From Promethearchaeia archaeon (GTDB taxonomy: Archaea; Asgardarchaeota; Lokiarchaeia; Sigyniarchaeales; SOKP01), in contig JAHQWK010000015.1 in the NCBI GenBank assembly GCA_029856145.1, positions 1 to 33,044 of the forward strand: a stretch of DNA of 33,044 nucleotides. The letters are read 5' to 3'. The notes beneath the pieces are model-generated. The model was not told the origin of the DNA, ran no database searches, and worked only from the letters and a program-made list of their open reading frames with translations. The position numbers and the translations under genes are program-made. Positions 1-33,044 of this stretch are shown here, one piece after another. Numbering within the stretch: position 1 is the stretch's first letter; the number at the start of each line of letters is the position of its first letter.

Positions 1-395
1 TATTTTTTCTTTAAATATACTTATTTTTAATTCTTATAAAGTTTTTATTGTTAAAACTGGTAAAATTTGAGAATGTCTTCGACAAAATTTTATGTTAATT
101 GTAATTAAAGAATGAATAAATTAGAAATTGAAAAGCCTCCAAACGATTATGAATTATCTCGTAATTTTAATAGAAAGATTTGGAAAAATCAAATAAAGAG
201 TTAATAAAATAAGTTTAAATTGGAAAAACAAATAAATTTTTATATCAAAAGAGGTAAAATATTAACGATAATAAACAGTTAATAAATCTCTTAATTAAGT
301 TCAGATTACCGACAAAATTTTTAAATTAAAAATAGTGTATTTTTCCACTATATAATTAACGATTGTATAAGAATTAAAAAAAGGAATGATATCCA

Positions 396-2531
396 TTGTT
401 TTTAGTATCAGATTCAGAACCATTAAAAGAAGGAAAGAATAAAAAAATAAGACGTAAATATTTGACAAAATTATTACCACAAGTTTTTCGAACTGAGGGT
501 GATGTAGTACCATTCGATCCCATAAAAATTGAACAGAGCCTTATAAATGAAACAGGATTGGCCCAAACATCCGCTGATAAGATTACTGAATTAGTCGTAA
601 GGAGAATAATTTCTTCTGGAATTCGTTTTTTATCTGGACCTCATATTAGAGAAATTGTTTGTTCAATATTATCAGAACAACATTTTGAAGATGAGCGTAA
701 ATTATATACAAGAATAGGAATGCCACTAATGGATTATGAGGCTATTTTAGAATATGGCGTAGATGAAAATGCAAATCAAGATATGAATCCTGAAAGTATT
801 CATCATTGGGCAGCAAATAGAATATCAGATGAATATGCTTTATTAAGGATTTTAGATTCTGAAGAAGCTCATGCTCACTTATATGGAGATGTTCATGTAC
901 ATATGTTGAGATATTTCGATTTAAGACCATTCTGTCAAGAATGGGATCCGCGTATGATTCTTGAACATGGGCTACCGCCAGTAGATAGTTGGGCACACTG
1001 TAGTAAATCAGGCCCCGCAGGAAGTTTACGTGTGGCAGTAACGCATCTTGCTAAGTGGCTTGGAATTATTCAAGGTGAATTCAGTGGAGGTCAAGGATAT
1101 GATTATATAACAACCTTTTTAGCCCCATATGCACGTAATCTAAGTGCTAGAGAAATTGAACAATCGATGCAATGCTTAATTTTCGAAACTAATCAAATAT
1201 TTGCAGCAAGGGGAGGACAAGTACCATTTACTTCAATTTCTTGTACTCCTACTATACCTGATGGTTTGTTAAATATCCCTGCTGTTGGCCTTCATGGAAA
1301 AATAGTAGGTAAATATGGCGATTATAAGGATGAATGTCTTAAACTCTTTGATGCTTTAACTGATGTATATATTCAAGGTGATCATAATGGAAAACTTTTT
1401 GCATTCCCAAAACATGAAATTAAAATTAAAAAGGAATGGTTGCGAGAATTTGAGCCATCTTACTTAAAAATAATGGAAGAAGTAGCAACAATGGGAACTC
1501 CTTACTTCCTTAATATGTGTCCAGATTGGATGCCAGATGAAATTCATAGTCAATGTTGTAGAAAATTTTTAAGTGGAAATCAAATCATTGAGCAATGTAT
1601 TCTTGATCCTGAAAAGAGAAAGAATGCAAATATATGGGAAAATTATGTTACTATCGGCTCATTGCAAAGTGTTAGTTTAAATCTTCCTCGGTATGCATAT
1701 TTGTCTAAAAATCAAGATGATTATTTCACAATATTAGATGATAAAATGGAACTTTCTGCGAGAATTCTACGAAAAAAATGGAGTTTAATGGAAAAAAGAT
1801 TAAAAACTGGACATTTACCTCTGTGTAGTGGTAAAATAAACGGTAAACCTATTTTTAATATAAAAGATCAGAACCTCTCTATAGGATTTACAGGGTTAAA
1901 CGAAGCTGTGAAAAGTTTAACTGGATTTGAATTACATGAAGATAATAGTGCATATGAGTTTGGAAAAAAGATATTAAGCTATATGGTCGCAAAGTGTAAT
2001 ACTATGACAGAAAGAGATCATAAATACTATTCTCTTTGGGAACAACCCGCTGAATCTAGTTCTGGCCGCTTTGCTAGATTGGATTTAAAACATTTTCCTA
2101 AAAAAGCTATTGTTCAGTCTTCTGGTAATTCTGCTTATTATACTAATTCTGATCATTTTAGATATGATGCTGAAATGCCACTATCGCAACGAATTAAAAA
2201 GCAAGGTGATTATCATCCAATCGTAAATGGAGGTGTTATTACTCATATTTGGCTAGGAGAACAAAAACCAGATATCGAAGGTTTATGGGAACTTACAAAG
2301 AATATTTGTCTTAATACAAACACTGCTTATTTCGCGTATTCACCAGATTTTACTTACTGTCCTCATTGTAGAAAGATGTTCCGAGGCGGAAGTTTTATAT
2401 GTCCACAGTGTCATTCTGGAGATGTAAAAGTATATTCGAGAGTTACAGGATATTATAGTGAGGTAAATAGATATAATTCAGGAAAACGAGCAGAATGGGA
2501 AGCTCGTAGACGAGAAATATTATTTACCTAA
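396..2531 (+). CDS. nrdD: Anaerobic (class III) ribonucleoside-triphosphate reductase with N-terminal ATP-cone
   Basis: ATP-cone-like N-terminus (FDPIKIEQSL...IREIVCSIL), HVHML and SGGQG motifs, finger loop SQCCR, C-terminal CPHC/CPQC Zn site and glycyl-radical motif SRVTGYY. TTG start. Confidence 0.96.
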   Translation: MFLVSDSEPLKEGKNKKIRRKYLTKLLPQVFRTEGDVVPFDPIKIEQSLINETGLAQTSADKITELVVRRIISSGIRFLSGPHIREIVCSILSEQHFEDERKLYTRIGMPLMDYEAILEYGVDENANQDMNPESIHHWAANRISDEYALLRILDSEEAHAHLYGDVHVHMLRYFDLRPFCQEWDPRMILEHGLPPVDSWAHCSKSGPAGSLRVAVTHLAKWLGIIQGEFSGGQGYDYITTFLAPYARNLSAREIEQSMQCLIFETNQIFAARGGQVPFTSISCTPTIPDGLLNIPAVGLHGKIVGKYGDYKDECLKLFDALTDVYIQGDHNGKLFAFPKHEIKIKKEWLREFEPSYLKIMEEVATMGTPYFLNMCPDWMPDEIHSQCCRKFLSGNQIIEQCILDPEKRKNANIWENYVTIGSLQSVSLNLPRYAYLSKNQDDYFTILDDKMELSARILRKKWSLMEKRLKTGHLPLCSGKINGKPIFNIKDQNLSIGFTGLNEAVKSLTGFELHEDNSAYEFGKKILSYMVAKCNTMTERDHKYYSLWEQPAESSSGRFARLDLKHFPKKAIVQSSGNSAYYTNSDHFRYDAEMPLSQRIKKQGDYHPIVNGGVITHIWLGEQKPDIEGLWELTKNICLNTNTAYFAYSPDFTYCPHCRKMFRGGSFICPQCHSGDVKVYSRVTGYYSEVNRYNSGKRAEWEARRREILFT

Positions 2532-2717
2532 TTTAAGTCCCTTTGAGTAATTCTTGCGAATAAAAATAAAATTATGAGAAGGCGTAGAATTCAAATAAAA
2601 CTAACTTATTCCTGCAATAAACGTATTTATATGGAAAAAAGATTTATTGAAAAATATAACCAAAAATACTAAATCAGTATTTCGATTTTTATTTTCAACA
2701 AATTATAACGATATATA

Positions 2718-3554
2718 ATGAGTGGTTTCAATTTAATAATAAAACCTGATGAAGATGATCCCGAAGCTGCCGAAGTCTATGTTGATGGAACGATTAGTGG
2801 GAAAAAATATCGCTTTATTCTTGATACTGGTTCAGCAAAAACCTATGTTCAATTTGATGATTACACTTCCACGTTTGGATGCATTCAAAAGCACAAATCT
2901 TCAGGAGCATTTGCAGAAAGTAATGATGATTTGATTAAAGTGCCATATATTCAACTTGGTCCCATCTTAAAAAAAAATTTCATGCTGGCTCGTTTACCAG
3001 AAAATTCTCTTAACACAAGAAATTTAATCGGGATGGACCTTCTTAAGGACTTCTGTTTTCAGTTTTTATTTAATGAAAATAGAGTTTCGGTTGATAATTC
3101 AGAAGGAATCCAGATTAGTGACTCTCTCCATGAACTTTTCCTAGGCAAGAAGTTTCATCCCTACATCAATATTCAATTCGGAAAGCTGAAAGCCACAGCG
3201 GTATGGGATACCGGTGCGGGAATTACGGTTGTAGACATTGATTTTATAAACAAGTTTCCCTCTTTTTTCCAAGAAATAGGAAAATCTATCGGTACAGACT
3301 CGACAGGGGTTAAAATGGAAACTCCTATGTTCACTATGGGGACAACCATAATTGTTAATAATGAATTTCCACCCCATAAAGTTGCCGGCGTCGATTTATC
3401 TTATTTAAATTCCACAACCGAAGTTCCTATGGATCTAATATTGGGTTACAGCACCCTAAGTAAAGCAAACTGGCTGTTTGATTTCCCCAATAAGAAGTGG
3501 GCGATTTTAAAAATGCTGAATGCAAATTCTGAAGAAGTTAATTCAGAAATCTGA
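2718..3554 (+). CDS. Retropepsin-like aspartyl protease with two tandem protease domains
   Basis: Two catalytic motifs, FILDTGS and VWDTGAG, each followed by a hydrophobic-Gly motif (LIGMDLL, ILGYSTL). Confidence 0.85.
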   Translation: MSGFNLIIKPDEDDPEAAEVYVDGTISGKKYRFILDTGSAKTYVQFDDYTSTFGCIQKHKSSGAFAESNDDLIKVPYIQLGPILKKNFMLARLPENSLNTRNLIGMDLLKDFCFQFLFNENRVSVDNSEGIQISDSLHELFLGKKFHPYINIQFGKLKATAVWDTGAGITVVDIDFINKFPSFFQEIGKSIGTDSTGVKMETPMFTMGTTIIVNNEFPPHKVAGVDLSYLNSTTEVPMDLILGYSTLSKANWLFDFPNKKWAILKMLNANSEEVNSEI

Positions 3555-3663
3555 AGAAATTAAAATACATTCAAGAATGACAAGATATCACAGCTTAATT
3601 GATGGATTTAATCTCGAAAAAAGGGCAGTATGGGAATCAAGAAAACGAGAGTATCCTTTTTAA
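3550..3663 (+). pseudogene. Degenerate duplicate of the nrdD 3' end (glycyl-radical segment)
   Basis: Translates to SEEIKIHSRMTRYHSLIDGFNLEKRAVWESRKREYPF*. It aligns without gaps to the NrdD C-terminus SGDVKVYSRVTGYYSEVNRYNSGKRAEWEARRREILFT* (17/37 identical by hand count). The radical Gly is replaced by Arg. Confidence 0.85.
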
Positions 3664-3713
3664 TTAACTTTTCTCTTTCTATTTTATATATAGAGACACT
3701 CAATATTATATAT

Positions 3714-4031
3714 ATGGTACTAAAAGATGCTCTTGATGAAGTTCAAGAAGTAGTTGATAAATGGATCTGTGAACATGGTGGATACTGGCCTCCATTATCA
3801 ATGATTTGTGCTGTAATGGAAGAATTAGGAGAAGTTGCAAAAGAAGTGAATTCAATTGAAGGATATAAACCTAAAAAATCAAAGATTGCAGTTCCTAATT
3901 TAGGAGAAGAGCTAGCTGATCTTCTTTTTTCCATAATCTGCATTGCAAATCATTATAAAATTGATTTGGGGAAACAATTTAGTAATATAATTAATAAATA
4001 TTCCACAAGGGATTCTATTCGGTTTTCTTGA
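3714..4031 (+). CDS. MazG-like nucleotide pyrophosphohydrolase (YpjD-like)
   Basis: EELGEVAKE and EELADLLF acidic motifs, and GYWPPLS. The start is moved from 3630 to the ATG at 3714 because the upstream extension overlaps the nrdD relic. Confidence 0.88.
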   Translation: MVLKDALDEVQEVVDKWICEHGGYWPPLSMICAVMEELGEVAKEVNSIEGYKPKKSKIAVPNLGEELADLLFSIICIANHYKIDLGKQFSNIINKYSTRDSIRFS

Positions 4032-4162
4032 ACTATATTCGTTTCATAGCTATTTCAAATAATATTCTCATAATTTTATCTGTAATTTGTAAAATTTTAA
4101 TTGGTTAAAGATTTCTATTTTATGAAGAAATAGGAAAGGAAAACTAATTTACATAAATAATA

Positions 4163-5341
4163 ATGTTAAGAGAAGGATTAGAAAAACAGGAAATTCTTAG
4201 AATTCTCGATGATAAATTAAAGATGGATTATTCATATAAATCAGGTTCAATATTAGGATCTATGTGTACAGAACCCTTTGACTTTGGTGTTGAGGTGTAT
4301 AAGAAATATGTCTCTAAAAATCTAGGAGATCCGGGTTTGTTCTTAGGGACTGCAACATTAGAGGAAGAATTGGTTGCAGAAATTGGTGAGCTCTTTCAGG
4401 GAAAAAATATAATTGGAACTTTCACTACGGGGGGTTCGGAAGCAAATTTGATAGCTATGAGGATTGCTAAAGATTTAAGGCCTGATATCACTAATCCTGA
4501 AGTTATAGTACCTCTTTCTGCTCATATCTCTTTTGATAAAGCAGCTGATTTATTAGGGATTAAACTTAGAAAAGCAAGATTACATGATAATTTTGATTTA
4601 AACCTAAATCACTTTGAATCTCTTATCAACAAAAATACTTGTGGAGTCGTAGGTATTGCAGGCACAACATCACTAGGTCTGATTGATCCAATAAAGGATA
4701 TTGGTAAATTAGTAGAAGATAAAGACATTTTCTTTCATATCGATGCTGCGTTTGGAGGTTTTATATTACCTTTTTTAAAAGAATTAGAATATAATCTTCC
4801 TTCTTGGGATTTTTCTGTAAAGTCTGTTGATTCTATAACAGCGGATCCTCATAAAATGGGTTTAGGGATCATACCTACTGGAGGATATTTTCTGAGAGAT
4901 TCCTCGATTTTACAAAAATTTGGCTATGAAATTCCATATTTAGCAGGGGGGAATTTTAAACACTTTCATATAGTTGGAACTAGATCTGGGGGGACAGTAA
5001 TTGCCTTTTGGGTAATCTTGAAATCTTTAGGTATAAAGGGTTTTACAAATATTGTAAAAACATGTATGGAAAATACAAAGTATTTAACTAAAAGAATTAA
5101 TGAAATTGAAGGTGTAAAATTAGCAACTATTCCAGTAATGAACGTTGTTGGAATTACGACTGAAAGTGGAGAAAGTATTTGTCAGATTGATGAGGAATTA
5201 CGAAAGAGAAATTGGATGGTGGGTAAATTTAAAGAGTTCAATCTAATTAGAGTAGTAATTATGCCACATGTTCAGAAAACCCATTTACAAAATTTCACCG
5301 AAGATTTAGAGAAAATTATAAGAAAATTAAATATTTTATAG
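4163..5341 (+). CDS. mfnA: Group II PLP-dependent decarboxylase, archaeal L-tyrosine/L-aspartate decarboxylase
   Basis: ILGSMCTEP, NLGDPGLF, GGSEAN, HIDAAFGG, PLP-lysine motif DPHKMG and GTRSG, all characteristic of MfnA. Confidence 0.92.
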   Translation: MLREGLEKQEILRILDDKLKMDYSYKSGSILGSMCTEPFDFGVEVYKKYVSKNLGDPGLFLGTATLEEELVAEIGELFQGKNIIGTFTTGGSEANLIAMRIAKDLRPDITNPEVIVPLSAHISFDKAADLLGIKLRKARLHDNFDLNLNHFESLINKNTCGVVGIAGTTSLGLIDPIKDIGKLVEDKDIFFHIDAAFGGFILPFLKELEYNLPSWDFSVKSVDSITADPHKMGLGIIPTGGYFLRDSSILQKFGYEIPYLAGGNFKHFHIVGTRSGGTVIAFWVILKSLGIKGFTNIVKTCMENTKYLTKRINEIEGVKLATIPVMNVVGITTESGESICQIDEELRKRNWMVGKFKEFNLIRVVIMPHVQKTHLQNFTEDLEKIIRKLNIL

Positions 5342-5631
5342 TAAAGTTAATTTTATTGTTAATTATAATTACTGGATTTAATTCTTTCTTTAAATTTGAT
5401 CACCCCCTCAACCGATCTAAATATCTAGTAGAACATAAGAATTGTGCTTCTTATATCTAATCTAGAACTCTTTATATTCACTTCTTTCTAATATAAATCT
5501 AAATAGAGCTCTTAGTAAAATTATAAATTTTAATAGTAAAGTTAGAAAAAAAATATATTTAGGACTAGTTATTATTTAATTAATAGAAGGTTTAATTGGG
5601 AGTTTAATTTCATAAACTTGGAATTAAAAGC

Positions 5632-6405
5632 ATGGGCAAAGAAAAAAAGAAACTCGGAATAAAAACAACTCGGTATTATACAAAGAAATGTTCTAAGTGT
5701 AGTTTTGAATATCCTAATTGGTTTACTAATTGTCCTAAATGTGGAACATCTTGGGATAATACAGAGGTAGTTTCTGCTCCTAAAGAGGCTTATAAAAAAA
5801 CCATTAAAATTGTAGTAAAAATTACTGAAGAAACTTTTAATAAATCCATCTTTTCAGTAAATTTAATTTTTAGTGCTGACCAAGGAAAATCATGGTATCA
5901 AATGGAAATGGACCTAAAAATGGATTACTACATAGCAGAAATTGCAGAAGTTCCCATTGGTTCAGTAATTATATATTATATAGAAGTCAATTTAGAGGAT
6001 GGGGAGAAAATTATTGAAAATAATGATGGAAAATACTTTTTTTATAAGGTTGGAGTACCAATTGGAGAAGCCGAACCTGAAGCATCACCCCAAGAAAGTG
6101 AAGCGATTAAGAAAAGCATTGATCAATATACTACTAAGCCCCAAAAATACCAGAAACCTCCAATAGAGGCTCCACCACAAAAAACACATGTTACAAGAGA
6201 AATGGTTGAACACTCCACAATTATTCCTCAAGAAGAGATTAAAGTTCCAGAAAAAAGCAGTTCTCAAGAATATACCATAAATGATGCAACCATATTTGGG
6301 AAACCTCAAACTGAAATTGATCCTGAATTAAAAATATGTGTTCATTGCAATTCTAAAATTAAAAAAATGTGGAGTATATGTCCAATTTGCGGAAAATCAC
6401 TCTAA
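5632..6405 (+). CDS. Hypothetical protein with N- and C-terminal zinc ribbons, a central beta-rich domain and a Pro/Glu-rich linker
   Basis: CSKC-x10-CPKC at the N-terminus and CVHC-x10-CPIC at the C-terminus. Confidence 0.8.
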   Translation: MGKEKKKLGIKTTRYYTKKCSKCSFEYPNWFTNCPKCGTSWDNTEVVSAPKEAYKKTIKIVVKITEETFNKSIFSVNLIFSADQGKSWYQMEMDLKMDYYIAEIAEVPIGSVIIYYIEVNLEDGEKIIENNDGKYFFYKVGVPIGEAEPEASPQESEAIKKSIDQYTTKPQKYQKPPIEAPPQKTHVTREMVEHSTIIPQEEIKVPEKSSSQEYTINDATIFGKPQTEIDPELKICVHCNSKIKKMWSICPICGKSL

Positions 6406-6507
6406 ACTAATTCGAAAATAGATCATGTATTGAGAACACTAATTTTATAACAGAAAGTATTTTTAATATAAAAAAATAAAGATCTATATATTCTTAGTGA
6501 ATTCCAA

Positions 6508-8124
6508 TTAAAGTTGCGATCCACATTTATTACAAAATTGATAATCGCTGGATAATATCGCTCCACACTGTTTACAAATAATAATTTCTTTTCCAGATTG
6601 TTTTGCTTGTTGTGCATGAACTGTTTGCGGTTGTGGAGGGGTGCTTTCTAGATCTGAAACATTTGGTATGATCCGTAATTTACTAGTTTCTTGAGTTTCA
6701 GGTTCTTGTTTTGCTGTAAACGGCATAAAAGTTGCTACTGACGCTTTTTCAGTTTCAGTTTTTTGAGATAATGTTTGGAAAAGGGAAGGCGTAGTAGTCA
6801 CTTCTGGTGTGGGAGTTTGTTTAGCTTCTACGGTTTCAGCCTTTTCTTTCTTTTCTTTTTTTGGTTTTTGTTTTTTCTCTTTCTTGGTTTTCTTCATTTC
6901 TTCTAATAATTTTTCTTGCCTTTCTTGTTCTTCTCTGAGTTTCTTCTCTTTATCTTCTTTCTTTTTCTGTTTTTCAAGTTTCTTCTTTCCCTTCTTAGAA
7001 TACATTGGTTCAGGTAAATAGTCCATTAAAGAATCTGACTTAGGTTTAGTTGTATCTTGAGTTGGAAAAAGAGCGCTAGTACTTGAAGGAGTCCTCTCAT
7101 CAGAGGGCGTAAATTGTTGAGATTGAAAACCCTCGGGTGCTGGAGCCGGAACCGGAACATTATTTGTAAATGGAACCGCTTTTGGTTTATATGATTCTTC
7201 TCTGCTCGTAAAATTTACCGGTTGAGAAGTAGTAGATTGTTGTTTTTCTGGAACTGCTTCAAATAATATTTCATCTGGAGTCTTAAATTCGAATTCAACA
7301 GGTTGACTAGGGGTTTCAGCGACTTGAGACTCAGGTAAAGGAATTTCTGGTTCAAATTCAGGTTCTAGTACAGGTTCAGGTACTGGTGGTGCTTCATATT
7401 CATATTCATGTTCTGGTTCAAATGATGAGATAGGTTCATTTACTTTGGGGGATACAGGTTCTGGAACAGGAGGAGCGGCATAATCAAATTCTGGTTCCAA
7501 TTGTTGCATAGGAGTTGGATATGTCCCTATAGCGGTAATTGGAACTTGACCCGGATTGAACACAATCCCTTTCGAGATTAGTTGATCAGGGACTCCTGAA
7601 CCAATCATTAGACATGCTAGAATATAAAAACAATCGCCTACTCCTTCACCCGTCTTTGCTGAAGTTTCCATATAATACAAATTAAAATTATTTGTGAAAC
7701 TATTAATTTCTTCTAAAGAAACGGCTCTTTGATCAACTAAATCGCTTTTATTACCAACAAGTAATAAAGGGATCTCAGTTTTCACATTTGCTCTTACTTC
7801 TTCTATCCATTGTGGCAAGTGTTCAAAGCTCCCAGAATTTGTAAGATCAAAGATCATTAATGCTCCTAAAGATCCTCTATAATACATCGGTCTAATCGAA
7901 CTAAATCGCTCTTGACCCCCTGTGTCCCATATCTGAAGCTTTGCACGTATAGGTCCTTCAACAGAGTCAATGGCAATTGTTTTTACGTGGAAATCTACAC
8001 CAATTGTCATTTTATAATCTTCGGTGAAGAAGCCTTTACTAAATCTGAGAGTTAATGCAGTTTTTCCTACCCCACCATCTCCTACAACAATCGATTTAAA
8101 GAGATAATCATATTCTTCTGCCAT
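6508..8124 (-). CDS. Rab-like small GTPase with a ~360-aa C-terminal extension ending in a zinc ribbon
   Basis: G1 GDGGVGKT, G2 TIGVDF, G3 WDTGGQE, G4 NKSD and G5 ETSAK. The extension is P/E/S/T-rich, then a K/E-rich helix, then CKQC-x10-CNKC. Confidence 0.93.
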   Translation of the reverse strand: MAEEYDYLFKSIVVGDGGVGKTALTLRFSKGFFTEDYKMTIGVDFHVKTIAIDSVEGPIRAKLQIWDTGGQERFSSIRPMYYRGSLGALMIFDLTNSGSFEHLPQWIEEVRANVKTEIPLLLVGNKSDLVDQRAVSLEEINSFTNNFNLYYMETSAKTGEGVGDCFYILACLMIGSGVPDQLISKGIVFNPGQVPITAIGTYPTPMQQLEPEFDYAAPPVPEPVSPKVNEPISSFEPEHEYEYEAPPVPEPVLEPEFEPEIPLPESQVAETPSQPVEFEFKTPDEILFEAVPEKQQSTTSQPVNFTSREESYKPKAVPFTNNVPVPAPAPEGFQSQQFTPSDERTPSSTSALFPTQDTTKPKSDSLMDYLPEPMYSKKGKKKLEKQKKKEDKEKKLREEQERQEKLLEEMKKTKKEKKQKPKKEKKEKAETVEAKQTPTPEVTTTPSLFQTLSQKTETEKASVATFMPFTAKQEPETQETSKLRIIPNVSDLESTPPQPQTVHAQQAKQSGKEIIICKQCGAILSSDYQFCNKCGSQL

Positions 8125-8317
8125 TACATGTTCCCACTTTACCTTTCAAATTAATATATATCGAGTAATTTTCTAAAATGTTCAAGCTATTATATATTAT
8201 ATCTATAAATACAAATTTATAATTTTATTTATAAAAAAGAAATTCCGTTATCTCACTAATAACTAAGTAAGATATCGTTGAAATATTGTTGTAAAATTAA
8301 GAAGATAAAGAAAAATT

Positions 8318-9202
8318 TTAAATCAATTTATGAGCTTCTTCACAGATGTCAATATTTTCAATCCATTCGTTGATTTTAGTTAATTCTTGTTCAGGAAATT
8401 CATATGAGTGTTCTCGATCAGGGTATTTCCCATTTATGACTTCATCCTTATAATTATTCAAGGCGCGACTAATAGCTTCGCCGATGTTGCCAAAATATTT
8501 AAGAAATTTAGGCTTAATATCGGTAAAGATACCTAACATGTCATGAATTACCAATATTTGGCCATCACAATAAGGGCCAGCACCAATACCGATAGTAGGA
8601 ACATTAACACTATTTGTAATTAATTCAGCTACTTGCCAAGGAATACTTTCTAAAACTATAGAAAAAACCCCAACTTCTTCTAAGTTCTTCGCATCTAATA
8701 TTAATTTTTTTGCCGTTTCAATTGTTTTCCCCTGAACTAAAAAACCTCCAAACTGATAAACCGCTTGAGGAGTTAAACCAATATGGCCCATAACTTGAAT
8801 ATCTGCATCAATCATTGCTTTAATTGTGGGGCATATTTCTGTTCCTCCTTCAACTTTAACAGCTTCAGCACCACCTTCTTGGATAAATCTCCCAGCATTT
8901 TTAACGGCTTCTACTATATCTATTTTGTATGAAAGAAAAGGCATATCTCCTACAATTAATGCATTTGATACACCTCGACTAACTGCTTTAGTGTGATGAA
9001 TCATCTCATCCATAGTTACTGATAAAGTATTTGTGTATCCAAGCATTACCATTGATAGTGAATCTCCTACAAGAATTAGATCAATACCGCTATCATCAAC
9101 AATTTTTGCAAATGAATAATCATAAGATGTGATGGTAACTATTTTTTCGCTTTTTTTTTTCTTCTCTATAATATCTTTTGCAGTAACTTTTTGTAAGGAC
9201 AT
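8318..9202 (-). CDS. panB: 3-methyl-2-oxobutanoate hydroxymethyltransferase
   Basis: [29 protein letters not shown] and IGIGAG...DGQILV. Confidence 0.97.
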
Positions 9203-9439
9203 ATGTTCAAATAACTAATTCGTTTTCAAAAATTTTATGGTAATTCGATTATTATATTATGAAAAACTTTCATTTAATTTCTTCTCTAACGTGTTTTTTT
9301 TTGAATTTGATAAACTAAAACTCTCGAAAAATATATTTGACATATCAATTTGCTTTAAATATTGTTTTATTCAAATTTTTTTGATAAGATTTTTTAACAA
9401 AAGCTTCATATATTAATCCTACTAATCTAAAAAAAGAGA

Positions 9440-10477
9440 TTGAAATTTATGGTAGAGCCAAAAGATATCGATTTCTATTCTTTGGGTTTCAATTTTATTG
9501 AAACAAAAACAATGTTTATGGCAACACATAAGAATGGTAAGTGGGACGACGGAAAATTAATACCCTTTGGAAAATTTGAAATTTCGCCTGCATCTTGTGT
9601 ATTAAACTATGGTCAAGGTATTTTTGAAGGAATGAAAGCCTTAAGGGCAAAAAATGGAGAAATTACATTATTTCAACCAGAAGAAAATGCGAAGAGATTT
9701 AATTTTAGTGCTCGAAGGATGTTAATGCCCGAATATGATGTCAATAAATTTGTTGATGCTGTGAAGAGCGTTTTAAAGGAAAATAAAGAATATATTCCCC
9801 CTTATGATAGTGGAGGAGCTTTATATATTCGGCCCATTTTATTTGGGTATGGACCAATTCTGGGAGTACATTCAGCAGAAGAATTTAAATTGATTATTTT
9901 TACAGTTCCCGTTGGACCTTACTTTCCAGAAGGCTTTAAAGGAATTAATTTGGAAATATCAAAAAAATATACGAGAGCCGCTCCGGGAGGGACTGGTTCA
10001 GCAAAAACAATATGTAATTATGCTGGGACAATGTTACCCGCAAAAGAATCAAAGGCAAGAGGATTTGCCCAAATTCTTTATTTAGATGCGGTTCATCTGG
10101 AATATATCGAAGAAGTTGGAGCTGCAAATTTTTTCGCAATGGTTAATGGTAAATTAGTAACTCCAAGAAAAACAGGAACAATTTTAGAAGGAATCACAAG
10201 AGAATCTATTTTAGATCTTGCATCAAAAAAGCTAGGATTAGAGGTTGAAGAAAGAGATATCTCTTATAAAGAATTATATGAGGAATCATGTACAGAAACA
10301 TTCTGTAGTGGTACTGCTGCAGTTATAACACCAATTGCCTCAGTTACTTTAGAAGGGAAATTGAGAATATTTAATAACCGACAACCTGGTGAAATAACAA
10401 GTAAACTCTATGAATTATTAACAGGGATTCAAAGGTTAGATATAGAAGACGAATTTGGATGGATCGTTAAAGTGTAA
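9440..10477 (+). CDS. ilvE: Branched-chain amino acid aminotransferase (fold type IV)
   Basis: YGQGIFEGMKA, LYIRP, RAAPGGTGSAK..NYA, EEVGAANFF, ILEGITR and GTAAVITP. TTG start. Confidence 0.95.
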   Translation: MKFMVEPKDIDFYSLGFNFIETKTMFMATHKNGKWDDGKLIPFGKFEISPASCVLNYGQGIFEGMKALRAKNGEITLFQPEENAKRFNFSARRMLMPEYDVNKFVDAVKSVLKENKEYIPPYDSGGALYIRPILFGYGPILGVHSAEEFKLIIFTVPVGPYFPEGFKGINLEISKKYTRAAPGGTGSAKTICNYAGTMLPAKESKARGFAQILYLDAVHLEYIEEVGAANFFAMVNGKLVTPRKTGTILEGITRESILDLASKKLGLEVEERDISYKELYEESCTETFCSGTAAVITPIASVTLEGKLRIFNNRQPGEITSKLYELLTGIQRLDIEDEFGWIVKV

Positions 10478-10499
10478 GTTTTTTTTATTCTTAAATCAT

Positions 10500-11009
10500 T
10501 TAATTTGGAATTTTTTTTAATAAAGAATCAAAAGCATTCTTAACATTATATCCTGTCTTTGATGATATTTTTAAATAGCCAACTATATTATTGTATTTTC
10601 CTACAATTTCTGAAATATACTCATCAAAAACTTTACAATCATCAAGATCGATTGTATCACATTTAGTTCCCAAAATAAAAGCAGAAATATTTCCATATTG
10701 ATTTAATTTTTGCATCCATTCTTCTACACTTTCAAGCGTGCTTATACGTGATAAATCAAATAAAACGAATGCGGCAATAGACCCATCGACAAAATTGGTT
10801 AATAATTGTTTAAATTGATATTGACCAGCAAAATCCCACATCACAAAATTATATTCATGTCCATTTATTGAGAGAGTTTTAGAAAAAAATTCAACACCTT
10901 TAGTTAATTCATTGTTATTATTGAATTTATCATGAATTAATCGATTGAGAAATGAAGTTTTCCCAACACCACCGTCCCCAGAAACAATAAGTTTCACTGT
11001 TTTTTTCAT
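10500..11009 (-). CDS. Rab/Ras-like small GTPase
   Basis: GDGGVGKTS, TKGVEF, WDFAGQ, variant G4 TKCD and G5 SSKTG. Confidence 0.9.
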   Translation of the reverse strand: MKKTVKLIVSGDGGVGKTSFLNRLIHDKFNNNNELTKGVEFFSKTLSINGHEYNFVMWDFAGQYQFKQLLTNFVDGSIAAFVLFDLSRISTLESVEEWMQKLNQYGNISAFILGTKCDTIDLDDCKVFDEYISEIVGKYNNIVGYLKISSKTGYNVKNAFDSLLKKIPN

Positions 11010-11186
11010 TTTAATAATTTCTATATTTTTTTAATTTAAAAAAGTACGATAAATTATGATTTGCTTAATAATTGAACATAAAAAAATTTTGGTAATCACT
11101 CATTATTGTACTTACTTAAATGTAAAATGTAATCCTAAAAAAAATCAGAGAAAATAAGAACAAAATATTTATGGAGTTTAACTGAT

Positions 11187-11579
11187 TCACTGTTTTCTAA
11201 GAAGTAGTGAGCTCCCTGTACAGATAAGTTCTCCATTTTTATTCCACATTTTTGCTTTACAAAAGAAGATAGTTTTTCCACTCTTTAAACCTTTAACTTT
11301 TGCCTTCAAACGTCCCTTAGAAACAAGTTTTAAAAATTCAATTTGTAAATCAATCGTGGTGATTTATTCATTTGGCAAGATGAGAGAAAGTGCTGCACAT
11401 GCACAGTTAGAGTCGACAAGGGAGGCTAAAACACCACCATGAATCATTCCATTTTAGGTTAGTTCTTCTCTTATTTCAATTTCGAAAATAGCTTTTCCAT
11501 CAGAGATTTTTTGTAGTTAAAAACCTAAAGTTGAATAGAAAGGGATTATATCATAAAGCAGTTTTATTAAATCATTCAT
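11187..11579 (-). pseudogene. PaaI-family (hotdog-fold) thioesterase interrupted by three in-frame TAA codons
   Basis: Manual translation: MNDLIKLLYDIIPFYSTLGF*LQKISDGKAIFEIEIREELT*NGMIHGGVLASLVDSNCACAALSLILPNE*ITTIDLQIEFLKLVSKGRLKAKVKGLKSGKTIFFCKAKMWNKNGELICTGSSLLLRKQ*. Contains the HGG-x6-D motif. Absent from the ORF track. Confidence 0.88.
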
Positions 11580-11679
11580 AATAATTATCTTACGATTTTA
11601 AAATTTAATTGTATCTATTAACAGAAAATCTATTGTTTTTAAAGACAAAAAAATAAATCAGAAGAATTACCAATAATTC

Positions 11680-12567
11680 TTGATGCTAAAATATTCAATC
11701 AACAAGTTCCTCGACCTTAGATTCGAAGATGGTAAAACTAACATATATGTAAATAATGAATTAATTAGACATTGCAAATATATCTTGTTGAATATTTCTA
11801 GTGATAATTCCGAAGATTTAACAGATATTAATTCAATAGATGACGCCGTAGAAAGATTAGATGGATCCTTTGAATTTTCAGGAGATAAAAGAGGTAAAAT
11901 TTCTCCAGAAATGTTGTTTTGGGCTCATTGTTCAAATCTTCAAGCATGGTATGAAAATAATTATAATACTTGTCTAATTCATAGTAATTTGGCATTTCCA
12001 CTTCTTAAAGAACTTACTAAAGCAGGAGATCTGATCGCAAGGAAAATTTTTAAAGAAGAAGTAGCAAAGAGATTTGAAAGTAATAACTTTAGCGTTATAC
12101 AATTTTTACTTTATAATGGATATTTAAATTATCTAAATAAAGAGGAAATAGAAATTGTCATAGAGCAAATAAAGGTTAATTTATCTGAGATTATTATTAA
12201 CCAGTTAAAGAAATTAATGAAATCACCGATTACTAACTATCGCCAAATGAAAGATTTGATTGACATATTGCTTTTCATTGACTTAAAATATAATGAAAAC
12301 CTAATTTTTTGCATCTTTAATGAACTAAATGAGATAATGAGAATTCAATTTGCACGTTTTTTGATATTCCATTTAAATTATAAAGAGTTTAACAATTATA
12401 AAATCCCTTATGGGAAATTTTTCATTTATTTTGAGAAATTTCTTGATTATTTTTATGAGAACTACCCAGAAATTAAAGATTTGTTAAAAATTATCGACTC
12501 TGGTTTTCTAAGTGGTTCTTTATCTTTAGATGAGGAATTTTCCTATGGTGCTCAATCTTATCCGTGA
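11680..12567 (+). CDS. Hypothetical protein with the Lokiarchaeal domain usually found N-terminal to leucine-rich repeats (no LRRs here)
   Basis: KTNIYVN..CKYILLNI..SIDDA..FWAHCSNLQAWYENNY..HSNLAFPLLKELTKAGD, recalled as an expanded Loki family; not searched. Confidence 0.7.
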   Translation: MMLKYSINKFLDLRFEDGKTNIYVNNELIRHCKYILLNISSDNSEDLTDINSIDDAVERLDGSFEFSGDKRGKISPEMLFWAHCSNLQAWYENNYNTCLIHSNLAFPLLKELTKAGDLIARKIFKEEVAKRFESNNFSVIQFLLYNGYLNYLNKEEIEIVIEQIKVNLSEIIINQLKKLMKSPITNYRQMKDLIDILLFIDLKYNENLIFCIFNELNEIMRIQFARFLIFHLNYKEFNNYKIPYGKFFIYFEKFLDYFYENYPEIKDLLKIIDSGFLSGSLSLDEEFSYGAQSYP

Positions 12568-12598
12568 ACAATTTAAGGATTAAAATGGATTTATTATT

Positions 12599-13384
12599 TT
12601 ATTTTTCAATACTCTTTTCAAGGTAATAATAGCTGTAGGCTCTTTTGAACCCTAGATTGGAATATAAATTCATAGCTTCGTTATTTTCAGTTTCAACTTG
12701 TAGCCAAATTGTTTTAACTTCATTTGGGATGCCCCATTGATTAATAATAATAAATAACATTGAGGTAGCGATTTTTTGACGTCGAAAATCTGGATGTACT
12801 AACACATCAACGATATATAAAAAACCATGAGGATCTAAAATTCCTGTAAGAGTTCCTATAACTTTATTTTCATATTCTACTATTATAAAACGTTTTTGAG
12901 GAATAATTATTCTATTAGATAATGCCTCTAATATTTTCTGTGCCTCTTGATTTCTTTGAGAATAGTTTGCTAAAAATTTTGAATATTCATTTACTCGTTC
13001 TGAATGAAAAAGATATATAAATTCTTGATTTATCTCTTCATTTCTTAGTTTTTGTACAGAAGTTGTCATAGTATATGTAATACACCCTGATTGTTGATAT
13101 CCATGCTCTAGTAATTTAATATCTAAATTATTTGGTTCAAAATAGTTTGGAATAGTAAAGATTGCTGGTAATTTATAAGCATTATAAGCTTTTTCGACGA
13201 AATTAATATCCTGATCAAGAGTATCCAAATTTCCAGTATAATGTAAAGGAAAAACAGAATTTGCACGAGCCGTTATACCGTTAGTAAAGCGTAAAATCCA
13301 TCCGTTTAAAAAGTAATAATGGTGTGCTGGCCATGCATTCATCAATATTTCTTGTAAACGTGTTATATCCTCATTTTCAAACAT
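12599..13384 (-). CDS. GNAT-family N-acetyltransferase
   Basis: Acetyl-CoA motif VHPDFRRQKIA and LQVETENNEAMNLYSNLGF. N-terminal NAWPA/GWILR/RANSV pattern. Confidence 0.9.
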   Translation of the reverse strand: MFENEDITRLQEILMNAWPAHHYYFLNGWILRFTNGITARANSVFPLHYTGNLDTLDQDINFVEKAYNAYKLPAIFTIPNYFEPNNLDIKLLEHGYQQSGCITYTMTTSVQKLRNEEINQEFIYLFHSERVNEYSKFLANYSQRNQEAQKILEALSNRIIIPQKRFIIVEYENKVIGTLTGILDPHGFLYIVDVLVHPDFRRQKIATSMLFIIINQWGIPNEVKTIWLQVETENNEAMNLYSNLGFKRAYSYYYLEKSIEK

Positions 13385-13390
13385 CTACAT

Positions 13391-13558
13391 CTAATGGTTA
13401 TTAACTTTTGTTATATTTTTACTTTTCTTTCTTTTTTCTCTTTTTACTTTATTTTGGAGCAATTTAGTACCACAATATCTACATTTAAAATCATATTTTT
13501 CTAATTCTTTTCTACACTTAGGACAATATTTAGGGCCGGAAAGGCAATTATCTCTGAT
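13391..13558 (-). CDS. Putative 55-aa zinc-ribbon microprotein with a basic tail (no canonical start codon)
   Basis: Open frame (I)RDNCLSGPKYCPKCRKELEKYDFKCRYCGTKLLQNKVKREKRKKSKNITKVNNH*. AGGTG lies upstream of an ATC codon. The stop is 6 nt before the GNAT start. Confidence 0.5.
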   Translation of the reverse strand: MRDNCLSGPKYCPKCRKELEKYDFKCRYCGTKLLQNKVKREKRKKSKNITKVNNH

Positions 13559-13701
13559 TGGTTTACACCTTTCTTTGTTGTATTTTAATAATAAACAAAA
13601 TTTTTTTATATTTACCTATTTTGTATATTAACTTAATTCAGAAATTTAATCCGTATAAAATTGTGATAAGATATATAATTATTGACTTAGGTAATGTATT
13701 A

Positions 13702-14541
13702 TTAGATTGCTTTTCGATTTTTCTCAAACCACTCTATAGCAAAATCTACGATTCCTCGTTGTGATAATAGTCGAGTTTCTGCTAGCCCAACTTTACCTGG
13801 ATTATAATCGATTTTTGTTTCGAAATCCTTTCCCAATTGCTCAAAATCATCAATGTTAAGATCTAATTCTTTCCACTGTACCCAATTTCTTTCATTATCT
13901 ATTAGCATTGCAGATCCATTTAATTTATATTGTTTCCCAGGGTAATCACTTCGATATTCAGCAAGATGTAGAGAACTATTATTTTCATGGGATACTCCCA
14001 CTAATAAGATCTTTCCATTAAGTTCATAAATTCGAGCTAATGGAGAATCTTCACCTAAATCAGCAGTTAATTCATGGTTTTTGATAATAAATTCGGCATG
14101 TTTGCCCCACGCAGCAAAAGAGGACATTGGGTGATTACTACGAATAACATTAGGCCAATTTCTAAATGTATCTACAATTACTCCCATTCCTCGCGTAGGC
14201 GTTATTTCAGGATGATAAGCGGGCATTTCATTACGAATTGTATCCCACCAGCTTTCGGGTACAGGAGGATTTTCCCAAGAAGATGGATCGGTATTATCAC
14301 CTGAAAATGTGGGCATAATCAAAGTTCCTTCTGATGTAAGAATTTTCATTAATGCTTTTATAACTGCAACTGGACCCCCAACAGTCCAACCTATCTTACT
14401 TAATGAACCATGCATTATAATTACTAATCCAGGTTTAACTCCAAGCGATTCAAAATCATGTTTCAATGTGGTTATTGTATTAGGCTGTTGAGTAGATCTA
14501 ACAACGTCTTTCTCAGATTTTTTATTATTTTCAACTCCCAT
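13702..14541 (-). CDS. AAC(3)/YokD-family N-acetyltransferase
   Basis: HGSLSKIGW..GG, GTLIMPTFS, RSNHPMSSFAAWG, SPLARIY, LLVGV and SLHLAE. Confidence 0.92.
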   Translation of the reverse strand: MGVENNKKSEKDVVRSTQQPNTITTLKHDFESLGVKPGLVIIMHGSLSKIGWTVGGPVAVIKALMKILTSEGTLIMPTFSGDNTDPSSWENPPVPESWWDTIRNEMPAYHPEITPTRGMGVIVDTFRNWPNVIRSNHPMSSFAAWGKHAEFIIKNHELTADLGEDSPLARIYELNGKILLVGVSHENNSSLHLAEYRSDYPGKQYKLNGSAMLIDNERNWVQWKELDLNIDDFEQLGKDFETKIDYNPGKVGLAETRLLSQRGIVDFAIEWFEKNRKAI

Positions 14542-14660
14542 AAAGACATGGAATATTGGAAATTTAAAAAATTTTAAGTAGAATGTTCTTTAAATTTTCG
14601 ACAAAAATACTAAATTTATACTCTGTTTTTCTTTAAAAATGTACAATAATTGATAGATAT

Positions 14661-15371
14661 ATGGTTGATAATCATAGTTATAGTTTTTTTGGTCAAAAAG
14701 TAGGCTTGATTATTCAAAGTGCTCTAAAGAATGAACCATATATGTTTTTTAGATTAATAAAAAGCAAGAATGACGGATCTTGGGAAAAACCAAGTAGTGG
14801 AGAAGGTAAAGTAATTAAATTCTCATTAGAAGAAATAGTTTGTATCATTCGAGTGTTAAATAAAGAGATAAATTCATGGTCTAGTTATCATACTTTTAAG
14901 GATAGTAAAACTCAGATTTCATTTAAGTGGGAAAATGGGGAAAAGGGCAAATTATGGATTCATATTGGTTCTTATTCAAAGGTGCTTGAATACGCTCAAT
15001 TTACTATATTAGAAATGCTCATGAAGCATATCCTCAAAGAAAAAATTGAATTTGCTACTACTTCTTCTAGTTTCAAAAAAAAAAAGCATGATAAATTAAG
15101 TAATATCATCGTACAAGAGGAAGTTATTAGTGGTAAGAATGAAAACAATAATACTAATGAAGATGATAATGGAAAACCTAGAGAGGTAAAAAGTGTAATT
15201 GGATCTATAAAAAAAGAAACTATTAAAGCCTTACTCATTCAATTTGATAATGGTGCAGAAATTTGGATACCTAAATCAAAAATTCATTCTGGCTTCGACA
15301 ATACCAAGAATTTAGTACAAAATTTCAGCATAGATAGCTGGATCCTAAGCAAAAATAAATTTATTTCTTAA
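14661..15371 (+). CDS. Two-domain hypothetical protein, possibly nucleic-acid binding
   Basis: 236-aa ORF with a beta-rich N-domain, a low-complexity linker and a C-domain KALLI..WIPKS..IDSWIL. Confidence 0.75.
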   Translation: MVDNHSYSFFGQKVGLIIQSALKNEPYMFFRLIKSKNDGSWEKPSSGEGKVIKFSLEEIVCIIRVLNKEINSWSSYHTFKDSKTQISFKWENGEKGKLWIHIGSYSKVLEYAQFTILEMLMKHILKEKIEFATTSSSFKKKKHDKLSNIIVQEEVISGKNENNNTNEDDNGKPREVKSVIGSIKKETIKALLIQFDNGAEIWIPKSKIHSGFDNTKNLVQNFSIDSWILSKNKFIS

Positions 15372-15378
15372 GTACATC

Positions 15379-15513
15379 ATGCCCGAATCTAATCAATTAA
15401 CTAAAGATAAGTATAGAATTATAATTTATCATGGACATATTCATCTATTATCAATATACGAAGAGATTGAAGATAATGATAATGTTAAGGAGATCCAGAA
15501 TCCTGATTTCTAA
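15379..15513 (+). CDS. Putative 44-aa microprotein
   Basis: MPESNQLTKDKYRIIIYHGHIHLLSIYEEIEDNDNVKEIQNPDF*. The ATG is 7 nt after the upstream stop on the same strand. Confidence 0.4.
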   Translation: MPESNQLTKDKYRIIIYHGHIHLLSIYEEIEDNDNVKEIQNPDF

Positions 15514-15601
15514 CTAATTATTTTATTGATAAGAGAAAATTTTTGATAAATTCAATTAATGTAAACTTTTAAAAATTAATTGAGTATTTTAACATGTAAT
15601 A

Positions 15602-16777
15602 ATGTATGATGTGATAATATCAGGTGCGGGACCCTCAGGATCAAAATGTGCTGAAGTTTTAGCTAAAAAGGGATTTAAAATTGCCCTATTAGAAAAAGAC
15701 ATAAATTGGCGAAAACCATGTGGTGGAGGAGTCCATCATAGAGCTTTTTATTTAATTCCAAAACTAAGAAAATTAAATATTCCAAAAATTCATGGCATTG
15801 TAATGCATTCAGCAGATTACCATAAATTAGAATATAGGATGAAAGGTCAAAAATATGGTACTGTAATGGATCGATTGGAATTTGATAATCTAATGAGAAA
15901 TACTGCAATTGATGAGGGAGCTGAACTTTTTAATAAAAATTTATCTCTTGATTTTATAGTTAAAAATAAAGTAAAAATTGGGATAAGAACAAAAAGCTCT
16001 TCAGGAACCAAGGAATATTATGGAAAAATCTTGATCATTGCTGATGGAATGAGTTCTAAATTAGCGCCAAAGTCAGGACTAAGATCAAAATGGAAAACTG
16101 AAGAACTCGGAATTGCAAAATGTGCGATAATGGAGGGTGATAATCAGTTAGATGAGGAATTTATTTATACATATTTCAGGCCTTATAAAGGATATGGATG
16201 GATCTTTCCATTAGGAAATAAGAAGTTCAATATTGGAGTGACAACATTTGCAGAAGATAATACCAACTACAATTTATTCTCACTTTATAATCAATTTCTT
16301 AAAGATTCACACATAAAAAAATATATTTCAAATTCAAATTATAAAATCATTTGGACTGGAGCGTTTCCTTTTCCTGCTGAAGGAGTATTGGAGAAAAGTT
16401 TATATGATGATAATTTATTGTTAATAGGAGATACTGGGGGTTTTGTTTCTCCTATAAGTGGTGAAGGAATTCATACATCAATAATATCTGGCAATACAGC
16501 AGCAGAAGTGGCGATTAAAGCTTTACAAGAAGAGGATTATTCCAAAACATTTTTAAAAAAATACAAATCTCATCCAGAAATTAGGAAAATGATTAGAAAC
16601 TTTAAACTAAAACGTTCAATGATTAAATTTTTTTATGAGAAAAGGGGAGAGAACCTAAATAAACTATTAGCATTAGCAGAGAAAGATCCAGAATTTAAAA
16701 ACCATGTTGTAGATATGTTTTTATCAAAATCATTACCATCCCAGGACTTTATCTCAAAATTAAAAACTGTAAATTAA
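15602..16777 (+). CDS. Geranylgeranyl reductase-family FAD-dependent oxidoreductase
   Basis: GAGPSGS Rossmann motif, KPCGGG, DRLEFD, IADG, GYGWIFP and GDTGGFVSPISGEGI. Confidence 0.92.
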   Translation: MYDVIISGAGPSGSKCAEVLAKKGFKIALLEKDINWRKPCGGGVHHRAFYLIPKLRKLNIPKIHGIVMHSADYHKLEYRMKGQKYGTVMDRLEFDNLMRNTAIDEGAELFNKNLSLDFIVKNKVKIGIRTKSSSGTKEYYGKILIIADGMSSKLAPKSGLRSKWKTEELGIAKCAIMEGDNQLDEEFIYTYFRPYKGYGWIFPLGNKKFNIGVTTFAEDNTNYNLFSLYNQFLKDSHIKKYISNSNYKIIWTGAFPFPAEGVLEKSLYDDNLLLIGDTGGFVSPISGEGIHTSIISGNTAAEVAIKALQEEDYSKTFLKKYKSHPEIRKMIRNFKLKRSMIKFFYEKRGENLNKLLALAEKDPEFKNHVVDMFLSKSLPSQDFISKLKTVN

Positions 16778-16851
16778 TGTAATAATAGCTTTAAATCTTA
16801 ACTTTCAAATTAAAAACTATTATTCTGGAGCGATTTAATTAACATTTATGT

Positions 16852-17058
16852 TCACAAACTCTTGCTATAACAATATTTCTGGTGATTATTTATGCAGCAA
16901 TTACAAAATGTTTCTCCACATAAAACGCAGACGATTTCTTCATTACTGAGTATATTCAATTCTTTCTCACAACGATTACAATGCCGATATCTCTTAGCAA
17001 AATAAGATCTATAATTTTGATATTTTCTCTTTTTTAATTTAAGCATTAATTCTAACAT
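16852..17058 (-). CDS. Small Cys/His-rich zinc-finger protein
   Basis: CNRC-x13-CVLC-x4-CNCC-x3-H-x3-C. Confidence 0.7.
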   Translation of the reverse strand: MLELMLKLKKRKYQNYRSYFAKRYRHCNRCEKELNILSNEEIVCVLCGETFCNCCINNHQKYCYSKSL

Positions 17059-17293
17059 CTCTAAAAATTAAATGATTTCTATGCTATATTTCAAAAGAGA
17101 CCTTTTTAAACTTATAAAAAAAATAAGAGTTCGCTTTTTTGAAATAAAAATGTGCAAGAATAAAATTAAAAATCGATATCGCTACCAAACCAATAACGCT
17201 TTCTAGTTTTTACCCAGTTTTATCTTCCATAAAGCATCCTTATGAAATACCTATCTTTAAAGTATATGCTCTTTACTCAGCATAACTCTTATA

Positions 17294-17587
17294 TTATTTC
17301 AAATCCTCAACTAAATCAAGAAAATCTGCATAAGGAATGGCAGTCCAGCTTTCAGCAAAAGCCGCTCCAGCAGAGCGAGAAAGCAACGAAACTTTAGCAG
17401 CTTCTTGTTCATTTTTCACTTCAAAAATGTCAAGAAAGTCGTAAGGGCCTAGTATGGCATAATGTGCGATCCATTTAATATCTGGGACTTTTTCTCTAAC
17501 TAAATTCAGGAATTTTGCTCCTTGTTCTTTTCTTTTCTGCACTAGATCAGGATTTTGAAGTTTAGTTGCAAGTATATATATTGGCAT
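17294..17587 (-). CDS. GYD-domain protein
   Basis: YAILGPYDFLDIFE motif, 97 aa. Confidence 0.85.
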   Translation of the reverse strand: MPIYILATKLQNPDLVQKRKEQGAKFLNLVREKVPDIKWIAHYAILGPYDFLDIFEVKNEQEAAKVSLLSRSAGAAFAESWTAIPYADFLDLVEDLK

Positions 17588-17702
17588 AAAGAAAAATAGA
17601 ATAGATGAAAATATAAATCTTATTGAAGTAATTCCTCAGTATAATGTTAGAAGAATTAGTATAAAATAATTGAACGAGAAAAATTAACAAGGTCTATTAA
17701 TT

Positions 17703-17843
17703 TTAGACAATAATTCTGCCTTTAAAATTATTGTGTTCCTTCAGATCTTCACAAACTTCTATTAAATGGTCATATAAGATCTCTCTTGTCCATTTAGGCA
17801 ACTCAATATCTACTTTTTTAAGTTTTTCTGCTAATTTTTTCAT
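17703..17843 (-). CDS. Putative 46-aa microprotein
   Basis: MKKLAEKLKKVDIELPKWTREILYDHLIEVCEDLKEHNNFKGRIIV*. AGGT motifs lie upstream. It fills an otherwise empty gap and is co-oriented with its neighbours. Confidence 0.5.
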   Translation of the reverse strand: MKKLAEKLKKVDIELPKWTREILYDHLIEVCEDLKEHNNFKGRIIV

Positions 17844-18034
17844 ATACCTAACCTTATAGGTAAATCAATTTCAACGTGTTTAATTAAAAATTCTAAACTA
17901 ATCCTCAAATTAATTGATTCAAATAAAATTTAATTAAAAAATGAAATGTGAGTATTATTGCGATGACAAATCTCACAATAATAAAAGTTATATGGAGGTT
18001 ATAAAATAATTTTTGAAATAATAAAATGATTCGA

Positions 18035-18769
18035 CTAAAGCAAAAAAGCTTTAAATATTGCAACTATCCCGATATCAACAATAATTATTGCAATAATTTC
18101 AAGCAAACCTGATCCAAAGGGGCCTCCAATTAAGCCTCCAATTAAATTGATAAGAAGCGTCACAACAGCAAAAATGATTCCAATAAAAAACCATTTTACT
18201 TTCTTTTTCGTTTCTTCCTCGATTTTTCTCGTCATCATAGCATATTTGTATATGACATAAATGGATAACCCAGTCCTGAGAAGATTCACAAAAATAAACC
18301 AAGGAGGTGGGGTATCAGTGTTAACATAACCTTGAATCCAATCACCCTCATTTAAACTTGGTGTCCAAATAGGAATAAAATATCCGAAACTCATTATAAT
18401 AAATATTCCTATCATTGTTCCAAAGTATTTAAGACTCATTGCAACCTTTTTATATTTTTCTAAGATAAAAACGGTCATCACCAAGGATATAAAGATAAAA
18501 TTGAAACAGATCTGGGTGGTTATCATGAGGGGAATAATAAGATCCTTGGATATTCCGGATTCCGGGGTTATTAAATGGTAAATTGTATAAGTTAAAAATC
18601 CTATTGAAGAAGAGATAAAAAATAAAGTAAACCATCTATTCAACATTTCACCTGGATTTAAACGCAATACTCGAAATCCTAGTGTAAAAGCAACTATTAC
18701 TGTAATTATTGCTGTAATTATTTTTATTAAGTTAAAAGGATCCATATAATATTTTACACCTATTATCAT
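18035..18769 (-). CDS. Seven-transmembrane protein with no cytoplasmic output domain
   Basis: Seven hydrophobic segments counted by eye; resembles the 7TM sensor modules of histidine kinases. The start may be the ATG at 18745. Confidence 0.75.
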   Translation of the reverse strand: MIIGVKYYMDPFNLIKIITAIITVIVAFTLGFRVLRLNPGEMLNRWFTLFFISSSIGFLTYTIYHLITPESGISKDLIIPLMITTQICFNFIFISLVMTVFILEKYKKVAMSLKYFGTMIGIFIIMSFGYFIPIWTPSLNEGDWIQGYVNTDTPPPWFIFVNLLRTGLSIYVIYKYAMMTRKIEEETKKKVKWFFIGIIFAVVTLLINLIGGLIGGPFGSGLLEIIAIIIVDIGIVAIFKAFLL

Positions 18770-18879
18770 TTAAAATAATTTTCTAAAATAAATTGAAGAC
18801 AAATTAAAATTAAATTTGTACTCTCTCAATATCACAAATTCTTTATACATTAAGATAAAAAAAGTGAGATTTATCATCT

Positions 18880-19431
18880 TTAAGGCATTTGAACGGAGCT
18901 ATTCTCTTTATATTTGTTCTGTAATACTTCAATTATTGCTCTGAACGCGCTTTCAACATTTTGGCCAGTCTTAGCCGATGTACGGTAATAATCAATAAAA
19001 GCGTTCTTTTTAATAAATTTTAGAATCTTCTCGTCATTTAATTTACTCTCATCAACTAAATCAATTTTGTTACCAAAAAGGACAATAGGTATATCTCCGC
19101 AAAATTTTTTAATTTCTTTATACCAATCAGTAACATTCTTAAAACTGTCTCTACCAAAATCATTTTCCTCAAGAGAAAATACAACTATCGATGCTACGCT
19201 TGATTTATAAAAAGCAGGTCGTAGGAAATGAAATTCATCTTGACCAGCTATATCCCAGAAAAATAATTCCCAACGATCACATTCTCTATCTTCAATATAT
19301 TCAGAAAACTGTGCTCCTATAGTCTTAATATATTCTTCTTGAAAACTTCCTTGAGTGAATTTTCTTATTAACGAAGTTTTTCCTACGAAACCATCTCCAA
19401 TAACAGTTATCTTAAATTTGAATTTACTCAT
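18880..19431 (-). CDS. Rab-like small GTPase
   Basis: GDGFVGKTS, TIGAQF, WDIAGQDEF, NKID and TSAKTG. Confidence 0.92.
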   Translation of the reverse strand: MSKFKFKITVIGDGFVGKTSLIRKFTQGSFQEEYIKTIGAQFSEYIEDRECDRWELFFWDIAGQDEFHFLRPAFYKSSVASIVVFSLEENDFGRDSFKNVTDWYKEIKKFCGDIPIVLFGNKIDLVDESKLNDEKILKFIKKNAFIDYYRTSAKTGQNVESAFRAIIEVLQNKYKENSSVQMP

Positions 19432-19516
19432 TAAATTACTTTTTAAATAGAAATGTCACCTACTTATAAATATCAATTGTATTTTAATAAATAAATTTCT
19501 ATTATAAGGAATTATT

Positions 19517-20311
19517 ATGGTTGCAATAAAAGAAAGTAGAATGGAAGTTTTATTTGGCTTTTTTGGAGCATTATTTATTTTAATAATTCTGCCAATAACT
19601 ATACTTCTTACTCCGGGATATAGTCCTTTAGAAATGACTGTAAGTATGTTAGGGGAAGGGGAAGCAAAAACATTATTTAGCATCGGTTTTGTTGTATGTG
19701 GTTCATTATTAATCCCTTTTTATATTTACCTGGAAAGAGAATTAGTAAATATACAAGAAAATATTAGAAGACTTGCTACAGGAGTTTCTATTTTTACTAA
19801 TGTGTGCATAGCTCTGGTTGGAATAATTCCAGATGAAACATATAAAACAGCTTTCGGTGCATTTCATACTTTTGTGGCTCTAGTTAGTTTTATTGGATCT
19901 TCTATCTATATTGTATTGTATAGTATATTAATGTACCAAGGTCCTAAGTCTAAAATGTATAAAGGTCCGGCATTTAAAAAATATTTAGCATATTATGGCT
20001 TTCTTGTAGGATTTATGTTTGTATTATTTTTCACCACACAACATCCGTTAGTAGAATGGATATTATCAATTCTCATAATTACTTGGGTTTTAATTACAGC
20101 AATACAATGTATTTCATTGAAATTTTCTAAGATCCCTGGAGTATATTATAAACGATCTCAATATCCTGAAGCATTAAAACTATTTGAAGACGCAATTCAG
20201 GTTTTAGAAAAAGTTGAATTGGGAGATGAGCCTATAATGGAGACTCTTAAAGAAAACATTGAATTTATTAAAAGTGAAATGGAAAAAAAACCAATTAAAT
20301 CAAATCACTAA
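19517..20311 (+). CDS. DUF998-like multi-pass membrane protein with a C-terminal TPR-like helical hairpin
   Basis: PGYSPLEMTVSMLG, LVGIIP and a conserved His (FHTFVA). The tail is GVYYKRSQYPEALKLFEDAIQV. Confidence 0.65.
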   Translation: MVAIKESRMEVLFGFFGALFILIILPITILLTPGYSPLEMTVSMLGEGEAKTLFSIGFVVCGSLLIPFYIYLERELVNIQENIRRLATGVSIFTNVCIALVGIIPDETYKTAFGAFHTFVALVSFIGSSIYIVLYSILMYQGPKSKMYKGPAFKKYLAYYGFLVGFMFVLFFTTQHPLVEWILSILIITWVLITAIQCISLKFSKIPGVYYKRSQYPEALKLFEDAIQVLEKVELGDEPIMETLKENIEFIKSEMEKKPIKSNH

Positions 20312-20385
20312 GAGAATATTCCCTCTAAAAAATGTATGATAAATTGAAATTGCTAAGAAAATTGAGTATAATACTTATCTTGCCT

Positions 20386-21249
20386 TTATTTCTTGTCGTT
20401 AGAATAGTACTTAAATAAGAAATCTAATGCTCTGGGAATCTGCCAAGCTTCTGCGGGTTCATTTTCATATTCTGGTAATTCTATTTCTTCTGGTCCCTTT
20501 TCTTCGGAAATTACCTTCAGTACATTTTTTCTTAAATTTTTCATAAAAGCTAGTTGTTCTTTTATATATTCTTTACCGACTACTGGTCCGTGTCCGGGTA
20601 TAACAGCTTTAATATCGAGGTTTAACATATGTTCAAATGAACTTATCCAGCCTTCGAAATCTTCTGTTGGATCACTAATAAATGGCCAGAATCCAGCAGC
20701 TATTAAGTCACCTGAAAATAATACCTTCTCTTCTGAAAAATAAGCATAAGAAGAACATCCAGTATGTCCTCCTGAATGGTAAAATTCTACATTCAAACCA
20801 TTATCATTTATAACACGCTTGTTTTCAAATCCATTTGTTGGAATGATGATTTCAATTTCATCAATCAATTCTGCTAATTCTGGTTCTTCTTTTTTCCATT
20901 CATTAAAGGCTTCCTTTGTCCAATTTTTTTCTTTTCTCTTCTTAATATTCTCAAATAAGGTAGAAGAACCAAAAATTTCAACATCTTTGAATGGAGCAAC
21001 ACCAAAAAGATGATCTGCATGGTAGTGAGTAATGAAAAGATATTTTACCGGTAAAGCATATTTCTTTTCTAATTTTTCTTTAAATTCTTTTGCTTATCTT
21101 GGATACATTAGAGTATCAATAACGATGATAAAATTATTTAATATAATTGCTCCTGCATTTAGATCGAAATAATCTTTAAAATTAACAATTATAGTACGTG
21201 GTGTCACTTCCTCAAGCTTTATGGATAATATTGTTGTTATTTTATTCAT
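20386..21249 (-). pseudogene. Metallo-beta-lactamase-fold hydrolase with one in-frame TAA (21094-21096)
   Basis: The frame of the 160-aa track ORF extends to an ATG at 21249: ...NAGAII...VIDTLMYPR*AKEF...FITHYHADHLFG. GGHT, FSGDL and IPGHG follow downstream. Confidence 0.85.
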
Positions 21250-21385
21250 ATTAGTCACCTTGTTAAAAATTAAGAAAATTGAATAGTATTTATAGATACA
21301 TATCTAAATAAAATATTTTTAAGGATATTATAACTAATTTTCCACACTGTTTTCACTTAAATTACATGAAAATTTCTGGAACACG

Positions 21386-21613
21386 ATGACATCCAATTTT
21401 ATTATCAAGGATCAGGATTCCTATGAACCTGTAAGTATAGTAAAATGTTATTATATGAGTGATAACAAAAAAATCGTGTTCGTAAAATTACCTTACGGAA
21501 AAGTTATTTGCCTTCCTAAAACGACTATTCAATCTGAATTTTCAAAGGATAAAAATCTCTTACAAGACTTTATCATCGATGATTGGATTTTGAGAAAATT
21601 CGGTTTGATTTAA
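21386..21613 (+). CDS. Small hypothetical protein, paralogous to the C-domain of 14661..15371
   Basis: LPKTTIQSEFSKDKNLLQDFIIDDWILRK aligns with IPKSKIHSGFDNTKNLVQNFSIDSWILSK. Confidence 0.75.
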   Translation: MTSNFIIKDQDSYEPVSIVKCYYMSDNKKIVFVKLPYGKVICLPKTTIQSEFSKDKNLLQDFIIDDWILRKFGLI

Positions 21614-22029
21614 TCTTTGGTTTACTATCCTTTCCCATCGATAAACAATAGGATGAAAAAAATAGAGCAAATACTAATAATAAGTAAAATAATCCCAAGG
21701 AATAAATCGATCAGAATAAAATAAGAATAAAAAATAAAATAAAAAAAATTATTTAGCTATACTTTGAAAAGCGAATCCAACATTCTTTATAATTATTTGA
21801 GCATTTTCTTTTTTTTTCATTTTTTTTACCTCTTTTTTAGAGTTTTTTTATTAATTTTAATATAGATAAGCTTCGTTTTATAGTTTTTATTGCGAAACTT
21901 TTCTCTAAGTTCGAATCTCTTTAAAAGTTTCAGAATATAGTCTACAAAATCTTCTATTTGAGATTCTTTAATAAAGAGATTTAATAATCTAAAAAATGAG
22001 ATATATAAAGTTTAAAACTTATAATTCAG

Positions 22030-22572
22030 ATGTATTTAAATATAAATGAGAAAAAAATGGAAGATTCATTAAAGCGTTGGTTAGCTGATCATCATATTCG
22101 GTATGTTTTACACACTCACCCTGCAGTATTCACTGTACCTGAGGCAAGTGTACATTGTGGACATATCCCAGGAACTCATTGTAAGAATTTATTTCTCAAA
22201 AATAAGAAATCTGGACAACTATATTTAGTCACCATGCCTTATGGAAAGCGTCTGGATTTAAATCAATTCCGTAGAATGATAGGTGCTCCAAAAATTCGCT
22301 TTGCTGAACTTGAAGATCTTTCTAATGTATTAGGTATTACCCCCGGCGCTGTATCTCCGATGGGATTAATAAATGATACCAATAATAAGGTAATTTTCAT
22401 TATTGATGAACTTGTATGGAATGCAGAAGAGATTTGTTGCCATCCAAACATTAACACTGAAACTTTACAAATTCTTGGTCCAGATTTCCGAAAATTAATA
22501 AAAGCAACTAGAACTTCTATGGAAATAAAAAAACTTCCATATTTAATTTCTAATGGCCCCTGTAAGGAATGA
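22030..22572 (+). CDS. YbaK/ProX-family aminoacyl-tRNA deacylase (prolyl-tRNA editing)
   Basis: HPAVFTV, KNLFLK, LGITPGAVSPMGL and HPNINTET. The start may be 22057. Confidence 0.92.
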   Translation: MYLNINEKKMEDSLKRWLADHHIRYVLHTHPAVFTVPEASVHCGHIPGTHCKNLFLKNKKSGQLYLVTMPYGKRLDLNQFRRMIGAPKIRFAELEDLSNVLGITPGAVSPMGLINDTNNKVIFIIDELVWNAEEICCHPNINTETLQILGPDFRKLIKATRTSMEIKKLPYLISNGPCKE

Positions 22573-22593
22573 TATTGTAAGACTTGGTTTTAT

Positions 22594-22884
22594 TTAATTT
22601 TCTTCATTAATTAACTCATTAAGGTGCAATAAACTGTCATATACAGCCTTTCCTTTTTCTGTAAGTCCAATATATTCTTGTCCATTATTCTTTTCAAGAT
22701 TAATTAATTTTGATTCCATTAATTTATCTTTAATGCGTAAATAGGAATTGTAATTACTAAAATCGGTTAGTATTCTATAGAACTCCCCTTTTTCAGCTTT
22801 ATACTCTTTAAATTGTGAAAGGACCTGGAAAGTATTAAAAAACCCTCGTTTATTTAAAACTAAATATAACTCCTCGAAGCTCAT
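22594..22884 (-). CDS. Small winged-helix protein
   Basis: C-terminal wing motif YIGLTEKGKAV, 96 aa. Confidence 0.65.
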   Translation of the reverse strand: MSFEELYLVLNKRGFFNTFQVLSQFKEYKAEKGEFYRILTDFSNYNSYLRIKDKLMESKLINLEKNNGQEYIGLTEKGKAVYDSLLHLNELINEEN

Positions 22885-22999
22885 ATTATATCCCCATTCA
22901 ATAAATATATTCTTATGAAGTCATATGAAAATATAGTACTTATTTATGTTTGCATATTTTTGTCGGATCGTGAATATTAAATCATTGCAGAAAATTTTA

Positions 23000-23103
23000 G
23001 CTCATGGACGGACTCCTCCTCATCTTGCCTTAAAACATCCAAACACTACCATCACCCCTCCTTAACCCTCTTACCCCAAGTCTGAACCATAAGCTCCTCT
23101 TTC
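23000..23103. repeat. Dispersed intergenic repeat, copy A (long, diverged)
   Basis: gctcatggacggactcc...tccaaacact...aagtctgaaccataagctcctctttc matches copy F (gctcatgaacatactcc...tccaaatact...aagcctgaacctttggttcctctttc) in three collinear blocks. Confidence 0.75.
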
Positions 23104-23335
23104 ATATAATTGCTTTGCTCTTCCAAAAATCGTATCATTGATTTTTGATATATGGCTATTAAAATATAATAAAATAAAAATATTAATTTGTCTTTAAAGG
23201 GCTAAATTTTTCATACAAAGGAAATAACTCGAAATTGTTAAAAAAAGGCCACTAGATAAAATGGAAAAAGAAAAAAAGAATTACGTAATTTAGTCTCGGA
23301 AAAAAAAGGAAAGATAAATATTAAAAAATAAAGTT

Positions 23336-23369
23336 AACCCTGAATATACTCCTTCATGATTTCATCTCA
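23336..23369. repeat. Dispersed intergenic repeat, copy B (short, diverged)
   Basis: A-tract, then aaccctgaatatactccttcatgatttcatctca. It abuts the stop codon of 23370..23750. Confidence 0.6.
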
Positions 23370-23750
23370 TTATTTTAGCAAAGCATTACGAGCCTTTTCT
23401 AAGTTATCTACCCCGAGAACTATTCTGTTATTCTCAGCAAAATAGATTAGGTCAATATTAACCCCTGCATCACCTATCACCCGAGCCATCTTCCCCCCTG
23501 TACCCGGTTTTTTCACAATATGACCGATATCCATAACGAGTACTTCACGTACGGCACGTACTTCAAAACCAGAGTCTTCGAGTGCCCAGCGCGTTGTTTC
23601 TTCATCTTCAACTAAAATGTGAACTACAGCTTCGTTTTTTAGCGGAAATCCACATAGGCCTTCCATATTAATGCCCATTTTGCCTAGGACCTCCCCCATA
23701 TCAGCTAAAGTACCCGGTTGATTTTTTAAAATAACAGTTAAATCCTTCAT
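23370..23750 (-). CDS. ACT-domain (amino-acid-binding) protein
   Basis: Two ACT-like units, NQPGTLA..LG..GINME and KPGTGG....IGDAGVNIDLIY. GGAGG ribosome-binding site upstream. Confidence 0.88.
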   Translation of the reverse strand: MKDLTVILKNQPGTLADMGEVLGKMGINMEGLCGFPLKNEAVVHILVEDEETTRWALEDSGFEVRAVREVLVMDIGHIVKKPGTGGKMARVIGDAGVNIDLIYFAENNRIVLGVDNLEKARNALLK

Positions 23751-23899
23751 TTTTTTATTCCTCCAATTTCTATTATTTTATTTATTAAATCAAATCTTAT
23801 TTCGTTATCATGGGATTGCTTTCCAATGCTTAAATATGTCTTTTCCCTATTTAAGCTTTCTTTAAAATTTTACTCACACTTTTGGGAGTATAAGTAGGA

Positions 23900-23989
23900 A
23901 TGAAAGAAGCCTTTATTGCCTTAATACTTCCATTTATCCCGTGGATCATTTATATCATATTTGGAATTATGCTTGAAATGATGAACTAA
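23900..23989 (+). CDS. Putative 29-aa single-pass membrane peptide
   Basis: MKEAFIALILPFIPWIIYIIFGIMLEMMN*, with purine-rich GGAG/AGGA upstream. Confidence 0.3.
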   Translation: MKEAFIALILPFIPWIIYIIFGIMLEMMN

Positions 23990-24050
23990 GAAAAAGAAAT
24001 TTAAGAAAATAAATAAAGTAAAAATAGTAACTATATTTTTTTTTAAAATC

Positions 24051-24542
24051 TTAAGAATATAACTTCTTTACATACGATCTTAACGTTTCAATATTTTCAA
24101 AGTAAAATAAGCTTTCTTCCTCCCTAAAAAAAGGCGTTAATAAGCCTCCTCTTTTTAAGACCTCTGTAATTTCTACATCTTTTAATACAAATACTTTTGT
24201 CTTTTCAAAAAATTCCTTAAAGGAGAGGATAATTCCCATTTCAATCATGTGACCTCCTTTATCGTGTTCTATGATCATGATGATTTCATTCGAAAATTTT
24301 GCAATAAGATCAAATTTTAAAATCAGATTCTCAAGGTGAGTACGTCTAAATTCATTTTCAAAAAATCCAAGGTTATTTTCAATGGCATTTACAATCTTTT
24401 GCACTTCCTGTAGAGTAATGAAAGTTTCTTCACTATAAGAACCACATATAAAGATCTTGTTTTTCTTTAAATCATAAACGGAAAAAATACTAGTAAATTC
24501 ATCTAAAAAATCATCCCATGCATTATCATGTGAAACTTGCAT
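24051..24542 (-). CDS. Nucleoside deoxyribosyltransferase (NDT)-like fold protein
   Basis: KIFICGSY strand-loop and IIMIIEHDKGGHMIEMG (G-x3-E-x-G catalytic-Glu pattern). Confidence 0.55.
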   Translation of the reverse strand: MQVSHDNAWDDFLDEFTSIFSVYDLKKNKIFICGSYSEETFITLQEVQKIVNAIENNLGFFENEFRRTHLENLILKFDLIAKFSNEIIMIIEHDKGGHMIEMGIILSFKEFFEKTKVFVLKDVEITEVLKRGGLLTPFFREEESLFYFENIETLRSYVKKLYS

Positions 24543-24611
24543 TCTCTTTTCCCAATTTTTATAAAATGATTTAGAAATTCATTTATCTTATAAATTATTA
24601 TATATCAATAA

Positions 24612-24638
24612 TAATTGACTCAATTAATTTTGAGTTAA
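24612..24638. promoter_or_regulatory. Overlapping inverted repeats in a divergent promoter; candidate operator
   Basis: taattga-c-tcaatta (24612-24626) overlaps actcaa-N6-ttgagt (24618-24635), between the NDT-like gene and the ArsR-like gene. Confidence 0.45.
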
Positions 24639-24714
24639 ATTTAAATAGTTAATTATGCATATTTAGCATGGAATTAGATGAAAAACTAAATATAAATAAA
24701 AGGAGGTAAATGAT

Positions 24715-25056
24715 TTGGAAACTCCTAAAAAACTTGAAAATATGAGGAAAGAATTGGGAATCATATCAGAGAAAACACGGTATAAAATATTACTTACATT
24801 ATTAGCTAGTGAAAAGTCTCTCTCATTCAGTCGATTGAAGGAATTATTACCATCAATTCCAGAAAATAACTTGATTTATCATCTTAATATCCTTAAAGAA
24901 AGTAATTTTATTAATAATGAGAAAAGAATGGGATACAAGCGGTCCGAACCTCGCTCTTTTTATTCACTTAGTAAAAAATCGATTGAATTGCTAAGAAATC
25001 TTGGATTAACAGCTGTAAAGGAAGAATTTCAAGCTTTATTCAAGCAAATGACTTAA
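24715..25056 (+). CDS. ArsR-like winged-helix transcriptional regulator
   Basis: TRYKILLTL..LSFSRLKE..NLIYHLNILKESNFI..FYSLS. AGGAGGT lies 7 nt before the TTG. Confidence 0.85.
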   Translation: METPKKLENMRKELGIISEKTRYKILLTLLASEKSLSFSRLKELLPSIPENNLIYHLNILKESNFINNEKRMGYKRSEPRSFYSLSKKSIELLRNLGLTAVKEEFQALFKQMT

Positions 25057-25297
25057 TTTTGTTTATTATTATGAATGTAGGAATTTTATTTGATATTAAT
25101 TTTATTATATCACCTTTTCCTATAGAAAAAAGATTACTTTGGTTGTAAATTAATTCTGGCCATGTAAAGACTTAACAATTTTGTCCGATTTATCTGGTTT
25201 TTATGAATATTTATATAAAAATGTTAGATATAAATAAATATTAGAATTTCAAACTTAACTATTCAAATTATTATAATTAAATTTTGAGGTTTTAAAA

Positions 25298-25840
25298 ATG
25301 AAAAGAAATGATCTAATTCTATCAGGGATTCTCTTATTAGGGGTATTAATCATTACTATACTCATTGAAATCGTAAATTTCTTACTTAATAATCTACTTT
25401 TATATGGTGCTGATTTGATGAATGGACATGTTGCTATGATTGCTGAACTTAACAATGCTAACTTAATATTGTTTACTGCACTAATCATGAGCTTATTTAT
25501 TTTACTTCCCATTTTAATAATTACTACTGGATTTGAAATTAGGAATCTTTTAAAAAGAGGAGAATCTAAAATATACTTAATCTTTAATGTAATTATAGAT
25601 GGCTTATTAATTCTAAGTATCTTTATAATTTTCCTAGTGCTTGATCCACTCAGAGGAATAGCTTCATTTCCATGGGCTCCTTTTTCCGCCCCTGATATTG
25701 CTGCCGCCGTAATAGAACAAACAACTATTTATAATATCCCTACATTGCTATTCGTAATTGGTATGACCCCCGTTGCAATTGCTTCATTCATACTCAAGTT
25801 TAGAGCACTTAGAAAAGAAAAAAATGCTCCAAAATCTTAA
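25298..25840 (+). CDS. Hypothetical membrane protein (about 4 TM)
   Basis: Four hydrophobic segments; GAGGT upstream of the ATG. Confidence 0.75.
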   Translation: MKRNDLILSGILLLGVLIITILIEIVNFLLNNLLLYGADLMNGHVAMIAELNNANLILFTALIMSLFILLPILIITTGFEIRNLLKRGESKIYLIFNVIIDGLLILSIFIIFLVLDPLRGIASFPWAPFSAPDIAAAVIEQTTIYNIPTLLFVIGMTPVAIASFILKFRALRKEKNAPKS

Positions 25841-25854
25841 TTTTTTTTTTTTTT
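25841..25854 (+). terminator. T-tract, archaeal-type intrinsic terminator
   Basis: 14 consecutive T directly after the stop codon. Confidence 0.55.
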
Positions 25855-26040
25855 ATAGAAGTCGAATATAGTGAATCCGAACTGTATAAAACAAGGTATT
25901 TCCTCAAGGAATTTACTCCCATTTCCTAAGTTTTAATGATGATTAGGAGTTTATAATAAGAATAAAAAATAAGTTTTTTAACAATAAAACGTCAAGTTCG
26001 TAATAAAAAAAATTAGAAATATAAAAAGGAAAAAACCTCT

Positions 26041-26082
26041 GCTCAAGAACATACCCCATCTTTCTCGTCTCATCTCAAACCT
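26041..26082. repeat. Dispersed intergenic repeat, copy C
   Basis: A-tract, then gctcaagaacataccccatctttctcgtctcatctcaaacct. Confidence 0.85.
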
Positions 26083-26206
26083 GACTCGTGTTATAAAAGT
26101 TATGAAAAAATCTTAGAAAGATTAGCAATTTAATTAATAAATTAATTATAACTTCAATATATAGGGTTATGAGAATTAATGCAAACTAAATACCACATAT
26201 AAATCC

Positions 26207-27001
26207 ATGTCAACAATTTATTTTACCGAGAATCCAGATAGAAAAAGATTTGTAGCGTCGTTAATATCAAGGTTTAGAAATAATATCAAAGAAAAGGTTC
26301 TTATAAAAGTAAATCTTGTTTCATATAACCCATACCCTACCACAACTCATCCTGAAATGATTGAAGCGGTGTATGATCAAATTAAATCTAACGCTTCAGA
26401 AATTATTTGTGGGGATGGTCATAGCATAGGTTTACCTGCAAAAAAAATAGAAAATCATCCAATTATAGAAAAATGTAAAGAATTAGGTATTCCTTTCATA
26501 AATTTTTATGAACATTCTTTTAAAAAAGTAAAAAGTCCTCGAGGATTTACATTAAAAGTTTCAGAAATCCCATTTCAGCAGGATTTTATAATTTCTCTTC
26601 CAATTTTAAAGGATCACTTTACTGTAAAACTTACTAATGCTCTGAAAGATAAATTTGGATATTTAACAAGGGCCGAACGATTAAAAATGCACTCCAAAAT
26701 CAAAAACATTAATAAAGGAATTGCTGAATTAAACACTGTATTTAAATCTAATTTAATTATTTGCGATGCTTTGAAAGTCTTAGTAAAGGCTCAAGAATTT
26801 AGACATGGTGGAAAAGAAAAAAATTTAGGCTATCTTTTTGCAGGAACAGATCCTATTGCCTTAGATTATCACGGTTATAAGTTATTGCGCCCAATTTCGA
26901 TAACAATGAAAAATATAGATAATCCACTACAAATAAAATACATAAAATATGCTTTGGATTATGGAGTTGGGTCCAAGGATTATAAATTGGAAGAAATTTA
27001 A
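26207..27001 (+). CDS. DUF362-domain protein
   Basis: VLIKVNLV, TTTHPE, IISLPILKDH, TNALKDKFG and AGTDPIALD. Confidence 0.85.
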   Translation: MSTIYFTENPDRKRFVASLISRFRNNIKEKVLIKVNLVSYNPYPTTTHPEMIEAVYDQIKSNASEIICGDGHSIGLPAKKIENHPIIEKCKELGIPFINFYEHSFKKVKSPRGFTLKVSEIPFQQDFIISLPILKDHFTVKLTNALKDKFGYLTRAERLKMHSKIKNINKGIAELNTVFKSNLIICDALKVLVKAQEFRHGGKEKNLGYLFAGTDPIALDYHGYKLLRPISITMKNIDNPLQIKYIKYALDYGVGSKDYKLEEI

Positions 27002-27192
27002 TTGCTTCAATGTGATATAATCATTTACCCGGAATCTGTTTACAGGAGTCATTTTAAATACCATACTAAGCTATAAATACCCAAATTTCTTTCCTAATCT
27101 TTAAAGACCTAAAGATTTAACAAAAAATTATAAAAAAAAAGTCAAATCTAGATCATGAACTTAAAATAAAAAGATATAAAAATAAAAATTCT

Positions 27193-27243
27193 GCTCTAGA
27201 ACATACTCCACCCCTTCTCTTCTCTCAAACCTCTCCAAATACT
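27193..27243. repeat. Dispersed intergenic repeat, copy D
   Basis: A-tract, then gctctagaacatactccaccccttctcttctctcaaacctctccaaatact. It ends 9 nt from the stop of 27253..27744. Confidence 0.88.
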
Positions 27244-27252
27244 GAGAATGAA

Positions 27253-27744
27253 TTAATATTGTGATAAGAAATCCTCAACATCCTTTATGAAGTGCATTGT
27301 TCCTTTCTCTATTTGCCTAGTTAATGCATCTAAATCTCGAAAATCTGGATTGTCAACTAAAACATATTCTACAACAGAATCAATCCCTTTTATACTCGAT
27401 GGAATTTTATATTTATCCCAACATTTTTCCCTAACTAAATCCCAGTATTCTTTCTGAACAGTTTTATTGTATCCTCCCAACCATACTTCAAACCTGAATT
27501 CCTTATGCAGATATACAATTGCAATCTTCAATTTTCGATCTTTCAATAAAGGTGGGTTGACAGCGAAATACGTCATATCCATATATCCAAAATAAATACC
27601 TGACACAGCGTAATTAGGATATTTCTTTTTAAAATATGATCTCAATGATCCAAAATATTCCATTAATCCTCGATAAGCTTTCTGAATTGTCCCTTTCATT
27701 AGCTGGTTTCGATATTCAATCATATTGTCATGAAATGATACCAT
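27253..27744 (-). CDS. Conserved hypothetical protein (DUF7000-like, from recall)
   Basis: IQKAYRGLMEY, YFGYMDMTYF, LKIAIV and FEVWLGGYNK. Confidence 0.7.
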   Translation of the reverse strand: MVSFHDNMIEYRNQLMKGTIQKAYRGLMEYFGSLRSYFKKKYPNYAVSGIYFGYMDMTYFAVNPPLLKDRKLKIAIVYLHKEFRFEVWLGGYNKTVQKEYWDLVREKCWDKYKIPSSIKGIDSVVEYVLVDNPDFRDLDALTRQIEKGTMHFIKDVEDFLSQY

Positions 27745-27887
27745 ATATACAAATTGTGTTCAATACCTTTTATTTAATTGCATTAAATTATTTACACCGA
27801 GGAGTTAAGATTCACTGAATTTTCATGGAAATCAGACTCTGAATTTCCTTTTTCATGAAAAAAAAGAAAAAGATATATAAAAATAAT

Positions 27888-27935
27888 ACTCAAGAACATA
27901 CTCCATCCATACCATCTCAGATCGCTCCAGACGCC
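27888..27935. repeat. Dispersed intergenic repeat, copy E
   Basis: A-tract, then actcaagaacatactccatccataccatctcagatcgctccagacgcc. It ends about 20 nt from the stop of 27957..28277. Confidence 0.85.
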
Positions 27936-27956
27936 ATTCTCATTCATAAGTTCCAG

Positions 27957-28277
27957 TTATTTCCTATTAGCATTTAATATTGTATTTATTTCATTCCCAA
28001 TTTTGCGTAACTTCTCATTATTTTCTTCATCATACTTTCGGTCTCTCTCAACTGGCAACCGAAGGCACATCCCAATATCTTCATGAAGAATTAAATCGAA
28101 TTCAAAATCATTACTCTTATAAAAATTCATAATTGAACAAATACCAACAACATGTTCTAATAACTCTGCTATACCATTATTTTTAATAATATCCGCTATG
28201 CGATTAAACTTTAGATAAGTTTTATAACAGATATACAATCCATCACTAAATTCCGATTCAAACATTTTAATTTTCAA
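27957..28277 (-). CDS. Hypothetical protein
   Basis: 106-aa ORF with a GGTGA ribosome-binding site before the TTG; no recognised motif. Confidence 0.65.
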   Translation of the reverse strand: MKIKMFESEFSDGLYICYKTYLKFNRIADIIKNNGIAELLEHVVGICSIMNFYKSNDFEFDLILHEDIGMCLRLPVERDRKYDEENNEKLRKIGNEINTILNANRK

Positions 28278-28370
28278 ATAATCTCACCATATTTTTAAAA
28301 CCAGGTTCTATGAATTATAATATTATGATATCTACTTATTAAAAAATAAGAAAAAAAAATTAAAAAACTT

Positions 28371-28590
28371 GCTCATGAACATACTCCATCTCTTAATCTC
28401 ATCTCAATCTACCTCTCCAAATACTTTTATATACCCTTGCGCTCTAAGCCTGAACCTTTGGTTCCTCTTTCGAACGCCACACACTTGTGCTATTGAGAGT
28501 GGCGGGCTAAATAGGTCGCCCGAAAGCTCCCCACGTACACCCCCACCTCACTAAACCCGTCTTATACGGGTGCACTCGTCTCGTATACTC
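28371..28590. repeat. Dispersed repeat, copy F (longest), continuous with a GC-rich structured segment; candidate ncRNA or element end
   Basis: gctcatgaacatactccatc...ctctccaaatact...aagcctgaacctttggttcctctttc, followed by the stems cgccac/gtggcg, cgggc/gcccg and acccgt-cttat-acgggt. Confidence 0.8.
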
Positions 28591-28713
28591 TGATTTTTTT
28601 TATTTCATTTTTTATGTGATTTGTTCCATTATTTAAACCATTTATAGAACTAAAGCAAATTTGAGTTAGTTTTACTATCAAGTTTTAATATATATTAAAT
28701 TTCCAATTAAAAA

Positions 28714-28759
28714 TGGAACTATCGCGGAACTATCGGAAGCTCAATTATAAATGTAATCT
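28714..28759 (+). promoter_or_regulatory. 46-bp promoter/operator module, copy 1
   Basis: tGGAACTATCgcGGAACTATCggaagctcaaTTATAAAtgtaatct; 42/46 identical to 32496-32541. Confidence 0.75.
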
Positions 28760-28814
28760 TCTTAGTAATTTTTTCAATTCAATAATAAAAATCTTTAAAA
28801 AATGGTAAATAAAA

Positions 28815-31800
28815 ATGAAAAAAATAAAAGTTATTACGATTTTTTTCCTAATGTTACTTGGATTTAACTTCATATTACCTTTGAGCAAGTATATATATGT
28901 TAATCAATTAACTAATGAACCTAAAAATCCAAAATTAAGCAATGGAAGTATTATTATACAAACTCCCGAAAATAAAACATATACACAACCAATGAGAGGT
29001 CATTATCCCGCTACATATGGTTTTGAAAGTAAAGAAACGGGTACAAATCCAATTAATTGGCAAATTGATGATAATGGGGGTTCAGCAACCATAATTGATC
29101 ATTATAATGGTCATGAAAAGGTATTTCACTTAAAAGATAATTCAACGGAAGGAAATATTAGAGTAGAGCAAATTTTTGGTGAGTTACAATCTTCTGGGAC
29201 TATTGAATTCTGGATTGCAGACAGTAATGCTACTAATTCTTTAGTCACGTTATGGTTAGAATTACTTGATTCTAATGATGAAAGTAAAATTCGCTTGGTT
29301 ATAGATGATAATCAACTAAGATATAATAATGGAACAGAACAACATGTTGTTATAAATAATTTTGAGAATAATGTGTGGCATCATGTTAAAATTGATTTCA
29401 ATGCAGTTACCGATAAATGCGATATCTGGGCAGATGGAATTGAAGTTCTTACAAATGAAAATTGGTATATCTCAGGAGATAATATTAGGAAAATCGCGTT
29501 TAGCACTAGAATGAGTCTAGACTACGATATTTATCTTGATGCCCTTGGATATTCTTGGGATCCATATTATAACGAAGGAGATAACTTATATGAAGGATTA
29601 TTATTAAGTTACACCACATATTTTACTCCAGATTGGATTTCTTATTCTTTAGATGGTCAATCAAATAAAACTATCCTTGGAAATTCTACTATCCCTACAC
29701 CTGATCGAGGAATACATACTCTTCAAGTCTATGCAAACGATTCTATAGGCTCATTATATCAATCTGATATTCGATTTTTTAGTATTAATTATCAATCGCA
29801 TTTATTTGGTGAAAATTTTGAGACTATTACATATGAATCCCCTCAATCAAATGCGTCAGGATGGGGATCTGGGAGCATATCTTCTGAATTTAAGCAATTA
29901 AATATAATGGACGAAAGTTCTTACCAAAATGTAGAATATTTTGAGCTTGAAAAATCTGGTGATTATGTTTACATCATTTCTAGCGATGGTTTAACGGTAA
30001 TTGATGCTACCAATCCAGGAAATCTAACATCTATCACTGAATATGATTTTATAACTAACATCTATTCAGGTGGTATAGATATCGAAGGGAATTATGCATA
30101 TTTAGCTGCTGCAGAAAATGGATTGTTAATATTTGATATCTCTAATCCTTTACAACCCTCTCTTATAGGTTCTATTGATGTGTATAGATATGGAGGTTAT
30201 AATGTCGATATAGATTTAAATCCTGTTGATGTTGTTGTTTCAGGTAATTACGCTTATGTGGCTGGTGATGATTTTACTCATCACGCGGTTTTGGCTATAA
30301 ATGTAGCTAATCCTAGTGCTCCTGAAGTTGTATCGATTTGCTTATATGCTTTGGGTTGGTGGAATGCAAAATTAGCCCATAACGGAAATTTTTTGTATCT
30401 CTCAACTTATGGGATAATTGATATTTCTAATCCTAATAGTATATATCCACGAGGAAGTTTCGAAACAGGTAGTGGTTATCCAATGGACGTTGTATTAACT
30501 AGTAATTATGCCTATGTTTTGCGCGATTATCTATATATACTTGACTTAAATAATCCAGATGATCTATACCTAGCGGCTACCTGTTATGTTGGAGGGATTA
30601 GTATCCACAGAAATAACAATTATTTATATATTTCAACCAGTGTTTTTCCATATCCTACTATTGAAATTCGTGTGATAGACATCACTAATCCTGTAAATCC
30701 ACTATTGATTTACAGGTCTGATTGTAATCATCTGTTTAGCAGTATGAGAATTTCTGAAAACATACTTTATGGTACAAGGTATGCCTTTGGATTTATAGTG
30801 AGTGTTGATTTAAGTAACGTTGGTCAGTATCAATTAGCAACTATAGCTGAATCAAAAACAATCTCTTCAATTGGAGTGGATTATATATTTAAGGAATTTT
30901 ATTTATTGGTCGATCAAAATTTAGAGGGGGGAACCTTAATCCAATATTATTTATCTGTTGACAACGGCATCCATTGGGAAGAAATTAACCCTAATATTCA
31001 TTATAAAATTGAAAATAAAGGAAATGATTTGAAATGGAAGGCGATCTTCACTACTTCAAATCCTTATCATAAACCTACTCTAAATTCACTCACGATAGTA
31101 TATACATATAAAAAATTGCTTGAAGCTCCAAACCTTATAATGCCTTTAAACAATTCTTTAATTAATATAAACGAACCGAGTTTTGAATGGGAAAGTGTTT
31201 TTGGGACAATTAATTATTTAATAGAAATTGATACTTCATCAGACTTCAACTCTCTTAATATTCATCGTTATTACTCTCAAAACAATTTTTTATTCAATAT
31301 AATTTTGTCAGATGGACAATGGTTTTATAGAATAGCTGCGAACGATTCAGATGGAGATTTGGGATTTTATTCGGAGATAAGAAATTTTGGTATTGATACT
31401 GTTCCACCCGATATTCCCATTTTAATCTCCCCATTAAATAACACGTTAACTAATGATAATTTTCTAACTTTTCGCTGGACAGATATTCCTGACGTACGCA
31501 ATTACACTCTGCAATTCGACACATCTCCATTATTTACAAGTATCAATTTTATAGAAATAACAGATTTACCTTCAAATAATTTCACAACATCTCTAGACGA
31601 TGGTACATGGTATTGGAAATCTTGTGCAACGGATCTTGCTGGAAATAGGGGTTTCTTTTCGGAAATCCATTCTGTAACGATTGATTCTACTCCTCCAGAT
31701 ATTACCACTTTAATGGATCCGAATGATGAGAGTTTTATAAATACTGCGAGACCATCTTTCTCATGGAGTAGTGTATCCGATGCAGTAAATTATACATTGC

Positions 31801-32372
31801 AATTAGATAAATCTCCTTCCTTTTTGTCAATGGATCTTCTAGAATTACCTGGGATTAGATCCGAAAGTTACCGCGTAAGTTCGGACTTATCGGATGGTGA
31901 ATGGCATTGGAGGGTTTGCGCTTTTGATTCTGCTGGAAATCAGGGAATATATTCAAATTCATTTTCTTTAATTGTTGATACAATTATTCCGATTATTGAT
32001 AATCCTGATGATAATTCATATACACAAGGTAGTACAGGGAACGAAATTGCGTGGAATGGGTTTGATATCCATCCTGATTCATATTTTATAACAAGGGATG
32101 GAGTTACTATACATAATAGTCCTTGGGATGGAAGTCAAATCATTATTAATATTGATGGGTTATCAGCTGGTGAATACATATTTAATTGTACTATTTTTGA
32201 TAAAGGAGGCAATTTTAACAGTGATATTGTGTCTCTAAAGGTTGATTCCACTGAAACTGGTGGAGTGATTCCTTTTGAGTTGATTATTTTAACTTCCGTT
32301 ATTGGTGTAGGAACAGTAATAGGAGTAGCAAGCATATTGTTAATCAGAAGAAAAAGAAAAAACCCAAAATAA
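28815..32372 (+). CDS. Large membrane-anchored cell-surface protein (LamG/ConA-like domain, LVIVD repeats, Ig/FnIII-like repeats)
   Basis: N-terminal signal peptide; SGTIEFW/WHHVKIDF beta-sandwich; repeated GNYAY..GLLIFDISNP units; three LSDGxWxWR..D.AGN repeats plus one further Ig-like unit; C-terminal TM and RRKRK; many NxS/T sequons. Confidence 0.9.
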   Translation: MKKIKVITIFFLMLLGFNFILPLSKYIYVNQLTNEPKNPKLSNGSIIIQTPENKTYTQPMRGHYPATYGFESKETGTNPINWQIDDNGGSATIIDHYNGHEKVFHLKDNSTEGNIRVEQIFGELQSSGTIEFWIADSNATNSLVTLWLELLDSNDESKIRLVIDDNQLRYNNGTEQHVVINNFENNVWHHVKIDFNAVTDKCDIWADGIEVLTNENWYISGDNIRKIAFSTRMSLDYDIYLDALGYSWDPYYNEGDNLYEGLLLSYTTYFTPDWISYSLDGQSNKTILGNSTIPTPDRGIHTLQVYANDSIGSLYQSDIRFFSINYQSHLFGENFETITYESPQSNASGWGSGSISSEFKQLNIMDESSYQNVEYFELEKSGDYVYIISSDGLTVIDATNPGNLTSITEYDFITNIYSGGIDIEGNYAYLAAAENGLLIFDISNPLQPSLIGSIDVYRYGGYNVDIDLNPVDVVVSGNYAYVAGDDFTHHAVLAINVANPSAPEVVSICLYALGWWNAKLAHNGNFLYLSTYGIIDISNPNSIYPRGSFETGSGYPMDVVLTSNYAYVLRDYLYILDLNNPDDLYLAATCYVGGISIHRNNNYLYISTSVFPYPTIEIRVIDITNPVNPLLIYRSDCNHLFSSMRISENILYGTRYAFGFIVSVDLSNVGQYQLATIAESKTISSIGVDYIFKEFYLLVDQNLEGGTLIQYYLSVDNGIHWEEINPNIHYKIENKGNDLKWKAIFTTSNPYHKPTLNSLTIVYTYKKLLEAPNLIMPLNNSLININEPSFEWESVFGTINYLIEIDTSSDFNSLNIHRYYSQNNFLFNIILSDGQWFYRIAANDSDGDLGFYSEIRNFGIDTVPPDIPILISPLNNTLTNDNFLTFRWTDIPDVRNYTLQFDTSPLFTSINFIEITDLPSNNFTTSLDDGTWYWKSCATDLAGNRGFFSEIHSVTIDSTPPDITTLMDPNDESFINTARPSFSWSSVSDAVNYTLQLDKSPSFLSMDLLELPGIRSESYRVSSDLSDGEWHWRVCAFDSAGNQGIYSNSFSLIVDTIIPIIDNPDDNSYTQGSTGNEIAWNGFDIHPDSYFITRDGVTIHNSPWDGSQIIINIDGLSAGEYIFNCTIFDKGGNFNSDIVSLKVDSTETGGVIPFELIILTSVIGVGTVIGVASILLIRRKRKNPK

Positions 32373-32495
32373 AATAATAATTTCCAATTTTTTTTTTAAT
32401 TTTATTTTTAGTAAAAATTTCTTAGTTAACAATATTAATCATAACAGAAGACTCTATTTTTTTTATCTTTATTTTATAAAACATCCATAGAGAAT

Positions 32496-32541
32496 TGGAA
32501 CTATCACGGAACTTTCGGAAGCTCAATTATAAAGGAAATCT
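32496..32541 (+). promoter_or_regulatory. 46-bp promoter/operator module, copy 2
   Basis: tGGAACTATCacGGAACTTTCggaagctcaaTTATAAAggaaatct, upstream of the ORF starting at 32611. Confidence 0.75.
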
Positions 32542-32610
32542 AAATAATTTTTTTTTATACCAATAAAATCCTTGATTAAAAAAATATAAAGATAAAAAAG
32601 GGTGATGAAA

Positions 32611-33044
32611 ATGGTTAAAAATGAAGAACCATGGTCAAAAAAAGTATGGTATATAGAAGGGTTAATTCTATTATTAATGATTTTTACTGGAGTATATTCA
32701 AATATTACCGTGTTGGTAGTACTTGTCATACTTTCAGTAGTCGTGATTGGAATAATATCTATATACTTTAAACTTACTGAATCACCAGATATTAAGCCAG
32801 AGCTGATTCCTAGCAATTCAATTTCACAACAACTTGAAAATAATAGGCCCGGAACTTCATATAATGAGGATCAATACTCTTCGCTTAGAAATATCTTAAA
32901 CGTACCTACATCGAGTAGTTCATCAAGTACACAACAAATTGAACCGATAACTAGCAATTACTCATCAACAGTACAAGCCGAAGATAAATCACAAGCAAAT
33001 TATGTATCATTTGAAGGTGTACAGTACCGCGTACGGTCTAAATC
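32611..33044 (+). CDS. Membrane protein, truncated by the window edge (two N-terminal TM segments and a Ser-rich linker)
   Basis: Open frame MVKNEEPWSKKVWYIEGLILLLMIFTGVYSNITVLVVLVILSVVVIGIISIYFK...YVSFEGVQYRVRSK runs to the end of the window. GGTGA at 32601-32605. Absent from the ORF track. Confidence 0.8.
   Translation, partial: MVKNEEPWSKKVWYIEGLILLLMIFTGVYSNITVLVVLVILSVVVIGIISIYFKLTESPDIKPELIPSNSISQQLENNRPGTSYNEDQYSSLRNILNVPTSSSSSSTQQIEPITSNYSSTVQAEDKSQANYVSFEGVQYRVRSK

Follow-up and report, generated by a model that had tools for sequence, protein, structure and literature searches.

Truncated copies of the 23S rRNA gene tail punctuate a probable flexible gene island in a Promethearchaeia archaeon

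Why should a series of unrelated genes in an archaeal genome be separated by co-oriented copies of a single noncoding repeat? In prokaryotes, most of the known landing sites for new genes are tRNA genes, tmRNA genes, or integrons, each of which needs a dedicated recombinase. An initial annotation of one contig from a Promethearchaeia archaeon described six copies of a repeat that it could not recognize and that it took for neither an attC palindrome nor a tRNA end, and proposed that the array had grown by repeated insertion at one site. Here, we ask what this repeat is, how it came to lie between these genes, and what could move them. The DNA that we analyzed, called the window throughout, is the 33,044-nt contig JAHQWK010000015.1 of assembly GCA_029856145.1; its source genome (3.55 Mb) is designated G000, and other G numbers denote relatives.

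Results

Identity of the repeat

The longest copy, F, reveals what the repeat is. Rfam applied to the whole window at the gathering threshold returned nothing, and a tRNA scan found none; only in a sensitive regional scan did a match surface, with 28577..28487 of F (minus strand) aligned to model positions 2885–2973 of 2987 of the LSU family RF02540 (score 58.3 bits, cut-off 50 bits, E 4.9e-15). From ~28590 onward, F aligns base for base with the true 23S ends of four relatives, and its trailer part aligns with the trailers of G001, G010, G007, and G005. On the minus strand, copy F has two parts. The first (28473..28592, positions 28–147 of the profile described below) corresponds to the final ~120 nt of a 23S rRNA gene, with helices near its 3′ end, and the second (28365..28472, profile 148–261) is the entire 23S 3′ trailer, which terminates in the core GGAGTATGTTCATGAGC. 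They are followed at 28335..28364 (minus strand) by a T-rich tract whose oligo-T run looks terminator-like and which also holds TATA-like runs; a T-rich tract likewise succeeds the true trailers of the relatives. Judged by these alignments, the previously unrecognized repeat is the 3′ end of the 23S rRNA gene together with its ~100-nt 3′ trailer and oligo-T tract. The earlier description of it as neither attC palindrome nor tRNA end is right insofar as we saw no dyad symmetry, but it misses that the repeat is the rRNA counterpart of a tRNA end.

We considered whether F could be a complete ~3-kb functional 23S gene or one half of a split gene. Both were ruled out because the rRNA similarity stops at ~28590, 5′ of which A/T-rich non-rRNA DNA takes its place; F, at a measured 228 nt (~220 nt had been estimated), is a fragment. 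Nor is F the master element of the array, as had been suggested: it is one more truncated copy, and the master is the 23S gene, which is missing from the assembly. An LSU search found no LSU gene and no other LSU match elsewhere in the G000 genome, and the gene is probably located on the minus strand past position 33044, where the contig ends.

Copies in the window

Copies C, D, E, and F match one another in nhmmer searches (E 1e-10 to 1e-12). A profile trained solely on the authentic 23S ends of four relatives, trailers included, recovered copies A, C, D, E, and F, all on the minus strand (5/5), with E-values in the 3.55-Mb genome of 0.0097, 0.015, 4e-4, 0.0075, and 2.7e-64, respectively. Genome-wide, this profile gave six matches, five in a 5.6-kb stretch and one on contig C26, all in array-like context. 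Because the copies are not scattered, a MITE- or REP-like element is refuted as their source. The five copies share one 3′ end at profile 256–261 (...GAGC, then the T-rich tract) and start at different points (profile 149 for A, 210 for C, 194 for D, 196 for E, and 28 for F), so that one common end with varied lengths, as first described, is borne out. As aligned, the copies other than F are 5′-truncated pieces of the 23S trailer.

Copy E (27886..27934, minus strand, profile 196–257) is a trailer fragment 22 nt past the stop codon of an orphan gene, and copy D (27192..27244, minus strand, profile 194–256) is one that lies 8 nt past the stop codon of a DUF7000 gene. The fragment at copy C (26040..26087, minus strand, profile 210–256) marks a site where a 695-nt unit is present or absent between strains. 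Copy A (22999..23103, minus strand, profile 149–256) is a diverged but whole trailer without the rRNA body; it sits within a ~315-nt stretch that is absent at the same spot from G010 and G016, and the 200 nt beside it had no counterpart among 53 congeners. Copy B (23336..23369, minus strand), a candidate trailer fragment flush with the stop codon of an ACT-domain gene, is without statistical support: the profile search of the locus returned no match to it at E ≤ 1. Read in the minus direction, it shows GAGATGA and GGAGTAT in the correct spacing, then a T-tract, and it is kept as the ACT 3′ flank in G010; not significant alone, it may be an old, decayed trailer copy. Of the six co-oriented copies first listed, therefore, the five found by the relatives-only profile hold and B falls under the threshold. 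The position of copies just past minus-strand stop codons was correctly noted (D, E, and B, the last itself not significant), whereas the reported gradient of divergence away from F is weak in the window and absent from the relatives' arrays; in six arrays we saw no decay with distance from the 23S gene.

Genes of the array

The intervening genes had been called functionally unrelated, and by Pfam they do differ. A 126-aa ACT-domain protein (23370..23750, minus strand; PF01842/PF22468) comes first, beside a divergent pair spanning 24051..25056 that consists of an NDT-like/DUF8170 gene (24051–24542, minus strand) and an ArsR-type HTH gene (24715–25056, plus strand). This pair is conserved stop to stop across the genus and is flanked by tail copies in G004, G045, and G007. 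There follow a 180-aa membrane protein (25298..25840, plus strand; a hydrophobic translation with no Pfam family), a 264-aa DUF362 protein (26207..27001, plus strand; PF04015, E 2.5e-34), a 163-aa DUF7000 protein (27253..27744, minus strand; PF22526, E 2e-58), and an orphan ORF of 102–106 aa (27957..28277, minus strand; no Pfam family). A motif that we call M1 (27828..27846, minus strand) lies 40 nt past copy E at the center of a conserved element of ~48 nt and forms a stable fold on neither strand. On the 23S side of F, a gene for a 1185-aa surface protein with LVIVD repeats, Big_13, and CBM (28815..32372, plus strand) is bracketed by an 82-nt direct repeat, M3 (28693–28774 and 32475–32556); similar large antisense surface-protein genes split long tail copies in G001 and G007.

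Across the arrays, all 47 copies are co-oriented with the 23S gene, and almost all reach the common trailer end. Sixteen of the 47 start within −40 to +25 nt of the stop codon of a co-oriented ORF, against 4.6% of random positions. Units measure 0.3–1.5 kb and are mostly single genes, copies reach up to 260 nt, and the cargo includes Ras-type GTPases, surface proteins, and regulators. A shared 3′ end, a variable 5′ end, and junctions at stop codons would also arise if reverse transcription began at the trailer end of the pre-rRNA and then jumped to mRNA templates, as for truncated non-LTR retroelement copies in rDNA. We consider such an RNA-mediated origin extremely improbable: the cassettes retain promoter regions and antisense genes, poly-A tails and target-site duplications are absent, and a reverse transcriptase (PF00078) was matched once, in one of five genomes, outside the arrays and on a contig not abutting the 23S gene.

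A second reading holds that the copies are mainly a terminator or 3′-end processing module taken over from the rRNA gene and retained downstream of accessory genes by selection, with the array as a by-product of local duplication and not of gene capture. Every copy does end in the rRNA oligo-T tract, many begin at a stop codon, the column-wise conservation is that of true trailers (see below), and 64% of array ORFs by our own tally run in the 23S direction. However, roughly one-third of the cargo runs antisense to the copies, no gene precedes copy A or several of the relatives' copies, and the copies are restricted to the 23S neighborhood instead of serving genes genome-wide. Moreover, unrelated cargo that differs between species and strains at one locus needs insertion and exchange, not duplication, and we judge this reading very unlikely as an account of the array. 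As an added role, a terminator or 3′-UTR function is possible because the oligo-T tract that closes each copy is the one belonging to the rRNA gene, and this tract probably also terminates the gene upstream.

The core and the pre-23S processing stem

The core common to the copies, GGAGTATGTTCWWGAGC, forms the distal arm of the 23S processing stem, and the complement of this core lies ~150 nt upstream of the 23S gene in four relatives. The leader at this position is GCTCATAAGAACATACTCC in G047, G041, and G045; in G069 it reads AGGAAC and is matched by GTTCCT in the trailer, one covarying pair that changes A-U to G-C. Core and leader pair over 13 bp plus 4 bp in four relatives, and the leader–trailer duplexes have energies of −111 to −118 kcal/mol, the pairing being computed in relatives since the G000 leader is not in the assembly. 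Instead of the canonical 3-4-3 bulge-helix-bulge motif, the stem shows a 2-nt bulge in its leader strand at the core, and the cleavage site may be closer to the mature ends. A local stem, in which each cassette would bring its own leader-like arm, was ruled out, as the window contains no sense-strand complement of the core.

In nearly every copy, the 11-nt core GGAGTATGTTC is kept while adjacent positions vary. Such a pattern speaks for classical site-specific integration, in which small elements or satellites with an attP that copies the 23S tail would be inserted at the core by a tyrosine-type integrase, now elsewhere or lost. The arrays also have the layout seen at tRNA genes, with a truncated 3′ piece of a stable RNA repeated one way and the intact gene rebuilt. 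Column by column, however, the conservation of the copies resembles that of true trailers, where pairing with the leader explains it; the copies mirror those trailers.

Arrays behind the 23S gene in relatives

The anchoring of the array in G000 rests on synteny because its own 23S gene is absent from the assembly. In eight congeners, 0.6 to 27 kb separate the ACT and NDT-like/ArsR flank from the 3′ end of a real 23S gene, and co-oriented tail copies (47 of 47) and unrelated genes fill this gap. Contigs of G001, G010, and G007 begin inside the 23S gene and run on into arrays, in G045 and G047 the arrays come with complete 23S genes, and arrays are also found in G023 and G004. G005 is listed as a single contig but proved to be a scaffold containing N gaps, and its 23S gene breaks off 370 nt from the end. 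Positions 12.9–25.06 kb of the window are colinear with G010:C160, where 27 kb separate ArsR from the 23S gene; from ArsR to the trailer, the spacing is ~570 nt in G018 versus at least 8 kb in the window. Gene order and junctions also vary or recur within the arrays: in G007, the DUF7000 gene and its upstream core/T-rich/M1 segment stand in another order, and the NDT-like cassette has an identical stop|23S junction in G045, G004, and G007. Inter-repeat gene content is thus not invariant among relatives, as it would be under the case that the initial annotation named against itself, but varies between species and strains at the same locus.

Strain-level variation at copies C and D

We compared the window with contigs of the same species from other samples, which are 98.5–99.9% identical to it. 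At copy C, L064, L065/L075, L077–L079, and L081–L084 carry a 695-nt unit between two tail copies, and this unit is missing from the window and from L076. The 37 nt at 26042–26078 are present on both sides of the unit, and ~29 nt between TTTGAGA and GAGC are unlike both flanking copies of the filled allele. Since the filled and empty alleles do not differ by one simple crossover, several events or gene conversion must be assumed. The two break points at copy C are not at one fixed position, which counts against a site-specific integrase. At copy D, L079 has a different neighbor. Polar growth by repeated insertion at one site, as originally proposed, is supported by the arrays behind real 23S genes, by their lengths of ~0.6–27 kb, and by strain-level units bounded by the repeat.

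Search for a recombinase

Searches covered four Pfam families in about five to seven genomes, all of them incomplete MAGs. No match to PF00589 or PF00239 lies on the array contigs of G000, G001, G005, G007, G010, G045, or G047, and PF00239 had no match at all in the genomes searched. Matches to PF00589 comprise a ~310-aa Xer-like gene, found in four of five genomes searched, and a few integrases on other contigs, including those of G007, one of which lies beside a defense-like gene; G000 has no PF00589 match. PF07282 (TnpB) had four matches, none on a contig abutting the 23S gene, the weakest of which (G001:C23, below Pfam's cut-off) is on a contig with tail fragments. No recombinase family appears among the 25 commonest of 112 Pfam families from 77 array ORFs, and the initial statement that the window encodes no recombinase is confirmed for the 29 window ORFs scanned. 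For these families and genomes, the arrays themselves encode neither a tyrosine or serine recombinase nor a reverse transcriptase or TnpB. We also found no 9-bp dyad with spacer TAACCG, looked for as a lead to a recombinase operon, in the window, G000, or the arrays examined. In IMG/VR, 16 exact 17-mer matches amount to about the chance number, and no contig had an extended tail-like attP.

The Xer-like recombinase is a candidate for the tyrosine-type enzyme of the site-specific reading, but no integrase lies in or adjoins any array examined, G000 has no such match, units of 0.3–1.5 kb cannot be autonomous, and IMG/VR offers only chance-level 17-mers. Together with the shifting break points and the trailer-like conservation, this leads us to regard classical integration as unlikely.

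Discussion

We conclude that the distal portion of a flexible gene island likely occupies 23.0–33.0 kb of the window; the island would be anchored on the 3′ end of the stand-alone 23S rRNA gene, and its cassettes would recombine at the tail copies, probably by homology. A cassette would consist of one to three genes and a 5′-truncated tail copy, which would start directly at the stop codon or close to it and extend to the shared 3′ end. It would enter or leave by a single crossover of the Campbell type between its tail fragment and a resident tail copy, and this crossover would rebuild an intact rRNA trailer and leave a truncated copy behind the new cargo. General recombination of the cell acting on short homology is favored as the agent because no dedicated recombinase was found, and we put it at somewhat below an even chance; that an unrecognized or trans-acting site-specific enzyme makes the crossover is conceivable, at roughly half that weight. 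Against homology, the identical blocks are short (the 11-nt core) and offer little for ordinary homologous recombination. The proposed model also leaves the first joining of a gene to a tail fragment at its stop codon unexplained. More speculatively, the far arm of the 23S stem could be the dedicated recombination site of a gene-capture system without an integrase or with an unknown enzyme. Such a system would be an archaeal counterpart of integrons, anchored on rRNA and common to several Asgard lineages, and would bring accessory genes, among them those for surface proteins, small GTPases, and regulators, into the genome beside one of its most strongly transcribed genes; we think this reading doubtful.

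On the preferred reading of a flexible island, the 23S tail, which is constant because it is needed for rRNA maturation, would take the role of a landing site without a recognizable enzyme. The array genes (Ras-type GTPases, surface proteins, and regulators) are of the kind that varies between Asgard genomes. If general recombination on a conserved RNA-processing arm is responsible, it would provide archaea with a simple route to exchangeable gene islands and would give a reason why Asgard MAGs break at rRNA genes. Tail copies can serve as a practical marker of flexible regions and of contigs that belong beside a 23S gene.

Several known systems share some of these features. The R1 and R2 retroelements of animals insert inside 28S rDNA and inactivate that unit; they code for a reverse transcriptase and bring along no host cargo. 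As in our arrays, the large-subunit rRNA gene is the insertion target and truncated copies share one end, whereas here insertion is behind the 23S gene and host cargo is carried. In bacteria, SAR11 HVR2 is a hypervariable region between the 23S and 5S rRNA genes and, as here, a strain-variable gene island directly behind 23S; it is not known to be divided up by rRNA-tail repeats. Integrons, including the integrase-less CALINs, resemble the arrays in their small, mostly single-gene cassettes, in a repeat that abuts the stop codon, and in an order and content shuffled among relatives. Unlike in integrons, the head of the array is the 23S gene, with no intI and no tyrosine recombinase there, a third of the genes are antisense, and the cassettes retain their own upstream regions; unlike attC, the repeat is a 5′-truncated linear rRNA piece, colinear with one strand of the 23S tail and without dyad symmetry that we could see.

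Our literature search found no report of 23S-tail arrays. The paper on Heimdallarchaeum mobile elements deals with something else, namely tRNA-targeting aloposons and a single element located between the 16S gene and a tRNA. The additive or tandem islands at the 3′ ends of tRNA and tmRNA genes leave the stable-RNA gene intact and separate variable cargo by truncated co-oriented 3′ copies, as here. An island of that type ranges between strains from 330 bp to 42 kb (PMC10872708), compared with 0.6 to 27 kb here. Our arrays differ from these islands in that the anchor is a 23S gene with its processing trailer, that copies reach 260 nt and have many start positions, that units are mostly single genes, and that no integrase was found in or near them. 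They share with tandem islands the presence or absence of whole units between close relatives with break points in the repeat, as seen for the 695-nt unit at copy C and in the differences between species.

The repeat is the tail of the 23S rRNA gene

The window comprises one complete contig, C15 (33,044 nt). The host MAG (3.55 Mb, 30% G+C) is a Loki-type Asgard archaeon, going by the Ras-family GTPases that it encodes. The repeat copies reported in the initial annotation are visible on reading 22.8–28.8 kb, and the similarity claimed among C, D, E and F holds (nhmmer E 1e-10 to 1e-12). They are not an unrecognised repeat: a sensitive Rfam scan matched window 28577..28487 (–) to positions 2885–2973/2987 of the archaeal LSU rRNA model (58.3 bits against a cut-off of 50 bits, E 4.9e-15). 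Copy F enters a stretch of 56% G+C, compared to 30% for the genome. Aligned with the real 23S ends of four congeners, F aligns base for base from ~28590 through the 23S 3′ end (~28473), and the alignment then runs on through the ~100-nt trailer into GGAGTATGTTCATGAGC, with a T-rich tract after it. A/T-rich DNA takes the place of 23S sequence upstream of 28590. Because the match that continues through the trailer ends at ~28590, we conclude that F, proposed as a full master element, is a spare 23S tail that has been truncated.

Scanning with a profile of 261 positions, built from these four relatives only, recovered copies A (23103..22999, profile 149–256), C (210–256), D (194–256), E (196–257) and F (28–261), all on the minus strand. 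The single orientation thus stands for these five of the six copies originally listed; copy B was not found by the profile. Outside the window array, the only further match in the whole genome lies near the end of contig C26, which excludes a dispersed MITE/REP-type element.

Arrays follow the 23S gene in related genomes

The sequence of F is present in 22 of 24 sampled congeners, mostly several times per contig and in a single direction throughout. Three contigs (G001:C145, G010:C160, and G007:C98) start inside 23S, and the array that follows in each has between 5 and 16 tail fragments; arrays follow complete 23S genes in G045 and G047 and occur likewise in G023 and G004. Contig G010:C160 is colinear with window 12.9–25.06 kb, and there the 23S lies 27 kb past the ArsR gene. 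The spacing from ArsR to the trailer is ~570 nt in G018, about 4 kb in G041, and at least 8 kb in the window. An LSU search of the host MAG found no assembled 23S gene; by synteny, it should lie just beyond position 33044. At G045:C35 14690–15820, the Rfam 23S match stops about 1.1 kb short of the trailer with a 211-aa ORF between, and this gap may be an intron or insertion close to the 3′ end of 23S.

The trailer ends in the core of the repeat. In four congeners with a complete 23S, the leader carries GCTCATAAGAACATACTCC ~150 nt before the gene's 5′ end. This segment is complementary to the trailer core, and the two pair over 13 + 4 bp, leaving a 2-nt bulge. G069 has a compensatory change (AGGAAC in the leader, GTTCCT in the trailer), and the whole pairing spans ~150 nt (–111 to –118 kcal/mol). 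Leader–trailer helices are the pre-rRNA processing stems of archaeal rRNA maturation, and we attribute the constancy of the core to its position in such a stem. At the core pairing, the duplexes of these four congeners have a 2-nt bulge in the leader strand rather than the canonical bulge-helix-bulge.

Units pair cargo genes with heritable tail fragments

Across nine loci, all 47 array copies are co-oriented with 23S, and nearly all share a common trailer end while their starts spread over profile positions 1 to 221. Sixteen of the 47 begin –40 to +25 nt from a co-oriented ORF stop, a distance that 4.6% of randomly placed positions would satisfy (p about 1e-10, for genomes that are related and hence not independent); in some cases the stop codon falls inside the tail copy. 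The NDT-like/ArsR pair is kept stop-to-stop throughout the genus, and in G045, G004, and G007 its stop forms an identical junction with 23S position ~100–110; therefore, the cassette keeps its own tail fragment. For the DUF7000 gene, the window and G007 have the upstream segment (core, T-tract, and M1) in common and differ past the stop. Cargo is mixed: the 77 ORFs matched 112 Pfam families, among them zinc ribbons, Ras GTPases, wHTH regulators, beta-helix surface proteins, and hydrolases. Elsewhere in the window, the gene at 2718–3554, which adjoins an anaerobic ribonucleotide reductase, has a 278-aa product in which two domains are of the retropepsin-like aspartyl protease type (gag-asp_proteas, RVP).

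The conserved motif M1 (~48 nt; GGAAAGGTAAATTCAGAGTCTGATTTCAATGAAAATTCCTTTGAAAAA in rRNA sense) contains the palindrome TCAGAnTCTGA. It is centred at window 27828–27846 and recurs in the same genome at C26:86459, 89330, 90429, and 91528, C30:18278, 20873, 70408, and 71067, C9:126674, and C17:217. It often lies ~35 nt past a tail copy, at the onset of cassette-specific sequence, and occurs outside arrays too, for example upstream of an AAA_15/Schlafen gene adjoining an integrase (G007:C43). M1 has no stable RNA fold; it could be an operator, a junction site, or a terminator. M3, an 82-nt direct repeat (78% identical; two GGAACTATCG units plus CTCAATTATAAA), occupies window 28693–28774 and 32475–32556, with further sites at C12:31935, 34059, and 37275, C23:110701, and C26:86676. 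It precedes plus-strand genes for surface or membrane proteins by 60–90 nt and is probably a shared promoter/operator, or possibly the boundary of a second cassette kind; the 1185-aa LVIVD gene has M3 on both sides. This gene, beside F, looks like the same class as large antisense surface-protein genes lying within a long tail copy in G007 (L025 4104–7361, 1001 aa) and G001 (L026 3456–6475, 881 aa). In G001, the tail fragments flanking the gene overlap by 48 nt (profile 46–93), like a duplication made on insertion.

Units turn over within the species

Exact-protein look-ups found same-species contigs from other samples, 98.5–99.9% identical to the window. Gain or loss of repeat-to-repeat units among close relatives, anticipated for a capture system, is seen at copy C: ten of these contigs are longer there by 695 nt, and the 37 nt of 26042–26078 stand on both sides of this unit, which is absent from the window and from L076. 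The identical flanks both stop within the tail copy, one at TTTGAGA and the other at GAGC. Because the ~29 nt between them are unlike either copy of the filled allele, the alleles differ by more than one event. On the DUF362 side of copy D, contig L079 (ERZ25073498) diverges from the window ~30 nt past the core. At this spot, the window has an 8-nt partial core (GTTCATGA, rRNA sense; 27153–27160, 32 nt downstream of copy D), probably a recombination scar, and L079 has a whole core followed by a different neighbour.

A proposed single-crossover model

We propose that one recombination event with the resident trailer would integrate a circular unit that bears a tail fragment [s..end]. The product would read 23S, intact trailer, cargo, cargo stop, [s..end], and older units, which is the observed structure; the reverse reaction between two copies would excise a unit. 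This model explains why the copies share a 3′ end, why their 5′ start varies yet is heritable, why the arrays are polar, and why the rRNA gene stays intact. The first joining of a gene to a tail fragment at its stop could, as one possibility, reflect deletion of dispensable DNA between the stop and a terminator-bearing copy.

As to what performs the crossover, we tentatively prefer general recombination on short homology. At copy C the break points do not coincide, which fits frequent homology-driven exchange and gene conversion, as does the conservation pattern of the copies, which is that of true trailers. The invariant 11-nt core leaves room for an as yet unrecognised site-specific enzyme, which we consider less likely. 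The window encodes no recombinase, as first noted (0 of 29 scanned ORFs). The search for tyrosine recombinases (PF00589) detected an Xer-like gene of ~310 aa in four of the five genomes, together with a few integrases whose contigs are unrelated, and had no match in the host MAG; serine recombinases (PF00239) had no match in the genomes searched. Reverse transcriptase (PF00078) gave one gene in one genome and TnpB (PF07282) four matches in three genomes, none on a contig abutting a 23S gene; the weakest TnpB match (G001:C23, below Pfam's cut-off) shares its contig with tail fragments. The core matched IMG/VR at chance level only.

Comparison with known systems

No account of 23S-tail arrays turned up in the literature searched. 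Neither the integrase that defines tRNA-3′-end islands nor the intI and attC structure of integrons was found when tested for here. The closest described systems are these two: integrons, and the additive islands in which copies of a tRNA 3′ end recur (PMC10872708).
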